Notes under the pieces: generated by a model
What the model saw: only the letters and a program-made list of their open reading frames with translations
Databases searched by the model: none
What the model was told of the DNA's origin: nothing
Origin: Escherichia coli
GTDB taxonomy: Bacteria; Pseudomonadota; Gammaproteobacteria; Enterobacterales; Enterobacteriaceae
Length of the DNA stretch: 64,000 nucleotides
Strand: one strand, 5' to 3'
Assembly (NCBI RefSeq): GCF_003334765.1
Contig: NZ_QOWT01000013.1
Program-made: the position numbers and the translations under genes
Shown here: in pieces, positions 1-64,000 of the stretch
Position numbering within the stretch: the stretch's first letter is position 1
Layout: each line of letters opens with the position of its first letter

Positions 1-269
1 CATCATCAACCAGATCGATTCTGACAACAAACTGGGCGTAGGTTCAGACGACACCGTTGCTGTGGGTATCGTTTACCAGTTCTAATAGCACACCTCTTTG
101 TTAAATGCCGAAAAAACAGGACTTTGGTCCTGTTTTTTTTATACCTTCCAGAGCAATCTCACGTCTTGCAAAAACAGCCTGCGTTTTCATCAGTAATAGT
201 TGGAATTTTGTAAATCTCCCGTTACCCTGATAGCGGACTTCCCTTCTGTAACCATAATGGAACCTCGTC

Positions 270-1460
270 ATGTTTGAGAACATTACCGCCGCTCCTGCCG
301 ACCCGATTCTGGGCCTGGCCGATCTGTTTCGTGCCGATGAACGTCCCGGCAAAATTAACCTCGGGATTGGTGTCTATAAAGATGAGACGGGCAAAACCCC
401 GGTACTGACCAGCGTGAAAAAGGCTGAACAGTATCTGCTCGAAAATGAAACCACCAAAAATTACCTCGGCATTGACGGCATCCCTGAATTTGGTCGCTGC
501 ACTCAGGAACTGCTGTTTGGTAAAGGTAGCGCCCTGATCAATGACAAACGTGCTCGCACGGCACAGACTCCGGGGGGCACTGGCGCACTACGCGTGGCTG
601 CCGATTTCCTGGCAAAAAATACCAGCGTTAAGCGTGTGTGGGTGAGCAACCCAAGCTGGCCGAACCATAAGAGCGTCTTTAACTCTGCAGGTCTGGAAGT
701 TCGTGAATACGCTTATTATGATGCGGAAAATCACACTCTTGACTTCGATGCACTGATTAACAGCCTGAATGAAGCTCAGGCTGGCGACGTAGTGCTGTTC
801 CATGGCTGCTGCCATAACCCAACCGGTATCGACCCTACGCTGGAACAATGGCAAACACTGGCACAACTCTCCGTTGAGAAAGGCTGGTTACCGCTGTTTG
901 ACTTCGCTTACCAGGGTTTTGCCCGTGGTCTGGAAGAAGATGCTGAAGGACTGCGCGCTTTCGCGGCTATGCATAAAGAGCTGATTGTTGCCAGTTCCTA
1001 CTCTAAAAACTTTGGCCTGTACAACGAGCGTGTTGGCGCTTGTACTCTGGTTGCTGCCGACAGTGAAACCGTTGATCGCGCATTCAGCCAAATGAAAGCG
1101 GCGATTCGCGCTAACTACTCTAACCCACCAGCACACGGCGCTTCTGTTGTTGCCACCATCCTGAGCAACGATGCGTTACGTGCGATTTGGGAACAAGAGC
1201 TGACTGATATGCGCCAGCGTATTCAGCGTATGCGTCAGTTGTTCGTCAATACGCTGCAGGAAAAAGGCGCAAACCGCGACTTCAGCTTTATCATCAAACA
1301 GAACGGCATGTTCTCCTTCAGTGGCCTGACAAAAGAACAAGTGCTGCGTCTGCGCGAAGAGTTTGGCGTATATGCGGTTGCTTCTGGTCGCGTAAATGTG
1401 GCCGGGATGACACCAGATAACATGGCTCCGCTGTGCGAAGCGATTGTGGCAGTGCTGTAA
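270..1460 (+). CDS. aspC: aspartate aminotransferase (PLP-dependent)
   Basis: 396-aa ORF; translation recognised as AspC; first gene of K-12-like synteny aspC-ycbL-ycbK-ldtD-mukBEF. Confidence 0.95.
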
Positions 1461-1520
1461 GCATTAAAAACAATGAAGCCCGCTGAAAAGCGGGCTGAGA
1501 CTGATGACAAACGCAACATT

Positions 1521-1620
1521 GCCTGATGCGCTACGCTTATCAGGCCTACGCGTCCCCTGCAATATTTTGAATTTGCACGATTTTGTAGGCCGGATAAGGC
1601 GCTCGTGCCGCATCCGGCAT
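1521..1620. repeat. pair of REP (repetitive extragenic palindromic) elements between convergent aspC and gloC
   Basis: Two imperfect GC-rich palindromes gcctgatgcgctacgcttatcaggcctac and gtaggccggataaggcgctcgtgccgcatccggcat typical of E. coli REP units. Confidence 0.7.
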
Positions 1621-1649
1621 AAACAAAGCGCACTTTGCCAGAAATCCAG

Positions 1650-1675
1650 GCCCGCATTAAAAGCGGGCTTTTTTA
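1650..1675 (+). terminator. Rho-independent terminator downstream of aspC
   Basis: Hairpin gcccgc-attaaaa-gcgggc followed by tttttt. Confidence 0.55.
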
Positions 1676-1681
1676 TGTGCC

Positions 1682-2329
1682 TTACCAGACGGGCATTTCG
1701 TCTTGCAGGAAGGGATTATGCAGGCGTTCATAACCAAGTGTGGATAATGGTCCGTGACCCGGAATAAATATCACGTCATCCCCCAGTGGCAGCAATTTAT
1801 CTTTGATTGAAGAAATCAGTTGATTATGATCGCCACGCGGGAAGTCACTGCGCCCTACTCCGCCTTTGAAAATAACATCGCCAGAAATCAGCAGCTTTGC
1901 CCGATCATCAAAAAACACGACATGACCCGGCGTATGCCCAGGGCAATGTAACACCTGTAAAGTCACATTCCCTATGCTGATGGTATCGCCTTCGTTCAGC
2001 CAACGATCTGGCGTCAGCGGCTGGCACTCTTCCAGACCAAACATACGACTTTGCGCAGGCAAGCCTTGCAGCCAGAACTCATCTTCTTTTTCCGGGCCGA
2101 AAACCGGCACGCCGTAATGTTGCGCCAGTTCCGCCGCTGCGCCAACGTGGTCCAGATGACCATGCGTCAGCAGGATCTGCATCAGTGTCAGGCCGCTGTC
2201 ATCAACTTCCTGTTTGATTTTTTCCGCATCGCCGCCAGGATCGACCAGTGCGGCCAGACGGGTTTGTTCACACCAGATTAATGAACAGTTCTGGGAGAAT
2301 GCGGTGACCGGAATAATACGATAGTTCAT
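1682..2329 (-). CDS. gloC: metallo-beta-lactamase fold hydroxyacylglutathione hydrolase (glyoxalase II-like)
   Basis: 215-aa ORF with HxHxDH motif (THGHLDHVG); K-12 ycbL position. Confidence 0.9.
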
Positions 2330-2355
2330 ACTGCCCCTGTTTCGTTAAGCAATTA

Positions 2356-2904
2356 CTACCAGTGCCGTGCTGGCCCGGTATCAATATGCACAAAGTTACT
2401 ACGTGGATAATATCCTACACCACCTGCGCGCATAGATAACGCGGCTTTGCGAATATTGCTTAACGCGATACCTTCAATATGGAAATCCATCGCCTGGCCT
2501 TTAGTGTGATAGCTTTTCTTCGCTACTCCACGGCTGCGGGCGCGTAGTTCATTGTTGGTATCAATAGAACGATAACCGGAAATGAGTTGCACCGGTTTGC
2601 GCGTGCCTAACAACCCTTGCAGGCGATACAACTGGTCGAATAATCCTGGGTCGATGGACTTTATTTTGTTCGCGCGGTAATCGCGGAAAAAATGGTTAAG
2701 TTTTGCCAATTCTTCCTGAATATAGCCTCTGCCATCGAAAAACTCCGCTTTGATTGACTCTCCGGTATGAAGATTATTGAGTGTCAAAATGCGCGGGCGT
2801 GGGGTAGAGAGTGTTGCAAACGCAGGGGTCGGCAGGATGGCGGCACCGAGTGCAACGCCACCAAGCGCCAGCAATTTGCGGCGATTAGCGTCGAATTTGT
2901 CCAT
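2356..2904 (-). CDS. ycbK: Tat-exported peptidase M15-family protein YcbK (murein endopeptidase MepK)
   Basis: ORF 2356..2913; start chosen at MDKFDANRRKLL giving 182 aa with twin-arginine signal; synteny. Confidence 0.85.
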   Translation of the reverse strand: MDKFDANRRKLLALGGVALGAAILPTPAFATLSTPRPRILTLNNLHTGESIKAEFFDGRGYIQEELAKLNHFFRDYRANKIKSIDPGLFDQLYRLQGLLGTRKPVQLISGYRSIDTNNELRARSRGVAKKSYHTKGQAMDFHIEGIALSNIRKAALSMRAGGVGYYPRSNFVHIDTGPARHW

Positions 2905-3084
2905 GATAATCAAGTCTACAGGTCAATGTTATCGTTTATATGCACTTCTGGCGCACAAGAGGCACCTTAACCGCCCGTAAAGCAGACGTCAAGATGACTC
3001 AACCCCAGCAGTGACGGGGGCTGCAGAGAATCGCCCCCAATCATGCTAATTATTACGACAACTGATTTCCCCGAACTACTTCAT

Positions 3085-4932
3085 TTACCTGATTAATTGT
3101 TCCGCTTTCGATACGATTTGCGAGCTGGATCGCGCAGGCAGATCATAATTGTAAATATCTGTACGATACTGGGTACGACCATCTGCACCAACAAAGGCCG
3201 TCAGGTAGTAGAGATTCACCGGAATCGACTGCCGAATATTGACGTAACGTGTATCACCCTGCTTCAGCGCATCAGAAATACGTTTGTCATTCCAGCCTGC
3301 ATCCTGCAACAGCATATTCGCCAGATCGGAAGCTTTATTCACTCGTACACAGCCTGAGCTCAATGCGCGTGTATCACGCTTGAACAGATTGTGGTTCGGC
3401 GTGTCATGCAAATAAATGGCCTCTGAACTCGGCATATTGAATTTATAGCGCCCCAGCGAGTTCCGTGGGCCTGGAGCCTGCTGGAAGCGGAACGGTAAAT
3501 TCGAGGCCGTGATTGTAGACCAGTCAACCTGCCATGGGTCAATCGCTTCTCTGCTGTTCCAGCCGCGCATCACCGTATAGCCATGGCTTTCGAGATATCC
3601 CGGATCGTTGCGCACTTTTGGCAGAATATCTTTGCGTGCCAGAGTTGGAGGTACGTTCCACGGCGGGTTTACCACTACGTTGTTAAGGGCACTGCTCATC
3701 ATCGGCGTTTTGCGATCGGGGCGACCGACAATGACTCGCGAATCCAGCACCTGATTGCCGTTCTGATAGTAGACCAGCGAATAGGCCGGAATGTTAACCA
3801 TGATCCCGGTAGAAAGCTCTGTTGGCAGCAAGCGCAATCGCTGGATGTTGAGAGCCAACACGCCAGCACGCTGGGCGGGCGTTACGTTTAACCAGTCACG
3901 TGTTGCCGGGCCAATAGCACCATCTGCCCCCAATCCTTGCCATGCCTGAAAACGTTTAACGGCTTCCACCAGTTCATTATCGTAGGCGGCGCGAACGGCA
4001 GGCGCAGGTTTACTACGAGACGTCGTTTGCTTATCCATCGGCTTAGTTTCTGCTGTTTCAACAGTAACAGCGGATGGGCTGACTACCGCGTCAGTTGGCG
4101 TGTCATCGCCAGGTAGAGTAATTTTCGGCCCCCCGTCCAACATGCCTGTGCGTTGCAATATTTCGCGCAACGCCGGTACGTCGTTACTCCACTGCCCTGG
4201 GCGCAACGTTGCTTTGCCGGTCAGTTGGGGCCACGGTTTGGTGTCACAGAGTAAGGCCAGTAACGATTCATGCATCGCCGCATATTGCGGATGCTGCGGT
4301 GCCAGTCCTGCAACAAACGTAGGCAATTGACCTTTATCCAGCGCCAGCTGCCATTGGTTAATCACCGAGAGCGGCGGCGTTGCAAGTGCATAAGGTTTAC
4401 TGCTATATAGCCAGCGAGTGCCTTTGACCGGAATATTTGCAATGAAATGGAGATAGCCCATCATCGCATCAGAGAGCACCACGTCGCGTGCCATCCCGTT
4501 AACACCAGGATCGGTCAGTAACTCTACCCATTTATTAAACTGCGGCTGGAAACCGGCAATCGCCACCTCTGCCAGCTGTTGCTGGAAGGCTTTAACAGCA
4601 TCACGGTTTTCCCACATGGGTTGCATATCGCGTGCGGCATACAACAGTTGAAGCTGGTTAAGATAAACCGGCTTGTAACCTGCGGGTAATTGAGATTCGA
4701 TTTGCGTGCGGGCTTTTTCTGCCGCACCTTCAGGCAATGGCTGGATCCCCGCCATTATTGCCGTGGCTTGCGCCTGCGGCAGTGCCTCGCCCTGTTCACT
4801 GACAGCCACCGGGCTGTCGCCAGGGATTACTTCAGGCTCATCGGCCTGCGCATTGAACAGTGGAGCGAATGTTACGGCCAGGCACAAACTGATTGCCGAC
4901 AGCCGACGACCACACATCATATTAAGCAACAT
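3085..4932 (-). CDS. ldtD: L,D-transpeptidase LdtD (YcbB)
   Basis: 615-aa ORF with signal peptide; size and position match K-12 ycbB. Confidence 0.9.
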
Positions 4933-5154
4933 CCCTTGCCCCCTGTTTTTATCATACTCTGAATAGCCAGGCTGTTATTTTACGACTTGCCTGTACAACG
5001 CCAATACTCACGAAAGTATGACGAGCAAGCCTGTTACTCATCAGGCTTATCTTCAGTATATAAACGCCGATACGTTTTTACATAACCTAATGTAAAGAAG
5101 TTTAAAGAAAAGCGCGCCGTAATGTGCCACTTTTTTAGTGCAGAAACGGAGTTT

Positions 5155-5188
5155 TCGGAAAAAGAAAAGGCGGCATTGCTGCCGCCTT
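5155..5188 (-). terminator. Rho-independent terminator immediately after mukB stop
   Basis: Minus-strand hairpin aggcggca-ttgc-tgccgcct followed by T-rich tract (ttttcttttt). Confidence 0.6.
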
Positions 5189-5192
5189 AATT

Positions 5193-8100
5193 TTAACTCG
5201 CCTGAGAAGGCGCTTCGTCAGTTCCTGGAAGCGTTTCAGGGAGTTGCGGCGCAAATCCTCGCAGGCCGACGACATGAACGTGTTCGGTATTCTGGAAGAC
5301 TTTACGCACCAGTTTATAGGTGGTGCCTTTCTCCGGGCTGATATTTTCCGGCGCTGCGATGATGAGTTGCATTTGCAAACGCTCACACAATTCAAACAGC
5401 GTGGCGATAGAACGAGCATCCAGTCGCGCTGCTTCATCGAGGAACAGCAGGCGGCAAGGAGAGATATCTTTACCGCGCAGGCGGCGAGATTCATCTTCCC
5501 AGCTTTGTACCACCATCACCAGAATCGACATACCGGTACCAATCGCCTCACCGGTCGACAATGCACCAGACTCTGCGCGCAGCCAGCCATCGGAACCACG
5601 GTTAACCTCAACTTCCATTTCCAGATAGTTGCGGTAATCCAGCAGTTCTTCACCGATGGTCTGCGGCGTGCGCTGCCCCATATCAATCTGCGGGTTAAGA
5701 CGTTGATACAGTTTCGCCAGCGCTTCCGAGAAGGTCAAACGGTTGCTGTTAAACAGATCCTGATGCTGCTCGTGCTGTTCAGAGAGCACATCCAGTAGCA
5801 TGGCGTGCGTTTCACGCACGTTCACGTTGAGACGCACGCTGTTCACCTGACCAAACGATACGTTCTGCAACCCCTGGTTGAGCATACGGATACGGTTCTG
5901 CTCGCGCTGAATGGTTTTGCGAATGATGTTCGCCACGCTGCGGGAACTGATCGCCAGTTTCTGTTCACGGGAGGTTAATTCTTCGGTCAGACGGCTAAGT
6001 TCAATCTCCATCTGTTCGATAGCTTCCACCGGATCATCGGTACGAATAATATCCTGACGAATACGTTCACGCAGATGCTGATAAACCGCCACGAAGAACT
6101 GAATTTTACGCTCCGGACGTTTCGGATCTTCCGACATGCGCAGCACGTCGCGCAGATGTTCGTTATCCGCCACCGCCAGACGCAGCGCACCTAACGCCTT
6201 ATCCGACATGGAACGCAAATCATCAGCGGAGAGATAAGCCAGTTCACGACGGTGTAAGCGGCGCTCAACGCCGTTATCTTTCACCATGCGCATCACCGCA
6301 CACCAGCCCGCTTTGGCGGTCACTACCTGCTCGCGCATCTCAAAGTAATCCCGCTCCAGCTTGCGCAGTTTGCGGGTCAGGTTGTCCATCTCCGCTTCGC
6401 AGAAGGTAAGCGCTTTTTCCAGTTGATTGCGGCGTGAACGGTTATTGCTCAGTTGCGCATGCAGCTCGTCACGGCGAATACGCGCCCGCTCTTCTGCCCC
6501 GCTATCAGCACGCACGCCGATATCCTGCAATTCACGTTGCAGATCGTTGAGTAGCTCTTTTTTGGTGTCGTAAGAACTTTTCAGCGAAGCCAGCACCTGG
6601 TTGTACTGACTCAACTGCGCTGCGTGACCGCGCAACGCTTCGCGAGCGCGGGTACGCTCCGCTTCCGCCTGTTCCAGACGTTCACGCAGTTTTTCGTTGA
6701 GATCGCTGTTACCGCTAAGCATTTCTGCCGAGTCAGAATAGCTAAAGTGCGCACGACGCTGCACCACTTCCGTCAGGGCAAACGCCTGCTGACGGGCATC
6801 GCGCTGCATCTGCTGAGAGTACGCGTAATCTTCTTTTAACTGTTCGAACTGTTCCGGGTCGCTCTGCAATACCGAAACAATCGGTTCCAGTTTCGCCAGT
6901 TGATTGCCAAACTGCTGAACAAAACGCGCGGCTTCCTGGGCTTCATCCAGACGTTCGCGGATTTCATCGACGCGATCCGCCAGGCTGTCATCAGCCAACA
7001 GGTTGAGACGCGGCAGAATGCGGTTCAGCGCCGTAACGCCCTCTTTCGCCTGCTCAAACTGAATACGCTGCTGCTGGTTATCATTTTCATGATTACTTAA
7101 CGCCCGCTCCAGTTCGACGCGACGGCTGTTCAGTTGACGGATTTCTGCTTCCGGGTCAGACTCAAACGCAACCGCCAGATGACTGCCGATAAAGCGGCTG
7201 AACGCCTGATGCAGACGCTGAGTTTTCTGTACATCAAAGGAGAGCGTGGCGAAGCGTTCGGAAAGCACTTCACGCTCGGCATGGAGGCTTTCAATACGGC
7301 TTTCACGCGCAGCACGACCAAACAGCGGCACTTCCGGGAAACGTGAATAACGCCACTGACGATCGGCGATTTTCACCACTACCGCTTTTTCCAGCTCATC
7401 AACGCTGAACACGCTGTCATCGAATGACTGCGGATCTCCTTCGATCAGATAGAGATCTTCCGGGCAATCGGTCAAGCCTTCCAGGTGTTCAGTTACCTGT
7501 GACAGATCTGGCACCACGATGGCGTGGCGTGACGGGCCATACAGCGCTGAGAAGTACGGCGCATCTTCCAGGCTAACGTCGTCATAAATTTCTGACAGCA
7601 GCACACCACCAAAACGCTCCGCCAGCGCGTTCAGACGCTGATCTTCAGAGCCGCCAGGCTGGCTTAAACGTTCGATCTCTTCATCGACGGCGTTTTTGCG
7701 CGCGCCCACTTCATCGCGTTCAACAATCGCCTCTCGCTCACGCTCCAGCAACTGTTGCAGATATTCGGTGACGTCCTGGCTGGAGGTAAACTCTTCGCCG
7801 CACTGTTCGCTCAACTGGTTGAGACTGTTTTGCGCTGCCAGCCAAACCGGCGCACGCTGCATCAAACTCTGAATGCGAGACTGCAGCTGTTCCTGCTCCT
7901 GGCGCAGTGCCATGCGCTCTTCACGGGCGTTAGACACGCTATCGGAAAGAGAGGCAATGCGTGCTTCCAGTTCCTGATGCAGGGCTTCCAGTTCGTCGAT
8001 ATCAAAATTCTTGCCCTGACGTTTGCAGAAATCTGCCAGCAGACGCTCAGCTTCTTGCTGCTCGCGTAGACGCTGTTCCAGTTCGCTTAATCGCATCCGC

Positions 8101-9653
8101 AGCGGCTGAACCTGCTCTGCCAGGTGACGCTGATCGACCCCTTCGCGCAATAGTTCGCGAGCGACATCCCACGCCTCGTTACGCGCCAGTGGGCCGTTGA
8201 TTGCCACCACCAGCTGATAAGCCTGCTCAAACTGGCTGTGCGCGGTTTGCGCCATGCTCATTTTCTGCTCAAGAGAGAGCATTTTTTCAGTCGCTTCCAG
8301 CTCTTTCGCCTGGAAGGTTTCCAGCCATTCGGCGGCGCAGTCGGCGGTTAAGTCCGGCAGATGGCACAGTTCTTTGGCACGATTAAGCGCAGCAATCGCC
8401 TGGTTATACTGGATCGCGCGCGTTTGCTGGACGTCCAGCGCCTGCTGGTAGTCAGCAAGCTGGCTTTTCAGCTCGTCCACTTCCAGTTCGGCAGCTTCCG
8501 CACGAGCCTCATTCTCTTCCTGGCGTTCGATGGCTTCTGCCACCACTTCATTTTGCTCTTCCAGACGGATCTGCAGCTCATCGAGATCCGCTTCGTAGCG
8601 TTCGATCTTCTCCTGCTGACGCAGTGCGGTTTGCACCAGGTTCAGGTGATCACTGGCCGCCTGATAATCCGCTTCCAGATCGCCTTCGGCACCGTTGTGC
8701 TCTGCCAGCTCACGCGCCATATCGACGTGTTTGTACTGCTCAGCCGCCAGTTGCTGACGCGAAGTATGTAGCTCGCGACGAAACTCCAGGGCTTTGTCGA
8801 GATGGACACGGCGCTCGTTGGCGTGACGCATGTAGTCCGCCGCCACGTAGTTGGTGGCTTCGCTGATCAGATGCTTAAACAGGTCGCGGTCCGACTGGGT
8901 GACACGAATCGCTTCCAGCGTCATACGGTTTTCACGCAGCGCCGCTTCCATGTCCTGGAACGCTTTACGCACGCCGCTGTTTTCTGGCAACAGGTAGTCG
9001 CGCAGAGAACGGGTAATGGCACTGGAGATCCCGCCATACAGCGAAGCTTCGATCAGACGATAGAATTTGCTACGGTCAGATGCGGAGCGCAGACGACGCG
9101 CGATGATGCCCAGATCGAACATCAGCGAGTGGTAATCAGTAATGGAGTTGAACTGTTTAAACTGCACGCCTTCCATCGCCTCGAGCTTGTCTTTCAGCTC
9201 GTTAAGCGGCAGCACGCGCGCCTGGCGTTCGTTCAGGGTTTCGGTCACCAGCTGTGTCGGCTGCACCGACATCGGCAGTCCCTGAATGGCAAACGGCTTG
9301 ATATCCACTTTACGATCGCGTCCGGCAACCTGTTGCAGACGCACACCGACCACCACGCGCTGGTGGCGCGAGTTAATGGTGTCGAGCATCGAATAACAGA
9401 CACCCGCTTTCAGCTTACCGTGCAGACCTTTATCGCGCGAACCGCTGGTGGCCCCGGCTTCCGTAGTGTTACGGAAATGCAGCAGGGTCAGGTCGGGGAT
9501 CAGCGCCGTAACGAACGCCGCCATGGTGGTGGATTTACCCGCCCCGTTACCGCCAGAAAGCGTCGTGACCAGCTCGTCAAGGTCAAAAGTTCGGGCAAAA
9601 AAGCCGTTCCAGTTAATCAGCGTCAGTGAGCGAAATTTACCGCGTTCAATCAT
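5193..9653 (-). CDS. mukB: chromosome partition protein MukB (SMC-like condensin)
   Basis: 1486-aa ORF, Walker A GNGAGKST near N-terminus, long coiled coils; overlaps mukE stop by 1 nt. Confidence 0.97.
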
Positions 9654-10357
9654 TATTCTTCCTCTCCGCTATCTGGCTGATTCTCTTCGGTTTCATCGTT
9701 GAGTTGCAGATGATTTTCAATCGGCATTGCTTCGCCATCACGAATCAGGCGACGCTGTGCTTCACGGGGATCGTCGCCAGCACGCACATCGGCTCCGAAG
9801 CGGAACACCGATTCGGTAATGCGAAACTTGCTGCTGTCGTGGCCCATAAACCACACCATGCCTAAACGACGCAGACGGTTGAGCGAAGAACGTACTTTCT
9901 CCTGCAACTTCTGACGGTCAACGTCTGAACCGGTTGAACGGTTGTTCACCAGTTTCAGCAGTTTTGCTTCATCGGCCAGGGTGAGCAGTTCGTCGTACAG
10001 TTCCTGCTGGGTGAAAATCCCCTCATTCGCCAGCCGTTCCGGGCTGAGATAGAGATAACAGAGGATTTTCCCGACCATCATATCCAGTTCCGACAAGACG
10101 GAACGAGGGATCAGCGTGGTGGAACGTGGGCGTAAATAGAAGAACCCTTCTGGTGCGCGAATAAGCTCAACGTTATAACGCGCGTAAAACTCTTCCAGAT
10201 ATTCCTGAAAATCCATCAGGAATGCATGATTATCCAGTTCGTCGAGGCCAATATGGCGTCCTGAACGTAAGGCGCTGTCCAGCGCCGGAAATAACGGATT
10301 CGCCAGCGCCTGCGCCAGCTTAACCGGCATCACTTGTTCAATATTTGTCGATGACAT
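9653..10357 (-). CDS. mukE: chromosome partition protein MukE
   Basis: ORF 9653..10384; start chosen at [14 protein letters not shown] (234 aa); acidic C-terminus; overlaps mukF 3' end. Confidence 0.9.
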
Positions 10358-11660
10358 GCGCCTGTACCTTGGCTCCGTAATCATTAATCGGCTGCCATTT
10401 CGCTGGCAGTCCGGTGAAATCTGCTTGCGCTACGCCAAGACGTACCGCCTGATCAATAACAATACGCGCAACGTCAAAGTGACGTGCACGCGGATACTGT
10501 GACAGATATTCGCGTACCACCAGACCAAGATCCAGCGGCACTTGTCTGGTTTTGTACACGGCAAGTTGTTCTTCGATGATCGCCGCCAGCTGTTCGCGGA
10601 TCTCGTTAAACTCTTCGTATTCCAGATCCTCAGGAAGTTCCCCAGTCACTTCTTCATCGCGCAGTGCCATCTCTTCGTCACGCATATCCAGCAGACGATC
10701 GGCATTGGCATAAGTTAGCGCCCACGGCTCATCAAAATAGGTTTGTACCGACTGACGTAACCGCTGAGCAAAGACGCGGTTTTTATCCATATCGATCGCG
10801 GTACGAATAAATTTGTGTACGTGGCGGTCGTAGCCAATCCACAAGTCGATGGATTGCTGGCCCCAACTGATAATACGATCGAGTTTGCTCTGCAGATCGA
10901 ACACCAGACGATCGACGAAATGCAGATCGTCATGGGTCATCGTCGCATCCTGAATGCGCAACAGATTAGCCTGCAATTTGTCGCCTGCCGCTTCCAGCGT
11001 ATCCTGCAATTCACGCAGCGTTCCGGAAGTTTCCGAAAGCAACAATTCACAGCTGGAAATCGCCGCCCGCCAGTCTTTGTTCAGCAACTGGGCGATATCG
11101 TCCTTCACCTGCTGCTGCTGTTCGTCCATCAGACGTTGCGTCAGGTCGATACTGTCGAAAATTTCTGCTACCGAATATTTCAGTGGCGCATAGACATTAC
11201 GGTGCCAGTGAAATTCATCACCGCCCTCTTCGGCGGCATCTGCTGCGCGTTTGAGCTCACCCGCCACAATCGACAACTGCATAGAAAGACGCAGCGTAGA
11301 AAACTCGCGCTGACGGATGTAGTAGTCAGTAATGCCGATGCCGAGCGGCGTCAGACGGTAAATTGCGTTCCCTTCCGCCTGCTCGCTGGTAAAGCGGTTC
11401 AGCAGACGTTGACGCACCATGTCGTTGATCGCGTTATTGGCGCGCACGCCGATGGTTTCGCTGGTTTGCTCAAACGCATCACTCACATGGCGGAATGCAT
11501 CCACCAGCTCGCCTTCACTCATCTCACCATCCAGACGCTCGCCGTTCAGCGTGGCAACCGCCAGCAGAAAAGAGAGTCGGTCTACCGGCAGCGAGATGGA
11601 GAAGTCATTTTTTCTGGCCCAGGCAACCAGTTCGGGGACTGTCTGGGAAAATTCACTCAT
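10338..11660 (-). CDS. mukF: chromosome partition protein MukF (kleisin)
   Basis: 440-aa ORF; muk operon synteny. Confidence 0.95.
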
Positions 11661-12442
11661 ACTTTATCCTTGCTCTGCGGTTTGCGCGCGGTGACATGAA
11701 TATAACGCCCCAGGGTAATATACGGTTCCTGACGGCAATAACGCGTTTCTAATTCAAGTAATGCTTCATAGCAGTCGCGCTGCTGGTGTTTCTCGCGCAG
11801 ATAATCATGAAACACGCGAACGCCTGTCTTACCCATAATTTGCCAACCAGCTTCTTCCAGCCACAGATAAACCTGCGCCGGGTCGCGTGGATAATCTGGC
11901 GAAAGCGTCCGTTTTTTCTTTTTCGGCATTCCCGCCTGCACGTAATCAAAATTCCCGGCGACCATGTTATGCATCAACAAACCATGCGCATTGTAGAACA
12001 TTAACGACAACACGCCGCCTGGACGCAACACTGACCACAGGGTCTGCAATACGCTGCGGGGATCAGCCACCCACTCGAGCACCGCATGGAACAATATCAG
12101 ATCAACGGGCGTTTCCAAATGCGAAGCAACATCCTGAGCGGCGCAATGTATAAATTGCATGTTGTCGCTCACACCTTTTGCTTCTGCCGCCTGTTTTGCG
12201 CGGTCGATCATCTGCGCAGAAAGATCGCATAAAATGACCTGATGCCCACGCTCGGCCATTTTGATTGCGGTCTGCCCTTCTCCACCGCCAGCATCCAGCA
12301 CACGCAGTTTTTGCGGGCCCATTTCCGCCAGCACGCGATCGAGATCCTGCCACAGAATAGCCTGTCGAAGCTGCCCTTTGGTGGTGCCGTAAATGTTACG
12401 GGAAAACTTTTCCGCAATATCATCAAAATTGCGATCCTGCAT
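11657..12442 (-). CDS. cmoM: SAM-dependent methyltransferase CmoM (SmtA)
   Basis: ORF 11657..12454; start at [13 protein letters not shown] (261 aa); methyltransferase motif VLDAGGGEG; stop overlaps mukF start (ATGA). Confidence 0.9.
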
Positions 12443-12577
12443 TGCTTTCTCCACCGGTTGGCTAAGACGTTTTCTGATAAAGACGCTATTTTGTCACAGC
12501 CACGGCGAGAATGAACCCGTCTGGTGTAATATCGCTGGCGATCCCTTGCTATATGGTTAAAAAAGGAACCAGAAAGG

Positions 12578-13357
12578 ATGCTTTTTACACTGAAAAAAGT
12601 GATTGGCAATATGTTGCTGCCACTTCCGCTGATGTTGTTGATTATTGGCGCTGGCCTGGCGCTGCTGTGGTTTAGCCGTTTTCAAAAAACCGGGAAGATT
12701 TTTATTAGCATTGGGTGGCTGGCGCTCTTGTTATTGAGTTTGCAACCGGTAGCCGACCGCCTGCTGCGTCCCATCGAAAGCACCTATCCGACATGGAATA
12801 ATTCGCAAAAAGTGGACTATATCGTGGTGCTCGGAGGTGGTTATACCTGGAACCCGCAGTGGGCACCGAGCTCTAATTTAATCAATAACAGTCTGCCACG
12901 CCTGAATGAAGGTATTCGCTTATGGCGCGAAAATCCGGGATCAAAACTGATCTTCACGGGAGGCGTAGCAAAAACCAATACGGTGAGTACAGCGGAAGTA
13001 GGTGCCAGAGTTGCGCAATCGCTGGGCGTGCCGCGCGAGCAAATTATCACCCTGGATTTGCCAAAAGATACCGAAGAAGAAGCTGCAGCAGTGAAACAGG
13101 CGATTGGTGACGCCCCTTTCCTGCTGGTGACCTCCGCATCACATCTGCCGCGGGCGATGATCTTTTTTCAGCAGGAAGGGTTAAATCCGCTACCAGCCCC
13201 GGCGAATCAGTTGGCCATCGACTCGCCGCTTAACCCGTGGGAACGGGCAATCCCTTCTCCGGTCTGGTTGATGCATAGCGATCGTGTTGGCTATGAAACG
13301 CTTGGCCGTATCTGGCAGTGGCTAAAAGGTTCGTCAGGCGAGCCACGGCAAGAGTGA
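12578..13357 (+). CDS. elyC: envelope biogenesis factor ElyC (YcbC, DUF218)
   Basis: 259-aa ORF with N-terminal TM segments; K-12 position between smtA and ycbJ. Confidence 0.85.
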   Translation: MLFTLKKVIGNMLLPLPLMLLIIGAGLALLWFSRFQKTGKIFISIGWLALLLLSLQPVADRLLRPIESTYPTWNNSQKVDYIVVLGGGYTWNPQWAPSSNLINNSLPRLNEGIRLWRENPGSKLIFTGGVAKTNTVSTAEVGARVAQSLGVPREQIITLDLPKDTEEEAAAVKQAIGDAPFLLVTSASHLPRAMIFFQQEGLNPLPAPANQLAIDSPLNPWERAIPSPVWLMHSDRVGYETLGRIWQWLKGSSGEPRQE

Positions 13358-27167: not shown

Positions 27168-27237
27168 GAACTCAACTCTCTACAACAGAAATAAAAACCC
27201 CACAGGCTGGCTGTGGGGATTAAGCAAAATTTCGGCA

Positions 27238-28326
27238 TTAACCGTGACGGCGTTCGAACTCAACCATGAAGTCTGTCAGCGCTTTAACGCCTTCCAGCGG
27301 CATGGCGTTATAAATAGAAGCGCGCATTCCGCCGACCACACGGTGACCTTTCAGTGCATGAAGGCCAGCAGCAAAAGACTCTTCAAGGAACAATTTGTCA
27401 AGCGCACTGTCCGCCAACTGGAACGGCACGTTCATCCGCGAACGGTTAGCTTTCGCCACGTCATTGCGGTAGAAATCGCTGTTATCAATCACCCCATATA
27501 GCAGTTCTGCTTTTTGCTGATTGATTTTATCCATTTCAGCTACACCGCCGTTCGCTTTCAGCCATTTAAAGACCAGACCAGATAGATACCAGGCAAATGT
27601 CGGCGGCGTGTTAAACATGGAGCCGTTATCGTTGAGGATGGAATAATCCAGAATCGACGGACACGCGATATTCGCTTTGCCCAGCAAATCTTCACGAACG
27701 ATGACGATTGTCAGGCCAGCCGGGCCGATATTTTTCTGCGCGCCAGCGTAAATTACACCATAACGGCTGACGTCAATCGGACGGGAAAGAATGGTTGAAG
27801 AGAAGTCAGCGGCGACCACCACATCTGCGCCGAAGTCTGGCGTTTCGTCGATGGCGATACCATCGATGGTTTCATTCGGGCAATAATGCATATAAGCAGC
27901 ATTATCAGAGAGTTGCCATTCACGCATTGGCTTAACCGCGCGCAGACCATCAACAGTCACTTTGGCGTCAAAGACATTAGGCGTGCAGTATTTTTTCGCT
28001 TCTTTAATGGCACTTGCCGCCCAGTAACCGGCATCAACATAATCTGCGGTGGTTTTATCACCGAGAATATTCAGCGGTACCGCAGCAAACTGACCGCGAC
28101 CACCGCCATGGCAGAATAATACCTTGTAGTTGGAGGGGACATTAAGAAGATCGCGAAAATCCTTCTCGGCTTCCTCTGCAACCTGAATGAACTCTTTGCC
28201 ACGGTGACTCACTTCCATCACCGACGTACCAAGACCGTTCCAGTCGCGCAGTTCCTGTTGAGCCTGTTTAAGCACCTCTGCCGGTAGCATTGCCGGACCA
28301 GAACTAAAATTGAAGATTTGAGCCAT
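27238..28326 (-). CDS. serC: phosphoserine aminotransferase
   Basis: 362-aa [18 protein letters not shown]; serC-aroA operon arrangement. Confidence 0.97.
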
Positions 28327-28524
28327 TTCCCCTCACCACGTTGCGTTGCTATTAACCCGCGGTCAATCGATTGCGACCACAGGTAATACATTATTCCTGT
28401 GGCTATCGGTTTTATCATTCAGTGACACACATCGCAATGAGTAAAACCGTTGAGGGCAAAAATGTGGCTTGCATCACACAAAAGAATCTCTCGGATTATT
28501 AGCAAAAAGCCGATGTTTTTACTG

Positions 28525-29217
28525 TCAGGTCACCCGTTTTGCCCGACTTGCCTTCGTCCATTCTGGATTTGCACAGCGCGGACATAATTGTTTTTCCCCC
28601 GCTTTCATATGAATGATTTCACTACAACGAATACAGGCATAGTCCGCCGACTCCGGCACCACTTTGTAACGCTGCGTACAATCACTGGGTAAAATAAGTA
28701 AACCCGGTTTCACCTTGTCATCTTCAAAGAAATAGACACTGATTTGCCCGTTGGTTTCGAGAATCGCCAGACGTACCTGCCCCAGCTGCTCCACGCCACG
28801 CAATCGTAGCTCCATAAAGAACTCAAATTCCGTCATGTTGGAGTTATTGAGTTTCGACCAGGCCAGCTCGCCATCTTCAATAATGACAACTGGCTTGCCT
28901 TCCAGAAGATCTTCCAGTTTTTCACTGTGCGCCATCAACCACATTACCAGGCGGTATAACAACGCCAGAGTAATAAAGACGATAAGTACCGGGACCATCG
29001 GCACATCATCATAAAACGCCACATCTCCCGCCGCTGATCCCAGCGTCAGAATGATTAAAACTTCAAACAGCGACATCTGCCGCACACCGCGTCTTCCGGT
29101 CATTTTGAGGAACAAAAAGACCAGTACAAAGGTATAAAGACTACGTAGTGCAACTTCGCCAAGGAAATCAAAAGGCACTTTATCAAATGCCATACGGTGG
29201 AGATCGAACGCCTTCAT
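28525..29217 (-). CDS. ycaP: DUF421-family membrane protein YcaP
   Basis: 230-aa ORF with TM segments; synteny. Confidence 0.8.
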   Translation of the reverse strand: MKAFDLHRMAFDKVPFDFLGEVALRSLYTFVLVFLFLKMTGRRGVRQMSLFEVLIILTLGSAAGDVAFYDDVPMVPVLIVFITLALLYRLVMWLMAHSEKLEDLLEGKPVVIIEDGELAWSKLNNSNMTEFEFFMELRLRGVEQLGQVRLAILETNGQISVYFFEDDKVKPGLLILPSDCTQRYKVVPESADYACIRCSEIIHMKAGEKQLCPRCANPEWTKASRAKRVT

Positions 29218-29346
29218 TTTTATGCTCTTAACGTGGTTTATCCGCTAAAAGCATAGTCAACAGTTCATCGGCATGGCGGCGGTGATAGCGCCTTTGAGAT
29301 AAAACCCGTATTATTGCGCGCTTTCCGTACGACTAAAGTGATTTTC

Positions 29347-31107
29347 ATGACGCAAACATTTATCCCCGGCAAAGATGCCGCTCTGGAAGATTCCATCGCT
29401 CGCTTCCAGCAAAAACTTTCAGACCTCGGCTTTCAGATTGAAGAGGCCTCCTGGCTGAATCCCGTGCCTAACGTCTGGTCTGTACATATTCGCGACAAAG
29501 AGTGCGCACTGTGTTTTACCAACGGTAAAGGCGCAACCAAGAAAGCGGCGCTGGCTTCTGCACTCGGTGAATATTTCGAGCGTCTCTCAACCAACTACTT
29601 TTTTGCGGACTTCTGGCTGGGCGAAACCATCGCCAACGGTCCGTTCGTGCATTATCCCAACGAAAAATGGTTCCCACTGACCGAAAATGACGATGTGCCA
29701 GAAGGGCTGCTCGATGACCGTCTGCGCGCGTTTTATGATCCGGAGAATGAACTGACCGGCAGCATGCTGATTGACCTACAATCCGGTAACGAAGATCGTG
29801 GTATTTGCGGCCTGCCGTTTACGCGTCAGTCCGACAATCAGACCGTTTATATTCCGATGAATATCATTGGTAACCTGTACGTCTCCAACGGTATGTCCGC
29901 AGGTAATACCCGCAACGAAGCACGCGTTCAGGGATTGTCTGAAGTTTTCGAACGCTACGTGAAAAACCGCATTATTGCTGAAAGCATCAGCCTGCCAGAG
30001 ATCCCGGCAGACGTGCTGGCGCGTTACCCAGCAGTAGTTGAAGCCATCGAAACGCTGGAAGCGGAGGGTTTCCCAATCTTCGCTTATGACGGTTCGCTTG
30101 GCGGCCAGTATCCGGTGATTTGCGTGGTACTGTTCAATCCTGCTAACGGTACCTGCTTTGCCTCTTTCGGTGCGCATCCTGATTTTGGCGTAGCACTGGA
30201 ACGTACCGTGACCGAGCTGCTGCAAGGTCGTGGCCTGAAAGATTTGGATGTGTTTACTCCGCCAACCTTCGATGATGAAGAAGTCGCTGAACATACCAAC
30301 CTCGAAACGCACTTTATCGATTCCAGCGGTTTAATCTCCTGGGACCTGTTCAAGCAGGATGCCGATTATCCGTTTGTGGACTGGAATTTCTCCGGCACCA
30401 CGGAAGAAGAGTTCGCCACACTGATGGCTATCTTCAACAAAGAAGATAAAGAAGTTTATATTGCCGATTACGAGCATCTGGGCGTTTATGCTTGCCGTAT
30501 TATCGTGCCTGGCATGTCCGATATTTATCCGGCTGAAGATCTGTGGCTCGCGAATAACAGTATGGGCAGCCATTTACGTGAAACGATTCTTTCGCTACCA
30601 GGCAGCGAGTGGGAAAAAGAAGATTACCTGAACCTCATCGAGCAACTGGATGAAGAAGGTTTTGATGACTTTACCCGCGTGCGTGAGCTGTTGGGTCTGG
30701 CGACCGGGTCGGATAACGGTTGGTACACCCTGCGTATCGGTGAATTAAAAGCCATGCTGGCGCTGGCTGGTGGCGATCTGGAACAGGCTCTGGTCTGGAC
30801 CGAATGGACGATGGAGTTTAACTCATCAGTATTTAGTCCGGAACGCGCCAACTATTATCGCTGCCTGCAAACGTTGTTATTACTGGCACAGGAAGAAGAT
30901 CGCCAGCCGCTGCAATATCTGAATGCGTTTGTTCGCATGTACGGCGCAGATGCCGTAGAAGCCGCCAGTGCGGCAATGAGCGGCGAAGCGGCGTTTTACG
31001 GCCTGCAACCGGTAGATAGCGATCTGCACGCGTTTGCTGCACATCAGTCGTTGTTGAAGGCCTACGAAAAGCTGCAGCGCGCCAAAGCAGCATTCTGGGC
31101 AAAATAA
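29347..31107 (+). CDS. ycaO: YcaO-domain protein (ribosomal protein S12 methylthiotransferase accessory factor)
   Basis: ORF 29314..31107; start at MTQTFIPGKD (586 aa). Confidence 0.9.
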   Translation: MTQTFIPGKDAALEDSIARFQQKLSDLGFQIEEASWLNPVPNVWSVHIRDKECALCFTNGKGATKKAALASALGEYFERLSTNYFFADFWLGETIANGPFVHYPNEKWFPLTENDDVPEGLLDDRLRAFYDPENELTGSMLIDLQSGNEDRGICGLPFTRQSDNQTVYIPMNIIGNLYVSNGMSAGNTRNEARVQGLSEVFERYVKNRIIAESISLPEIPADVLARYPAVVEAIETLEAEGFPIFAYDGSLGGQYPVICVVLFNPANGTCFASFGAHPDFGVALERTVTELLQGRGLKDLDVFTPPTFDDEEVAEHTNLETHFIDSSGLISWDLFKQDADYPFVDWNFSGTTEEEFATLMAIFNKEDKEVYIADYEHLGVYACRIIVPGMSDIYPAEDLWLANNSMGSHLRETILSLPGSEWEKEDYLNLIEQLDEEGFDDFTRVRELLGLATGSDNGWYTLRIGELKAMLALAGGDLEQALVWTEWTMEFNSSVFSPERANYYRCLQTLLLLAQEEDRQPLQYLNAFVRMYGADAVEAASAAMSGEAAFYGLQPVDSDLHAFAAHQSLLKAYEKLQRAKAAFWAK

Positions 31108-31438
31108 AATCAAATAGCCTACGCAATGTAGGCTTAATGATTAGTCTGAGTTATATTACGGGGCGTTTTTTTAATGCCCCGCTTTACATATATTTGCATT
31201 AATAAAATAATTGTAATTATAAGGTTAAATATCGGTAATTTGTATTTAATAAATACGATCGATATTGTTACTTTATTCGCCTGATGCTCCCTTTTAATTA
31301 ACTGTTTTAGCGGAGGATGCGGAAAAAATTCAACTCATTTGTTAATTTTTAAAATTTATTTTTATTTGGATAATCAAATATTTACTCCGTATTTGCATAA
31401 AAACCATGCGAGTTACGGGCCTATAAGCCAGGCGAGAT

Positions 31439-31452
31439 ATGATCTATATCAA
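31439..31452. promoter_or_regulatory. FNR-like inverted repeat in focA-pflB upstream region
   Basis: atgatctatatcaa resembles TTGAT-N4-ATCAA (one mismatch); TATAAT-like hexamer at 31462..31467. Confidence 0.4.
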
Positions 31453-31512
31453 TTTCTCATCTATAATGCTTTGTTAGTATCTCGTCGCCGACTTAATAAA
31501 GAGAGAGTTAGT

Positions 31513-32370
31513 GTGAAAGCTGACAACCCTTTTGATCTTTTACTTCCTGCTGCAATGGCCAAAGTGGCCGAAGAGGCGGGTGTCTATAAAGCAACGAAAC
31601 ATCCGCTTAAGACTTTCTATCTGGCGATTACCGCCGGTGTTTTCATCTCAATCGCATTCGTCTTCTATATCACAGCAACCACTGGCACAGGCACAATGCC
31701 CTTCGGCATGGCAAAACTGGTTGGCGGCATTTGCTTCTCTCTGGGGCTGATTCTTTGTGTTGTCTGCGGAGCCGATCTCTTTACTTCCACCGTGTTGATT
31801 GTTGTTGCTAAGGCGAGTGGGCGCATCACCTGGGGTCAGTTGGCGAAAAACTGGCTAAATGTCTATTTTGGCAACCTGGTCGGCGCACTGCTGTTTGTAC
31901 TTTTAATGTGGCTTTCCGGCGAGTATATGACCGCAAATGGTCAATGGGGACTAAACGTCCTACAAACCGCCGACCACAAAGTGCACCATACTTTTATTGA
32001 GGCCGTCTGTCTTGGTATCCTGGCAAACCTGATGGTATGTCTGGCAGTATGGATGAGTTATTCTGGCCGCAGCCTGATGGACAAAGCGTTCATTATGGTG
32101 CTGCCGGTCGCGATGTTTGTTGCCAGCGGTTTTGAGCACAGTATCGCAAACATGTTTATGATCCCGATGGGTATTGTAATCCGCGACTTCGCATCCCCGG
32201 AATTTTGGACCGCAGTCGGTTCTGCACCGGAAAATTTTTCTCACCTGACCGTGATGAATTTCATCACTGATAACCTGATTCCGGTTACGATCGGCAACAT
32301 TATCGGTGGTGGTTTGTTGGTTGGGTTGACATACTGGGTCATTTACCTGCGTGAAAACGACCACCATTAA
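31513..32370 (+). CDS. focA: formate channel FocA
   Basis: Within ORF 31339..32370; start taken at in-frame GTG (VKADNPFDLLL) giving 285 aa as in K-12 FocA. Confidence 0.9.
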   Translation: MKADNPFDLLLPAAMAKVAEEAGVYKATKHPLKTFYLAITAGVFISIAFVFYITATTGTGTMPFGMAKLVGGICFSLGLILCVVCGADLFTSTVLIVVAKASGRITWGQLAKNWLNVYFGNLVGALLFVLLMWLSGEYMTANGQWGLNVLQTADHKVHHTFIEAVCLGILANLMVCLAVWMSYSGRSLMDKAFIMVLPVAMFVASGFEHSIANMFMIPMGIVIRDFASPEFWTAVGSAPENFSHLTVMNFITDNLIPVTIGNIIGGGLLVGLTYWVIYLRENDHH

Positions 32371-32424
32371 TGGTTGTCGAAGTACGCAGTAAATAAAAAA
32401 TCCACTTAAGAAGGTAGGTGTTAC

Positions 32425-34707
<2,283 letters not shown>

Positions 34708-34748
34708 TTAGATTTGACTGAAATCGTACAGTAAAAAGCGTACAATAA

Positions 34749-34776
34749 AGGCTCCACGAAAGTGGGGCCTTTTTTA
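34749..34776 (+). terminator. Rho-independent terminator after pflB
   Basis: Hairpin aggctccac-gaaa-gtggggcct followed by ttttt. Confidence 0.75.
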
Positions 34777-34898
34777 GCGCGAGAGCCTTTTTTGTCAGCT
34801 ATCTATACTTTAAGGTGACTGCCAAAACAGACTCGACGTAGCCTTCGAGCTGCGCACCAACACGGCCTCAGATGGGCCACATCTGGAGAAACACCGCA

Positions 34899-35639
34899 AT
34901 GTCAGTTATTGGTCGCATTCACTCCTTTGAATCCTGTGGAACCGTAGACGGCCCAGGTATTCGCTTTATCACCTTTTTCCAGGGCTGCCTGATGCGCTGC
35001 CTGTATTGTCATAACCGCGACACCTGGGACACGCATGGCGGTAAAGAAGTTACCGTTGAAGATTTGATGAAGGAAGTGGTGACCTATCGCCACTTTATGA
35101 ACGCTTCCGGCGGCGGCGTTACCGCATCCGGCGGTGAAGCAATCCTGCAAGCTGAGTTTGTTCGTGACTGGTTCCGCGCCTGCAAAAAAGAAGGCATTCA
35201 TACCTGTCTGGACACCAACGGTTTTGTTCGTCGTTACGATCCGGTGATTGATGAACTGCTGGAAGTAACCGACCTGGTAATGCTCGATCTCAAACAGATG
35301 AACGACGAGATCCACCAAAATCTGGTTGGAGTTTCCAACCACCGCACGCTGGAGTTCGCTAAATATCTGGCGAACAAAAATGTGAAGGTGTGGATCCGCT
35401 ACGTTGTTGTCCCAGGCTGGTCTGACGATGACGATTCAGCGCATCGCCTCGGTGAATTTACCCGTGATATGGGCAACGTTGAGAAAATCGAGCTTCTCCC
35501 CTACCACGAGCTGGGCAAACACAAATGGGTGGCAATGGGTGAAGAGTACAAACTCGACGGTGTTAAACCACCGAAGAAAGAGACCATGGAACGCGTGAAA
35601 GGCATTCTTGAGCAGTACGGTCATAAGGTAATGTTCTAA
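34899..35639 (+). CDS. pflA: pyruvate formate-lyase activating enzyme (radical SAM)
   Basis: ORF 34872..35639; start at [14 protein letters not shown] (246 aa); CxxxCxxC motif [10 protein letters not shown]. Confidence 0.95.
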
Positions 35640-35650
35640 TTTCCCCGTAA

Positions 35651-35682
35651 AGCGGCAACTTTATTGAGTTGCCGCTTTTTTA
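35651..35682 (+). terminator. Rho-independent terminator after pflA
   Basis: Hairpin agcggcaact-ttattg-agttgccgct followed by tttttt. Confidence 0.75.
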
Positions 35683-35720
35683 TTCCGCGCTTCATTCTGC
35701 TACAGCGTTTTTAACACATC

Positions 35721-36311
35721 TTATAGTGCATCTACCATATCCCGTACCTGAGATAATAACGACTGATAATAGCTCGCGTGAAGTTCTTCCCCATCGAATA
35801 CCACTGTATTACACAAGAAAGTGACATCGGCATCTTCAATACCAAGATAACTGCACATATTTTTTAAATAATCGCTTATATTTTTTTCCCAGCCCATCTG
35901 GACAAATGATTCTTTGTCTCCTCCAACCAGCGCCACCCAACGAACTTTATTGAATGGTAATTTGTGCCCATCTCCATAAGCCAGCCCATTATTCCATACT
36001 CTGTCAATATATCCTTTTAGCATTGCCGGGAAGCTGTACCACCAGAGAGGAAAAACCACCACTAACGTGTCATGTTCAAGCAGCTCTGAATAAAGCTGAT
36101 GAACCTCTGGAGAATAACGTTTATCCATATTCTTCCAGTCTGGTTCATCTTCCGGCGTCATCACTGGGTTGAAATTACGCCGATATAAATCGAGTTCCGT
36201 CACCTGTATTTTCCGCTCCATTGCCCGCTGATGGATCGCATCAGCAATATGTGCGGTCAATGAATCATGACGAGGATGGGCCCATACCAAATAAATACGT
36301 TCAGACTGCAT
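35721..36311 (-). CDS. ycaK: NAD(P)H dehydrogenase (quinone)-like flavodoxin-fold protein YcaK
   Basis: 196-aa ORF; synteny. Confidence 0.85.
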   Translation of the reverse strand: MQSERIYLVWAHPRHDSLTAHIADAIHQRAMERKIQVTELDLYRRNFNPVMTPEDEPDWKNMDKRYSPEVHQLYSELLEHDTLVVVFPLWWYSFPAMLKGYIDRVWNNGLAYGDGHKLPFNKVRWVALVGGDKESFVQMGWEKNISDYLKNMCSYLGIEDADVTFLCNTVVFDGEELHASYYQSLLSQVRDMVDAL

Positions 36312-36410
36312 AATTTTACCTCCACGTTAAGTTCTGGAGCGCACTTTACGCAGGCGGCATAATCCTGTAAACGTGATGATTCAGGATGAGTTAATGAAGG
36401 ATTTTCACTA

Positions 36411-37319
36411 ATGCGGATGAATATGTCTGACTTTGCCACTTTCTTTGCCGTGGCCCGTAATCAAAGCTTTCGTGCAGCGGGCGATGAGTTAGGCTTATCC
36501 TCGTCCGCCATTAGCCATAGTATTAAAACACTGGAACAACGTCTTAAAATTCGCTTATTCAATCGGACAACCCGAAGCGTATCGTTAACGGAAGCGGGTT
36601 CTAATCTCTATGAACGATTGCGCCCAGCTTTCGACGAAATTCAGATCATGTTAGATGAGATGAATGATTTTCGTCTGACACCGACAGGAACGCTCAAAAT
36701 CAATGCCGCCCGGGTAGCTGCACGTATATTTTTAATGTCTTTACTGGTTGGTTTCACACGTGAATATCCTGATATTAAAGTCGAGCTCACAACTGACGAC
36801 TCTCTTGTCGATATCGTCCAACAGGGCTTTGACGCTGGCGTTCGACTTAGTTGCATCGTCGAAAAAGATATGATCAGCGTGGCGATCGGCCCGCCAGTGA
36901 AATTATGTGTAGCAGCAACGCCAGAGTACTTTGCAAGATATGGCAAACCCCGCCATCCTCATGATCTGCTTAATCATCAATGTGTTGTTTTTCGTTATCC
37001 CAGCGGCAAACCTTTCCACTGGCAATTTGCAAAGGAGCTGGAAATTGCTGTCGCAGGAAATATCATTCTGGATGATGTTGATGCTGAACTGGAGGCCGTT
37101 TTGATGGGTGCTGGTATCGGGTATCTGCTCTATGAACAGATCAAGGAGTACCTTGATACTGGTCGTTTAGAATGTGTACTGGAAGACTGGAGCACAGAGC
37201 GTCCAGGCTTCCAGATCTATTATCCAAACCGCCAGTATATGTCCTGCGGCTTGCGCGCATTTCTCGATTATGTAAAAACGGGTCAGATCTGCCAGAGTCA
37301 GCGTCACCGACCACAATAA
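36411..37319 (+). CDS. ycaN: LysR-family transcriptional regulator YcaN
   Basis: 302-aa ORF with N-terminal HTH and LysR substrate-binding domain. Confidence 0.88.
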   Translation: MRMNMSDFATFFAVARNQSFRAAGDELGLSSSAISHSIKTLEQRLKIRLFNRTTRSVSLTEAGSNLYERLRPAFDEIQIMLDEMNDFRLTPTGTLKINAARVAARIFLMSLLVGFTREYPDIKVELTTDDSLVDIVQQGFDAGVRLSCIVEKDMISVAIGPPVKLCVAATPEYFARYGKPRHPHDLLNHQCVVFRYPSGKPFHWQFAKELEIAVAGNIILDDVDAELEAVLMGAGIGYLLYEQIKEYLDTGRLECVLEDWSTERPGFQIYYPNRQYMSCGLRAFLDYVKTGQICQSQRHRPQ

Positions 37320-38750
37320 TTATTTACTATTCGCTTTACGCGCCAGCAGCGGGAATATCAGTCCTAATCCTACCAGCACAAACGGCGTTGCAACATTCAG
37401 CGCCAACTGGAAGGTCCACTCTGCAGTGAAGGCTTCCATTTTCGGGAAGATCCCCGTCAAACAGGCAAAGGCGGTAAAGGCAAAACACCAAATCCCGACG
37501 GTCATTGCCAGAGGCTTATTACGAATAAAGACATATTCTGGTTTATATTTCTGCGCCAAGCGAACGACTGCAATAAATGCAACAAATACCCATAAATAAC
37601 GCAGCGGCATCACTACCGAATTAAGGTTCAACAGCCATTTATAGAGATTGTTCATATCACCAATGCCGAGAGTCGGCAGCATAATCAGAATCGCCACCAG
37701 TACCAGGGTCAGAAAATAGCCATTAACGGGCGTACCAGAAGCGTTGGTACGACATAAACTGGCTGGAATATATTTGCTGTCAGCATCACCTAATAGCACT
37801 TTAAGCGGGGCATCAATCGAGAATACCAGCGCCGCTACTTGTCCCAGGGTATTCGCAATGGCGTAAATCACCATTAAAGTATTACCCATGTTGTAATACT
37901 CGCCCAGCTTCTGAAAGGCGTAATACTGACCGTTGGTCATTAAGTCATCCGGGATATTACGCGAATCAAACATCATCCCCATCGCCAGCGAGCCCAGAAT
38001 GGCACAAACCGCAACCATCACCGCCAGGCATAACATCCCTTTTGGAAATTCTTTTCCTGGGTTGCGCGTTTGATTAACGTAAGGAGAAATCTTCTCTGCT
38101 CCGCCAACCGCGAAAACCAGCATTGAAATAGTGGTAATGTAGGTAAAGTCGATATGAGGAATGAACGTTTCCCAGGTAATGTTTGTGGTCGCAATATGCA
38201 CTTCAGTAATTGCAGGCGCGGTTACCGCCATCGCCACATACAGGAGCGACATAACAAACATAGCAATCCCTGCCACAGAACCGACGATTTTCAGCGATTT
38301 CATACCGCGTGAAGCAACCCACATAAAGAAGATAAACAGCACCAGCGTTAACCCCTGTAACGCTACGACTGAATATTCTTTGATTAGCGAACCGTCGCCT
38401 TTCATCGCCCAACCGAGCGCAATCAGAATTGCCTGGGGTTTTTGTGCCAGATAGGGAATATGCACCACCCAGTAGGTCCACGCGGCGAGATAAGCCAGTC
38501 CGGGTCCCATCGTGTGTTTAATCCAGGTACTGACCCCGCCCTTCCCATCTTTGAAGGTCGAGCCTAACTGACCAACAATTAGCGCATAAGGTGTGAAATA
38601 GAGTGCAAAGATAAACACCCATGAAAAAACAACCACCAGCCCCTGGTTGGCATAGTTATTAACAACGTTGCCAAAACCCCAGACAGTGATAAAAGACATC
38701 AGCGCAATGTTGTACCATCGCAACTGTTTTTCCTGAACATTCCCAGCCAT
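37320..38750 (-). CDS. ycaM: APC-family amino acid transporter YcaM
   Basis: ORF 37320..38942; start chosen at MAGNVQEKQLRW (476 aa); about 12 TM helices. Confidence 0.8.
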   Translation of the reverse strand: MAGNVQEKQLRWYNIALMSFITVWGFGNVVNNYANQGLVVVFSWVFIFALYFTPYALIVGQLGSTFKDGKGGVSTWIKHTMGPGLAYLAAWTYWVVHIPYLAQKPQAILIALGWAMKGDGSLIKEYSVVALQGLTLVLFIFFMWVASRGMKSLKIVGSVAGIAMFVMSLLYVAMAVTAPAITEVHIATTNITWETFIPHIDFTYITTISMLVFAVGGAEKISPYVNQTRNPGKEFPKGMLCLAVMVAVCAILGSLAMGMMFDSRNIPDDLMTNGQYYAFQKLGEYYNMGNTLMVIYAIANTLGQVAALVFSIDAPLKVLLGDADSKYIPASLCRTNASGTPVNGYFLTLVLVAILIMLPTLGIGDMNNLYKWLLNLNSVVMPLRYLWVFVAFIAVVRLAQKYKPEYVFIRNKPLAMTVGIWCFAFTAFACLTGIFPKMEAFTAEWTFQLALNVATPFVLVGLGLIFPLLARKANSK

Positions 38751-38959
38751 AGACAAATCCTTCGCCAAAATTAAAGGGGCATCTGTAAAACGAGGGATTA
38801 TGCGCGGCAAATAAGAAGTGCGGAAATAGCGAAATGCGAAATTATAACCTGCTGCACATTTTATTTTTAAACGAATAAAATTTGGAATAAAGCAAGTCAG
38901 ATAGAAGAAACAAAAAAGCAGAGTGTGAAACAGTAAGTTCACACTCTGCTTGAATTCAT

Positions 38960-40108
38960 TTACACGTGAGCAACGGGTTTCGGCGTATGACCGGCGTTGC
39001 GCAGCAGCATCAGCAAATAGATAAACGATACGCTGGCGATCATGATAAACAATAAATTATCGGAGAAATTCTGCATTAGCATAGCGGTAAATGACGGGCC
39101 AAGCAGACTTCCCACAGTATAGCTCAACAGTAAGGCCTGGTTCATCGCCACCAGTTGATGATGTTCAACTTTCTCGCAAGCCCATGCCATCGCCACCGGA
39201 TATAGCGTAAAGCCAGCGGCACCGAGGATGAATAACGCTGGGGCCATCGCCGCCTGGCTAAGCATCGCGATACTGCCGAGAATGACGACAAAGACCTGAA
39301 CACGCAACACCAGCAGTCGACCAAACTTATCCGCCAGACGTCCAATCGGCCATTGTCCAAGGATACCCGCACTGACCAGTACCGCCATCCAGAAACCAAT
39401 GCTGGCATTGCTCACCCCTTTGTGATTGAGGTACAGCGGCATCAGGCCATATAGAGATCCCAGAACGATTCCTGAGATAATGCAGCCATTCACGCCAAGC
39501 CGCGCCTGACGGAGTTTTAGCATTGACGTAATTGACGTCGAATCATGGTTTTCAGCCTGCTGATTCAGCACACGCGTAAACAACAGCGGTAAGATCCCTG
39601 CCAACGTCAAACCTGTAACCCACGGCAATACGGACATCAGCTCGGTTGAAACTTTGCTGACCAGTAACTGGCCTAAAAACGTTCCCACGTAATAAACCAT
39701 CATATACGCAGCAAGCAAACGCCCACGGTTACGTGACGTCCCACTGCACATCAGCGCGCTCTCAACAACCACCCAAATCATGGCACAGCCGACGCCCGCG
39801 ACAAAACGCCAAGCCAACCAGCTCCAGAATCCAATCATCAGGCCAAGGCCGGCACAGCCAGCGGCAAAAATGAAGGAGGCCAGATAATAGCTGCGGTTAA
39901 AGCCAATGCGCTTAATGACATACCCTGTCAGCAATGTACCGACAAGGTTGCCGGTAAAATAGGATGAGCTGACAACGCCTACCTGCCATGTGGACATGTG
40001 TTCCTGGGCGAGCCAAAGCGGCACGAGTGTATTTAACACCGCAATCGCCAGAGTCAACAAAAGCAGGCCAGACAGCAAAAGCATGACAGGCTGGGTATAC
40101 GTGGACAT
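38960..40108 (-). CDS. ycaD: MFS transporter YcaD
   Basis: 382-aa ORF, polytopic. Confidence 0.88.
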
Positions 40109-40421
40109 GAATTAAAACCGTGAGGAAGTTCAAATTTCATGCGCATCATGCCACCGCCAAAAACATTGTCAATGGGTGAAAATACGCGATATCCCAGCGG
40201 CGGTATTATCGATTTATATTACTCATTCATAACGCTAATGCTGAAGAGATGATTAGTCTCATCTGATTGTTTTTATTGAACTAACACAAATTTCATACGC
40301 TTCGTTCAGTCGAAAAATTTCATGGTCACAGCAAACTCATATTTCCCGTCTATGCTTTCAGAGCAATGCATCGCGTCTGATCGATTTCAGACGTACCACT
40401 GACTCTCGAAAGGAGAAGAGG

Positions 40422-41048
40422 ATGACCAAACCGTATGTTCGTCTTGATAAAAATGATGCTGCCGTTTTGCTTGTTGATCACCAGGCTGGTTTACTTTCCC
40501 TTGTACGGGATATCGAACCCGATAAGTTTAAAAATAACGTGCTGGCGCTGGGTGACCTGGCTAAGTATTTCAACTTACCAACTATTCTTACCACCAGTTT
40601 TGAAACCGGTCCTAACGGCCCATTAGTTCCAGAACTGAAAGCACAATTCCCCGATACACCTTACATTGCTCGCCCGGGAAATATTAACGCCTGGGATAAC
40701 GAAGATTTTGTAAAAGCTGTCAAAGCGACAGGTAAAAAACAGTTAATTATTGCCGGTGTGGTAACCGAAGTTTGCGTGGCATTCCCGGCGCTTTCAGCCA
40801 TTGAAGAAGGGTTTGACGTCTTTGTCGTGACTGACGCGTCAGGGACCTTTAATGAAATTACCCGGCATTCGGCATGGGATCGCTTGTCGCAAGCTGGTGC
40901 GCAATTGATGACATGGTTCGGCGTGGCGTGCGAGCTGCATCGCGACTGGCGTAATGATATTGAAGGACTGGCGACGTTGTTCTCTAACCACATTCCTGAT
41001 TATCGTAATTTGATGACCAGTTATGACACGTTAACGAAGCAGAAATAA
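40422..41048 (+). CDS. ycaC: isochorismatase-family hydrolase YcaC
   Basis: 208-aa ORF MTKPYVRLDKNDAAVLLVDHQAG. Confidence 0.9.
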   Translation: MTKPYVRLDKNDAAVLLVDHQAGLLSLVRDIEPDKFKNNVLALGDLAKYFNLPTILTTSFETGPNGPLVPELKAQFPDTPYIARPGNINAWDNEDFVKAVKATGKKQLIIAGVVTEVCVAFPALSAIEEGFDVFVVTDASGTFNEITRHSAWDRLSQAGAQLMTWFGVACELHRDWRNDIEGLATLFSNHIPDYRNLMTSYDTLTKQK

Positions 41049-41082
41049 AAGAGAACCGGGGCCGAAACCCCGGTTGTTATGA

Positions 41083-41946
41083 TTAGCTTGCGACGGCCAT
41101 CCCCACGGTCATATGCAAACCATAGAATACGCCGCGACCGATTAATTCCCCTGCCAGAAGCAGAATGAATGATACAGAAAGTAGCGGAACCGCAGGCTGA
41201 TAACCTTTTAGCTGTGGTGCAATCCACAAGCACAGGGCAACGGCCAAAAGCACGATCCGCCAGGACATCAGCGCACCATAGTCCGGCACCAGCGCTGCGG
41301 CCTGCTGCACAGAACTATGAATAGTCGCCAGCTCTGCGCCCTGCATCACTGACACCACGCCAGTCACTACCAGTGCCAGTACAGAAATTGCTGGCAGCAG
41401 ACGCATCGCCCAGCCATCGACGCCAGCCAGACTCAACAACAGGTAACCCAGTAACGGGCCGCCCATAAACATCGTCAGGAAGAAGCCCATCGGCGTCCAG
41501 ATGCTGTACCAGGTCGGAACGGTATCAATGCTGTTATACACACGCACCATCATCCAGACAAAGATGACGCCAAGAACCATCGTCACTATCAGCCACAGCG
41601 TACGCAATGCCGGTGACAGCTTTTTCAGCATTGCCAGCAACCAGCCGATGCCGCCTACGGCAAAAAAGATCGAACCGCTGGCGATTTCGTTACTGAGTGC
41701 TGAAGCCCCTACCCGGTTGAGCGAGTTAAAAGCGCGCATTGGTGAACCAAGATGGAGCATAGAGGCGATAAAGCCAATGCCCATCAGCACCCATAAACCA
41801 AACATGCAGGCGATAACACGCTGCTGGGCTTCTGCTCGCAGGTCGCCTTTGAGCAGCGCCAAAGCCAGAACGATAAAACCACCTGCTACACATTGCCCGA
41901 AGACCGTGAAGATCATCAGCGGCCATTCATGCCATCCACTTCCCAT
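41083..41946 (-). CDS. dmsC: DMSO reductase membrane anchor subunit
   Basis: ORF 41083..42009; start at MGSGWHEWPLMIF (287 aa). Confidence 0.9.
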   Translation of the reverse strand: MGSGWHEWPLMIFTVFGQCVAGGFIVLALALLKGDLRAEAQQRVIACMFGLWVLMGIGFIASMLHLGSPMRAFNSLNRVGASALSNEIASGSIFFAVGGIGWLLAMLKKLSPALRTLWLIVTMVLGVIFVWMMVRVYNSIDTVPTWYSIWTPMGFFLTMFMGGPLLGYLLLSLAGVDGWAMRLLPAISVLALVVTGVVSVMQGAELATIHSSVQQAAALVPDYGALMSWRIVLLAVALCLWIAPQLKGYQPAVPLLSVSFILLLAGELIGRGVFYGLHMTVGMAVAS

Positions 41947-41947
41947 C

Positions 41948-42565
41948 TCACACCTCCTTCGGGTTTGCCAGATAGCCAGTGGTATCCCCGGTCGGGCGGC
42001 TATTGGCATTGGGTTTGATCACAATATTCGGTTTGGTAAAGTGAGCTCGCGGCAACGGCGCAACGGCCGCCAGATCGCCATGTTTTTTACGCAGCTCGTC
42101 GATAGGGCCGAAATCCAGCGCCCGCAGCGGACAAGATTCAACACAGATCGGCTTTTTACCCTCCGCAACACGGTCATAACAACCATCGCATTTGGTCATA
42201 TGGCCTTTCGTTTCGTTATATTGCGGTGCGCCATACGGGCAAGCCATATGGCAGTAGCGGCAGCCAATGCACACATCTTCATCGACCACAACAAAACCAT
42301 CTTCACGTTTATGCATCGCACCGCTCGGGCAGACTTTAGTACAAGCCGGATCTTCGCAGTGGTTACATGAAATCGACAGATAGTAGGCAAACACGTTCTG
42401 GTGCCAGACACCGTTATCTTCCTGCCAGTCGCCGCCAGCATATTCATAAATGCGGCGGAAGCTGACTTCTGGCGTCAAATCTTTGTAGTCTTTACAGGCC
42501 AGCTCGCAGGTTTTGCAACCGGTGCAACGGCTGGAATCAATAAAAAATCCATACTGGGTTGTCAT
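41948..42565 (-). CDS. dmsB: DMSO reductase iron-sulfur subunit
   Basis: 205-aa ORF with four Cys clusters (CxxCxxCxxxC). Confidence 0.96.
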   Translation of the reverse strand: MTTQYGFFIDSSRCTGCKTCELACKDYKDLTPEVSFRRIYEYAGGDWQEDNGVWHQNVFAYYLSISCNHCEDPACTKVCPSGAMHKREDGFVVVDEDVCIGCRYCHMACPYGAPQYNETKGHMTKCDGCYDRVAEGKKPICVESCPLRALDFGPIDELRKKHGDLAAVAPLPRAHFTKPNIVIKPNANSRPTGDTTGYLANPKEV

Positions 42566-42575
42566 CGGTTACTCC

Positions 42576-45020
42576 TTACACCTTTTCAACCTGAACAAGG
42601 TTTGTATGTGACGGATTCCCCTTAGCGAGAGGAGACGGACGTTGAGTGGTCAGTACGTTAATACAACCACCCTTATCGACACGTTTTGCATCCGGGTCAT
42701 ACCAGGCACCTTCACCCAGTGCGACCACACCCGGCATCATTCGTGGCGTCACTTTCGCCTCAATATGAACCTCACCACGATCGTTAAAGATCCTGACTTT
42801 ATCGCCGTTGTGGATACCGCGTTTTTGGGCATCAAGCGGGTTGATCCACATTTCCTGACGGCAAGCCGCTTTCAGCACATCAACGTTGCCGTAAGTTGAG
42901 TGAACGCGAGATTTATAGTGGAAACCTGTAAGCTGCAGCGGATACTGTTTGTTCAGCGGATCCTGATAACTTTCAAAGCCCGGCGTGTAGATCGGCAGTG
43001 GATCGATCACATCGCCTTCAGGCAATTCCCAGGTAGCGGCAATGTCAGCCAGCGCCTGCGAATAAATCTCAATTTTGCCCGATGGCGTAGTCAGTGGGTT
43101 TGCCTGCGGATCTTCACGGAAGGCTTTATAAGCAACGTGATGCCCTTGTGGGTCGCGCTTTTTAAAGATCCCCTGCTTGCGGAACTCTTCAAACGTTGGC
43201 AGTTCAGGAATCGCTTCCCGCGACTGGGCATACAGATGCCGCATCCACTCTTCCTGGGTACGGCCTTCAGTAAACTGTTGCTCAACGCCAAGACGTTTTG
43301 CCAGTTCGCTGGTCATTTCATAGATGGTCTTACATTCAAAGCGCGGTTTAATCACCTGATCGTTGAAAATCACGTAAGACATATTCCCGCAGGATGCATC
43401 CAGCGCAAAGTCCATCTGTTCGGAAGCGGTGCAGTCAGGCAGCAGGATGTCAGCATATTTCGCCGATGAGGTCATGTGGCAGTCGATAACCACAATCAGC
43501 TCGCACTTCTTATCATCCTGAAGGATTTCATGGGTACGGTTGATTTCAGAATGCTGGTTAATCAGGCAGTTACCGGCATAGTTCCAGATCATTTTGATCG
43601 GCACATCCAGCTTATCTTTCCCGCGTACACCATCACGCAGCGCCGTCATTTCCGGGCCACGTTCAATGGCATCGGTCCACATAAACATCGAAATGCTGGT
43701 CTGGATCGGGTTTTCCAAGGTCGGCATACGGACAAACGGTAAGCTGTATGAACCTTCACGCGCGCCGCTGTTGCCTCCGTTAATACCAACGTTACCGGTC
43801 AGAATCGCCAGCATCGAGATAGCACGGGTTGCGATTTCACCGTTAGCGTGACGCTGCGGGCCCCATCCCTGGCTGATAAACGCCGGTTTGGTACTACCGA
43901 TTTCACGAGCCAATTTGATGATTTTGTCTGCCGGAACACCAGTGATTTGCGAGGCCCATTCCGGCGTTTTAGCCACGCCATCTGGCCCTTCACCCAGAAT
44001 ATAAGCTTTATAGTGGCCATTTTTCGGCGCACTGGCTGGCAGGGTTTTCTCATCGTAGCCAACGCAATATTTATCGAGGAATGCCTGATCCACCAGGTTT
44101 TCAGTGATCATGACGTACGCCAGACCGTTAACCAGTGCGGCATCTGTTCCCGGACGAATAGGGATCCACTCATCTTCGCGCCCGGCACCGGTGTCGGTAT
44201 AGCGCGGATCGATGATGATCATGCGGGCATTAGATTTCTGGCGTGCCTGTTCAAGATAGTAAGTCACCCCACCGCCACTCATTCGCGTTTCGCCAGGGTT
44301 ATTACCAAACAGCACTACCAGCTTACTGTTTTCGATATCCGACGGGCTGTTGCCATCTGCCCAGCCGCCGTAGGTATAGTTCAAACCTTCCGCAATTTGC
44401 GCGGAGGAGTAGTCGCCGTAATGGTTCAGATAGCCGCCGCAGCAGTTCATCAGCCGCGCGACCAGGGTATTTCCCGGCGGCCAGGAGCGGGTCATGGTGC
44501 CGCCCAGCGTACCGGTGCCATAGTTCAGATAGATAGACTCGTTGCCGTACTCTTTGATCAGGCGCTGCATATTGGTCGCGATGATGTCGTAGGCTTCTTC
44601 CCAGCTAATGCGCTCGAATTTGCCTTCACCGCGCGCCCCGACTCGTTTCATCGGATATTTCAGGCGGTCCGGATTGTAGACACGGCGACGCATGGAACGC
44701 CCACGCAGGCAGGCGCGAACCTGGTGCAGGCCGTCGTAATTGTCATCGCCGGTATTGTCCGTTTCGACATATTTGATTTCACCGTCCACGACGTGCATAC
44801 GTAGCGGGCAGCGACTACCACAGTTAACTGTACAGGCGCTCCAGATAACCTTTTCGTCTGATTTTGTTGGAATGGCGCTATCGACAGCGTGCGCAATCCG
44901 ACTAAAAGGTAATGTTAATGCGCTGCTGGCCATTGCCAGGCCGCCGATCGCTGTCGTTTTTACCAAACCACGGCGACTCACCTCAGCAGCCAATACCGCA
45001 TCAGGGATTTTCGTTTTCAT
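42576..45020 (-). CDS. dmsA: DMSO reductase molybdopterin catalytic subunit
   Basis: 814-aa ORF with Tat signal (SRRGLVKTTAIGG). Confidence 0.96.
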   Translation of the reverse strand: MKTKIPDAVLAAEVSRRGLVKTTAIGGLAMASSALTLPFSRIAHAVDSAIPTKSDEKVIWSACTVNCGSRCPLRMHVVDGEIKYVETDNTGDDNYDGLHQVRACLRGRSMRRRVYNPDRLKYPMKRVGARGEGKFERISWEEAYDIIATNMQRLIKEYGNESIYLNYGTGTLGGTMTRSWPPGNTLVARLMNCCGGYLNHYGDYSSAQIAEGLNYTYGGWADGNSPSDIENSKLVVLFGNNPGETRMSGGGVTYYLEQARQKSNARMIIIDPRYTDTGAGREDEWIPIRPGTDAALVNGLAYVMITENLVDQAFLDKYCVGYDEKTLPASAPKNGHYKAYILGEGPDGVAKTPEWASQITGVPADKIIKLAREIGSTKPAFISQGWGPQRHANGEIATRAISMLAILTGNVGINGGNSGAREGSYSLPFVRMPTLENPIQTSISMFMWTDAIERGPEMTALRDGVRGKDKLDVPIKMIWNYAGNCLINQHSEINRTHEILQDDKKCELIVVIDCHMTSSAKYADILLPDCTASEQMDFALDASCGNMSYVIFNDQVIKPRFECKTIYEMTSELAKRLGVEQQFTEGRTQEEWMRHLYAQSREAIPELPTFEEFRKQGIFKKRDPQGHHVAYKAFREDPQANPLTTPSGKIEIYSQALADIAATWELPEGDVIDPLPIYTPGFESYQDPLNKQYPLQLTGFHYKSRVHSTYGNVDVLKAACRQEMWINPLDAQKRGIHNGDKVRIFNDRGEVHIEAKVTPRMMPGVVALGEGAWYDPDAKRVDKGGCINVLTTQRPSPLAKGNPSHTNLVQVEKV

Positions 45021-45180
45021 AATGGCTCACTCAAGCTTGCTCACGATTGATTCCAGTAACAAACCGTATTGTGTAATTATTTCTATAGCAGTTCGCTATA
45101 TAGGCTTGTATACATCGAATAATTTGAAAATCAAAGAGATAGGTAGATTTTCACTCGAAAGTAGTATTACGTGTAAGTGA

Positions 45181-45194
45181 GGAGTAATTATTGT
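45181..45194. promoter_or_regulatory. FNR binding site of the dmsA promoter
   Basis: ttgttcggtatcaa is the reverse complement of TTGATaccgAACAA, the FNR site I recall for dmsA; a second FNR-like TTGAaaaTCAA lies at 45124..45134. Confidence 0.5.
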
Positions 45195-45210
45195 TCGGTA
45201 TCAAAGGGAG

Positions 45211-45234
45211 ACAAAAAAAGCGCCCGCAGGCGCT
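45211..45234 (-). terminator. Rho-independent terminator downstream of serS
   Basis: Hairpin agcgcc-tgcg-ggcgct flanked by A7 on plus strand (T7 on minus). Confidence 0.7.
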
Positions 45235-45258
45235 TTTTAGATTCAGAAAAATTGGGTA

Positions 45259-46572
<1,314 letters not shown>

Positions 46573-46641
46573 TTAAATGGGAGATGTGGCCACAGCCTGC
46601 GACCACAGGGATACAGTAACAACATTACCGCAACGATAACA

Positions 46642-47985
46642 TTAACGGTAGCGTTTTATGGGGCTATTTTGATCCTGTTCAGCCAGCCAGGCGAGCTTTT
46701 CGCCAATCTTGCCTTCAAGGCCCCTGTTTGTCGGGAAATAATAGCGTGTTTGTGCTATTTCCGGCGGGAAGTAAACCTCACCGGCAGCATAAGCGTTTGC
46801 TTCATCATGAGCGTAACGATATTCCTGCCCGTAGCCCATTTCCTTCATTAATTTCGTCGGCGCATTACGCAAATGAACCGGCACGTCATAATCCGGGCGT
46901 TCGCGAGCATCGGCCAGCGCGGCTTTAAACGCAGTGTAGACAGCGTTGCTTTTTGGCGCGCAGGCCAGGTAAACAATCGCCTGAGCAATGGCGCGTTCAC
47001 CTTCCGCCGGGCCAACGCGAGTAAAGCAATCCCAGGCCGCAATTGCCACCTGCATCGCCCGTGGATCGGCATTACCGACGTCTTCAGACGCAATCGCCAG
47101 ACAGCGACGCGCGACATATAACGGATCGCCACCAGCGGTAATAATTCGCGCATACCAGTACAGCGCCGCATCGGGTGCGCTACCACGTACCGACTTATGC
47201 AGTGCGGAAATCAGATCGTAAAAGCGATCGCCTTTGTTATCAAAGCGGGCGCTACGTTCACCGGCGATTTCGGTCAGTAATTCAGGCTTCAGGACCCGCT
47301 TACCGCTATCATCGACTTCGGCCATATCCGCCATCATTTCCAGCGTATTTAACGCCCGGCGCGCGTCGCCATTCACCAGTTCAGCAATGGCGCGTCGTGT
47401 TTCATCTGGCAGAACAATATCCTGACCACCATAGCCACGGGTTTTGTCTTCCATCGCCTGAGTTAGTACTTGCTCAATATCCTCTGTACTCAGGGATTTC
47501 AACAGATAGACACGGGCACGGGAAAGCAGTGCCGAATTAAGCTCAAACGACGGGTTTTCAGTGGTTGCGCCAATAAAAGTGATGGTGCCGTCTTCAATAT
47601 GTGGCAGAAATGCATCCTGCTGGCTTTTGTTGAAACGGTGAACTTCGTCAACAAAAAGAATAGTGCGGCGACCTGCATTGCGGTTTTGCCGGGCGCGCTC
47701 GATCGCCTCGCGAATCTCTTTCATGCCAGAGGTGACGGCAGAAATACGTTCCACATCAGCGTTCGCATAGCGGGCAATCACTTCAGCGAGAGTTGTTTTG
47801 CCGGTACCCGGCGGCCCCCAGAGGATCATAGAATGTAAATGCCCGGCTTCGATAGCGCGCGGCAACGGCTTCCCCGCAGCCAGCAAATGTTGCTGGCCGA
47901 TATACTGTGCTAAATTTTCTGGCCGCATACGCGCGGCCAGAGGTTGAAAAGTATTATCCGAAAAATCGAGCGACAGATTGCTCAC
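46642..47985 (-). CDS. rarA: replication-associated recombination protein A (AAA+ ATPase)
   Basis: 447-aa ORF; Walker [10 protein letters not shown]. Confidence 0.95.
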
Positions 47986-47995
47986 TCAGGTGCCT

Positions 47996-48607
47996 CTACT
48001 TACGTTGATCATCTACCGTGACGCCTTGCGGCGGGGTGAAGGTAAATTTCGCTGCATCCACAGCCCCATTTTGCTGGGATTTCAGTTGATAACTGCTGCG
48101 CTGATCGTCCTGCTCCACCGCGCTAAACTGATGGATTGTGCCATCACGTCCCACGTTAATGGTGAACTGCTTCAGATTGCCATTGCTGGCTTTCGGCGTC
48201 AGGACAAAGTCATCGCCATTCTGTTTGATATTGTACTGCTGCCAGTCGCTGGACTGGTTGCGGGCAATCAGCATAAACGGCGTATTACCGGTGGCATCTT
48301 TCAGCCAGGTTGCCGTAGCTTGCTCAACGAACGGGTTATAGAACCACAGTGTTTTACCGTCAGAAACCAGAATGCTTTCATCAGGTTGTGTCATATGCCA
48401 GTTGAATAAGTTTGGACGTTTCACCCACAGATCGCCCTGACCTTCCTGCACCGCCGCGCCGCTACCGTCAGTCACTTTTTGTGTGAAGCTGGCGTGGAAG
48501 CTGCTGACTTTATCCAGGCGGCTTTTCAGATCGCTTGCGGCATCAGCCCAAACGCTGCTTGCTACTAAGCTTGAGAGTAATGCACAGGTGATGGCAATTT
48601 TTTTCAT
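47996..48607 (-). CDS. lolA: outer-membrane lipoprotein carrier protein
   Basis: ORF 47996..48610; start at second Met ([13 protein letters not shown]...), 203 aa with signal peptide. Confidence 0.93.
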
Positions 48608-48718
48608 CATTATTCCTCAAATTACGTCACTCCCGATCGGGAGTTCCCTCTACTCTCTATTCCAGGCTAATAATCAGCTTGAGGAAAGAAGAAAATACTG
48701 AATTTTCAGTTGATAGAG

Positions 48719-48755
48719 TGCCGGATGCGACGCTACCGCGCCTTATCCGGCATAC
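48719..48755. repeat. REP element between ftsK and lolA
   Basis: tgccggatgcgacgctaccgcgccttatccggcatac, canonical REP-like palindrome. Confidence 0.65.
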
Positions 48756-48765
48756 GATGCATTAG

Positions 48766-51700
48766 TTAGTCAAACGGCGGTGGGGCCAGCACTTCACGAT
48801 TACCGTTGTGCCCCTGTTCGCTGACAATCCCCTGCGCTTCCATCTGTTCGATAATACGCGCTGCACGGTTATAACCAATGCGGAACTGACGCTGTACGCC
48901 AGAAATTGACGCTTTGCGTTTTTCAGTGACAAACTGCACCGCCTGATCGAACAACGGATCCAGTTCTTCAGCGCCATCGAAACCACCCGCACCACCTTCG
49001 CTTTCGCTGTCGGAGGTGATGCCATCAACATACTGTGGGCGACCACGCGCTTTCCAGTCCTGCACCACGGCATGAACTTCCTGATCGCGAACAAAAGCAC
49101 CATGGACACGTACCGGCAACGTGGAGTTCGGCCCAGAGTAGAGCATATCCCCCATACCCAGCAGTGATTCCGCGCCAGCCTGATCAAGAATGGTACGTGA
49201 GTCAATCTTACTGGATACGGTAAAGGCGATACGGGTCGGAATATTCGCTTTAATCAGACCAGTAATAACATCAACCGATGGACGCTGAGTTGCCAGTACG
49301 AGGTGGATACCCGCGGCACGGGCTTTTTGCGCCAGACGTGCTATCAGCTCTTCCACTTTTTTACCTACCGTCATCATCAGGTCGGCAAATTCGTCAACCA
49401 ACACCACAATGTATGGTTCTTTTTTCAGCACCGGATGCTGGGCATCCATACTGTCACCCGGCTTCCAGTACGGGTCTGGAATCGGACGCATCATGCGATC
49501 GGCTTCAGCAATTTTTTCGTTATAACCCGCCAGATTACGCACACCCAGCGCAGACATCAGTTTATACCGACGCTCCATCTCGTTAACACACCAGCGCAGC
49601 GCGTTGGCGGCATCTTTCATATCAGTAACGACTTCCGTTAACAGATGCGGAATGCCTTCATAAACCGAAAGCTCCAGCATTTTCGGGTCGATCATGATGA
49701 AACGCACATCTTCTGGCTGTGCTTTATAAAGCATGCTCAGGATCATCGCGTTCACACCGACAGATTTACCGGAACCGGTAGTCCCCGCAACCAACAAGTG
49801 CGGCATTTTCGCCAGATCGGCAACCACCGGCTCACCGGCGATATCTTTACCCAGCACCACGGTTAATGGCGACGGATTATCGCGGAATTTGGCGTTATCC
49901 AAAACTTCGCGCAGATAAACGGTTTGTCGTTTTTTATTCGGTAACTCCAGACCTACATAGGGTTTGCCAGGAATAACTTCAACGACACGCACCGCCACCG
50001 TCGAAAGTGAACGGGCAAGGTCCCGTGACAAGTTAGAAATGCGCGCCGCTTTTACGCCCGGTGCCAGGTTCAATTCAAAGCGAGTGATAACCGGCCCCGG
50101 AGAGTAATTGACGACATCGGCTTTAATACGGAAATCAGCCAGACGCGCTTCCACCAGGCGAGCCATTTGTTCAAGCGCAAAGGTATCTACCGGCTCCACT
50201 TCGCTCGGCGGCGGTGTCAGCAAATCCAGAGAAGGCAGCGGCGTCGTCGGTTTATGCAACGGACGGCTGTCGCCATTACGCATCAACAGCGGATGAAGCA
50301 GGGTATCCTGCGGTTGTGGCGCAACTGGCTGTTGTGGCTGCTGATACTGCTGCTGCGGCGCAACCGGTTGTTGCGGCTGCTGATATTGCTGCTGTGGCGC
50401 AACCGGTTGTTGCGGCTGCTGATATTGTGGCTGCGGCGCAACCGGCTGTTGTGGCTGCTGATACTGCGGCTGCGGCGGAACTGGTTGTTGCGGCTGCTGA
50501 TATTGCTGCTGCGGTGCAACCGGTTGTTGCGGCTGCTGTACAGGTTCAACAATTGGCGTAAACAACGGTTCGTGTGGACCATCATCCAGCAACGCTTTCA
50601 TTGGCGAAAATTCAAAATCATCCAGCGAGAACGGATTCGCCCCAGCCGGTTGTTCGCCGGAATAACGTTGTTGTTGAGTTTGCGCAAACTGACGAGCCAG
50701 TTCAGCCTCTGCCGCAGCATCTGCATCTTCTGCGTTTACGGGCACATCATGTTGATACTGTTCGCCATAGCGTTGCTGCTGTGTCTGGGCGAACTGACGT
50801 GCCAGTTCATCCTGCTGCATCGCATCGATTTCATCATCGTTGTACTGATCGCCAGAATCGTACTGATTGCGCTGGGCTTCACGGGCTTTTTCTTCCGCCG
50901 CACGCTGTGAGGGCAGCTTAATACCGTAAGACGCCAGTTCACGACGAGTTGGCACGCGGATACGTTTCGGTCGTGGCAACTGCGGACCAATCCCCTCTTT
51001 GACCTGAGGACGCGGTCCACCGCTATTTGCCAGACTGAAGACTGGCGCGGCAACGGTTGCGGCAGCCCCCGTCGCCAGTGTCGCTTTTTTCACGCCAGAT
51101 GCCAGCGGGGAAACAGCGGCAGCGGCTTCTACTGGAGGTACTGCTGCAACAGAAGGTGCTTTCAGCGAAGATTTGATCGGTTCTGGTTCTTTAACCGGTT
51201 CTGGAATCGGTTGATACCAGGCCGCAAGTTGTTCACGTTCACGGGCTCGCTTCTCTTCAACTTCTTCAAAGTAGTAAAGCGGCGGACGCGCGGGTTTTGT
51301 CTCTTCTACAACGGGTTCAGGCTCCACAACAGGCTGCTGTTCAACGGGTTGCGGCTGTTGGTACAACGGCTCCTGAGCGGCTGGCTGCTGATAAGTTTGC
51401 TCAGTCTGGTATGTAGACTGTGGAGCAAAAGTGGATTGCTGCTCTTCGGCTTGCCAGGCGTTACCTGCCACCGGTTGTTCTGGCGCAGGGGCATAATACG
51501 GCTGTTGCGCAGGTTGTTCAGCTGCAGGTGCATAATACGGCTGCTGCGGCTGTACTGGTTGTTGCAGCGGCTCATTATATTGCACTGCAGGCTGCGCATA
51601 TTGTGACTGCTGTGGGTAACCTTCCGGTGCAGGAGCAATAACCGGCTCTCCCGTTTGTGGACCCGGTACAGGCTGCCAGGCTACTGTAGGTTGCGCAGGT

Positions 51701-52755
51701 GGAACATCAACAGAGGCAACAGGCGGCGTCTGAGTCACAGGTTCAACCGGCGCAGCCCAGCTTTGTGTCGCCGTGGTAGCAGCAGCTGCTACAGCGACAG
51801 GTTCGGTAATTGGCGCACCGTTTAATAATGGATCGTATTCGTCATATTCTGGCTGCGTTGCACGATTGCCCGAAAATAGGACGTCGTCCGGGTCGGCAGC
51901 CACACCGCGTGCAGTGTAGGTAATCTCTTCGTCATCATCCATCCGCTTACCGGAGAACAACGCAGCGTCTGTTTGCCGCCCCATCGGATTAATGAATTTT
52001 TCCGCCAACCGTTTACGACGCGCTAGCGCGCCGCGAAGAATACGGGCACGGCGTGATTCATGCTGTTTGCCGTGATTTTCATCTTCATACTCTTCGTCGT
52101 CTTCATACTCATCTTCATCGACCCAGGTATCATCGCGACGGGTACGATTACTGGCGAAGGTGAGAATGTTTAAAATCCAGCCGCCGAGTTTTTCAGCAAT
52201 GGTCACCCATGACCAACCGGTGAACAACGTCAGGCCCGCTGCCCAAACGCAGAGCAGCGCAATAGTTCCCCCGCTACTGTGTAGCAGTGGTTGTAGCGTA
52301 GTGCTTAGTAAGCTGCCAATGACGCCACCGGAGGCAAAATACCAGATATCGTCAGCGTTGATTGCCGCCAGACCACAGGAGGTAAGGATGAGCGCCAAAA
52401 CGCCAATGATGCGTAGCGAAACGGCAAAATAATCAATGTATTCGTCGCTGGACTGATGACGCCAGGCAAACCAACAACCGCCGACAATAATGACGGGAAT
52501 GGTGTAAGCCATCACGCCAAAAATAAAGAACAGCGTATCTGCCAACCACGCACCGGGCATCCCACCTAAATTATGGATAGGTTCATGCCAGGCCGTTTGC
52601 GACCAGCTGGGGTCCGAAGGGTTAAAGCTTAGTAAGGCAGCCATCAACCAGACGGCAAACAGGACAATAAGGATCAGCAACGCCTCCAGAAGGCGGCGGC
52701 CGCTACTTAACTTTGTCAATGTGACTTCTTTGTCTTCAGTGTATTCCTGGCTCAA
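48766..52755 (-). CDS. ftsK: DNA translocase FtsK
   Basis: 1329-aa ORF: N-terminal membrane domain, Pro/Gln-rich linker, C-terminal motor domain with Walker A GTTGSGKS. Confidence 0.97.
50283..50560. repeat. 39-bp tandem repeats encoding the [13 protein letters not shown] repeats of the FtsK linker
   Basis: caaccgg motif recurs at 50361, 50400, 50439, 50478 (variant) and 50517, i.e. period 39 nt; about six 13-aa units in the protein. Confidence 0.8.
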
Positions 52756-52889
52756 GAAAGGCTCTCCAGGTTACAGGCTTTTCCTGCCCGATGCTAAAAC
52801 GGACAACAGTACCAGGTTACCCCAGTACTGTTGCTGTATGGATTAACAGGAGTGTAATCAAAATACGCCGATTTTGCACCTGTTCCGTG

Positions 52890-53384
52890 TTAGCGCGTCT
52901 TAATAACCAGACGATTACTCTGCTTGACTTCTTCCATAACAACGTATGTCCGTGTGTCATTGACGCCAGGCAGACGCAGCAGGGTTTCCCCCAGCAACTT
53001 ACGGTAGGCTGACATATCCGGCACGCGTGTTTTCAACAGGTAGTCGAAATCACCGGATACTAAATGACACTCCTGAATTTCTTCAAGTTTTTGTACAGCG
53101 GTATTGAATTGTTCAAACACATCCGGTGCGCCACGATTCAGAGTAATCTCAACGAATACCAGAAGTGATGCATCCAGATAATGGGGGTTAAGCAGCGCCG
53201 TATAGCCCTGAATAAACCCTTGTCTTTCCAGCCGACGCACACGCTCAAGGCACGGCGTTGGGGAAAGTCCCACACGTTTAGAAAGCTCGACGTTAGAAAT
53301 ACGCCCATCCTTTTGCAACTCATTAAGAATGTTACGATCGATACGGTCGAGATCTTTGCCAGGGCGCTTCTTGCTATCTACCAT
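52890..53384 (-). CDS. lrp: leucine-responsive regulatory protein
   Basis: ORF 52890..53438; start at MVDSKKRPGKDLDRIDRNIL (164 aa). Confidence 0.97.
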   Translation of the reverse strand: MVDSKKRPGKDLDRIDRNILNELQKDGRISNVELSKRVGLSPTPCLERVRRLERQGFIQGYTALLNPHYLDASLLVFVEITLNRGAPDVFEQFNTAVQKLEEIQECHLVSGDFDYLLKTRVPDMSAYRKLLGETLLRLPGVNDTRTYVVMEEVKQSNRLVIKTR

Positions 53385-53811
53385 TATTATTGTCTCTCTG
53401 TATTCCTTCCCTACTCCTGTCTGACCCTGAAACATCACTGTTCAGAGTCGCTACCCGTCACGATAGACCGAAATCATGAAGATTCACGGCGCGCAATGCC
53501 TGGGTCTACGGTGAGAAGACCGTTGCCTTGTGGCAGCTATCGACATCACGAATGGCGTCTGTCCACGCCATACGTAGATTTCACTAGCACGGTAAACATG
53601 GTATTTACATGCATGGTTATGCGCATATAAGAATACTGTTTTTTTTCTTCCTCGAATGTTTTCGCAAAACACCAGGGGATTGTCAAAGCAAAACATCGAT
53701 TTTTAGTACAACATGCCAGATATTCATTAACAGGGGCGTTTATTCATCATTTAATCGGCTTATAAAGCGGGAAATTTAAGTAGCAGAGGTGATAATGACG
53801 GGAGAATTTGA

Positions 53812-54894
<1,083 letters not shown>

Positions 54895-54922
54895 TTTTAC
54901 AAATCAGTAACAAAAGTAAAGA

Positions 54923-54960
54923 AGGCGACACCATGCGACTATGGGTCGCCTTTATTTTTT
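54923..54960 (+). terminator. Rho-independent terminator after trxB
   Basis: Hairpin ggcgaca...tgggtcgcc followed by tttatttttt. Confidence 0.7.
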
Positions 54961-55016
54961 CCCCGTTGTAACATTGCTCTGCAAATAATTCTGATAACTC
55001 ACCTGCTAAGCGTGCA

Positions 55017-56783
55017 ATGAATAAATCTCGTCAAAAAGAGTTAACCCGCTGGTTAAAACAGCAAAGCGTCATCTCCCAACGTTGGCTGAATATTTCTCGT
55101 CTGCTGGGCTTTGTGAGCGGCATATTGATCATTGCCCAGGCCTGGTTCATGGCGCGAATTCTGCAACATATGATTATGGAGAATATTCCCCGTGAAGCCC
55201 TGCTGCTTCCCTTTACGTTACTGGTTCTGACCTTTGTACTGCGCGCATGGGTGGTCTGGTTACGCGAACGGGTGGGTTATCACGCCGGGCAGCATATCCG
55301 CTTTGCCATCCGCCGTCAGGTTCTCGACCGTCTGCAACAAGCAGGGCCAGCGTGGATTCAGGGTAAACCTGCGGGGAGCTGGGCGACGCTGGTACTCGAG
55401 CAAATTGACGATATGCATGATTACTATGCACGCTATCTGCCGCAAATGGCGCTGGCAGTGTCGGTGCCGTTGCTGATTGTGGTGGCAATCTTCCCCTCTA
55501 ACTGGGCTGCGGCGCTCATTCTGCTGGGCACTGCACCGTTAATTCCGTTGTTTATGGCGCTGGTTGGAATGGGGGCTGCCGATGCTAACCGACGTAACTT
55601 TCTCGCTCTTGCTCGCTTAAGTGGGCATTTCCTCGATCGCCTGCGCGGCATGGAAACATTGCGTATTTTTGGTCGTGGTGAAGCTGAAATTGAAAGTATT
55701 CGTTCTGCTTCGGAAGATTTCCGCCAACGGACAATGGAAGTGCTACGGCTGGCGTTTTTATCCTCCGGCATTCTCGAATTTTTTACCTCGCTGTCAATTG
55801 CTCTGGTGGCGGTCTACTTTGGTTTTTCCTATCTCGGCGAGCTGGATTTTGGTCACTACGATACCGGTGTGACGCTGGCTGCGGGTTTTCTGGCCCTGAT
55901 CCTTGCGCCAGAGTTTTTCCAGCCATTACGCGATCTCGGTACGTTTTATCATGCTAAAGCCCAGGCTGTTGGCGCAGCTGACAGTCTGAAAACGTTTATG
56001 GAAACCCCGCTCGCCCATCCGCAACGTGGTGAGGCGGAATTAGCATCGACCGATCCGGTGACCATTGAGGCCGAGGAGCTGTTTATCACGTCGCCGGAAG
56101 GTAAAACGCTGGCCGGACCGCTGAACTTTACTTTGCCAGCAGGCCAACGTGCGGTGTTGGTTGGTCGCAGCGGTTCAGGTAAAAGCTCACTGCTGAACGC
56201 GCTTTCTGGTTTTCTCTCATATCAGGGATCGCTACGAATCAACGGGATAGAATTACGCGATTTATCACCAGAATCATGGCGTAAACATCTCTCCTGGGTT
56301 GGGCAAAACCCACAATTACCGGCAGCAACATTGCGGGATAACGTACTACTGGCGCGACCTGATGCCAGCGAACAAGAATTACAAGCAGCGCTGGATAACG
56401 CCTGGGTCAGCGAGTTTCTACCGCTCCTCCCACAAGGCGTTGATACGCCTGTTGGCGACCAGGCTGCCCGCCTTTCCGTGGGGCAGGCGCAGCGCGTGGC
56501 GGTGGCCCGTGCGTTACTAAATCCCTGTTCGCTATTACTGTTGGATGAACCCGCTGCCAGCCTTGATGCTCACAGTGAACAGCGCGTAATGGAGGCGCTG
56601 AATGCCGCCTCTCTGCGCCAGACAACGTTAATGGTCACCCACCAGTTAGAAGATCTTGCTGACTGGGATGTCATTTGGGTTATGCAGGATGGCCGGATTA
56701 TTGAGCAAGGACGTTACGCGGAATTAAGTGTGGCTGGTGGCCCATTCGCCACATTACTGGCCCATCGTCAGGAGGAGATTTAA
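55017..56783 (+). CDS. cydD: cysteine/glutathione ABC exporter subunit CydD
   Basis: 588-aa ORF, TM domain plus ABC ATPase (GRSGSGKSS). Confidence 0.95.
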   Translation: MNKSRQKELTRWLKQQSVISQRWLNISRLLGFVSGILIIAQAWFMARILQHMIMENIPREALLLPFTLLVLTFVLRAWVVWLRERVGYHAGQHIRFAIRRQVLDRLQQAGPAWIQGKPAGSWATLVLEQIDDMHDYYARYLPQMALAVSVPLLIVVAIFPSNWAAALILLGTAPLIPLFMALVGMGAADANRRNFLALARLSGHFLDRLRGMETLRIFGRGEAEIESIRSASEDFRQRTMEVLRLAFLSSGILEFFTSLSIALVAVYFGFSYLGELDFGHYDTGVTLAAGFLALILAPEFFQPLRDLGTFYHAKAQAVGAADSLKTFMETPLAHPQRGEAELASTDPVTIEAEELFITSPEGKTLAGPLNFTLPAGQRAVLVGRSGSGKSSLLNALSGFLSYQGSLRINGIELRDLSPESWRKHLSWVGQNPQLPAATLRDNVLLARPDASEQELQAALDNAWVSEFLPLLPQGVDTPVGDQAARLSVGQAQRVAVARALLNPCSLLLLDEPAASLDAHSEQRVMEALNAASLRQTTLMVTHQLEDLADWDVIWVMQDGRIIEQGRYAELSVAGGPFATLLAHRQEEI

Positions 56784-58505
56784 ATGCACGCTTTGCTACC
56801 CTATCTGGCACTGTATAAACGTCATAAATGGATGTTAAGTCTTGGTATTGTGCTGGCAATTGTGACGCTGCTCGCCAGTATCGGTCTGTTGACACTTTCC
56901 GGCTGGTTCCTCTCGGCCTCAGCGGTTGCGGGGGTTGCCGGACTGTACAGCTTCAACTATATGCTACCCGCTGCGGGCGTGCGTGGCGCAGCAATCACCC
57001 GTACTGCCGGGCGCTATTTTGAACGTCTGGTAAGTCACGACGCGACTTTCCGCGTGTTGCAGCATCTGCGCATTTACACCTTCAGCAAATTGCTGCCCCT
57101 CTCCCCTGCCGGACTGGCGCGCTATCGTCAGGGCGAATTGCTCAATCGCGTGGTGGCGGATGTTGATACGCTCGATCATCTTTACCTGCGCGTTATCTCG
57201 CCGCTGGTGGGCGCTTTTGTGGTGATTATGGTGGTGACAATCGGGTTAAGTTTCCTTGATTTCACCCTCGCCTTTACGCTGGGCGGCATTATGTTACTGA
57301 CGCTTTTCCTGATGCCACCGCTGTTTTATCGTGCGGGAAAAAGCACCGGGCAAAATCTGACTCATCTTCGCGGACAGTATCGCCAACAACTGACGGCCTG
57401 GCTGCAAGGGCAAGCTGAGCTGACCATTTTTGGTGCCAGCGATCGTTATCGCACGCAACTAGAGAATACAGAAATTCAATGGCTGGAAGCGCAACGCCGT
57501 CAATCTGAACTGACCGCATTGTCGCAAGCGATAATGCTGCTCATTGGCGCGTTAGCGGTGATCCTGATGCTGTGGATGGCGTCTGGCGGCGTTGGCGGCA
57601 ATGCTCAACCCGGCGCGTTAATTGCCCTGTTTGTCTTCTGCGCGTTAGCCGCGTTTGAAGCACTGGCACCAGTAACGGGTGCATTTCAGCATCTGGGGCA
57701 AGTCATTGCCTCTGCCGTACGTATCTCTGACTTAACGGATCAAAAACCGGAGGTCACCTTTCCTGATACCCAAACTCGTGTTGCCGATCGCGTTTCGCTG
57801 ACGTTACGGGATGTTCAGTTCACTTATCCGGAGCAATCTCAACAGGCACTTAAAGGGATTTCTCTTCAGGTAAACGCCGGGGAACATATAGCGATTCTCG
57901 GGCGAACCGGATGCGGCAAATCAACACTGTTACAACTGCTGACCCGCGCATGGGACCCGCAACAGGGCGAGATTTTGCTTAACGATAGCCCCATAGCCAG
58001 CCTGAATGAAGCGGCTCTACGACAGACCATCAGCGTTGTTCCTCAGCGAGTGCATCTGTTTAGCGCCACGCTGCGTGATAATCTTTTACTCGCCTCGCCT
58101 GGCAGTAGTGATGAGGCTCTGTCGGAGATCTTGCGTCGCGTTGGCCTGGAAAAGCTGCTCGAGGATGCAGGTCTCAACAGTTGGTTAGGTGAAGGCGGAC
58201 GCCAGCTCTCCGGTGGTGAACTGCGCCGTCTGGCTATCGCCCGTGCGCTGTTACATGATGCGCCACTGGTGTTGCTGGATGAACCTACCGAAGGCTTAGA
58301 TGCCACAACCGAAAGCCAGATCCTTGAATTGCTTGCAGAAATGATGCGTGAGAAAACGGTGTTAATGGTCACCCATCGACTTCGCGGACTCTCTCGTTTC
58401 CAACAAATAATAGTGATGGACAACGGGCAAATTATTGAGCAAGGTACTCACGCAGAACTGCTTGCCAGACAGGGGCGTTATTACCAGTTCAAGCAGGGTT
58501 TGTAA
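56784..58505 (+). CDS. cydC: cysteine/glutathione ABC exporter subunit CydC
   Basis: 573-aa ORF immediately abutting cydD; ABC ATPase (GRTGCGKST). Confidence 0.95.
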   Translation: MHALLPYLALYKRHKWMLSLGIVLAIVTLLASIGLLTLSGWFLSASAVAGVAGLYSFNYMLPAAGVRGAAITRTAGRYFERLVSHDATFRVLQHLRIYTFSKLLPLSPAGLARYRQGELLNRVVADVDTLDHLYLRVISPLVGAFVVIMVVTIGLSFLDFTLAFTLGGIMLLTLFLMPPLFYRAGKSTGQNLTHLRGQYRQQLTAWLQGQAELTIFGASDRYRTQLENTEIQWLEAQRRQSELTALSQAIMLLIGALAVILMLWMASGGVGGNAQPGALIALFVFCALAAFEALAPVTGAFQHLGQVIASAVRISDLTDQKPEVTFPDTQTRVADRVSLTLRDVQFTYPEQSQQALKGISLQVNAGEHIAILGRTGCGKSTLLQLLTRAWDPQQGEILLNDSPIASLNEAALRQTISVVPQRVHLFSATLRDNLLLASPGSSDEALSEILRRVGLEKLLEDAGLNSWLGEGGRQLSGGELRRLAIARALLHDAPLVLLDEPTEGLDATTESQILELLAEMMREKTVLMVTHRLRGLSRFQQIIVMDNGQIIEQGTHAELLARQGRYYQFKQGL

Positions 58506-58546
58506 GCTATTATTGAACGATCCGACTTGCGTGGAGTTTTGCGGTC

Positions 58547-59251
58547 ATGCGCCTGGTTCAGCTTTCTCGCCATTCAATAGCCTTCCCTTCCCCGGAAGGC
58601 GCATTACGTGAGCCTAACGGCCTGCTGGCACTTGGGGGCGATCTTAGCCCTGCGCGCCTGTTAATGGCTTACCAGCGTGGTATTTTTCCGTGGTTTTCTC
58701 CAGGCGACCCCATCCTCTGGTGGTCGCCCGATCCCCGCGCGGTGCTATGGCCAGAATCACTGCATATCAGCCGTAGTATGAAGCGATTTCATAAACGCTC
58801 GCCCTATCGTGTCACGATGAATTACGCTTTTGGTCAGGTCATTGAAGGCTGTGCCAGCGATCGCGAAGAAGGAACCTGGATCACGCGTGGCGTGGTCGAA
58901 GCCTACCATCGCCTTCACGAACTCGGCCATGCCCACTCCATTGAAGTCTGGCGTGAAGATGAGCTTGTCGGCGGTATGTACGGCGTGGCCCAGGGAACGC
59001 TATTTTGTGGCGAGTCCATGTTCAGCCGGATGGAAAATGCGTCTAAAACGGCGCTTCTGGTATTCTGTGAGGAATTTATCGGTCATGGCGGTAAGCTTAT
59101 CGACTGCCAGGTCCTTAACGATCACACAGCATCGCTTGGTGCCTGCGAAATTCCCCGCCGGGATTACCTTAATTATCTCAATCAAATGCGCCTCGGACGA
59201 TTGCCGAATAATTTCTGGGTACCACGATGCTTGTTTTCACCACAAGAATGA
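58547..59251 (+). CDS. aat: leucyl/phenylalanyl-tRNA--protein transferase
   Basis: 234-aa [20 protein letters not shown]. Confidence 0.95.
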
Positions 59252-59532
59252 ATGTTTTCGGCACATTTCTCCCCAGAGTGTTATAATTGCGGTCGCAGAG
59301 TTGGTTACGCTCATTACCCCGCTGCCGATAAGGAATTTTTCGCGTCAGGTAACGCCCATCGTTTATCTCACCGCTCCCTTATACGTTGCGCTTTTGGTGC
59401 GGCTTAGCCGTGTGTTTTCGGAGTAATGTGCCGAACCTGTTTGTTGCGATTTAGCGCGCAAATCTTTACTTATTTACAGAACTTCGGCATTATCTTGCCG
59501 GTTCAAATTACGGTAGTGATACCCCAGAGGAT

Positions 59533-59754
<222 letters not shown>

Positions 59755-59793
59755 TTGTTTTACCGCCTGATGGGCGAAGAGAAAGAACGAGTA

Positions 59794-59824
59794 AAAGGTC
59801 GGTTTAACCGGCCTTTTTATTTTG
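59794..59824 (+). terminator. Rho-independent terminator after infA
   Basis: Hairpin aaaggtcggtt-taa-accggccttt followed by tttattttg. Confidence 0.75.
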
Positions 59825-60007
59825 TGATATGTATGAAGTACTTTGGAAGTATAAGTCCGTAACTTGTCTCGATGTAGATATACTGCACAACTTGTTTACA
59901 GTATGAGCAAACAATAATTATCATTAAAATTCTTCTTGACCGTTTTACTCCAACTCCCTATAGTAGCGCCCCGTTGCCACCCATGAGGTTTGGTAGCAAA
60001 ACAATTT

Positions 60008-60095
60008 GGTGAGGTGTCCGAGTGGCTGAAGGAGCACGCCTGGAAAGTGTGTATACGGCAACGTATCGGGGGTTCGAATCCCCCCCTCACCGCCA
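60008..60095 (+). tRNA. serW: tRNA-Ser (anticodon GGA)
   Basis: 88-nt cloverleaf by hand: acceptor GGTGAGG/CCTCACC, anticodon loop CUGGAAA (GGA), long variable arm, T-loop GGTTCGAATCC, encoded 3' CCA. Confidence 0.93.
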
Positions 60096-60101
60096 GATTA
60101 T

Positions 60102-60136
60102 AAGCGTATATTATTGTTTGACATGCGCTTTTTTAT
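60102..60136 (+). terminator. putative terminator after tRNA-Ser
   Basis: Short stem aagcg...cgctt followed by ttttttatt; weak stem. Confidence 0.4.
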
Positions 60137-60245
60137 TCTCCCTTCCAGACAGTATGCCACCGGGTATGCCATCTGAAACCGGTTTATATAAGCCGCGATC
60201 ACATCTTATCGGACTATTTCCGATCTTTGAGCATACCGGGCAAAG

Positions 60246-61091
60246 CTATACTGCCAGCATGCCAGGATAGTGTCTGGCAATAATATCATTAAGCCTGTCA
60301 ACCAGTTCTGGTTTTCTGAACGTGATATGCGCGGAGCCCTTCTTAAAGTATCTGATGCTGAACATCTCATCTTCATAGCACGCTTTACCCTGAACAGACC
60401 GGATATGGTCATCCAGATGAATGATGATATTTTCCCGGTTGTCGGGGACTGGTTTGCCACTGAACAGATGCAGCATTCTTTCCAGGTCGGCAAGTCGGTC
60501 GGTCTGTTGTCCGCTGTTCAGATGAATCCCCCACCGGTCCCACCTCACCAGATTGTTGACGATAATTTTACTGCCAAATTTACAGGGTGAGTTGGTTTTG
60601 TAATTCCAGCTCAGCACTCTGAAGACGTTGATCACTCCTCGCTCAAACACGTCATCCTTATTCTGGTGCAGTTGCTCAAATGTGCTCCAAATGTTCGCTT
60701 CACTGATTTCCGGAAAGTTATCGTACTCCAGTGAGCGGTACCATGTATCACGGGCCTGCGCATCCATTAATGACAGCATCCCGGAACGTTGCATCAGGTC
60801 ACGCCAGATTTCGCGATCGAGATTGCGGGTGATGGCTTTCATTGCGGTTTCCGGTTTCTCCATGAGCCAGCAGCCGCAGCGAAAATCCTGTTTCATGGCC
60901 CAGTCCCGGGCGGTTTTACCGCCAATGCTTTCCGTCAGTACCGAGATTTCAGCCAGTTGCCGGATAAGTGTGTCGATTTGCAGCAGCGCACTCTTTCGTA
61001 CAGCCAGAATGTGGCGGATACTGGTTGAGCAGATAACGTCCGTATGTCCGTTGACCAGTTCCGGGCGGGAGATTGTGATATCTGACATCAT
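60246..61091 (-). CDS. hypothetical 281-aa island protein of unknown function (not a K-12 gene at this locus)
   Basis: Clean 281-aa ORF with AAGGA Shine-Dalgarno 8-9 nt upstream of ATGATG start; soluble, no TM or catalytic motif I can assign; may correspond to an uncharacterised family often annotated at the end of cbtA-type island modules, which I cannot verify. Confidence 0.6.
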   Translation of the reverse strand: MMSDITISRPELVNGHTDVICSTSIRHILAVRKSALLQIDTLIRQLAEISVLTESIGGKTARDWAMKQDFRCGCWLMEKPETAMKAITRNLDREIWRDLMQRSGMLSLMDAQARDTWYRSLEYDNFPEISEANIWSTFEQLHQNKDDVFERGVINVFRVLSWNYKTNSPCKFGSKIIVNNLVRWDRWGIHLNSGQQTDRLADLERMLHLFSGKPVPDNRENIIIHLDDHIRSVQGKACYEDEMFSIRYFKKGSAHITFRKPELVDRLNDIIARHYPGMLAV

Positions 61092-61112
61092 CGTTTTTCC
61101 TTTTGGTTTATA

Positions 61113-61143
61113 AACGAAAACGCCAGCCGTATTCAGGCTGGCG
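61113..61143 (-). terminator. Rho-independent terminator between the small-ORF operon and the 281-aa gene
   Basis: Minus-strand hairpin cgccagcc-tgaatac-ggctggcg followed by ttttcgttt. Confidence 0.65.
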
Positions 61144-61172
61144 TCAGTGGAATGAAGTCTGGTGAGTAAGAC

Positions 61173-61370
61173 TCACCTGTTCTGTTGCAGAAGCTGCTGT
61201 TGGCGCAGGGTACGGATATCTTCCCTGGCCTGTTCAATGCAGGGCAGCAGTGCTGCTGAATCCGTTTTATCCTCATCGGTGTCGAAGATAATCCCTGATT
61301 CGCAGTCAATATTGTCCTGCATCCACGCAATCAGAATATCCAGCGCCGTTTCTGTGGTTAATGATTTCAT
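61173..61370 (-). CDS. hypothetical small acidic protein (65 aa)
   Basis: Internal start MKSLTTETALDILIAWMQDN... of six-frame ORF 61173..61601; highly acidic (DNIDCESGIIFDTDEDKTD); start 16 nt after stop of the preceding 83-aa ORF. Confidence 0.45.
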   Translation of the reverse strand: MKSLTTETALDILIAWMQDNIDCESGIIFDTDEDKTDSAALLPCIEQAREDIRTLRQQQLLQQNR

Positions 61371-61386
61371 GTTGTGAATTTCCGGG

Positions 61387-61638
61387 TTACCAGTCGAAAG
61401 TGGGGAACCCCGGCAGACATTCTGCGCCGGCGTCCAGATGAATGAGACTGACGCCATAACGCCGGGTGAGAGTGACGACCAGACGACGGAACGTTCTTGA
61501 CAGGCCCAGGCGTTTAAGCCGCAGAACCGGGTACGACCATGCATCGGTACGTAACAGATACCAGTCGCGGGCTTTTTCCCGTACGGTGGAGGATAGCTCA
61601 TGCAGTGTATACACGGTGGTGGTGATAATTCTGCTCAT
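61387..61638 (-). CDS. hypothetical small basic protein (83 aa)
   Basis: ORF starts 18 nt downstream of the YeeT-like gene; Arg-rich; overlaps an alternative-frame 142-aa ORF so the coding frame is uncertain. Confidence 0.4.
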   Translation of the reverse strand: MSRIITTTVYTLHELSSTVREKARDWYLLRTDAWSYPVLRLKRLGLSRTFRRLVVTLTRRYGVSLIHLDAGAECLPGFPTFDW

Positions 61639-61656
61639 CTGAATGCCCTTACTGAC

Positions 61657-61878
61657 TCAGTTCAGGGTGACGTTCATCAGCCGGACATACGGGCCAAAAC
61701 TGTCCTTACGGCGTTCAGCAAACACGGCCAGCACACCGGGAATATCCTGCACTTCACGACCGGTATACGTCTCAGCACTGCCGTGCCAGCGGTACTTACC
61801 GGTGCAGAACGGAAATAGACGGGGTGCAGGATGCTGTTGGTGAATACGCATGGCTTCACCACGGGTGATAATTTTCAT
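61657..61878 (-). CDS. YeeT/DUF987-family small protein
   Basis: 73-aa ORF MKIITRGEAMRIHQQHP... matching my recollection of the YeeT-type protein that precedes cbeA/cbtA modules in CP4-like islands. Confidence 0.7.
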   Translation of the reverse strand: MKIITRGEAMRIHQQHPAPRLFPFCTGKYRWHGSAETYTGREVQDIPGVLAVFAERRKDSFGPYVRLMNVTLN

Positions 61879-61940
61879 AATGGGATACCTCTGAAGACAG
61901 AAGATAAAAGTGAAAACAGGTGTGATGTGGTTGTGACGGG

Positions 61941-62417
61941 TTAAAGCAGACCATGTTCGGCAAAGGAGAAAACCTGGTTGCCACCGACTATCAGATGGTC
62001 CGGCACCCGGATATCCACCAGGCCCAGTGCCTGTACCAGACGTTCGGTGATAAGCCGGTCTGCCTTACTGGGTGTGACTTCACCGGACGGGTGATTGTGT
62101 GCCAGTACCACGGCAGCGGCATTGTGGTACAGGGCGCGTTTAATCACTTCCCGGGGATGGACTTCCGTGCGGTTGATGGTGCCGGTGAAGAGGGTTTCAC
62201 CGGCAATCAGCTGATTCTGGTTGTTCAGATACAGCACCCGGAATTCTTCACGCTCCAGTCCCGCCATGTTCAGAATCAGCCATTCCCGTGCTGCACGGGT
62301 GGAGGTGAAGGCCACGCCGGGTTCATGAAGATGGCGGTCCAGGGTTTTCAGGGCCCGTTGAATGAGGCTGCGCTCGCCGGGCGTCATCTCTCCGGGCAGA
62401 AAGGAAAGTTGTTGCAT
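61941..62417 (-). CDS. RadC-like JAB-domain protein (YeeS/YfjY/YkfG family)
   Basis: JAMM motif HNHPSG; start chosen at MQQLSFLPGE preceded by GGAGG SD (alternative ATG at 62432 overlaps antirestriction stop). Confidence 0.85.
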   Translation of the reverse strand: MQQLSFLPGEMTPGERSLIQRALKTLDRHLHEPGVAFTSTRAAREWLILNMAGLEREEFRVLYLNNQNQLIAGETLFTGTINRTEVHPREVIKRALYHNAAAVVLAHNHPSGEVTPSKADRLITERLVQALGLVDIRVPDHLIVGGNQVFSFAEHGLL

Positions 62418-62432
62418 TGTCCCTGCCTCCAT

Positions 62433-62906
62433 TCAGTCGATGATGCGCATAATGGCGCTGCATTCCGGATGCTGCAGGGCGTAATCCCGCAGCCGGTAAT
62501 AATGAACCGTCATGGCATAATTCTCTGTACGACAGGCGTGATGGCTGTACGCCATCAGACAGGCGGCAATGCCGGCGGCTTCCGGGCTCATTTCAGCGCG
62601 GTTACCGTTCATGACGTTAAACAGCACCCATGTTTCGTCATCATCGTCATCCGGTTCGGGTGCCATAAATGCGCCACCGTTGTTCAGGGTGTACAGATTC
62701 CAGATACCACCGCAGTAGTCTTCGCACAGACGGTCCATCCAGCCGAAGACACGGGGCTCCAGGGTCACCCACTGTGGAATGAGGCCAAAGTGCTGCGGCC
62801 AGAAGCTGATGCGCTGTTCATCAGGGACGAGGGTGGCAACCAGTTGTTGCAGGTCAGTCTCCGGTGCACAGGCCGAAGAGGTGGTGTTCTGAGACAATGT
62901 TTTCAT
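62433..62906 (-). CDS. antirestriction protein (KlcA/ArdB-like, YfjX/YeeR family)
   Basis: Internal start MKTLSQNTTSS... (158 aa) within six-frame ORF 62433..63287; the 5' extension overlaps the upstream DUF932-like gene and is taken as non-coding. Confidence 0.8.
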   Translation of the reverse strand: MKTLSQNTTSSACAPETDLQQLVATLVPDEQRISFWPQHFGLIPQWVTLEPRVFGWMDRLCEDYCGGIWNLYTLNNGGAFMAPEPDDDDDETWVLFNVMNGNRAEMSPEAAGIAACLMAYSHHACRTENYAMTVHYYRLRDYALQHPECSAIMRIID

Positions 62907-63247
62907 GTATGAAATCCTTGTAATGTGAATAAATGAGAGGGAGTAAAGGTCGGGAGCTGGCAACATCACGTTCATCACTGACCGTGATGACCCGGTAATA
63001 TCAGGGATGAATGATATTCGGCTGAAATTCCGGACAGCCGTACGCGTAACCGTTCCGGTCACAGACGGATGGCCAGATGCCATTGCCTGTATACTCAGTC
63101 TGCACAGACTGATTTCTCCGGGACGGTAAAACAGACGGGTACACCAGGCGCACAGGTCATCATCAGAAATGGAACGACACCCCGGCAGCGCCTCCGGGGC
63201 GTCGGGTGATTCTGGTGCCTGAATCACGCCTTCAGGGACATGCTGCA

Positions 63248-64000
63248 TCAGCGCAGGCTCTCCAGCAGCATTTCTGCCATTACCCACAATGCGCGGTTGA
63301 GCTTAATATCGGTGTCGATGTTGTGAATGGCACGGGTGTGGATACGTTTTCCTTTTGCACTGCGGCCGGAAATCCCGCCTTTCAGCATATTCTCCTGGAT
63401 GGTCTGATAAGTACTCCACAGGTCCTTACCGTAATCCTCCCGGCGTCGTGGCGTCAGAATGTCGGCGGTGGTGACGGGCCGATGTTCGTCACCATAACGG
63501 TAAGTCAGTGCCGCCTGTGCCAGCTCCTGGCGTTCCGGTGGCGGCAGGACCAGCGACTGCATGGCATCACGCTTCTCCTCTATCCGGTCAAACACGCCCA
63601 CCACCTCGTAAGCCCCTTCGATAACTTTCTCCACTACATTTCCCCGGTGTGGAACACGCACTTCCCCCAGAGACTGGCCACAGACGCACCCGTTCTGGCA
63701 GACGAACCTGAAGTAACCCGGCAGCATCTGGTAGCTGGAGGTACCGTCATGAGAGTTGAGCAGAATAATTTCAGGGACATGTTCTCCGTTTATCTCTCCG
63801 GCCCGCCGCAGACGCAGCATGTGTTTTGTGTATCCCCGGCGGCCCGGGTCGCGCACGCGGGTCTGGCAGGCGAAGAATGGCTGAAAACCTTCCTGCTGCA
63901 GGCTTTCCAGTACGGTGATGGTGGGAATGTACGCATATCGTTTACTGCGGGAAGTATGCCGGTCTTCACCGAAAATACTGGGAACATAGTGCATCAGTTC
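63248..64000 (-). CDS. DUF932-family island protein (YafZ/YfjQ-like), 5' end probably beyond window
   Basis: ORF 63248..63994 (248 aa from first visible Met MHYVPSIFGEDRH); K-12 homologues as I recall them are about 273 aa with about 24 residues N-terminal to this motif, so likely truncated by the window edge. Confidence 0.6.
   Translation of the reverse strand, partial: ELMHYVPSIFGEDRHTSRSKRYAYIPTITVLESLQQEGFQPFFACQTRVRDPGRRGYTKHMLRLRRAGEINGEHVPEIILLNSHDGTSSYQMLPGYFRFVCQNGCVCGQSLGEVRVPHRGNVVEKVIEGAYEVVGVFDRIEEKRDAMQSLVLPPPERQELAQAALTYRYGDEHRPVTTADILTPRRREDYGKDLWSTYQTIQENMLKGGISGRSAKGKRIHTRAIHNIDTDIKLNRALWVMAEMLLESLR

Follow-up and report, generated by a model that had tools for sequence, protein, structure and literature searches.

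An FNR site and its conserved surroundings in the AT-rich ycaO-focA spacer of Escherichia coli

Background

What does the long AT-rich spacer upstream of the GTG-initiated focA gene of Escherichia coli contain, and which of its elements can be assigned to regulators that respond to oxygen? The spacer lies in a stretch of DNA of 64,000 nucleotides, here called the window, to which all positions refer unless stated otherwise. The pfl region has been a textbook case of combinatorial anaerobic control, with FNR, ArcA, IHF and multiple promoters, since about 1989; it turns on the genes for the formate channel and for pyruvate formate-lyase once oxygen is exhausted. Metabolic engineers also use the P6 promoter with its FNR box to drive expression under anaerobic conditions. 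In the literature from Sawers, P6 is said to be FNR-dependent and to be overlapped by a promoter, P6A, that starts about 13 bp upstream, and P7 is said to depend on ArcA. Induction by pyruvate reportedly requires IHF, bound between P6 and P7, and NarL and NarP reportedly repress.

We hereby analyzed the spacer by alignment with K-12, motif scanning, comparison with related loci and transfer of published ChIP and transcription start data, and we discuss its elements from the ycaO end towards focA.

Results and Discussion

The spacer is the pfl regulatory region of K-12

The spacer extends over 405 bp from the ycaO stop to the focA start (31108..31512). The open reading frames of the window place the TAA stop codon of ycaO at 31105-31107 and the GTG start codon of focA at 31513-31515, where the frame opens GTG AAA GCT GAC AAC; YcaO (597 aa as listed) is encoded upstream of the spacer, and focA is followed by pflB (32425-34707) and then by pflA. 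The G+C content of the spacer is 0.309 (30.9%) versus 0.512 (51.2%) for the window, and that of its core (31183-31400) is 23.4%. The lowest-GC stretch of 405 bp in the 64-kb window starts at 31100, and 0.04% of all 405-bp windows are as AT-rich.

Window positions 27979-36979 have 0 mismatches in 9001 against the reverse complement of E. coli K-12 MG1655 (NC_000913.3, 949000-958000). The annotation of that segment reads ycaN-ycaK-pflA-pflB-focA-ycaO-ycaP-serC, and the gene order ycaO-focA-pflB-pflA matches the window. Because of this identity the region is literally the pfl regulatory region of K-12, and published positions could be converted directly (MG1655 = 985979 - window, U00096.2 coordinates being 777 lower). 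Positions 31108-31512 are thus almost certainly the known oxygen- and redox-responsive focA-pflB (pfl) regulatory region of E. coli K-12.

A first-pass annotation, made from the letters of the window alone, had described a 405-bp AT-rich region ahead of a GTG-initiated focA, and its coordinates are exact; the alignment with the K-12 pfl promoter region that it proposed as a check returned 405 identical bases of 405. Its reading of the spacer as a multi-promoter region under FNR, ArcA and IHF agrees with the K-12 identity, with the motifs described below and with published ChIP peaks and transcription start data. As a discovery the locus has small value, the region being already known and the locus ordinary; it is, however, a positive control for the scan, in which a reader without tools recovered an experimentally documented regulatory site at its exact coordinates, and the comparison with relatives supplies, in addition, a clean phylogenetic footprint for the entire region. 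The system described by Sawers and co-workers and recorded in RegulonDB/EcoCyc has the same locus, flanking genes, FNR site, ArcA ChIP site, IHF core between them and GTG-initiated focA. We see no difference from it; the assignment of promoter 7 and the conserved blocks without a factor are the additions made here.

A 621-bp query across the spacer (window 31000-31620) was found in all 5426 of the 5426 complete E. coli genomes searched, and its matches are 95-100% identical in all matching records but one. In strain hubt-sl, H15 the match covers the ycaO end only, which suggests a deletion of focA-pflB. The same search returned five places on plasmids and one record with at least 40 matching pieces; these records, like hubt-sl, may represent engineered strains, or constructs that contain the pfl promoter. 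No Rfam family matched window 30000-33000 at E <= 1.

For the comparison with relatives, FocA was searched in one genome per species, which gave 80 loci with FocA 89-100% identical, all from Enterobacteriaceae by title except two that appear mislabelled. The 620 bp upstream of focA were aligned for 76 of the 80 loci together with the window (77 sequences). On the contig named 'Chryseobacterium sp. 18061' the focA locus is enterobacterial, with a FocA that shares 91% identity with that of E. coli, and the terminator region is very similar to the one on 'Citrobacter sp. 18056', a contig of the same project; the assembly is probably mislabelled or contaminated.

The upstream end: a probable ycaO terminator and the candidates for promoter 7

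Two hairpins are predicted on the + strand at the ycaO end of the spacer. The first, in the ycaO 3' region, is the palindrome AGCCTAC-GCAAT-GTAGGCT (31116..31134; -10.2 kcal/mol, z = -3.8), whose right arm (GTAGGC) is conserved and whose left arm is not in a 16-genus alignment. The second has a 9-bp stem and a 5-nt loop (31159..31181; -15.7 kcal/mol, z = -4.1). Its inner stem changes with compensation in relatives (GGGGCAAT/ATTGCCCC, GGGGCCAA/TTGGCCCC, GGAGCG/CGCTCC, GGGGTC/GACCCC), and in most of them a run of six to eight T follows the stem, so that 31159-31181 is probably the intrinsic terminator of ycaO. The T run is degenerate in E. coli (CTTTACAT), where the U-run is only CUUUACAU, and a consensus terminator scan made no call at this strong, co-varying hairpin.

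The sigma70-like candidate promoter TAGGCT-17-TATATT (31129..31157, + strand) has a predicted start at about 31164, which lies within the hairpin. It is the third-ranked promoter-like site of the spacer and the sole conserved upstream one, with a conservation of 0.74 and 0.95 for the two hexamers. The segment TATATTAC (31152-59), immediately 5' of the terminator stem, is nearly invariant in 64 distinct sequences; exactly 17 bp upstream stands TAGGCT, TAGGTT or TAGGCG, and the intervening sequence is variable while its length is constant. Klebsiella michiganensis has TATGAT, still a -10-like sequence, in place of the TATATT hexamer. Moreover, a sigma70 ChIP-seq peak at U00096.2 954032, that is window 31170, rises from 329 under aerobic to 1955 under anaerobic conditions (Myers 2013, Table S2, PMC3688515). 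This peak falls within a few bases of the predicted start, the peak at P6 lying about 20 bp downstream of the start of that promoter.

Promoter 7 might instead be TTTACA-17-AATAAT, an E. coli-specific sigma70 site on the + strand (31183..31211) with a start at about 31218. This start is 1.2 kb upstream of the pflB ATG, which we take to be the distance given when promoter 7 was originally described. The site is near-consensus and, with 10 of 12 positions, the best upstream match to the -35 and -10 hexamers, and in-vitro SELEX with RNAP holoenzyme named this sequence in the focA/ycaO spacer as the 'constitutive promoter' of focA (Shimada 2014, PMC3946193). Its hexamers are, on the other hand, poorly conserved (0.56 and 0.46), and the sigma70 peak at 31170 would lie about 48 bp upstream of its start, whereas the P6 peak lies downstream. 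On this evidence TAGGCT-17-TATATT is the rather likely candidate for the anaerobically induced upstream promoter, and we take it as the published promoter 7; for TTTACA-17-AATAAT that role is possible and somewhat doubtful. A second sigma70 promoter, induced anaerobically, stands at the far upstream end of the spacer; it is probably TAGGCT-17-TATATT, whose start near 31164 would fall in the 5' arm of the terminator stem.

In E. coli KFu015 (NZ_CP147130.1) an IS1A that adds 777 bp, with a 9-bp target duplication TGCCCCGCT, is found at window 31175-31183; it sits in the right arm of the ycaO terminator and parts the TATATT element from the ArcA, IHF and FNR modules.

The ArcA direct-repeat array

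Downstream of the terminator a direct-repeat array for phosphorylated ArcA extends over 31200..31271 on the + strand. A single-repeat scan of this strand found TTGTAAT (31211), AGGTTAA (31222) and TTGTTAC (31265), and CGGTAAT (31233) continues the 11-bp phase of the first two. With an ArcA-box weight matrix made from the 114 boxes of Park 2013 (Table S3, PMC3798270), the focA box being left out, 31211-31228 scores 17.0 bits, the second best in the window, and 31222-31239 scores 10.3 bits. The score of 17.0 bits is reached by 29 of 2000 AT-matched first-order Markov sequences of spacer composition (about 1.5%); since the ArcA motif is itself AT-rich, the matrix taken alone is moderately significant, and the claim rests on ChIP-seq and conservation. 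In fact, the ArcA ChIP-seq peak 'focA2' has a predicted site of four repeats, TAATAAAATAATTGTAATTATAAGGTTAAATATCGGTAATTTGTATTTAATAAA, which corresponds to window 31200-31253 (Park 2013), and the 11-bp spacing between TGTAAT and GGTTAA is kept in 73 of the 77 sequences. The spacer thus holds at least two TGTTAA-like repeats at 11 bp centre to centre.

Phosphorylated ArcA occupies this array, some 200-280 bp upstream. The array shares with other multi-repeat ArcA sites (Park 2013; cydA, sdhC) at least three TGTTAA-like repeats, the 11-bp spacing, the extended site and the occupancy in vivo; most such sites repress by overlapping a promoter, whereas the one at focA acts positively. Relative to the proposed upstream start the repeats lie at +39 to +107, downstream of it, where activators do not usually bind, and Park 2013 describes the way in which ArcA activates focA-pflB as unknown.

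Elsewhere in the window the matrix has its strongest hits at 54896-54913 (TTGTTACTGATTTGTAAA, 20.4 bits), identical in sequence to the ArcA box that Table S3 of Park 2013 gives for cydD, and at 53834-53851 (TTGTTAACAATTTGTGCA, 15.8 bits). NarL heptamers (TACYYMT) were looked for by eye in the alignment; the matches are imperfect (e.g. TACTCCG at 31383) and none was assigned.

The IHF site, the conserved blocks and their spacing

The predicted IHF site (31347..31384, + strand) is composed of an A/T tract, TTTTAAAATTTATTTTTAT (31347-65), and a core, AATCAAATATTTA (31372-84). This core is the sole match of the spacer to the IHF consensus WATCAANNNNTTR and stands directly 3' of the 19-bp A/T tract, so that the combination of core and upstream A/T tract expected of an IHF site is present at the level of sequence. 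The consensus occurs seven times in the window versus 2.7 expected, so the core by itself is weak and conservation is needed as evidence. Across the 77 sequences ATCAA and TTA of the core are conserved and its four N positions vary, which is the textbook pattern. The distance to the FNR site is 67 bp for the core in 75 sequences of 77 and 90 bp for the A/T tract in all 77. Table S6 of Myers 2013 lists no overlap of the FNR site itself with IHF ChIP-chip.

Three further blocks, to which no strand is assigned, are 88-93% conserved across the 77 sequences and keep fixed distances from the FNR site: TCCnTTTTAATTAAC (31288..31302, mean conservation 0.88), AAAAAATTCAAC (31323..31334, 0.93), whose 111-bp distance from that site is kept in 73 of 77, and CCTATAAGCCAGGCGAGAT (31420..31438, 0.93), which is richer in G+C and immediately 5' of the FNR site. 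The latter sits where the alpha-CTD of RNA polymerase would be at a class II promoter. All 111 bp upstream of the FNR site are without indels in 73-77 of the 77 sequences, and that such AT-rich non-coding DNA should have almost no indels across many genera for more than 110 bp indicates a stereospecific protein-DNA assembly.

The IHF site, placed between the ArcA array and the FNR site, likely has the role of bending or looping the DNA between modules: bending would join the upstream ArcA and RNA polymerase module and the P6 module as one nucleoprotein complex. Promoters at which IHF assists a distant activator (narG, nifH-type looping) resemble focA in that an IHF site, at a conserved distance, separates an upstream activator module from the core promoter; they differ in that the core promoter of focA depends on sigma70 and FNR and that the upstream module may itself be a promoter.

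A more elaborate arrangement, which we consider unlikely, would combine a promoter nested in the ycaO terminator with an unassigned factor at the three conserved blocks. RNA polymerase coming from ycaO would terminate, and polymerase starting at about 31164, inside the stem, would be unable to form the hairpin and would read into focA; the strictly positioned blocks TTAATTAAC, AAAAAATTCAAC and CCTATAAGCCAGGCGAGAT would bind the factor, for example a mediator of pyruvate induction. If true, and if not already contained in promoter 7 and the ArcA and NarL sites of the old literature, this would add one detail, new though modest, to a classic system.

The FNR site

The FNR binding site ATGAT-CTAT-ATCAA lies at 31439..31452 (centre 31445.5, no strand), where the window reads ATGATCTATATCAA, a match at 9 of 10 positions to TTGAT-N4-ATCAA. 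The pattern TGAT-N4-ATCA occurs once in 64 kb, at this position. Table S6 of Myers 2013 provided the 62 further ChIP-positive sites for an FNR weight matrix, from which the focA site was left out. On this matrix ATGATCTATATCAA scores 16.8 bits, the top score of the 64-kb window, where the runner-up has 11.2; when the spacer was shuffled 3000 times with its dinucleotides preserved, this value was reached once. In the same table the sequence TTGATATAGATCAT at U00096.2 953750, with a PatSer score of 14.37, lies under the FNR ChIP-seq peak for focA. Myers 2013 also places focA-pflB in Category 1, 'directly activated' by FNR, and focA expression falls to 0.15 in its fnr mutant data set.

The comparison of relatives agrees with these data. 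The half-sites are ATGAT and ATCAA in 75 of the 77 sequences (ATGAT and GTCAA in the other two) around a 4-bp spacer with six variants (CTAT, CTAC, CCAT, CGAT, CCAC, CTGA), and the site begins 74-76 bp before the GTG in all 77. ATGATCTATATCAA is therefore a real FNR site, far beyond chance. The first-pass annotation had pointed to one near-consensus FNR palindrome at 31439..31452: its coordinates are exact and it is the sole recognisable FNR site of the spacer. The motif scans on which that annotation had made its reading depend return significant sites for both regulators, the FNR match being the top and the ArcA match the second best of the window.

No second FNR-like site is found in the spacer, where the best other score is 3.4 bits. 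The segment that gives it, CTGAGTTATATTAC (31146-59), was rejected as a second FNR site: its left half is not conserved and it overlaps the conserved TATATT. Direct FNR control of the upstream promoter thus has no sequence support here.

The inverted repeats of FNR and CRP are related and some sites are common to both, so that the 14-mer could belong to the CRP family and be used by CRP rather than FNR; this is very improbable given the half-site TGAT with a 4-bp spacing, which is of the FNR type and not TGTGA-N6-TCACA, the binding of FNR in ChIP-seq and the fall of focA expression in the fnr mutant data set. Least probable of all is that the palindrome is a chance match and the AT-richness that of a non-functional or horizontally acquired, H-NS-silenced segment: AT-rich DNA does give many weak matches to AT-rich motifs, ArcA-box scores being 10 +/- 2.7 bits in random sequence of spacer composition and the IHF core exceeding its expected number in the window by a factor of only about 2.6, but this reading is effectively refuted by the rarity of the FNR score among shuffles, by half-sites that are nearly invariant in many genera and keep their distance to the start codon, by the published ChIP occupancy of FNR, ArcA and sigma70 in vivo, by a spacer that is syntenic and alignable across Enterobacteriaceae, and by an FNR peak that is unaltered in an hns/stpA mutant (Myers 2013).

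The proximal promoters P6 and P6A

Two -10 elements follow the FNR site on the + strand. TATAAT (31462..31467) matches the consensus and belongs to the top-ranked promoter-like site of the spacer, an FNR-independent promoter which we take to be P6A; TAGTAT (31475..31480) is assigned to P6, the FNR-dependent class II promoter. The segment TCTATAATGCTTTGTTAGTATCTC, which contains both, is invariant across the 77 sequences. A focA transcription start at U00096.2 953726, with a 5' UTR of 37 nt, corresponds to window 31476 (Kim 2012, PMC3415461); these data show a start downstream of TATAAT under aerobic conditions. For P6, the geometry of the -10 element gives a start at 31486/31487, which puts the FNR centre at -40.5/-41.5, and Table 1 of Myers 2013 lists the top FNR site for focA-pflB at -40.5 from the start, which implies a second start near 31486. 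A sigma70 peak at U00096.2 953695 (window 31507) rises from 285 under aerobic to 2026 under anaerobic conditions (Myers 2013, Table S2), so that both focA peaks, at 31507 and 31170, are 6-7 times higher anaerobically. There is thus more than one transcription start upstream of focA, as the start at 31476, the FNR distance of -40.5 and the two sigma70 peaks, all published data, show.

The supplements of the Cappable-seq and SMRT-Cappable-seq papers have no focA entries. Dar and Sorek 2018, in the passage that cites Sawers 2006, describe the 5' ends inside focA as largely processing products.

These positions suggest how the proximal promoters work. FNR bound at -41.5 of a class II promoter contacts RNA polymerase and replaces the -35 element. 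In anaerobiosis, dimeric [4Fe-4S]-FNR binds ATGATCTATATCAA at the centre 31445.5, where it overlaps the -35 position, and in the manner of a class II activator recruits sigma70 RNA polymerase to the weak -10 element TAGTAT, with a start at about 31486/7 (P6). The FNR site also covers the -35 position of the overlapping TATAAT promoter, whose start at 31476 provides FNR-independent basal expression; since the site lies at -28 to -30 from that start, FNR competes with the -35 contacts of this promoter.

Other class II FNR promoters (narG, dmsA, yfiD/grcA, nirB) have in common with focA a site of the TTGAT-N4-ATCAA type with its centre about 41 bp upstream of the start, a -35 element that is weak or missing, and an anaerobic rise of sigma70 occupancy. 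Unlike them, focA has an FNR site that also occupies the -35 position of an overlapping promoter with a consensus TATAAT, and this site is embedded in a conserved upstream architecture of roughly 300 bp with ArcA and IHF.

The translation start of focA

The translation-initiation region (31497..31536, + strand) is composed of the purine-rich Shine-Dalgarno sequence AAAGAGAGA, the GTG at 31513 and the first eight codons of focA. The start codon is GTG in 76 of the 76 related loci examined, and the whole region is invariant, third codon positions included: third-position conservation is 1.0 for focA codons 1-6 versus 0.53 on average at the 3' end of ycaO. A MAPS study found that focA mRNA is pulled down with the small RNA RprA (PMC5861431), and together with the invariance of the start region this makes a constraint at the RNA level plausible.

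Small upstream ORFs, among them those with ATG at 31137, 31317 and 31406, were considered as leader peptides and rejected, their start codons not being conserved in relatives. An extension of the focA frame to a TTG at 31339 (31339-32370, 343 aa) was also rejected: it runs across the promoters and the FNR site and lacks the conservation of a coding sequence, and is an artefact of the ORF listing that arises because no in-frame stop intervenes. A small hairpin predicted at 31507-31524 puts the GUG of focA in its loop.

Follow-up and report, generated by a model that had tools for sequence, protein, structure and literature searches.

The serS and dmsA genes lie next to each other on the minus strand of the window (the whole 64,000-nucleotide stretch of Escherichia coli DNA analysed here), with serS (430 aa) at 45259..46551 and dmsA (814 aa) at 42576..45020 in the open reading frame listing, and the gap between them is 238 bp, exactly 45021-45258. 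The segment from 41979 to 46979 of the window is, base for base, the reverse complement of MG1655 NC_000913.3 939000-944000, in which serS is annotated at 939428-940720 and dmsA at 940959-943403, such that a coordinate in NC_000913.3 equals 985979 minus the window coordinate. The coordinates of Myers et al. 2013 refer to U00096.2, and the offset to NC_000913.3 in this region is 777, as obtained from the position of dmsA in the table of Kim 2012 (940182..942626) relative to 940959..943403. There is no plausible small open reading frame on the dmsA strand within 45021-45258.

The arrangement is widely shared, both within the species and beyond it. A 501-bp query placed around the gap has matches in all 5426 of the complete E. 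coli genomes, with at least 99% identity in 5049 of them. A scan of one genome per species recovered 80 dmsA loci from the Enterobacteriaceae, 78 of which were usable, and serS is directly upstream of dmsA in 77 of these 78. The alignment used below contains 75 of the Enterobacteriaceae serS-dmsA loci together with the window, and thus 76 sequences; outside of the conserved elements, the remainder of the serS-dmsA gap has a mean identity to the reference of 41%. The features that we recognise, in window coordinates and from the serS side to the dmsA side, are as follows.

45259..45261, minus strand: serS stop codon TAA (open reading frame listing and the MG1655 serS annotation).
45111..45245, plus strand, opposite to dmsA: match to Rfam RF02084, STnc130, a putative Salmonella sRNA.
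45213..45238, minus strand: serS intrinsic terminator (fold and conservation).
45217..45236, no strand assigned: 20-bp core AAAGCGCCTGCGGGCGCTTT, which is a P2-family (Peduoviridae) attachment site in other strains (prophage junctions).
45191..45204, minus strand: FNR binding site TTGATaccgAACAA (consensus match, conservation and published ChIP).
45135..45186, minus strand: matches to the NarL heptamer, the consensus of which is TACYYMT (pattern scan), namely the four that follow.
45186-45180, minus strand: NarL match TACTCCT, at -30..-24.
45166-45160, minus strand: NarL match TACTACT, at -10..-4.
45145-45139, minus strand: NarL match TACCTAT, at +12..+18.
45141-45135, minus strand: NarL match TATCTCT, at +16..+22.
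45163..45168, minus strand: -10 hexamer AATACT of dmsA P1 (conservation).
45155..45156, minus strand: predicted dmsA P1 start (based on the -41.5 site position in the literature together with the conserved hexamer).
45094..45117, minus strand: ModE-operator-like palindrome CGATGTATACAAGCCTATATAGCG in the dmsA leader, at +40..+63.
45032-45026 and 45020-45018, minus strand: Shine-Dalgarno-like GAGTGAG and the dmsA ATG (sequence); the G/A positions at 45026-45031 are at least 95% conserved.

The serS terminator begins 20 nt past the serS TAA and reads AAAAAGCGCC-UGCG-GGCGCUUUUUUU on the dmsA strand. Its arms, AAAAAGCGCC (45238-45229) and GGCGCUUUUU (45224-45215), form a 10-bp stem of five G-C and five A-U pairs closed by a UGCG loop, and its parts can be described as an A5 tract, a GC stem (GCGCC/GGCGC, 45233-45229 / 45224-45220) and a U7 tract at 45219-45213. 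The predicted folding energy is -16.3 kcal/mol (z = -3.9), and none of 200 shuffled sequences folds equally well. There is thus a GC-rich, stable hairpin followed by a U tract and located 3' of a stop codon, and its GC-rich stem, tetraloop and U7 tract, 20 nt after the stop, are the same as those of known Rho-independent terminators. A scan with a consensus terminator pattern gave no match at this position, which we regard as an artefact and discount, as the fold shows the hairpin clearly; the scan missed it because its greedy stem extends through the five A-U pairs, after which no more than 4 T remain for the tail window. Among the entries listed for serS in the 3'-end tables of Adams et al. 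2021, the ends are internal only and none is at 940,75x-940,78x.

The terminator is conserved throughout the alignment. The arms with their flanking A and T tracts (AAAGCGCC / GGCGCTTTTTT) are identical in 76/76 of the Enterobacteriaceae sequences and the loop is variable; the T-run is 6–9 nt long in all 76, and in 59 of the 76 the A-run upstream reaches 5 nt or more. Because the stem is invariant and shows no compensatory changes, conservation alone cannot tell constraint at the RNA level from constraint at the DNA level. When read on the plus strand, the hairpin is preceded by A7 and followed by U5, so that the upstream A tract gives a mirror-image U5 on the opposite strand, as in bidirectional terminators. 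The serS terminator therefore appears symmetric enough to terminate transcription in both directions, with the reverse function being predicted from its sequence.

The FNR site reads TTGATACCGAACAA on the dmsA strand (45204..45191), and departs from the consensus TTGAT-N4-ATCAA at a single one of the ten positions. It is an imperfect palindrome in which four of the five arm positions are complementary, and it is the only site with fewer than three mismatches to the FNR consensus in 44800-45500. Its centre lies between 45198 and 45197, which corresponds to 940,004.5 in U00096.2. The half-sites TTGA and CAA are invariant in 76/76 sequences, and the spacer is variable; we note that among Escherichia lineages the 4-bp spacer occurs as ACCG, ATCA and ACCA with the half-sites unchanged. 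A full-text literature search with the sequence of the FNR site gave no relevant match.

The -10 hexamer is similarly well conserved, with the A at -11, the A at -9 and the T at -7 present in 76/76 sequences, the T at -10 in 75/76, and the C at -8 in 72/76. The distance from the start of the FNR site to the start of AATACT is exactly 36 nt in every one of the 76 sequences, and because it is fixed, the FNR site and the -10 hexamer constitute one rigid module. Placing the FNR centre at -41.5 puts +1 at G45156 (NC_000913.3 940,823; U00096.2 940,046), 7 nt downstream of AATACT, and gives a leader of 136 nt; from these positions we infer the exact base of the P1 start and the borders of the FNR footprint. 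A second promoter-like match, TTGTCT-16-AATAAT at 45214..45187 on the minus strand, was rejected, as it occurs at chance frequency (one found, 1.1 expected) and misfits the conserved -10 hexamer. We note that it is the only match to a sigma-70-like consensus in 44800-45500, and that it overlaps both the U tract and the FNR site; its start would precede that of P1 by about 24 nt, and we found no evidence for its use.

Published genome-scale data place FNR and RNA polymerase at these positions. Myers et al. 2013 (PMC3688515) list dmsABC in Table 1 as directly activated by FNR through one FNR site at -41.5, with a ChIP-seq peak for FNR at 940,035 in that table and at 939,992 in Table S5; the centre of the FNR site described here is 30.5 bp from the former and 12.5 bp from the latter. 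In the same study, the sigma-70 peak at 940,050 has a signal of 448 under anaerobic conditions compared with 31 under aerobic ones, the aerobic/anaerobic expression ratio of dmsABC is 0.018, and the operon is scored as 'Activated' by FNR; we find that the anaerobic sigma-70 peak (U00096.2) is 4 bp from the predicted P1 start. Melville & Gunsalus 1996 is cited there as earlier in vitro evidence for FNR binding, and Federowicz 2014 reports an Fnr ChIP region at 939,760-940,277 that is classed as 'Activation, Known'. A passage of Bearson et al. 2002 describes the dmsA promoter as favouring sites at -41.5, as other class II Fnr promoters do. Our first-pass annotation, which was made without database searches, had taken the palindrome for the dmsA FNR site, and this identification is well supported by the nine of ten consensus positions, by the half-sites and spacing that are kept throughout the alignment, and by ChIP peaks 12–30 bp away; as far as could be compared, the motif does not lie outside the mapped FNR site, given the published position of -41.5 and these same peaks.

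The start-site table of Kim 2012, which is aerobic, contains no dmsA P1 start; this absence fits an anaerobic promoter and does not amount to positive mapping. The same table assigns to dmsA three starts of 2–3 reads each that lie inside serS, at about 45494-45567 of the window (U00096.2 939,635-939,708), and these are probably noise or processing products.

A comparison with other promoters is informative. At narG, nirB, nrfA and ydfZ (Myers 2013, Table 1) an FNR dimer sits at -41.5, replaces the -35 element and acts with sigma-70, as it does at dmsA. The dmsA promoter differs from these four in that NarL represses rather than co-activates it, and in that its upstream edge abuts the terminator of the preceding gene and not a longer regulatory region. 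With respect to dmsAp1 of E. coli K-12, a class II promoter that is FNR-activated, NarL-repressed and ModE-dependent, the locus is the same, the sequence is identical, and we find no difference.

Two further sets of elements lie within and downstream of the core promoter. The NarL heptamers listed above extend from -30 to +22, and a part of the published work on NarL states that NarL protects a large region of dmsA that includes the FNR and RNA polymerase sites. The ModE-operator-like palindrome CGATGTATACAAGCCTATATAGCG matches the palindrome of the modA operator, CGTTATATTGTCGCCTACATAACG, at 16 of 24 positions, and 30 of 2000 shuffled sequences do as well; the T/A and CG positions in its core are maintained between species. 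ModE is reported to control dmsA (PMC12096835, citing McNicholas 1998), and on the basis of its sequence this palindrome is the predicted ModE site of dmsA. We note that its position downstream of the start would be unusual for the site of an activator.

The terminator and the promoter are close neighbours. The FNR motif begins at 45204, separated by 8 nt from the last U of the terminator (45213), and it was therefore correct to describe the FNR site as immediately next to the serS terminator. Among the species in the alignment, however, anything from 7 to 11 nt separates the U tract of the hairpin from the FNR site, in contrast to the fixed distance between the FNR site and the -10 hexamer. 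From the alignment, the terminator thus appears to be a neighbouring module with some slack in its distance to the FNR site. The first-pass annotation had further proposed that termination of serS and activation of dmsABC share a short interval; the juxtaposition stands, but with a gap that varies, termination and activation are not shown to be physically coupled in any strict way.

We consider it very likely that the interval is the serS-dmsA region as it is known from K-12, in which the intrinsic terminator of serS and the class II FNR promoter dmsAp1 are adjacent and act separately. The elements, their conservation and their spacing are from the analysis reported here, and the literature supplies the in vivo binding of FNR, the induction under anaerobic conditions, the placement of the promoter in class II and the control by NarL and ModE. 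The serS transcript would end at the Rho-independent terminator. Under anoxia, a [4Fe-4S] FNR dimer would bind TTGATaccgAACAA at -41.5, overlapping the place of a -35 element, and recruit RNA polymerase with sigma-70 to AATACT, such that transcription would begin at about 45156 and produce the 136-nt leader. NarL bound to the heptamers that overlap the core promoter would account for repression by nitrate, and the ModE-type palindrome in the leader may provide control by molybdate. The C-terminal domain of the alpha subunit may be positioned on the T tract of the terminator, at -57 to -63.

Several other explanations for the conserved sequences deserve consideration. There are 3 FNR-like sites with no more than one mismatch in the 64-kb window compared with 2.69 expected, and 48 of 100 shuffled sequences do as well; for the given 238-bp interval the chance expectation of such a site is about 0.01. 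The motif by itself is thus not above chance, and what supports it is its conservation, the constant distance to the -10 hexamer and the in vivo binding data in the literature. While the count in the window is what would be seen if the palindrome were a chance match of no function, that explanation is extremely unlikely, as it would have to accommodate half-sites that are invariant and a -10 spacing that is fixed in 76/76 sequences, together with published ChIP peaks on the site and a strong, FNR-dependent anaerobic induction.

A different explanation concerns the opposite strand, where an STnc130 sRNA transcribed from about 45111 would run antisense to the promoter and the early part of the leader of dmsA, would end at the serS hairpin acting as a bidirectional terminator, and would explain the conservation wholly or in part. 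The RF02084 match is full length and scores 140.1 bits, far over the gathering threshold of 55, with an E-value of about 1e-25, and the plus-strand features of the hairpin described above, including the A-run of at least 5 nt in 59/76 species, are those that such a terminator would need; moreover, the predicted 5′ end falls inside the ModE-like palindrome, which contains a TATATA that might act as a -10 element. Nevertheless, in the study of Sittka et al. 2008 in Salmonella, STnc130 is in class V (predicted earlier only); neither of the two cDNA libraries contained a read of it, and Northern blotting with probe JVO-2445 is recorded as 'nd', with no detectable transcript; a later paper still terms it a 'putative sRNA'. 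The RF02084 model contains almost no structure beyond the terminator, and of the 35 columns in the STnc130 span with a conservation of 95% or more, 33 belong to one of four elements, namely the terminator, the FNR half-sites, the -10 hexamer and the ModE palindrome; a promoter scan found no promoter-like site on the plus strand in 44800-45500. Because the conserved columns of RF02084 coincide with the elements of the dmsA promoter, the match is probably not an RNA gene, and we regard a genuine sRNA here as very unlikely.

The hairpin has an additional association in other strains. In E. coli MS10860 a P2-family prophage is located between serS and dmsA, and a copy of the 20-bp sequence AAAGCGCCTGCGGGCGCTTT lies at each end of it (L082 20386-20405 and L083 about 1199-1218), whereas the window carries the sequence once; the copy on the dmsA side follows the end of the integrase gene by about 80 nt. 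The sequence is therefore duplicated at both junctions and single in the empty site with an integrase adjacent, as is expected of an attB. As at P2-family attachment sites, a segment of identity, here of 20 bp, occurs at both prophage ends, with an integrase gene adjacent to one junction; the core here is the hairpin of an mRNA terminator, as opposed to the 3′ end of a tRNA or tmRNA. The junction of integrase, hairpin and dmsA occurs in 343 of the 5426 complete E. coli genomes (about 6%), and in the type strain of E. albertii the homology to the window begins exactly at the hairpin (L003 about 1286-1305), with an integrase gene before it. In MS10860, the core copy on the serS side is followed by TTTAAG and not by T7, whereas T7 and the complete promoter are retained next to the copy on the dmsA side. 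Integrase matches in a phage collection were considered as independent attP sequences and rejected, as they are prophage-derived records that still carry dmsA. We found no description of a serS-dmsA attachment site in a limited literature search.

These observations bear on the reason why the hairpin is invariant. In class II promoters the C-terminal domain of the alpha subunit sits around -57..-63, and dmsA reportedly depends on activating region 1 of FNR (the title claim of Lamberg & Kiley 2000, cited by Myers et al. 2013). The T tract of the terminator occupies the same -57..-63 interval, and the hairpin and T tract could have been held constant mainly through a role at the DNA level, either as the docking place of the alpha C-terminal domain or as a recombination target, and not through serS termination alone. 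The identity of AAAGCGCC and GGCGCTTTTTT in 76/76 sequences with no compensatory changes, next to bases that are only about 41% conserved, is in keeping with this, as is the use of the same 20 bp as the P2-family attachment core. The 7–11 nt variation in the gap between T tract and FNR site argues against a phase-critical contact, however, and purifying selection would already be accounted for by a strong terminator that separates an essential, highly expressed gene from a promoter under tight control by oxygen; a predominantly DNA-level explanation is thus unlikely, while deserving of some weight. A more elaborate proposal is that the invariant 20–24-bp hairpin is a multi-use element that would serve as the serS terminator, as the stop for antisense STnc130 transcription from the ModE operator, as the T tract for the alpha C-terminal domain and as the P2-family attachment core, and in its boldest version ModE would 'activate' dmsA from +40..+63 by silencing an antisense promoter. 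We consider this quite improbable, and favor the explanation of a serS terminator and an FNR-dependent dmsA promoter that are adjacent and separate.

That the serS terminator stands beside the dmsAp1 FNR promoter is already known, and dmsAp1 is a textbook, reference class II FNR promoter to which genome-scale studies of FNR have turned for proof of principle; the call of the FNR site and the terminator from sequence alone was accurate to the base. As for the STnc130 family in Rfam, it probably just mirrors, on the other strand, a conserved promoter and a symmetric terminator. Finally, the serS terminator hairpin doubles as an attachment core for P2-family prophages, and it is the serS-side copy that loses the U tract.

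Follow-up and report, generated by a model that had tools for sequence, protein, structure and literature searches.

The FtsK linker encoded by the DNA analysed here (64 kb of an Escherichia coli genome, hereafter the window) ends in six tandem units of 39 nt. It is already known as a VNTR typing locus, which the generic E. coli MLVA scheme lists as CVN001 and the Shigella/E. coli scheme as ms07. We consider it very likely, with a probability of about 0.85, that the locus is a coding minisatellite encoding a length-tolerant, Pro/Gln-rich spacer in the FtsK linker. Because it is already in use as a strain-typing marker, the array is ordinary as a locus. The broader picture, a disordered linker of an essential division protein being rebuilt by repeat turnover with its composition apparently under selection, would be unsurprising to a specialist.

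Six in-frame repeat units adjoin the FtsK motor

The open reading frame that contains the array matched the NCBIfam equivalog NF007615, 'DNA translocase FtsK', over residues 1-1329 with 3049 bits (cut-off 1566), and matching E. coli genomes all carry the annotation ftsK for this gene. The Pfam domains of the protein are 4TM, alpha, FtsK_SpoIIIE and gamma. The array lies between FtsK_4TM and FtsK_alpha (Table 1), which agrees with the linker location proposed in the first-pass annotation. The crystallised C-domain of E. coli FtsK (PDB 2IUS) comprises residues 818-1329 and the last residue of the array is 817.

Splitting the array along the codons of the minus-strand reading frame gave exactly six units of 39 nt (13 codons). 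The unit peptide of 13 residues ends C-terminally in [Q/P]QY; Pro or Gln occupies 10 of the 13 positions of the consensus unit, and Tyr is the last residue in five of the six units, with Asp in the final one. Tandem Repeats Finder recovered the 39-nt period at 50318-50538 (5.7 copies, 88% matches, score 344). The base identity at a lag of 39 nt was 0.872, compared with 0.500 +/- 0.033 (maximum 0.626) when the codons of this region were shuffled 2,000 times, and nowhere else in the 64-kb window did it rise above 0.44. The unit sequence, the count of 'about six' and the gene assignment made from the sequence at the outset were thus correct. The interval of 50283-50560 given at that time does contain the array, but its boundaries were ~22 nt too wide on either side.

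A second periodicity of 117 nt, or three units, was reported by Tandem Repeats Finder at 94% and weakly suggests an old duplication of three units. Units 1-3 differ from units 4-6 at 2, 3 and 6 positions, and adjacent units differ at 2-7.

Table 1. Coordinates of ftsK, its repeat arrays and the typing primers in the window
Feature	Position	Strand	Details
ftsK CDS, host gene of the array	48766-52755	-	1329 aa + stop; ORF list
FtsK_4TM membrane domain (PF13491)	52183-52698	-	residues 20-191, N-terminal boundary of the linker; Pfam scan
ms06 primer site	51637-51656	-	
Second in-frame 39-nt array, two units	51469-51546	-	residues 404-429; Tandem Repeats Finder row 51473-51548, allele alignment, census
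ms06 primer site	51356-51375	+	
ms07 forward primer	50779-50798	-	exact, single match in window
CVN001 forward primer AACCGGCTGGGGCGAATCC	50633-50651	-	exact, single match in window
Six-unit linker array	50305-50538	-	residues 740-817
Array unit 1	50500-50538	-	codon-register split
Array unit 2	50461-50499	-	codon-register split
Array unit 3	50422-50460	-	codon-register split
Array unit 4	50383-50421	-	codon-register split
Array unit 5	50344-50382	-	codon-register split
Array unit 6	50305-50343	-	codon-register split
Residue 818 codon, start of crystallised C-domain	50302-50304	-	directly after the array; 2IUS chain match
FtsK alpha subdomain (PF17854)	49936-50238	-	residues 840-940; Pfam scan
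ms07 reverse primer	50212-50231	+	exact, single match; primer from PMC8215070 Table 1
CVN001 reverse primer GGCGGCGGTGTCAGCAAATC	50207-50226	+	exact, single match in window; primer from PMC8143711 Table 1
CVN001 amplicon	50207-50651		445 bp
ms07 amplicon	50212-50798		587 bp

PMC5357621 and PMC3870252 describe the FtsK linker (FtsK_L) as an unstructured, Pro/Gln-rich region that differs in length between species, contacts other divisome proteins and is required if FtsK is to be fully active. The array shares the Pro/Gln-rich character of the linker and its place between the membrane domain and the motor, but constitutes only the last 78 of ~650 linker residues. An AlphaFold2 model of residues 688-960 (20-sequence alignment) had no secondary structure over the array, with a mean pLDDT of 48 that was equally low for the folded alpha domain used as a control, so the model does not count as evidence of disorder. 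The array peptide, Pro/Gln-rich with one Tyr per unit, is probably without regular structure, and would be the final segment of the tether between the membrane-anchored N-terminal domain and the hexameric alpha-beta-gamma DNA motor.

The array is the typing locus CVN001/ms07

CVN001 belongs to the generic MLVA scheme for E. coli of Lindstedt et al. 2007, as applied in PMC8143711 and PMC5217547. The CVN001 amplicon in the window corresponds to (445-250)/39 = 5 by the published sizing formula, (PS-250)/39 (PMC8143711). The six units of the window are therefore CVN001 allele 5, since the 250-bp offset of the MLVA convention contains one unit. For ms07, which has a repeat size of 39 bp and published amplicons of 392-821 bp corresponding to 1-12 units (PMC8215070), the amplicon in the window gives 6 units. 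CVN001 alleles 4-8, which are 5-9 units in our counting, have published frequencies of 1, 40, 40, 13 and 5% (PMC5217547), and these match the census described below. The primers, the 39-bp unit, the allele range and the frequencies all agree between these markers and the array; only the offset in numbering differs.

Repeat number varies among E. coli strains in whole and partial units

Copy number was determined by BLAST with the flanks only, in two evenly spaced samples that gave 117 distinct complete E. coli genomes from ~5,426. The census covers ~2% of the genomes and its figures are allele frequencies rather than counts of independent events. Seven units were present in 56 genomes (48%), six in 38 (32%) and eight in 8, followed by nine units in 3, five in 2 and four in 1. 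Partial-unit arrays made up ~7% of the sample, with lengths of 249 nt (6 genomes), 264 nt (1) and 171 nt (1). The array was disrupted in one genome, where it is annotated as frameshifted and looks like a sequence error. No E. coli genome of the 117 lacked the array altogether. Strain VTB96929v has an allele of two units. The suspected proneness to copy-number change was therefore borne out, with 2-9 whole units and additional partial-unit alleles across complete E. coli genomes, and with 4-9 units in the census it is clearly not the case that strains share one repeat number and sequence.

The length of the array was divisible by 3 in every intact allele, including those of 171, 249 and 264 nt. 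With a unit of 39 nt and intact alleles that are all multiples of 3, changes in copy number do not switch the frame as in a phase-variable contingency locus.

We propose that slipped-strand mispairing or unequal recombination between units adds and removes units, and that occasional deletions between short direct repeats within a unit would leave partial units of 15 or 30 nt. The two partial units observed encode QQPQY (CAGCAGCCGCAGTAT) and QQPVVPQPQY. We infer that the former arose by a 24-nt deletion between two copies of CAGCCGCA in Pro-variant units. Only the in-frame products of such events would survive in intact alleles.

A second repeat array is present in the same linker

Upstream in the linker, a second in-frame 39-nt array (Table 1) is the VNTR marker ms06. 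It is also polymorphic (1-4 units), on the evidence of an alignment of four full-length alleles and of the census. The combined number of units in the two arrays ranged from 6 to 12 over the eight alleles with an available gene length, and there appears to be no tight length compensation between them.

The repeat peptide is conserved and similar arrays occur in related genera

The six units vary in 11 columns, eight of which fall on third codon positions. Over the 15 unit pairs, pS was 0.47 and pN was 0.041 (pN/pS = 0.09), and eight alleles yielded 14 peptides from 33 distinct DNA units. Since nearly every difference between units is synonymous, the composition of the peptide appears to be under selection. 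The length of the array would be constrained loosely (2-9 units here and 1-12 by PCR sizing), and selection would conserve its amino-acid make-up.

Protein homologues retrieved with residues 700-1000 were for the most part pieces no longer than 527 aa from short contigs, and relatives were compared by a contig scan. Arrays at the same position were found in Citrobacter werkmanii (39 nt x 5.1), Leclercia (36 nt x 5.6), an Enterobacter species (42 nt x 7.4), Superficieibacter (45 nt x 6.8) and Photorhabdus (9 nt x 11.7), and all adjoin the conserved SLIHPxLMRN at which the motor starts. In the same scan, the more distant relatives Rahnella, Yersinia, Pectobacterium, Vibrio, Shewanella, Pseudomonas and the Betaproteobacteria were without such an array.

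The Salmonella locus STTR7/SENTR2 is likewise a repeat in ftsK, with a 39-bp unit and ~9 copies, and is used for MLVA (PMC2430564); it belongs to a different species, and its link to the array rests on gene name and unit size, with the position of this array, rather than that of the second one, assumed. Two S. Enteritidis strains differ in repeat number inside the Pro/Gln-rich FtsK linker (PMC6137255). The difference of 84 bp (28 aa) is counted there as two repeats out of nine, so the units in those strains would be 42 nt long.

Does the array do more than span a distance?

The strong synonymous bias, together with the single aromatic residue in each unit of five independently patterned arrays across genera, could mean that the array is more than a spacer. 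One such possibility, which we regard as improbable though the strongest of the alternatives, is a multivalent module, in which Tyr in its Pro/Gln context would act as a weak 'sticker' for a divisome protein or for FtsK itself, and the number of copies would set the valency and hence the clustering of motors at the septum or the assembly of the hexamer. The pN/pS of 0.09 among units is consistent with this, as is the aromatic end of units of 12-15 aa in E. coli, Citrobacter, Leclercia, Superficieibacter and Enterobacter sp. Bisph1. Two-hybrid contacts of parts of the linker with FtsQ, FtsL, FtsI and FtsZ are reported in work cited by the review PMC5357621. However, the Photorhabdus array at the same position is a pure (QQP)n without Tyr, E. 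albertii has only ~2.5 units, an array is lacking in several Enterobacterales, and the natural E. coli alleles, from 2 to 9 units, give no indication of a preferred valency beyond 6-7. We know of no binding partner for the segment of FtsK formed by the array. It is somewhat less probable still that the array is a sticker-and-spacer module whose copy number, jointly with that of the second array 300 residues upstream, tunes FtsK self-association or divisome contacts. If this were true, it would influence when the hexamer assembles as the septum closes, and the natural alleles of 1-12 units would be a ready allelic series.

At the opposite end, the array might be a neutral low-complexity expansion, a mutational by-product tolerated in a disordered region with the reading frame as the sole constraint. 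The wide range of copy number would fit such an origin, as would the lineage-specific length and sequence of the units and the many relatives whose FtsK is fully functional without an array. An unconstrained peptide is not expected to have per-site synonymous differences about eleven times the nonsynonymous ones, and the presence of the array in every sampled E. coli genome also argues against this account, which we consider unlikely.

Copy number could instead be an adaptive tuning knob, with alleles that differ in fitness under particular stresses and the array serving as an evolvability device. The precedent is the E. coli tolA repeat, which is similarly in-frame and strain-variable, lies in an envelope/division-related protein and has a Salmonella MLVA marker, SENTR1 (PMC2430564). 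It differs from the ftsK array in that stress tolerance is reported to depend on its copy number (PMC3477136). Identical flanking haplotypes do carry different numbers of ftsK units: among 31 sampled genomes whose 360-nt flanks are 100% identical to those of the window, 4, 5, 6, 7 and 9 units were all seen. Two independent variable arrays in one linker would also be in keeping with tuning. Against this, copy number was uniform within the sampled clones, with 6 units in all 14 rows that had 100%-identical 600-nt flanks and 7 in all O157:H7 rows, which argues against rapid switching. In addition, when the ftsK repeat alleles with the 84-bp difference were swapped between two Salmonella Enteritidis strains, survival in egg white, the sole phenotype tested, was unaffected (PMC6137255). 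Adaptive tuning is thus an unlikely explanation. The natural allelic series could be used to address the role of this segment of the linker.

The array is very unlikely to be an element acting at the DNA or RNA level, such as a regulatory RNA, protein-binding array or recombination site, whose overlap with the coding sequence is incidental. Folding of the array is somewhat stronger than that of shuffles for both ssDNA (z = -5.6) and mRNA (z = -2.8), the former value being compatible also with slippage intermediates, and the 10-nt palindrome CAACCGGTTG occurs in three of the six units. The palindrome is missing from the other half, however, and a scan of 47500-54000 against Rfam returned no match. 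Because variation is concentrated at synonymous sites, the DNA units drift while the peptide is preserved, and it is the character of the peptide, not the DNA unit, that is retained in related genera.

Effects of the array on genome assemblies

Repeats of this size can collapse or be mis-polished and the array is disrupted in one genome, but an assembly artefact in the window is next to inconceivable, given that many independent complete genomes, K-12 derivatives included, carry the identical 6-unit allele, that the reading frame is intact and that the amplicon sizes derived from the window equal published PCR sizes.

The practical weight of the array, a typing marker of long standing, is modest. 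Short-read assemblies can break or collapse at it, and long-read consensus can add frameshifts, after which annotation pipelines may label ftsK a pseudogene. Partial FtsK entries were considered as possible contig breaks at the array and were not convincing, the largest cluster (P0068, 480 members) beginning 43 residues downstream. The earlier suggestion that the array causes assembly errors has anecdotal support only: the 'complete' genome CRE10 (NZ_CP034404.1), in which the array is partly duplicated and frameshifted, speaks for it, and two draft contigs are ambiguous. Both of these contigs are short and carry a one-unit array, which could reflect either a collapse or a genuine allele.

The FtsK linker ends in six in-frame 39-nt units

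The repeat array lies in a minus-strand ORF whose product is covered from end to end by the NCBIfam equivalog model for DNA translocase FtsK (3049 bits; cut-off 1566). From the length, layout and translations of the flanking ORFs, we take these to be lolA (downstream), lrp (upstream) and the divergent trxB; lolA is annotated adjoining ftsK in one E. coli record. Tandem Repeats Finder (TRF) recovered the array with a period of 39 (5.7 copies, 88% matches) and also with a period of 117 nt (94%), and the ftsK codon register resolves it into exactly six 13-codon units. The first-pass annotation had placed about six units in the FtsK linker at 50283-50560; the count and the site stand, while the interval was about 22 nt too wide on each side. 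Lag-39 identity within the array was 0.872, compared to 0.50 +/- 0.03 (maximum 0.63) when the codons of that region were shuffled 2,000 times, demonstrating that the array is real and far beyond chance. Elsewhere in the 64-kb window it never exceeded 0.44. The Pfam domain positions put the array between FtsK_4TM and FtsK_alpha, and therefore at the extreme end of the linker. The crystallised E. coli C-domain construct (PDB 2IUS, residues 818-1329) begins one residue past the array end. The stop-free ORFs in other frames over the array have Leu/Arg-rich or Ala-rich translations; they are not genes but a mechanical product of the CAG/CCG-rich repeat.

Features of the ftsK locus (window coordinates; FtsK residues)
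Feature	Coordinates	Strand	Residues	Remarks
ftsK ORF	48766-52755	-		3,990 nt; 1,329-aa product (ORF list)
FtsK_4TM			20-191	Pfam
6-nt periodicity	52078-52119	-	about 213-226	TTCATC x 7, 66% matches (TRF)
Second 39-nt array	51469-51546	-	404-429	in frame; two units, QQPYYAPA(A/P)EQP(A/V)
ms06 primers	51356-51375, 51637-51656			301-bp amplicon
LARQFAxxQQxRY, two copies	about 50662-50803	-	651-663, 686-698	35 residues apart
39-nt array	50305-50538	-	740-817	six 13-codon units, exact in register
39-nt array, TRF	50318-50538			period 39
CVN001 primers	50207-50226 (+), 50633-50651 (-)			445-bp amplicon
ms07 primers	50212-50231, 50779-50798			exact matches
FtsK_alpha			840-940	Pfam
FtsK_SpoIIIE			948-1161	Pfam
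FtsK_gamma			1264-1324	Pfam
Other-frame ORF	50167-50910	+		247 aa
Other-frame ORF	50214-50561	+		115 aa
Other-frame ORF	50283-50585	-		100 aa

Copy number varies among E. coli genomes

Flank-only queries were run against 5,426 complete E. coli genomes, so that each match reached across the array from one flank to the other. One query used 300+300 nt and a second 180+180 nt; with 60 records each taken at even ranking steps, they yielded 117 distinct genomes. Seven units were present in 56 of these, six in 38, eight in 8, nine in 3, five in 2 and four in 1; array lengths with partial units were found in the others (249 nt in 6, 264 nt in 1, 171 nt in 1) apart from a single disrupted array in strain CRE10. 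A two-unit allele, from strain VTB96929v, came from a separate earlier sample. Copy number thus ranges from 2 to 9 units, with partial-unit alleles besides, and in the flank-only census neither number nor sequence is uniform across strains. Array length was divisible by three in every intact allele, and inspection of eight alleles revealed that the partial units QQPQY (15 nt) and QQPVVPQPQY (30 nt) explain the non-multiples of 39. The DNA of the QQPQY unit, CAGCAGCCGCAGTAT, would be the expected remnant of a 24-nt deletion between two copies of CAGCCGCA in Pro-variant units. Eight records labelled as plasmids in the genome set also matched the linker flanks, either because plasmids may carry pieces of chromosome or because the replicons may be mislabelled.

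Arrays of 4, 5, 6, 7 and 9 units were all found among 31 sampled genomes with 360-nt flanks identical to those of the window, indicating that copy number changes on one flanking haplotype. Six units were present in 14/14 rows with 100%-identical 600-nt flanks, and seven in all O157:H7 genomes sampled. Despite the overall variation, copy number is stable within clones.

The locus is a known typing marker that is routinely used. The CVN001 primers of a generic E. coli MLVA scheme (Table 1 of PMC8143711) have exact and sole matches in the window, and the ms07 primers also match exactly; both pairs flank the array. The CVN001 amplicon gives a value of 5 ((445-250)/39) despite the six units, as one unit is counted within the published offset. 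CVN001 alleles 4/5/6/7/8, reported at 1/40/40/13/5% in a Swedish study (PMC5217547), correspond to 5-9 units in the present count, mostly 6 and 7, consistent with the census. For ms07, of a Shigella/E. coli scheme, reported amplicons of 392-821 bp (PMC8215070) correspond to 1-12 units. A 39-bp repeat in the ftsK gene of Salmonella serves as marker STTR7/SENTR2 (PMC2430564). The first-pass annotation is correct in both observation and interpretation.

The second linker array is the published VNTR ms06, with reported alleles of 2, 3 and 4 (PMC8215070). In an even sample of 60 genomes, a single unit was present in 1, 2 units in 18, 3 units in 21, 4 units in 19 and an odd span in 1. In an alignment of four full-length alleles, all ftsK length differences fell in the two arrays.

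The suggestion that the array can cause assembly errors found anecdotal support, from CRE10 and two draft contigs. In CRE10 (NZ_CP034404.1, locus L007, 1501-2128), a frameshifted duplication takes in the array and part of its upstream flank, and the annotation lists ftsK as a frameshifted pseudogene. Although the genome is labelled 'complete', an error of consensus or assembly is the probable cause; less probably, the non-essential C-terminal part of FtsK is truly disrupted. One-unit arrays in two E. coli draft contigs (673 and 1,030 nt) could be collapses or the genuine one-unit allele reported by PCR. An assembly artefact in the window itself is excluded by identical alleles in many independent complete genomes.

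Related arrays recur at the linker-motor junction

One genome per species was scanned, and the sequence leading up to the conserved start of the motor was then analysed by TRF and translated. The arrays found abut a common SLIHPxLMRN boundary.

Repeat arrays at the corresponding site in relatives
Species	Period and copies	Unit
Citrobacter werkmanii	39 nt x 5.1	QQPAQPVAPQQHY
Citrobacter sp. FP75	39 nt x 2.7	QQPPQPVAP(Q/R)QHY
Leclercia	36 nt x 5.6	AQPQQPAQPQQY
Enterobacter sp. Bisph1	42 nt x 7.4	QQPVQQPVAQPQQY
Superficieibacter	45 nt x 6.8	QQPQPAHQPAAPQPY
Photorhabdus cinerea	9 nt x 11.7	QQP

The Photorhabdus cinerea array (locus L088, about 3330-3434) consists of perfect GCAGCAACC repeats encoding (QQP)n and ends 4 nt before the motor match; its 100% identity suggests very recent expansion. 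In Escherichia albertii NBRC 107761, the closest sister species of E. coli, the array is down to about 2.5 units (locus L009, about 76-200 nt upstream of position 3501). An 11-alanine run encoded by GCTGCC x 7 comes before them, at the place of the first units of E. coli. Other Enterobacteriaceae carry degenerate Pro/Gln-rich sequence at this position, and among the genomes scanned no such array was found in Rahnella, Yersinia, Pectobacterium, Vibrio, Shewanella, Pseudomonas or the sampled Betaproteobacteria. The differing arrays indicate repeated birth and turnover of Pro/Gln-rich repeats at the linker-motor site in one family.

The array is a minisatellite of constrained composition

Comparison of the six units gives 11 variable columns, of which 8 are third codon positions; summed over the 15 unit pairs pS was 0.47 and pN 0.041 (pN/pS = 0.09). 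Across eight alleles, 33 distinct unit sequences (39, 30 or 15 nt) encode only 14 peptides. Very recent copying of the units is therefore excluded, and peptide composition is kept while synonymous sites drift and reshuffle between units. The periodic Tyr and this strong synonymous bias would suit a sequence-specific multivalent binding module, but the Tyr-free (QQP)n array of Photorhabdus and the wide copy-number range make that reading unlikely. Purely neutral expansion is slightly less likely still, being contradicted by the pN/pS ratio. An adaptive, tolA-type tuning knob is improbable, given stable copy number within clones. A DNA- or RNA-level element can be dismissed almost entirely, as there is no Rfam match in 47500-54000 and the peptide is preserved despite drift in its nucleotide sequence.

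The array is a coding minisatellite, in frame and polymorphic, located where the linker meets the motor and constrained in composition. At the DNA level, units are probably gained and lost via slipped-strand mispairing or unequal recombination. As single-stranded DNA the array has a more stable fold than its shuffles (z = -5.6), and the palindrome CAACCGGTTG is present in three of the six units; both observations are compatible with slippage intermediates. At the protein level, the array probably serves as a flexible spacer between the DNA motor and the N-domain, which is anchored in the membrane at the septum, since the linker is described as unstructured and Pro/Gln-rich, of differing length among species, necessary for full activity and contacting other divisome proteins (PMC5357621, PMC3870252). 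Tolerance of 2-9 units, and of 1-12 by PCR, argues that exact array length is not critical. In the sole functional test found, two Salmonella Enteritidis strains that had exchanged their ftsK repeat alleles showed unchanged survival in egg white (PMC6137255). In a check for disorder, AlphaFold gave low confidence to the array and equally low confidence to a folded control region.

Elsewhere in the linker, the weak 6-nt periodicity encodes an acidic run just past the membrane domain. Just upstream of the array, the 13-residue motif LARQFAxxQQxRY occurs in two copies in every Enterobacteriaceae locus examined, in one or degenerate copies in Rahnella, Yersinia, Pantoea and Rosenbergiella, and in no copy in Vibrio or beyond among the loci examined; it forms a conserved island within an otherwise variable linker.

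What the first reader, a model, noticed from the sequence alone, without database searches (positions are those of the whole stretch)
60096..64000. Accessory island replaces the K-12 serW-clpA junction
Everything up to the tRNA is collinear with K-12, but downstream of serW the K-12 neighbour clpA is absent and CP4-like island genes follow, all on the minus strand and reading toward the tRNA. The island extends past the window edge so its size, integrase and far boundary cannot be seen.
Basis: partly seen in the sequence, partly recalled or inferred. Interest (0 to 1): 0.6.

Follow-up and report, generated by a model that had tools for sequence, protein, structure and literature searches.

The report
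Known-type genomic island at serW
The last 3.9 kb of the window is the tRNA-side end of a well-known kind of mobile genomic island, the SRL-PAI / O-island 43/48 family, inserted at the 3' end of the E. coli serW tRNA gene; it is real but ordinary.

Summary
Window 1979-60103 is collinear with K-12 MG1655 (mepK/gloC to serW) at 99.94-99.97% identity. Homology stops at the last base of serW (60095).

What follows is the conserved CP4-like arm, all on the minus strand: DUF4942, DUF957, DUF987, a RadC/YeeS homologue, an antirestriction protein and DUF932. This arm lies next to serW or its identical twin serX in islands of the SRL-PAI / OI-43 / OI-48 (SpLE1) family.

The family's published 14-bp att core, CCCCCTCACCGCCA, is the last 14 bp of serW (60082-60095). 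In complete or near-identical relatives the second copy lies 43-81 kb away, beside a P4-family integrase, the displaced native serW terminator and clpA. So clpA is pushed away, not lost.

About 5% of complete E. coli genomes (269 of 5426) carry this arm at serW, and 82% have the empty K-12 junction. The closest relatives suggest the unseen cargo is the RptR-type I R-M-DarTG-M48 (RRDM) defence cluster rather than the tellurite genes.

One local peculiarity: a clean 1761-bp deletion removed the CbtA/CbeA-type toxin-antitoxin pair and left an 83-aa in-frame fusion ORF. That variant is widespread in draft assemblies.

The parts
60008..60095 (+). serW, tRNA-Ser(GGA), intact. This is the chromosomal attachment-site gene.
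   Evidence: ARAGORN and Rfam tRNA at 53.8 bits. Identical to K-12 serW.
60082..60095 (+). 14-bp att core CCCCCTCACCGCCA, the last 14 bp of serW. It is the tRNA-proximal copy of the island's flanking direct repeat.
   Evidence: K-12 homology ends here. The same 14-mer recurs at the integrase/clpA junction in relatives L006, L038, L026, L040 and L043-L046. Published as the direct repeat of OI-43/48 and SRL-PAI (PMC3064760). There is only one copy in the window.
60102..60137 (+). Island-borne hairpin followed by a U-run, directly after serW. It is a probable substitute terminator for the displaced native one.
   Evidence: RNA fold gives -9.3 kcal/mol, z = -2.4 in the window. The same position in TUM1886 gives -19 kcal/mol, z = -5.8. 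The native K-12 terminator gives -21.3. The simple terminator scan did not call it. Function is inferred.
60246..61088 (-). DUF4942-domain protein (280 aa), the outermost island gene.
   Evidence: ORF list. The identical gene in L007 carries PF13708. RefSeq annotation of homologues.
61173..61370 (-). DUF957 protein (65 aa).
   Evidence: ORF. Homologues are annotated DUF957 in RefSeq. A weak match to the K-12 sequence just downstream of yeeW.
61387..61638 (-). 83-aa in-frame fusion ORF. The first 26 aa come from the N-terminus of an 'antitoxin of TA stability system' gene and the last 57 aa from the C-terminus of DUF5983. It is the scar of a 1761-bp deletion (junction 61559/61560, 2-bp overlap) that removed the cbtA-family toxin and the yeeU/cbeA-family antitoxin.
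   Evidence: BLAST against L003 and L001 shows two blocks with 1761 bp and 1169 bp missing respectively. Translations of the parental genes. PF19419 is recorded on the identical protein.
61657..61878 (-). DUF987 protein (73 aa), a YeeT/YkfH homologue.
   Evidence: PF06174. 94.5% identical to K-12 YeeT.
61941..62417 (-). RadC-like JAB-domain protein (158 aa), a YeeS/YkfG homologue.
   Evidence: NCBIfam TIGR00608 at 149 bits, above its cutoff. PF04002. 100% identical to YeeS over 150 aa.
62433..62906 (-). Antirestriction protein (157 aa), a YafX/YfjX (KlcA-type) homologue.
   Evidence: PF03230. 67% identical to K-12 YafX.
63248..64000 (-). DUF932 protein (YafZ/YfjQ homologue), cut by the window end. 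About 22 N-terminal codens lie beyond 64000.
   Evidence: PF06067 on the 272-aa L007 homologue. 73% identical to K-12 YafZ.
63620..63752 (.). Patch of 11 substitutions inside the DUF932 gene. These are the only differences from the otherwise identical L007. Probably a short gene-conversion tract from a paralogous island copy.
   Evidence: Mismatch positions. The patch matches the L001 allele with 2 mismatches, against 11 for the L007-type alleles.

Best explanation
Window 60096-64000 is the tRNA-proximal end of an integrative genomic island of the SRL-PAI / OI-43 / OI-48 (SpLE1) family, sitting between serW and clpA.

Proposed mechanism: a P4-family tyrosine integrase, encoded at the far end of the element, recombined a circular form of the island with the 14-bp core CCCCCTCACCGCCA at the 3' end of serW. 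The island supplies an identical 3' end, so the tRNA stays intact. It also supplies a hairpin and U-run directly after the tRNA. The native serW terminator and clpA are displaced to the other end, behind a second copy of the 14-mer.

The part in the window is the conserved CP4-44/CP4-6-like arm that these islands share whatever their cargo. Here it has lost its CbtA/CbeA-type toxin-antitoxin pair through a 1761-bp deletion.

From the nearest relatives, the unseen remainder is probably about 40-80 kb. It most likely carries the RptR-HsdM-HsdS-DarT-DarG-HsdR-M48 (RRDM) phage-defence cluster, a replication/regulation module (AlpA-like HTH, DUF3987, TOTE primase) and the integrase.

Shown directly: the breakpoint, the core sequence, the gene content and the deletion. 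Inferred from relatives and literature: the integrase, the second repeat, the island size, the cargo, and any present-day mobility.
For: - Exact breakpoint at the serW 3' end, on a backbone 99.94-99.97% identical to K-12.
- The same arm lies next to serW in 269 of 5426 complete genomes, including O157:H7, O111:H8 and O145. 4436 of 5426 have the empty junction.
- Complete relatives show serW - arm - cargo - integrase - 14-bp repeat - native terminator - clpA. These are O157:H7 SS TX 313-1 and TUM1886, whose island is 43.5 kb. LSN03-016011/A has the same layout at serX, about 45 kb.
- L007 (GCA_029321555.1) is identical to window 51387-64000 except for an 11-bp patch of substitutions. It extends the island 7.6 kb beyond the window end.
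- L028 and L029 match all 9.9 kb of island DNA that they share with L007 (L007 1-9943, up to the DUF987 gene) at 99.92% and continue into RRDM.
- L028's scaffold also holds the integrase and the 14-bp repeat next to clpA, on a flank 99.99% identical to K-12. That implies an island of about 81 kb, assuming the scaffold is collinear.
- Integrases in the three relatives compared (the LSN03/L040 allele, O157:H7 SS TX 313-1 and TUM1886) are 96-97% identical to one another; the LSN03/L040 allele carries Arm-DNA-bind_3, Phage_int_M and Phage_integrase domains.
- Literature: the 14-bp repeat TGGCGGTGAGGGGG, the P4-family integrase and measured excision of OI-43/48 (PMC3064760). Integrase-dependent excision of SRL-PAI from serX, with serW as an alternative site (PMC7545054). 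RRDM described in EPEC (PMC12255303).
Against: - The integrase, the second repeat and the cargo lie outside the window and were not seen for this strain.
- No public sequence found is 100% identical to the window across the island part. L007 differs at 11 clustered positions.
- The arm is shared by islands with different cargo: ter in L001 and L008, fec in L017-L025, RRDM in L028 and L038. The 3.3 kb just beyond the GTPase gene is also present in O157 islands at 98.7%. Cargo assignment is therefore probabilistic.
- The arm shows decay. The toxin-antitoxin pair is deleted, and in L007 most of the Ag43/YeeR region is missing. The element may no longer be mobile.
- The hairpin after serW is weak in this strain (-9.3 kcal/mol) and was missed by the terminator scan.
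Confidence: 0.85

Rival explanations
1. Same island family and mechanism, but the unseen cargo is the tellurite-resistance / urease / Iha set of OI-43 (TAI, SpLE1-like) rather than the RRDM defence cluster.
For: The best complete-genome match across the whole serW junction (SW071611, 97.9%) carries ter, microcin H47 and iha. The TA-deleted arm also occurs next to TerF-like genes in L008 and L009 at serX. OI-43 at serW is the classical case.
Against: L007, the near-identical relative at serW, diverges from the ter-carrying L008/L009 beyond the GTPase gene. It instead matches LSN03-016011/A at 99.7% and L028/L029 at 99.92%, all of which continue into RRDM.
Confidence: 0.2
2. The island is a decayed, immobile remnant. 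The arm is retained at serW, but the integrase or the distal repeat has been lost, so it behaves as fixed chromosomal DNA like the K-12 CP4 cryptic elements.
For: Internal deletions are present in the arm: the toxin-antitoxin pair here, and the Ag43/YeeR region in L007. Large IS-mediated internal deletions are frequent in OI-43/48. In SW071611 the serW island ends in a truncated integrase fused to the yersiniabactin (ybt) island (HPI).
Against: The K-12-like relative GCA_000158415.2 keeps a full-length 405-aa integrase and the repeat next to clpA. The same TA-deleted arm is found at both serW and serX and in different chromosomal backgrounds. That points to spread of the arm after the deletion arose, by island mobility, horizontal transfer or recombination between arms.
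Confidence: 0.25
3. There is no insertion. The segment is native to this locus in K-12 as well, or the junction is an assembly chimera at a repeated tRNA or island sequence.
For: serW and serX are identical, and CP4-like arms are multi-copy (median 3 places per genome). That is the kind of repeat that can mislead assemblers.
Against: K-12 has clpA 343 bp from serW and none of this DNA there. The identical junction occurs in 269 complete genomes and in independent draft assemblies such as L007, L010 and L015.
Confidence: 0.01

Closest known systems
O-island 43 / O-island 48 of E. coli O157:H7 EDL933 (SpLE1 in Sakai; the tellurite resistance and adherence island, TAI)
   Same: Same insertion site (serW for OI-43) and the same 14-bp direct repeat. 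The integrase is P4-family and lies at the clpA side. The same CP4-like arm abuts the tRNA, and O157:H7 genomes match the window junction at about 95.6%.
   Different: The cargo is probably not ter/ure/iha. The arm here lacks the CbtA/CbeA pair. The O157 copies carry an ISSfl8 insertion and a duplicated DUF4942 annotation in the arm.
[quoted passage not shown]
   Same: Identical 14-bp flanking repeats and a near-identical integrase, according to PMC3064760. Excision is integrase-dependent, and serW is reported as an alternative site. Fec-carrying islands with the same arm turned up.
   Different: SRL-PAI carries the fec genes and a multi-resistance locus. No SRL-PAI sequence was compared directly here.
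RRDM defence island (RptR, type I R-M, DarTG2, M48) of EPEC E2348/69
   Same: The gene string rptR-hsdM-hsdS-darT-darG-hsdR-M48 is the cargo of the nearest relatives L028, L029, TUM1886 and LSN03-016011/A.
   Different: It is not in the window. Its presence in this strain is inferred. The paper's text contains no mention of tRNA, serW/serX or an integrase.
K-12 cryptic elements CP4-6 (thrW) and CP4-44
   Same: Homologous gene set and order. In CP4-6 the module likewise lies directly after the tRNA, on the opposite strand and reading toward it.
   Different: They sit at a different tRNA (thrW), or at none in the case of CP4-44. The K-12 copies keep their toxin-antitoxin pairs. The window copy sits at serW, which is empty in K-12.

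Membership tests
SRL-PAI / OI-43 / OI-48 family of serW/serX-integrating islands | Insertion exactly at the 3' end of serW or serX, with the 14-bp core CCCCCTCACCGCCA at the junction and the tRNA left intact | tested here: met
   K-12 homology ends at 60095. The core is at 60082-60095 and the tRNA is intact. The core sequence is as published.
SRL-PAI / OI-43 / OI-48 family of serW/serX-integrating islands | A second, direct copy of the 14-bp core at the distal end, followed by the native sequence downstream of the tRNA | not testable with these tools
   The distal end lies outside the window, which holds only one copy. The feature is present in relatives L006, L038, L026, L040 and L043-L046.
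SRL-PAI / OI-43 / OI-48 family of serW/serX-integrating islands | P4-family tyrosine integrase at the end distal to the intact tRNA | not testable with these tools
   Not in the window. Present next to clpA in O157:H7 SS TX 313-1, TUM1886 and GCA_000158415.2. The compared integrases are 96-97% identical to one another, and Arm-DNA-bind_3, Phage_int_M and Phage_integrase domains are recorded for the LSN03/L040 allele.
SRL-PAI / OI-43 / OI-48 family of serW/serX-integrating islands | Conserved arm (GTPase ... DUF932, antirestriction, RadC, DUF987, toxin-antitoxin, DUF5983, DUF957, DUF4942) abutting the tRNA and reading toward it | tested here: met
   Gene order and 94-98% DNA identity to the arm at serW/serX in complete genomes. 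The toxin-antitoxin genes and most of DUF5983 are deleted.
SRL-PAI / OI-43 / OI-48 family of serW/serX-integrating islands | Integrase-mediated excision that restores an empty serW | not testable with these tools
   This is an experimental property. It has been shown for OI-43/48 and SRL-PAI in the literature.
CP4-type cryptic-prophage module (CP4-6 / CP4-44 / CP4-57) | Homologues of YafZ/YfjQ, YafX/YfjX, YeeS/YkfG and YeeT/YkfH in the conserved order | tested here: met
   tblastn against the K-12 CP4-44 and CP4-6 regions gives 100%, 94.5%, 67% and 73% identity. The order matches CP4-6.
CP4-type cryptic-prophage module (CP4-6 / CP4-44 / CP4-57) | Type IV toxin-antitoxin pair CbtA/CbeA (the YeeV/YeeU family) | tested here: not met
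   Both genes were removed by the 1761-bp deletion. Only an 83-aa fusion ORF remains.
RRDM defence cluster (RptR, type I R-M, DarTG, M48) | The rptR-hsdM-hsdS-darT-darG-hsdR-M48 gene string | not testable with these tools
   It would lie about 10 kb beyond the window end. It is present in the closest relatives.

The most novel reading that the evidence does not exclude
The TA-less variant of the arm, with its 83-aa YagB-like::DUF5983 fusion ORF, may not be a dead scar. It could be a selected derivative that still moves between serW and serX and between lineages. If so, these islands do not need their CbtA/CbeA addiction module for maintenance, or the chimeric protein has gained a function of its own. 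Alternatively, this particular strain's unseen cargo could differ from every relative examined.
Probability: 0.07. Interest if true: 0.3.

Novelty: already known. Interest (0 to 1): 0.12.

Why it matters
As it stands, this only marks the strain as one of roughly 5% of E. coli with an occupied serW. That helps strain typing and predicts accessory content, probably a type I R-M/DarTG phage-defence cluster. It adds nothing to what is known about how tRNA-targeting islands work.

The minor points of interest are three. The toxin-antitoxin pair was lost cleanly, yet the arm variant is still widespread. The same deletion is seen at two identical att sites. The island end carries its own hairpin, which may replace the tRNA's terminator.

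Tried and rejected
1. NCBIfam scan of the island ORFs named only RadC. I used the precomputed Pfam hits on identical proteins in L007 instead.

2. Walking outward from L007 with the 172-aa hypothetical protein returned only other islands, because the protein is shared by ter, fec and RRDM islands. It did not recover the L007 contig.

3. Look-up of the LSN03 DarT allele found only LSN03 itself.

4. SW071611, the best whole-junction match, is a poor model for the far end. Its island runs more than 85 kb into a truncated integrase fused to the yersiniabactin island.

5. Base composition and GC skew show no boundary at serW.

6. An Rfam scan of 59500-64000 at E <= 0.1 found only the tRNA.

7. The long plus-strand ORFs antisense to the island genes (for example 61953-62912, and 60270-60590) were treated as spurious. 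The one tested has no family match, and neither is called in any annotated relative.

8. I considered whether the serW/serX twin genes could mean a rearrangement rather than an insertion. In K-12, serW is on the minus strand, and from my own knowledge of the map serX is too. Recombination between them would therefore delete or duplicate about 170 kb of core genome containing essential genes, rather than give this junction. The far junction with clpA in relatives settles the question.
Full report
**The observation**

The window has a single tRNA gene, tRNA-Ser(GGA), at 60008-60095 on the plus strand (Rfam confirms it). Upstream lie cydD, cydC, aat and infA. I compared the window with K-12 MG1655. 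Window 1979-51978 matches K-12 934001-984000 with 14 mismatches and no gaps. Window 51979-60103 matches K-12 925878-934000 at 99.94%. So the backbone is K-12-like and strictly collinear. Homology ends at the last base of serW; the few further matches up to 60103 are chance matches in A/T-rich sequence. In K-12, clpA ends 343 bp beyond serW. None of that sequence is in the window.

**What follows the tRNA**

All credible genes from 60246 onward are on the minus strand and read toward serW:
- DUF4942, 60246-61088
- DUF957, 61173-61370
- an 83-aa ORF, 61387-61638
- DUF987, 61657-61878
- a RadC/JAB protein, 61941-62417
- an antirestriction protein, 62433-62906
- DUF932, 63248 to beyond 64000

They are homologues of the K-12 CP4-44 and CP4-6 genes. 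RadC is 100% identical to YeeS over 150 aa. DUF987 is 94.5% identical to YeeT. The antirestriction protein is 67% identical to YafX, and DUF932 is 73% identical to YafZ. K-12's own CP4-6 has the same layout: thrW, then the module on the opposite strand reading toward the tRNA. 'CP4-like' is therefore an accurate label. Base composition does not distinguish the island from the core.

**How common the arrangement is and what it belongs to**

In 5426 complete E. coli genomes, 4436 have the uninterrupted K-12 clpA-serW-infA junction. 269 have this arm directly next to serW, including O157:H7, O111:H8, O145 and ST131 strains. The island part alone is multi-copy and found in 4998 genomes, because the arm is shared by many islands. 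Its best match (98.2%) is at serX, the identical twin of serW, in strain LSN03-016011/A.

**The far end in relatives**

In O157:H7 SS TX 313-1 the serW island ends about 76 kb away. There it has a tyrosine integrase, then ...GGTCCCCCTCACCGCCA followed by the exact K-12 serW-downstream terminator, then clpA. TUM1886 shows the same over 43.5 kb at serW. LSN03-016011/A shows it over about 45 kb at serX. The repeat is 14 bp, CCCCCTCACCGCCA, and equals window 60082-60095. This is the published direct repeat of OI-43 and OI-48 (TGGCGGTGAGGGGG on the other strand). That paper states it is identical to the repeat of the Shigella SRL-PAI, and it describes P4-family integrases and measured site-specific excision (PMC3064760; review PMC7545054). 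The structure and mechanism are therefore already described. clpA is displaced, not replaced.

**Extending the window by proxy**

The 83-aa ORF is distinctive. An exact-sequence look-up found it in 295 blocks of public assemblies, at both serW and serX. One contig, L007 (GCA_029321555.1), is identical to window 51387-64000 apart from 11 substitutions clustered at 63620-63752. It extends the island 7.6 kb further: DUF905, two hypothetical genes, a YeeP-like GTPase and a 172-aa protein. Most of the Ag43/YeeR region is missing.

Beyond the GTPase gene, L007 diverges from the ter-carrying serX copies L008 and L009. It matches LSN03-016011/A at 99.7%. It matches L028 and L029 at 99.92% over the 9.9 kb of island DNA they share (L007 1-9943, up to the DUF987 gene). 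Those relatives continue into rptR-hsdM-hsdS-darT-darG-hsdR-M48. This is the RRDM phage-defence cluster characterised in EPEC (PMC12255303).

The scaffold that holds L028 also holds L040. L040 has clpS and clpA on a flank 99.99% identical to K-12, then the 14-bp repeat, then a 405-aa P4-family integrase, DUF3987, AlpA and a TOTE primase. That implies an island of about 81 kb in that K-12-like strain, assuming the scaffold is collinear. I therefore rate RRDM cargo as the likeliest for the window's strain, at roughly two in three. An OI-43-like ter cargo is the main alternative.

**Local peculiarities**

1. *A deleted toxin-antitoxin pair.* Relative to LSN03-016011/A, a clean 1761-bp deletion with a 2-bp overlap at 61559/61560 removed four things. 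These are most of an 'antitoxin of TA stability system' gene, the YeeU/CbeA-family antitoxin, the CbtA-family toxin, and the first two-thirds of DUF5983. What is left is an in-frame 26 + 57 aa fusion. No complete RefSeq E. coli genome has this deletion: the best-ranked matches were all split in two or more pieces there, and a copy with the same deletion would have matched in one piece and ranked first. Yet the variant is common in drafts, occurs at both att sites, sits on different cargo (ter in L008; the RRDM-type flank in L007) and in different backbones (L010 differs from the window by 77 substitutions in the core). The deletion therefore predates spread of the arm by island mobility or by recombination between arms.

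2. *A substitution patch.* The 11-substitution patch in DUF932 resembles another allele, L001, with 2 mismatches. It looks like a short gene-conversion tract.

3. *A hairpin after the tRNA.* The island end carries a hairpin plus U-run directly after serW, at 60102-60137. It folds at -9.3 kcal/mol here and -19 kcal/mol in TUM1886. It sits where the native terminator (-21.3 kcal/mol) would be. A terminator role is my inference, and the simple scan did not call it.

**Verdict**

The finding is real, precisely located and correctly interpreted. It describes a textbook case: a P4-integrase island of the SRL-PAI / OI-43/48 family at a known tRNA hotspot. It is present in about 5% of complete E. coli genomes, and its att core is already published. 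The integrase, the far boundary and the cargo cannot be shown for this strain from the window, and they rest on near-identical relatives. Novelty is 'already known' and interest is low.

Noticed in passing
window 61387-61638 (junction 61559/61560): A clean 1761-bp deletion removed the CbtA-family toxin and the YeeU/CbeA-family antitoxin, leaving an in-frame 83-aa fusion ORF. The exact protein is in 295 collection blocks, at both serW and serX and with different cargo. It is absent from all 5426 complete RefSeq E. coli genomes.
   Followed up: partly
window 63620-63752: Eleven substitutions cluster in 133 bp of the DUF932 gene. They are the only differences from the otherwise identical L007 over 12.6 kb. 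The patch matches a different allele (L001) with 2 mismatches, which suggests a gene-conversion tract from a paralogous island copy.
   Followed up: partly
window 60102-60137: The island end brings a hairpin and U-run directly after serW, where the native terminator used to be. It is strong in TUM1886 (-19 kcal/mol) and weakened by two substitutions here (-9.3 kcal/mol).
   Followed up: partly
L026 about 17798-18160; L038 44477 and 44655; L042 and L044 about 9646-9827: In several strains the chromosomal side of the distal junction holds two or three tandem units of about 180 bp. Each ends in the 14-bp serW/serX 3' end plus a terminator, and they are annotated as RtT sRNA in LSN03-016011/A. Each unit is a potential extra att core.
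   Followed up: no
L001, L004, L005 (SW071611, NZ_CM129855.1 3398337-3484527): The best whole-junction match carries a composite island of more than 85 kb at serW, with ter, microcin H47 and iha. It ends in a truncated integrase directly abutting the yersiniabactin island (HPI), which indicates a rearrangement or island fusion.
   Followed up: no
L006 12079-20096 (O157:H7 SS TX 313-1): A small integrase-bearing element with a capsid gene, a terminase small subunit gene, a primase gene and an Icd-like gene sits between clpS and yljB/cspD, just beyond the serW island. K-12 has nothing there. The same flank in TUM1886 and L044 also shows phage-like genes.
   Followed up: no
window 1979-60103: The backbone is almost identical to K-12 MG1655, with 14 mismatches in 50 kb and no indels. 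The strain is therefore a very close K-12 relative that differs here only by the serW island.
   Followed up: yes

Follow-up and report, generated by a model that had tools for sequence, protein, structure and literature searches.

The hairpin that precedes the last gene of a CP4-like Escherichia coli genomic island, at the serW end of that island, appears to be an intrinsic terminator with a double role: it would end transcription of the upstream operon and attenuate the leader of the DUF4942 gene, with DUF4942 expressed from read-through. This reading is based on sequence comparison, and we put its probability at roughly 0.6. It is well supported that the DUF4942 hairpin is a new example of a known textbook mechanism, ordinary gene-dosage control. 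A preliminary description of the window (the whole 64-kb stretch of DNA analyzed) had interpreted the site along similar lines, and that interpretation is partly supported and largely right, with one refinement: the terminator is a conserved element of the DUF4942 leader.

Island setting and anatomy of the hairpin

The chromosomal flank at the end of the window carries cydC, aat, infA, and the tRNA-Ser(GGA) gene serW, and is followed by the island, the genes of which are all on the minus strand (Table 1). Gene identities were taken from Pfam, from NCBIfam, and from RefSeq, which annotates a 99% identical island that strain LSN03-016011/A carries at serX (NZ_CP035884, with the intact junction at 4,424,674-4,424,757); the RefSeq start of DUF4942 is the second ATG, giving a 280-aa product. 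Compared with the serX island of LSN03-016011/A (locus L001; 97 to 99% identical), the window lacks 1,761 bp, and the deletion junction lies at 61559/61560. Lost with this segment are cbtA and cbeA, which form a toxin-antitoxin pair, and the N-terminal half of DUF5983, leaving the 83-aa fusion ORF. The "small-ORF operon" of the preliminary description is thus the tail of a longer unit, truncated by this deletion: a shortened version of the antirestriction–RadC–DUF987–(CbeA–CbtA)–DUF5983–DUF957 operon of a CP4-44/CP4-57-type module, without cbeA and cbtA.

Table 1. Coordinates of the serW end of the island, of the DUF4942 leader, and of related hairpins at other loci
Feature	Position	Strand	Remarks
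tRNA-Ser (GGA), serW	60008..60095	+	Island boundary, convergent with DUF4942
DUF4942, 281 aa, last island gene	60246..61091	-	Pfam PF13708, E 2.5e-68
Shine-Dalgarno (SD) sequence AAGGA	61098..61102	-	6 nt before first DUF4942 ATG
U-rich tract UUUUCGUUUAU (DNA: TTTTCGTTTAT)	61110..61120	-	
Stem-loop GACGCCAGCC-TGAATAC-GGCTGGCGTT	61145..61119	-	10 bp, 7-nt loop
Small perfect hairpin GGUGAGUCUUACUCACC	61161..61177	-	Overlaps DUF957 stop UGA (61175..61173)
DUF957, 67 aa here, final ORF before terminator	61173..61376	-	RefSeq annotation of 99% identical locus
83-aa ORF, C-terminal half of DUF5983	61387..61638	-	Deletion remnant
DUF987 (YeeT-like), co-directional in antirestriction-to-DUF957 unit	61657..61878	-	RefSeq annotation
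RadC/JAB-domain gene of antirestriction-to-DUF957 unit	61941..62432	-	NCBIfam and RefSeq annotation
Antirestriction gene (ArdB/KlcA-like), 157 aa	62433..62906	-	First of the unit closed by the hairpin
Terminator-like hairpin just 3' of DUF932	63175..63204	-	11 bp, 9 G-C
DUF932	63994..63248	-	
Recurrent CGCCAGCC..GGCTGGCG hairpin, T-tract, and SD	L063 3872-3904 (NC_000913 2,775,871-2,775,903)		lfgA; yafX upstream
Recurrent CGCCAGCC..GGCTGGCG hairpin	L028 240-305; L034 1130-1192; L046 895-958		
Recurrent CGCCAGCC..GGCTGGCG hairpin	L010, L013, and L020 at ~2250-2534		

The hairpin that follows DUF932 lies about 270 nt 5' of the antirestriction gene and is probably a marker for the start of the antirestriction-to-DUF957 unit. 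No promoter reached the threshold of the tool in the gap between that hairpin and the antirestriction gene, and no promoter feeding the unit could be placed within the window. Strong terminators at 42881 and 46702 flank the antirestriction-to-DUF957 block of a full-length E. coli island, with DUF4942 located beyond the second of these. Nearly the same island end is found at serW in the window and at serX, an identical tRNA gene, in other strains (loci L001 and L064). The serW junction is common to 274 complete E. coli genomes, and serW carries no island in strain Sakai; with 60000-61700 as the query, 1,308 complete genomes had a coverage of 80% or more. It is the DUF4942 end, rather than an integrase gene, that adjoins the 3' end of the tRNA gene.

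Written as RNA, the stem-loop is GACGCCAGCC/UGAAUAC/GGCUGGCGUU, with G-C pairs at 7 of its 10 positions and with G.U and A-U as the two basal pairs. The first two U's of the downstream tract double as the last two bases of the stem, and six U's fall within the first 8 nt 3' of the GC core (in UUUUCGUUUAU); the tract is interrupted (UUUUCG) and one-sided, being absent from the opposite strand. The terminator hairpin that had been placed at 61113-61143 is real, and that range covers both the GC core and the T-tract. From the end of the stem it is 16 nt to the SD sequence, in agreement with the about 20 bp that had been proposed, and 27 nt to the start codon, which is the first of a tandem ATGATG from 61091.

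RNAfold predicts a folding energy of -18.4 kcal/mol when the whole 27-nt hairpin is considered and of -15.4 when only its GC core is, and the 96-nt intergenic stretch has a folding z of -4.39, with 1 of 200 shuffles folding as well. The hairpin is the second-strongest terminator-like site between 58000 and 64000 in a consensus scan that is loose and not significant overall (11 sites against 5.6 expected). Its d'Aubenton-Carafa-type score of +16 is positive and of the terminator class, but lower than those of classic strong terminators scored alike. By classical or heuristic score its strength is intermediate and not exceptional, and the label "strong" that it had been given is therefore only partly justified. 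The GC-rich stem, the short loop, the 3' U-tract on the coding strand only, and the compensatory pairing are those of an intrinsic terminator. This anatomy, together with the conservation and covariation described below, bears out the original claim that the 281-aa gene has a hairpin of the intrinsic-terminator type on its coding strand.

The hairpin sequence is present in single copy in the window and in single copy in the 48-kb island. A REP/BIME-like repeat was considered and rejected, as recurrence is confined to junctions inside this island family. An Rfam scan of 59500-64000 (E ≤ 1) had the tRNA as its sole match and left the hairpin unmatched. The small perfect hairpin at the DUF957 stop codon is Escherichia-specific: E. 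coli and E. albertii copies have it, and other genera do not. The same stretch also has a 10-codon ORF (61144-61176, minus strand) whose GTG start overlaps the DUF957 stop codon (GTGA) and whose TGA stop (61146-61144) lies on the first bases of the larger stem; it is kept in close Escherichia copies only.

Conservation and covariation upstream of DUF4942

The case that the hairpin is more than a chance fold comes mainly from related loci. When one genome per species was scanned, DUF4942 relatives turned up at 60 loci in about 25 Enterobacterales genera. A hairpin with a T-rich tail is present in 45 of the 49 distinct DUF4942 upstream regions, with the stem ending 17 to 30 nt before the ATG. 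There are at least eight stem types (GCGCCAGCC, GACGCCAAC, CCTGCCTGCG, GGCCCGCA, GCGCCTGCC, GCGCCATCC, CGCCGGTC, and CACCCGTC), several of which differ by clean compensatory changes, as in GCGCCAGCC/GGCUGGCGC, GCGCCAUCC/GGAUGGCGC, and GGCCCGCA/UGCGGGCC versus GACCCGCA/UGCGGGUC; others are unrelated in sequence and occupy the same position before DUF4942. Part of the conservation could come from shared ancestry of the syntenic block rather than from selection, an account that is disfavored because unrelated stem sequences occur at the same place.

In an unfitted MAFFT alignment, 84.7% of the cells are paired, double-sided changes are found in 7 of 11 pairs (29 cells), and the covariation score is reached by none of 500 shuffles. 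When the registers are slid by 1 to 3 columns only 29 to 48% are paired, and a model-fitted alignment gives similar pairing and covariation numbers. G.U pairs are tolerated in the homologous stems, which indicates RNA rather than a DNA palindrome; together with the one-sided T-tract, these accepted wobble pairs favor an RNA element, and termination as its role. When 42 related loci of 6.8 kb were scanned strictly for perfect-stem terminators, 35 matches fell within the 100 nt that precede the DUF4942 match and no other 100-nt bin held more than 4; by this measure the DUF4942 hairpin is the sole recurrent predicted terminator of the gene cluster.

The gene located just 5' of the hairpin varies by lineage and may be DUF957, CbtA, CbeA, or DUF5983. 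In Lelliottia (L024) and Trabulsiella (L025) there is opposite-strand cargo directly upstream, and the hairpin and T-tract are still found before the SD sequence; the stem of the Trabulsiella/Yokenella group has a compensatory G-C to A-U change as well as wobble changes. The distance to the upstream stop codon is variable (about 20 to 130 nt), and that to the start codon is constrained. Since it is kept under changed or divergent upstream neighbors, the hairpin is tied, by its distribution among these loci, to the downstream DUF4942 gene and not to the upstream ORFs. Distant DUF4942 homologues (33 to 41% identity) that sit on plasmid-like contigs lack the terminator and are preceded by ordinary promoters, and the proposed gating is therefore a maintained trait of the island family, not of the protein family.

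The exceptions among the upstream regions are two Hafnia alvei loci without a hairpin (L018 and L055), in which it is cleanly missing between GCATAA and ATAAAAGGA, and two rearranged loci that retain the 3' arm only (L008 and L023). The DUF4942 gene can therefore exist without the hairpin, and the pattern at these four loci suggests breakpoints at or inside it. The 3'-arm remnants are at about 2955-3001 in L008 and about 2960-3000 in L023.

Termination, attenuation, and alternative readings

In the proposed mechanism, the hairpin would be a Rho-independent terminator that ends the antirestriction-RadC-DUF987-(CbeA-CbtA)-DUF5983-DUF957 transcription unit, and the same hairpin would be a constitutive attenuator in the DUF4942 leader, a role suggested by its position 16 nt before the DUF4942 ribosome binding site (RBS) without an intervening promoter. 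Most polymerases would stop at about 61112-61110; the read-through fraction would bear a good SD sequence (AAGGA with a 6-nt spacer) and be translated, and the level of DUF4942 would stay a small, constant proportion of that of the genes upstream. Termination in vivo, its partial nature, read-through as the sole source of DUF4942 mRNA, and the location of the feeding promoter are the parts of this scheme that we infer.

Gene dosage in E. coli is set by comparable intra-operon intrinsic attenuators, such as the rpsU-dnaG terminator T1 and the rplL-rpoB attenuator. As in these systems, the DUF4942 hairpin would be a Rho-independent terminator between co-directional genes, and the distal gene is here proposed to have no promoter of its own past the terminator, to depend on read-through, and to have a low distal-to-proximal ratio. 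Unlike them, the DUF4942 hairpin abuts the RBS, is carried on a mobile island, and is conserved with the downstream gene despite a changed or divergent upstream gene.

The CP4-44, CP4-57, and CP4-6 modules of K-12 (yeeS-yeeT-cbeA-cbtA-yeeW, lfgA/yfjX, and yafX, respectively) are homologous to the module in the window; K-12 has lost the body of the DUF4942 gene, and the window has lost cbeA and cbtA instead. A remnant of the hairpin persists in K-12 CP4-44 (L062 5290-5316; NC_000913 2,078,289-2,078,315) with one mismatch and with the T-tract and SD sequence kept. It follows a DUF957 fragment downstream of yeeW, and just past its start region the body of the DUF4942 gene is gone, making this remnant a ready model for testing termination. 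The 3'-end tables of Adams et al. (2021) have no entry for the K-12 remnants, whether in CP4-44 or upstream of lfgA and yafX, and the supplements of that study have none for yeeW, yfjX, ypjI, yafX, cbeA, yeeS, or coordinates beginning 20783; for yoeF they list a single 3' end, antisense and at 2,078,833 of the minus strand, which has no relation to the hairpin. The literature texts and supplements accessible contained no mapped 3' or 5' ends for the junction or for the K-12 remnants.

The preliminary description had noted that there is almost no room for a promoter before the RBS, and this holds: the 16 to 27 nt between the hairpin and the SD sequence or ATG neither accommodate nor conserve a sigma-70-like promoter, and consensus scanning of the window found no promoter-like site from the hairpin to the SD sequence and none at the threshold of the tool inside the upstream small ORFs. 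With no promoter past the hairpin, every DUF4942 transcript must therefore cross it. An independent promoter could instead overlap the terminator, with CTGAAT in the loop as its -35, TATAAA at 61112..61107 as its -10, and 18 nt between them, such that DUF4942 transcription would start just before the SD sequence and the hairpin would serve the upstream operon only. Promoters atop terminators are known in principle, and the TATAAA hexamer follows the T-tract in the window, with TATATAAA in many relatives; but the hexamer is missing from other Escherichia copies (TTTATCTGCG) and from the Yersinia, Serratia, and Trabulsiella lineages (TTTTATGGAG and TTTCTAAGGAAC), and the only element conserved in all lineages between hairpin and ATG is the GGA(G) of the SD sequence. 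The -35 matches at 3 of 6 positions and lies within freely varying stem or loop sequence, the site is below the scan threshold, and in the main family a start 7 nt past TATAAA would fall in or after the conserved SD sequence. A conserved sigma-70 promoter overlapping the terminator was accordingly rejected as weak and non-conserved, and we regard an overlapping promoter as very unlikely. In another alternative, the hairpin would mainly protect the 3' end of the upstream mRNA or define a 3'-UTR sRNA with two hairpins and a U tail, any effect on DUF4942 being a by-product. Terminator hairpins do generally stabilize 3' ends. The Escherichia layout after the DUF957 stop codon does resemble that of 3'-UTR sRNAs, but its first hairpin is genus-specific, the distance that is conserved is the one to the start codon rather than to the upstream stop, the hairpin is kept where no co-directional upstream gene exists, and there is no Rfam family match; a role in stability or processing is unlikely. 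Least probable is a DNA-level element, either an operator palindrome bound by a dimeric regulator or a site of recombination or of module joining. The same palindrome does occur at several module borders, cargo insertions lie just 5' of the hairpin, two loci retain the 3' arm only, and two lack the hairpin cleanly; against this stand the T-tract that is always on the coding strand, the accepted G.U wobble pairs, the several unrelated stem sequences at the same place, the lack of an attC-like or other recombination core, and the absence of repeats elsewhere in the window.

A further alternative keeps the terminator and makes it conditional, in that an efficient terminator would hold DUF4942 off until some factor lets RNA polymerase or the RNA bypass the hairpin; candidates are an antiterminator encoded by the island, a phage, or a plasmid, or a ribosome that stalls while translating the 10-codon ORF, whose end is at the base of the stem. 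When a covariance model of the hairpin element was searched across related island loci, a CGCCAGCC..GGCUGGCG hairpin with U-tract and SD sequence was also found before antirestriction genes (L028, L034, L046, and K-12 lfgA/yfjX and yafX), and the hairpin is likewise present before CbeA-like genes in L010, L013, and L020; in such islands these genes would be gated in the same way. The recurrence could come from duplication or gene conversion, from module shuffling at the hairpins, or from a sequence-specific factor. Conditional bypass would also fit the arm sequence, which is more conserved than a generic terminator needs, the presence of the hairpin in the leader even when the upstream gene is divergent, and the coupling of the Escherichia 10-codon ORF to the DUF957 stop codon. 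However, no conserved alternative (antiterminator) structure or sequence is found upstream across the contexts, there is no RfaH ops element and no candidate antiterminator in the island, and most islands have 120 to 170 nt before the antirestriction gene, enough for a promoter. As for a stalled ribosome, a stop codon lies 0 to 2 nt before the stem in 26 of 42 hairpins, and the other 16 have none adjoining it; the frequent UAA by the stem is explained by an A-rich 5' extension that pairs with the U-tract. Conditional antitermination is unlikely on this evidence, though it deserves more weight than the other alternatives. The stronger proposal, in which CP4-like islands would use the CGCCAGCC..GGCUGGCG hairpin not as a generic terminator but as a cis-element of their own, at most 30 nt from the RBS, to co-switch DUF4942, antirestriction (lfgA and yafX), and CbeA-like genes by antitermination, is a long shot; if true, the mechanism would be a factor or a coupled ribosome, and triggers could include arrival in a new host or activation of the island.

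Several regulated systems were compared with the DUF4942 leader in this connection. Riboswitch platforms, BglG/SacY RAT elements, ANTAR systems, and the trp and his leaders share with it a terminator and U-tract in the leader directly before the SD sequence, and in Escherichia the short ORF ending at the base of the stem is like that of leader-peptide attenuators. Unlike these, the DUF4942 leader has no conserved antiterminator or aptamer upstream and no Rfam match, and the adjacency of a stop codon is not universal. A regulated attenuator or riboswitch leader is not supported, as the upstream sequence differs between contexts and nothing matches Rfam at E ≤ 1, and ribosome-mediated attenuation through the mini-ORF was retained as no more than a weak lead, the 10-codon ORF pattern not being general. 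Lambda tR1, tL1, and tR' and the RfaH/ops operons are similar in that a terminator in a long mobile-element operon gates a distal gene, but no nut-, put-, or ops-like element was found here and no antiterminator gene was identified in the island. An RfaH/ops operon was rejected in particular because the ops element GGCGGTAGnnTG is present only as one-mismatch matches at chance level, none of them in a leader.

DUF4942 and its wider occurrence

With constitutive attenuation as the preferred reading, the hairpin has consequences for how DUF4942 is studied. Thousands of pathogenicity and fitness islands of enterobacteria end in CP4-like modules with antirestriction, RadC, CbtA/CbeA, DUF957, and DUF4942 genes, modules whose regulation has hardly been studied. 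A conserved terminator implies that DUF4942 shares a transcription unit with the toxin-antitoxin and antirestriction genes and that its dose is deliberately held down; functional studies and expression constructs of DUF4942 must account for the hairpin, which offers a simple, testable handle on when this widespread gene is expressed.

The DUF4942 protein itself matches no NCBIfam or PADLOC family and has no sequence relative in the PDB, and its only PHROGs match is to a phage "DNA methyltransferase" family, of which it covers just the accessory N-terminal part. AlphaFold gave a poor model from 10 sequences (pLDDT 55) and a good one from 91 sequences (pLDDT 88), and no solved structural relative was found for the latter. 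In the literature library searched, four papers mention DUF4942, all of them only in passing.

Enterobacterial island sequence is also present in assemblies assigned to unrelated taxa, including Chryseobacterium sp. 18061 (L031, L041, and L057) and a Collinsella MAG (L049 and L056), as well as in L050 and L059. Protein identity to E. coli is 85 to 94% in L049, L050, L056, and L059 and about 61 to 63% in the three Chryseobacterium-labeled loci. The island sequence in these Chryseobacterium- and Collinsella-labeled and similar assemblies is probably contamination or mis-binning.

Follow-up and report, generated by a model that had tools for sequence, protein, structure and literature searches.

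When two open reading frames run through the same stretch of one strand, a question has to be answered before any function is assigned: are these two genes, the halves of one broken gene, or a single frame accompanied by a spurious one? The question is raised here by a stretch of 64,000 nucleotides of Escherichia coli DNA (contig NZ_QOWT01000013.1 of assembly GCF_003334765.1; hereinafter, the window), in which an ORF of 83 aa and an ORF of 142 aa on the same strand share positions 61387-61601, the last 65 aa of the longer one being a separately annotated small gene. The first-pass annotation, made from the letters and a program-made ORF list, had left all three possibilities standing, and the coordinates of its two ORFs were reproduced exactly (Table 1). 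Since the ATG of the 142-aa ORF lies 37 nt downstream of the 83-aa ATG, its frame is +1 relative to that of the 83-aa ORF. We argue below that the locus is, in all probability, the scar of an in-frame deletion of 1,772 bp marking the loss of CbtA/CbeA, combined with a chance upstream extension of the ORF of a DUF957 gene. As such, the finding is an ordinary one, genome decay plus an ORF-calling artefact in known families; its significance is mainly a matter of annotation hygiene, and the spacer and selection data also bear on a published suggestion concerning AntiFam ANF00264 (10.64898/2026.06.09.728211).

Table 1. Features of the locus in window coordinates, and other deletion alleles discussed in the text
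Feature	Position	Strand	Remarks
tRNA-Ser(GGA), serW	60008..60095	+	island attachment site
DUF4942 gene	60246..61091	-	last gene of the island before the tRNA
Intrinsic-terminator-like hairpin	61119..61145	-	10 bp, 7 GC, then T-run; 28 nt past DUF957 stop
142-aa ORF	61173..61601	-	ATG start; from the program-made ORF list
DUF957 (Aec78-like) gene, 65 aa	61173..61370	-	own conserved ATG, SD-like GGAA
Spacer, DUF5983 stop to DUF957 start	61371..61386	-	16 nt, CCCGGAAATTCACAAC
5' extension of 142-aa ORF	61371..61601	-	77 codons, spurious; +1 frame of the chimeric ORF
83-aa ORF	61387..61638	-	ATG start; from the program-made ORF list
3' donor segment	61387..61560	-	last 174 nt of the DUF5983 (Aec77/YeeW-like) gene, codons 106-162 and TAA, native frame
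Deletion junction	61559..61560	-	2-bp TA microhomology
5' donor segment	61559..61638	-	first 80 nt, codons 1-27 (MSRIITTTVYTLHELSSTVREKARDWY), of the 227-aa island gene
DUF987 (YeeT-like) gene	61657..61878	-	intact upstream neighbour; stop 18 nt upstream of the chimera ATG
PE164 (L005)			cbeA 5' fragment fused to DUF5983 3' fragment
Strain 165 (L006)			truncated YeeU-family gene abutting DUF5983
CUVET21-37 (L004)			DUF987 followed directly by shortened DUF5983

The island and the parent genes

At this locus, a CP4-44-like genomic island of E. coli is integrated at serW, and the genes in question lie at its tRNA-proximal end. The core flank, with up to 99.9% identity to E. coli chromosomes, consists of cydC, cydD, aat and infA, followed by a tRNA-Ser(GGA) gene that is recognized as serW because of its placement after infA. 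The island begins directly after this tRNA gene and carries, on the minus strand, genes for DUF932, an antirestriction protein, RadC/JAB and DUF987, then the scar region, DUF957 and DUF4942. In intact islands, the order is RadC, DUF987, a gene of 227 aa (missing from some islands), cbeA (antitoxin), cbtA (toxin), DUF5983 (162 aa), DUF957 and DUF4942. The island in the window thus resembles CP4-44, CP4-6 and CP4-57, which carry the CbtA/CbeA (YeeV/YeeU) type IV module, being of the same island type, with RadC/YeeS and DUF987/YeeT upstream, and DUF5983, DUF957 and DUF4942 downstream. Unlike these islands, it contains neither a CbtA-family toxin gene nor a CbeA/YeeU-family antitoxin gene between DUF987 and DUF957, and the 83-aa ORF lies precisely where their deletion left its scar. 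RadC, DUF987, the scar and DUF957 may constitute one transcription unit that ends at the terminator-like hairpin; the hairpin precedes DUF4942.

The 227-aa gene appears in RefSeq as "hypothetical protein" or "antitoxin of toxin-antitoxin stability system"; its sole family match is phrog_5162 (PHROG, function unknown), and it had no match in Pfam, NCBIfam, PADLOC or PDB sequences. DUF5983 was always found downstream of CbtA in a survey published in mBio in 2023 (PMC10790755). Its C-terminal domain, at 35-48% identity, is also carried by numerous enterobacterial plasmids that lack CbtA/CbeA (L023-L028, from Pectobacterium, Erwinia, Salmonella, Pantoea, Edwardsiella and Serratia), where the neighbours are DUF932, DUF1281, DUF1419 or an N-6 DNA methylase; therefore, the domain is not tied to the toxin-antitoxin module. 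A Foldseek search of the AF2 model of DUF5983 against the PDB returned nothing better than E=3.4. Among 10 E. coli loci, both pS and pN in DUF5983 codons 106-162 are approximately half of those in codons 1-105 (pS 0.14 vs 0.28), and pN/pS is 0.29 in the 3' part vs 0.32 in the 5' part; since both measures are halved and their ratio is unchanged, mosaic ancestry of the 3' end or gene conversion across island copies is suggested, rather than extra constraint.

A fusion of two island genes

The composite nature of the 83-aa ORF can be seen at the level of DNA. In a megablast search with positions 61100-61950, the match split at query positions 460/461 into one piece that covered DUF957 and the 3' end of DUF5983, and another that covered DUF987 together with the first part of the gene named "antitoxin of TA stability system"; with blastn, the match stops at window position 61560. 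A base-level comparison was made with the nearest relative, strain FXCREC180 (L001), as the intact reference for the junction. The 5' donor segment is identical in 77 of its 80 nt to the 5' end of the 227-aa gene (L001 positions 4732-4811), and the 3' donor segment is identical to L001 DUF5983 in 174 nt out of 174, including the native stop; in protein terms, the residues of the 83-aa product past 27 (LLRTDAW...PTFDW) are DUF5983 residues 107-162 (56 codons). The TA at the junction falls inside a Tyr codon that both parents share, TAC in the 227-aa gene and TAT in DUF5983. The junction is in frame, and the protein translations agree that the product is a fusion of two different genes. As compared to L001, 1,772 bp are absent, namely codons 28-227 of the 227-aa gene, the whole of cbeA and cbtA, and codons 1-105 of DUF5983. 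A single deletion by illegitimate recombination at the TA microhomology fused the 227-aa gene at its codon 27 with DUF5983 at codon 106, and the same event took out the entire CbtA/CbeA type IV toxin-antitoxin module, a further example of toxin and antitoxin being lost together in a single deletion.

A recombination guided by homology between the parents, which would have restored the domain, was considered and rejected. MAFFT placed the 27-aa N-terminus opposite the DUF5983 stretch that is missing, where some residues look alike; the hhalign probability between the parents was 0.5% (E=0.12), in a comparison for which the alignment was biased by inclusion of the chimera.

What remains of DUF5983 in the chimera can be described in some detail. 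Relative to DUF5983 proper (PF19419; Aec77/YeeW-like; in CP4-44-type islands, the gene 3' of cbtA), the chimera is 100% identical in DNA over its last 56 codons and the stop, whereas residues 1-105 of 162 are gone and an unrelated N-terminus of 27 aa from another gene stands in their place. Residues 20-83 match positions 33-90 of the 90-position Pfam model of the DUF5983 C-terminal domain (PF19419, E=4.5e-9), so that the 83-aa ORF encodes a fragment of a family member and not a complete member; scans of the 83-, 142- and 65-aa products against NCBIfam and PADLOC gave no matches. Its position is not that of DUF5983 either: instead of lying directly 3' of cbtA with a 4-nt overlap, it follows DUF987, cbtA having been deleted. 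In an alignment of 18 homologues and the window's chimera, the lost part of DUF5983 carries 6 of the 18 invariant or nearly invariant columns (H74, I75, D79, L86, W98 and I99), and the first half of the domain (STAHIT..DNA.L..LS....EWI) is absent from the chimera, with unrelated sequence in its place. The AF2 model of the full DUF5983 is confident only for residues ~65-162, the C-terminal domain (pLDDT ~90), with the elements E67-71, H77-87, E99-101, E105-109, H116-123, H127-140 and E144-148. According to this model, the chimera has lost strands 67-71 and 99-101 (2 of the 4 predicted strands) and helix 77-87 (one of the 3 predicted helices); it keeps the C-terminal 57 residues of a domain of ~95, that is, about one third to 40% of the domain is gone.

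The start of the 83-aa ORF is that of the 227-aa gene, with the native SD (AAGGG, dG -4.9 kcal/mol), the ATG and the promoter-proximal position, and, since all three are retained, the ORF would probably be translated. Judging from the truncation of the DUF5983 domain, the product is most likely a functionless remnant. It might instead be a mini-protein maintained by selection, either because it keeps a partner-binding half of DUF5983 or because translation is carried on to within 16 nt of DUF957, which would preserve coupling and avoid polarity. The in-frame fusion with its native SD and ATG speaks for this idea, as does the kept segment (YLLRxDAW..PVLRLKRLGLS...FDW), which belongs to the conserved C-terminal domain and is the sole part that aligns in the plasmid homologues, and so does the occurrence of the identical protein on no fewer than 176 contigs and in two places on the chromosome, serW and serX. 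We nevertheless deem it improbable: one junction in three would be in frame by chance, the identical sequences represent a recent clonal allele and have no power to detect selection, the ~40% of the domain that is lost includes the six invariant or nearly invariant columns, and other strains carry out-of-register or different deletions at this place that are annotated by PGAP as pseudogenes.

The junction of the window was absent from 5,426 complete E. coli genomes searched by blastn. When the allele was sought in draft assemblies by exact-protein look-up, the 83-aa protein was found on the contigs just mentioned (295 indexed blocks in draft E. coli assemblies) under the name "hypothetical protein [Escherichia coli]", and the retrieved loci with the deletion (L016-L021) were 99.1-100% identical to the window. 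The deleted island adjoins either infA/aat/cydC (serW) or ghrA/ycdX (serX), and the presence of the same deleted allele at two tRNA-Ser sites suggests that the island was duplicated or re-integrated after the deletion. Complete E. coli genomes show at least three more deletions, each independent, in which cbtA has been lost from between DUF987 and DUF957, namely those of PE164, strain 165 and CUVET21-37 (Table 1), which indicates that decay of the module is recurrent. These alleles resemble that of the window in the removal of cbtA and in the fused or truncated remnants of cbeA and DUF5983 between DUF987 and DUF957; they differ in their breakpoints, and several of their remnants have been flagged as pseudogenes by PGAP, whereas that of the window is called a "hypothetical protein". 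For the 83-aa "hypothetical protein" of many draft E. coli genomes, a better label would be DUF5983 remnant, or fusion pseudogene marking the loss of CbtA/CbeA.

The DUF957 gene and its upstream extension

The other ORF contains a gene, albeit a shorter one than the ORF itself. DUF957 is a genuine stand-alone small gene that starts at the ATG at 61370. Its exact 65-aa sequence belongs to a 90% cluster of 1,209 members named "DUF957 domain-containing protein", which places it in the family (the Pfam-A copy used had no model matching DUF957). Among 13 sequences, pN/pS is 0.16 in the DUF957 frame vs 0.93 and 2.58 in the other two frames; the ATG and the SD-like GGAA/AGGAA are kept in every locus examined, the position and the start codon being conserved in 14 loci; and in 15 out of 15 homologous loci DUF957 stands apart as a gene with a start of its own.

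The distance between DUF5983 and DUF957 was compared in L001-L015 and L022. Among 14 E. coli copies, the spacer is 11 nt long in 10, which puts DUF957 in relative frame +2, and 16 nt long in four, as in the window, which puts it in relative frame +1; a Klebsiella plasmid copy has a spacer of 29 nt (relative frame +2). With spacer length thus polymorphic, the two genes have no fixed frame relation, and the variable spacer, the conserved ATG and SD and the low pN/pS together identify DUF957 as a stand-alone gene and not as a frameshift product of DUF5983.

The 77 codons that precede DUF957 in the 142-aa ORF, including ICYVPMHGR and FCGLNAWACQER, have none of these attributes. Over 14 homologous DUF5983 3' ends, the DUF5983 frame has a pN/pS of 0.20, vs 1.79 in the +1 frame and 1.46 in the remaining one, and 27 of the 45 variable columns fall on the third codon position of DUF5983. 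The ATG at 61601 belongs to the segment from the 227-aa gene, across the junction from the DUF5983 remnant; it is present there only because of the deletion junction, and it has no SD. The calculated energy of the anti-SD duplex is +0.6 kcal/mol for this start, as compared to -4.9 for the 83-aa start and -3.5 for that of DUF957. The frame is not even continuous in the nearest relative. L001 has CCCGTAAATTC as its 16-nt spacer and the window has CCCGGAAATTC, in which the G at 61382 makes a GAA in the 142-aa frame out of what is TAA in L001, so that the L001 frame is closed three codons before the DUF957 ATG. In copies with the 11-nt spacer, just 6-15 codons are open upstream of DUF957, and in the Klebsiella plasmid copy 12; further afield, the +1 frame of the last 57 DUF5983 codons contains 1-8 stops in the plasmid homologues from Klebsiella, Pectobacterium, Erwinia, Salmonella, Pantoea, Edwardsiella and Serratia. 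Hence, of the three first-pass options it is the spurious frame that holds, namely the 77-codon extension, which is non-coding. The +1 frame of the DUF5983 remnant happens to be free of stops, and an ORF finder, which continues past the spacer because the window reads GAA and not TAA, runs back to the fortuitous ATG.

The checks that had been proposed with the first-pass annotation proved unequal in value. Alignment with intact homologues left only one frame clearly conserved, that of DUF5983, an outcome named in advance as one that would speak against both frames being real. Scoring of ribosome-binding sites separated the starts well, as noted above. Codon usage separated the frames poorly: the log-odds relative to core-gene usage were -0.06 bits/codon in the DUF5983 frame vs -0.21, a weak preference with all three frames negative, so that, unlike codon usage, it is the pattern of substitutions that is decisive between the frames. 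On the deletion-allele contigs displayed, gene callers list the 83-aa and the 65-aa products separately, and the 142-aa product has been called once among ~15 billion proteins (EIG71409.1, Escherichia sp. 4_1_40B); in annotation, the DUF957 gene of 65 aa should be kept and the 142-aa call dropped.

The open +1 frame as a candidate coding frame

Does the open +1 frame call for an explanation other than chance? By itself, a run of this length is commonplace: among 110 alternative frames taken on the same strand inside the stop-to-stop ORFs of at least 200 codons in this window, 42 have a stop-free run of at least 71 codons. Synonymous-codon resampling put the post-hoc P that the +1 frame is free of stops throughout the overlap at 0.0001-0.001. 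Frames taken as controls from ordinary ORFs of the window behave comparably, with 6/112 reaching a post-hoc P of 1/300 or less and 3/112 a Pmax of 0.01 or less. Since the region was chosen for being open and the control frames match it, the small P is an ascertainment effect and not a signal.

A certain depletion of stops is seen, however, in the full-length DUF5983 genes of the E. coli clade, in which the +1 frame has 4-6 stops vs 8-10 expected from synonymous permutation (Pmax 0.0005-0.047), with stop-free runs of 96-127 of the 162 codons (L001, L003, L007, L009, L013, L015); in these genes, Leu and Val codons that end in TG or TA are avoided before codons that start with A. No such depletion is found in the Klebsiella homologue (10 stops, P = 0.18) or in the plasmid homologues. 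The stop-poor frame is attributed to lineage-specific chance, and we regard it as a minor feature that is only partly explained. As evidence of a hidden gene, the openness was rejected, being matched by control frames and not conserved outside the E. coli clade. One consequence of the scarcity of stops is that rare alleles with a 1-nt frameshift can yield fusion ORFs of 233 aa that consist of DUF5983, a +1 segment and DUF957. Such are the P0019/P0020 fusions, with which the DUF5983+ANF00264 proteins discussed in a preprint (10.64898/2026.06.09.728211) can be grouped. They pass through the same open +1 frame and the 16-nt GAA spacer, and from ICYVPMHGR onward their amino acids are the same as those of the window's 142-aa ORF. 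They differ in that the +1 frame is entered through a 1-nt indel in an otherwise complete DUF5983, whereas in the 142-aa ORF it is entered only notionally, from the fortuitous ATG in the 227-aa-gene segment.

Could ribosomes enter this frame by design? AntiFam ANF00264, fused to DUF5983 or located just 3' of it next to cbtA/cbeA, has been proposed in a preprint to be possibly a real protein made via programmed frameshifting (10.64898/2026.06.09.728211). ANF00264 is probably DUF957, given its described position and the lack of a matching model in the Pfam-A copy used. A programmed frameshift from DUF5983 into DUF957, with the open +1 frame as the functional route, could draw on the proteins reported in that preprint and on the stop-poor +1 frame of the E. 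coli clade. Yet the shift needed would be +1 in copies with the 16-nt spacer and -1/+2 in those with 11 and 29 nt, no conserved X_XXY_YYZ heptamer or homopolymer run was found, purifying selection begins at the ATG of DUF957, which has its own conserved start and SD, and the fused proteins inspected are 1-nt frameshift alleles present on just 1-2 contigs. Neither of the hallmarks of a programmed site, a fixed frame relation and a conserved slippery sequence, is thus in evidence, and we give this reading very little credence. Because the frame relation varies, a conserved slippery site is lacking, and DUF957 has its own start and its own purifying selection, the data argue against a frameshift mechanism for ANF00264 and in favour of a stand-alone DUF957 gene. 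A related notion, equally hard to credit, is that in islands with 16-nt spacers the stop-poor frame is kept by ribosome shifting or internal initiation that would produce a DUF5983-DUF957 fusion or an N-extended DUF957; if this were true, the 142-aa ORF would be the sign of an actual alternative product associated with the CbtA/CbeA neighbourhood, along the lines of the ANF00264 hypothesis.

Still less can be said for a genuine overlapping gene pair, in which the 142-aa ORF would be translated from the ATG at 61601 as an N-extended DUF957 on top of the 83-aa gene. The frame is indeed open in the window, as it is for 103 and 134 codons upstream of DUF957 in two other copies with the 16-nt spacer; stops are scarce in this frame across the E. 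coli clade, and one annotation pipeline did, once, call the product. But the start codon exists only by virtue of the deletion junction and has no SD, the +1 frame shows a pN/pS of 1.79 and a TAA in the L001 spacer, most copies place DUF957 in the other frame, stops interrupt the +1 frame in the Klebsiella and plasmid homologues, and the 3' part of DUF5983 is under no added constraint. Neither purifying selection in both frames nor a second frame open across homologues was found, and the pair entertained in the first-pass annotation is thereby refuted, with only the faintest chance left to it. Much the same holds for a pseudogene in which the two frames are the halves of one ancestral gene broken by a point indel: such alleles do exist elsewhere (P0019/P0020, with DUF5983 residues 1-92, the +1 frame and DUF957), but here the DUF5983-derived part is identical to the intact gene down to its native stop, two separate genes are the majority state among the loci examined, and the discontinuity is not an indel between the frames but a 1,772-bp deletion further upstream, which makes this reading exceedingly unlikely. 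An ancestral gene was damaged, as the first pass had supposed, yet not by a frameshift, since the 83-aa ORF keeps the native frame and stop of DUF5983; and a single longer ancestral ORF does not fit a locus where all homologues examined have DUF957 as a gene of its own and the 83-aa ORF is a deletion fusion of two genes.

Extended and antisense ORFs are found elsewhere in this island as well. The GTG-started ORF of 284 aa at 62433-63287 (minus strand) corresponds to an antirestriction (KlcA/ArdB-like) gene of ~157 aa that starts with MKTLSQNTT...; its long upstream extension reaches into the 3' end of the DUF932 gene (63248..63994) and is an artefact of the same type as the 142-aa ORF. In the RadC/JAB gene (61941-62432, minus strand), the first ATG, at 62432, has no SD (+0.4 kcal/mol), whereas the ATG at 62417 (MQQLSF...) is preceded by a strong SD (-9.3 kcal/mol) and gives the length of 158 aa called in relatives, so that the start at 62417 is the likelier of the two. 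On the opposite strand, an ORF of 319 aa (61953-62912, plus strand) faces the RadC and antirestriction genes, and one of 161 aa (60628-61113, plus strand) faces DUF4942; these antisense ORFs show how frequent long spurious ORFs are in this island.

Follow-up and report, generated by a model that had tools for sequence, protein, structure and literature searches.

The genes considered here are well-known members of CP4-type islands: an ArdB/KlcA-like antirestriction gene, a RadC-like JAB gene and a DUF987 gene. Their counterparts in Escherichia coli K-12 provide the closest points of comparison. In CP4-6, the genes yafX-ykfG-ykfH keep the order antirestriction, RadC-like JAB (158 aa) and DUF987, and a tRNA stands at the island end. 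In CP4-57, the paralogous antirestriction and RadC-like JAB pair yfjX-yfjY precedes DUF987 and a type IV toxin-antitoxin pair, and the cluster yfjXY-ypjJ-yfjZ-ypjF was described as one operon, lfgABCDE, in which a kanamycin insertion in lfgA is polar on lfgB (PMC10846083). LfgB (YfjY) was reported as a protease degrading the antitoxin MqsA, and this cleavage is a functional claim now attached to an otherwise uncharacterised paralogue family (PMC10846083). The current K-12 MG1655 RefSeq record (L084 5387..5869) has adopted the names lfgA and lfgB for yfjX and yfjY and describes lfgB as 'CP4-57 prophage protease'. In CP4-44, finally, yeeS-yeeT includes the closest paralogue of the RadC-like gene studied below, with 97.2% DNA identity over the shared part; the antirestriction gene is missing, however, and yeeS codes for 148 aa and overlaps yeeR by ATGA, which indicates that the yeeS 5' end has been rearranged.

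We analysed a stretch of 64,000 nucleotides from an E. coli contig (NZ_QOWT01000013.1), hereafter the window, in which a CP4-type island adjoining tRNA-Ser carries the antirestriction and RadC-like gene pair. On the minus strand and towards the tRNA, the island carries DUF932, a frameshifted small ORF, the antirestriction gene, the RadC-like gene, DUF987, an 83-aa ORF, DUF957 and DUF4942. The main features are as follows, HH45 being the E. coli strain whose related locus served as reference.

63248..64000, minus strand: DUF932 gene, its 5' end cut by the window edge (phrog_12094 at 1e-121)
62433..62906, minus strand: ArdB/KlcA-like antirestriction gene, 157 aa (Pfam PF03230, E=6.7e-37)
61941..62417, minus strand: RadC-like JAB-domain gene, 158 aa (Pfam PF04002, E=9.3e-45, residues 38-157)
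61657..61878, minus strand: DUF987 (YeeT/YkfH/YpjJ-like) gene (Pfam PF06174, E=8.9e-39)
61387..61638, minus strand: 83-aa fusion ORF at an in-frame 1728-bp deletion (breakpoint 61559/61560 by blastn against HH45)
61173..61370, minus strand: DUF957 gene, 65 aa (collinear with the PGAP CDS WP_000772027.1 of HH45)
61119..61145, minus strand: terminator-like hairpin after DUF957, a GC-rich 10-bp stem then a T-rich tail (consensus scan only)
60246..61091, minus strand: DUF4942 gene, 281 aa, the island gene closest to the tRNA (collinear with the PGAP DUF4942 CDS of HH45 and of a diverged E. coli paralogous locus, L002)
60008..60095, plus strand: tRNA-Ser(GGA) (ARAGORN, Rfam RF00005)

The tRNA adjoins infA, aat and cydC, with the island border beside it, and an Rfam scan of the region matched this tRNA and no other known RNA element. 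The 1.4-kb module is common: 4864 of 5426 complete E. coli genomes carry it, at 13,285 places in all and with three copies per genome as the median, and the gene order antirestriction, RadC-like, DUF987 is kept across Enterobacterales. A wider conservation of the antirestriction-RadC pairing was looked for beyond Enterobacterales. In loci with at most 57% RadC identity, no ArdB homologue is detectable upstream at E<1e-5, so these loci are uninformative on the junction.

The names antirestriction, RadC-like and YeeT-like, initially given from the letters of the DNA, were borne out by the profiles PF03230, PF04002 and PF06174 (DUF987). The antirestriction protein covers model positions 1-92 of 92 and thus holds a full-length Antirestrict domain; it also matches the PHROG anti-restriction protein (2e-63), and PGAP annotates the same 474-nt CDS in HH45. 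It shares the full PF03230 domain with KlcA/ArdB of conjugative plasmids but is chromosomal and lodged in an island, and its antirestriction role is a predicted one. The RadC-like protein scores 149 bits against TIGR00608, above the cut-off of 133.85, and matches the RadC homologue of PDB entry 2qlc (E=6e-26). Its JAMM motif H-x-H-x7-S-x2-D is intact in the translation (HNHPSGEVTPSKAD). Against the full-length RadC/YicR equivalog NF000642, it remains at 160.5 bits, below the cut-off of 180, and covers only profile positions 88-211 of 212, the C-terminal half. Judged by these matches, the gene is therefore a short island-type paralogue and not the housekeeping RadC/YicR. The protease function reported for LfgB belongs to the CP4-57 paralogue. 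The DUF987 gene begins 62 nt downstream of the RadC-like stop, behind a Shine-Dalgarno (SD) sequence with a duplex energy of -7.1 kcal/mol. A search for NCBIfam names of the small proteins gave no match. On the plus strand, a 319-aa ORF (61953..62912) runs antisense to the full length of the RadC-like gene and to the greater part of the antirestriction gene; it is not among the PGAP features of the related HH45 and L002 loci and is treated as what looks like a shadow ORF in GC-rich coding DNA.

At the junction of the two genes, the minus strand reads ...ATC GAC TGA ATG GAG GCA GGG ACA ATG CAA CAA CTT TCC..., and offers two start codons in one frame.

62435..62433, minus strand: antirestriction stop TGA, the end of ORF 62433..62906
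62430..62432, minus strand: ATG1, an in-frame upstream ATG directly abutting the antirestriction TGA, not the conserved start
62426..62430, minus strand: Shine-Dalgarno GGAGG, 8 nt upstream of ATG2
62415..62417, minus strand: ATG2, the conserved start of the RadC-like gene, which is the PGAP start and is invariant in the sampled junctions

A sequence-only reading of this DNA had pointed to two candidate ATGs 15 nt apart within 62417..62435, the second of them behind a strong GGAGG. Both points are exact, the GGAGG lying at 62430..62426, 8 nt before ATG2, and the gap from the antirestriction stop to ATG2 being 15 nt. The same reading was headed 'stop/start overlap'. The abutment of ATG1 (62432) and the stop (62433..62435) stands, but there is no overlap: the two codons form TGAATG and share no base, contrary to junctions of the ATGA or TGATG type. 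The two-ATG pattern is no more than chance expectation. The window composition predicts an in-frame ATG within five codons in 8% of cases, 13% are observed for window ATGs opening at least 100 codons, and 18 of 100 shuffles contain the 10-mer TGAATGGAGG one or more times.

The comparison with K-12 is instructive on the choice between the two codons. In ykfG, the junction TGA CCGAAGGAGCAACAG ATG AAA CAG CTT TCC shares with the window the 15-nt spacer, an SD before the ATG (AAGGAG in ykfG) and then [KQ]QLSFLPGEMTP. The ykfG spacer, in contrast, begins with CCG instead of ATG, leaving no start ambiguity. In yfjY/lfgB, the spacer is only 8 nt long, TAA GGATACTC ATGATG, and the 160-aa product has another N-terminus. 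A full-text literature search found no experimental mapping of the ykfG, yeeS or yfjY start, and these K-12 copies do not possess ATG1.

Ribosome binding and annotation both point to ATG2. The predicted duplex with the 16S rRNA 3' tail has an energy of -9.3 kcal/mol for ATG2, within the top 1.5% of random positions, versus +0.4 kcal/mol for ATG1. In near-identical E. coli loci, including HH45, the PGAP CDS is 477 nt long, corresponding to 158 aa and a start at ATG2. The largest clusters of RadC-like proteins (6367, 2676 and 2332 members, among others) are likewise 158 aa long, and an exact-sequence look-up found at least 1000 contigs with the 158-aa form and two with the 163-aa form. The 163-aa entries look like older annotations, such as BAI55430.1 of E. 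coli SE15. Cluster sizes and contig counts reflect the choices of gene callers, and the DNA itself was therefore compared too.

The arrangement TGA-N15-ATG, together with a purine-rich SD (GGAGG, AGAGG or AAGGAG), is retained in each of 14 orthologues belonging to other genera (Citrobacter, Mixta, Siccibacter, Buttiauxella, Leclercia, Tenebrionibacter, Yersinia, Cedecea and Enterobacter), whose amino acid identity to the RadC-like protein is 76-82%. Directly behind the TGA, these orthologues have CCG, ACG, CCA, ACA, CTG or AAA and never a canonical start, so that ATG1 is absent from 14 of 14 as it is from K-12 ykfG; two of the fourteen (L012, L016) even carry an in-frame TAA inside the spacer. 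In L002, a diverged E. coli paralogue, the spacer starts with AAG, so that ATG1 is missing, and its 14 nt do not make up a whole number of codons. In more diverged loci of Serratia, Rahnella and Buttiauxella, the junction reads ...ATTGATTAA GGAGTTTTGCC ATG GAG AAA (also written ...GATTAA GGAGTTTTGCC ATG); the spacer here measures 11 nt, and no start codon lies upstream. At a length of 14 or 11 nt, the spacer does not preserve the frame of ATG1. The purine-rich SD core (GGAG, AGAGG or AAGGAG), for its part, stands at the same place in all aligned orthologues.

Metagenomes were scanned with a pattern anchored on the antirestriction 3' end and on RadC-like codons 4-6, with no constraint on the start region. 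This yielded, among the matches listed, a non-random and Escherichia-dominated sample of 120 junctions, with spacers of 15, 14 and 11 nt. ATG2 is present in 120 of these 120 listed junctions, and ATG1 in 99 of them, confined to Escherichia-lineage copies; among the 21 listed junctions without ATG1, 14 have a spacer length that is not a multiple of three. Among the junctions whose spacer is 15 nt long, 44 are unique; ATG2 is found in all 44 and ATG1 in 32, again in Escherichia-lineage copies. Over these 44 junctions, RadC-like codons 2-16 show entropies of 0.21, 0.07 and 0.60 at codon positions 1, 2 and 3, a coding signature, while the spacer shows 0.71, 0.94 and 0.61, with no periodicity and a variability about five times that of its flanks. 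The hypothetical extension peptides vary accordingly from one copy to another (MEAGT, MERST, METGT, MERSI, MEAET, KGAGT, PEEQR and others).

Homologue alignment, which the sequence-only reading had itself named as the test, thus finds no conservation of the longer N-terminus from ATG1, and the ambiguity is resolved in favour of the SD-preceded ATG2. On this comparative evidence, the RadC-like gene very probably starts at ATG2 (62417) and gives a 158-aa product, the 15-nt stretch being a non-coding, SD-bearing spacer. The role of this spacer would be to carry the Shine-Dalgarno GGAGG, 8 nt before the start. ATG1 would be a by-product of the Escherichia lineage, created by the letters AT between the TGA and the first G of the SD, and would owe its place in the frame solely to the chance length of 15 nt in the present spacer variant.

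A functional start at ATG1 (62432) would instead suppose an SD-less re-initiation directly after the TGA, producing a 163-aa protein with a MEAGT extension. Re-initiation after termination is well established for nearby start codons, TGA and ATG1 do adjoin, ATG1 occurs in 99 of the 120 listed junctions of the Escherichia-dominated metagenomic sample, and a few older annotations, such as that of E. coli SE15, retain the 163-aa form. Yet ATG1 is missing in all 14 other-genus orthologues, in K-12 ykfG and in 21 of the 120 listed junctions, spacers of 14 or 11 nt shift it out of frame or delete it, and two species place a TAA in its frame. The spacer moreover shows no coding periodicity, the extension peptide is not conserved, and ATG1 has no SD (+0.4 kcal/mol), whereas the strong SD immediately downstream would place the 30S subunit on ATG2. 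With this balance, we regard a start at ATG1 as highly improbable.

A second alternative would retain ATG2 as the major start, with ATG1 giving a minor coupled isoform, or would allow occasional UGA read-through into an antirestriction-RadC fusion. The two ORFs do share one frame with the TGA as their sole separator, and ATG1 persists in two distinct Escherichia spacer families. The shared frame is nevertheless not conserved, given the 14- or 11-nt spacers and the in-frame TAA codons, and fused proteins in databases are nearly all singletons. As for a second start, the five-residue extension has no evident function and precedes an N-terminal region outside the domain, since the Pfam domain begins at residue 38. 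A dual start or read-through is given very little credence, and the comparison with relatives supports neither. Restricted to the Escherichia copies bearing TGAATGGAG, there is a slim chance that occasional re-initiation at ATG1 or UGA read-through yields a minor extended RadC-like isoform or an ArdB-RadC fusion; if so, the amount of this isoform or fusion would track antirestriction translation.

Two observations touch on the same stop codon. The UGA between the antirestriction and RadC-like ORFs (62433..62435, minus strand) is succeeded by an A. Fused ArdB+RadC predictions (PF03230+PF04002, for instance P0020 and P0041) are present in the protein database as singleton entries, and are suspected to be assembly or frameshift artefacts.

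The start at ATG2 also bears on how the two genes may be linked in translation. The coupling formerly suggested on account of ATG1 abutting the stop is not supported by the comparison with relatives, and the stop and ATG1 do not overlap. Some translational coupling of ATG2 to antirestriction translation is nonetheless plausible, and likely, since no more than 15 nt, with the SD among them, separate stop and start. A ribosome terminating at the antirestriction TGA would sit over the SD and the ATG2 start. Obligatory coupling through the unfolding of an SD-masking mRNA structure was considered and set aside: the 120-nt junction folds no better than shuffled sequences (z=0.45), and the one predicted pairing, CCCUGC/GCAGGG, disappears in GAGAGAAGCACA, the second of the common spacer variants.

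The start at ATG2 agrees with current annotation, and the observation is ordinary and already known, with nothing novel to it. Its significance is limited to annotation: the 158-aa pipeline call is correct, and the few entries of 163 aa in databases reach too far upstream. This implies no new biology. The correct N-terminus is useful to anyone cloning or expressing RadC-like proteins, given the report on LfgB as a protease acting on MqsA.

Beyond the junction, the antirestriction gene and the genes following it through DUF957 have the layout of a single operon, with one strand, short gaps (15, 62, 18 and 16 nt) and no intervening terminator. The hairpin at 61145..61119 is the only minus-strand terminator-like site between the antirestriction start and DUF4942; located between DUF957 and DUF4942, it may mark the end of the transcription unit. 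A consensus scan for a sigma-70-like promoter upstream of the antirestriction gene, on the minus strand, returned none, a result which is uninformative rather than negative. From the short same-strand gaps, the position of the hairpin after DUF957 and the treatment of the K-12 paralogues as one operon (PMC10846083, PMC5371832), we infer that the antirestriction, RadC-like and DUF987 genes and the small genes are probably transcribed as one unit. The compact operon proposed earlier fits these data and publications. One of the 'small ORFs' counted in it is a remnant of a deletion fusion and not a native gene.

This remnant is the 83-aa ORF, whose translation has the N-terminus of a 214-aa hypothetical protein and the C-terminus of a DUF5983 protein (MSRIITTTVYTLHELSSTVREKARDWY followed by LLRTDAWSYPVLRL...), the two apparently fused at a short GY/WY microhomology. 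Compared with HH45, the missing 1728 bp comprise the CbtA toxin gene, a YeeU-family antitoxin gene, most of the gene for the 214-aa hypothetical protein and the 5' part of the DUF5983 gene; the antitoxin gene is itself a frameshifted pseudogene in HH45. This loss leaves the island copy of the window without its type IV toxin-antitoxin module, whereas CP4-6 of K-12 keeps the YafW/YkfI pair downstream.

Upstream of the antirestriction gene, the window differs from HH45 as well. In HH45, where the PGAP DUF932 CDS is 822 nt long, an 81-aa hypothetical ORF (WP_001164966.1) is found between the DUF932 and antirestriction genes. Its counterpart in the window (63001..63287, minus strand) is frameshifted near codon 53, and its 5' part runs stop-free into the antirestriction frame, giving a 284-aa ORF at 62433..63287. 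The segment 63001..63287 is probably a pseudogenised small ORF and not part of a longer ArdB, since an AAGGA SD still precedes the ArdB ATG at 62906. On the tRNA side, the DUF4942 product matches PHROG families of unknown function and, weakly, a PHROG DNA methyltransferase family (4.7e-17); its gene is intact in the window (281 aa) and frameshifted in HH45.
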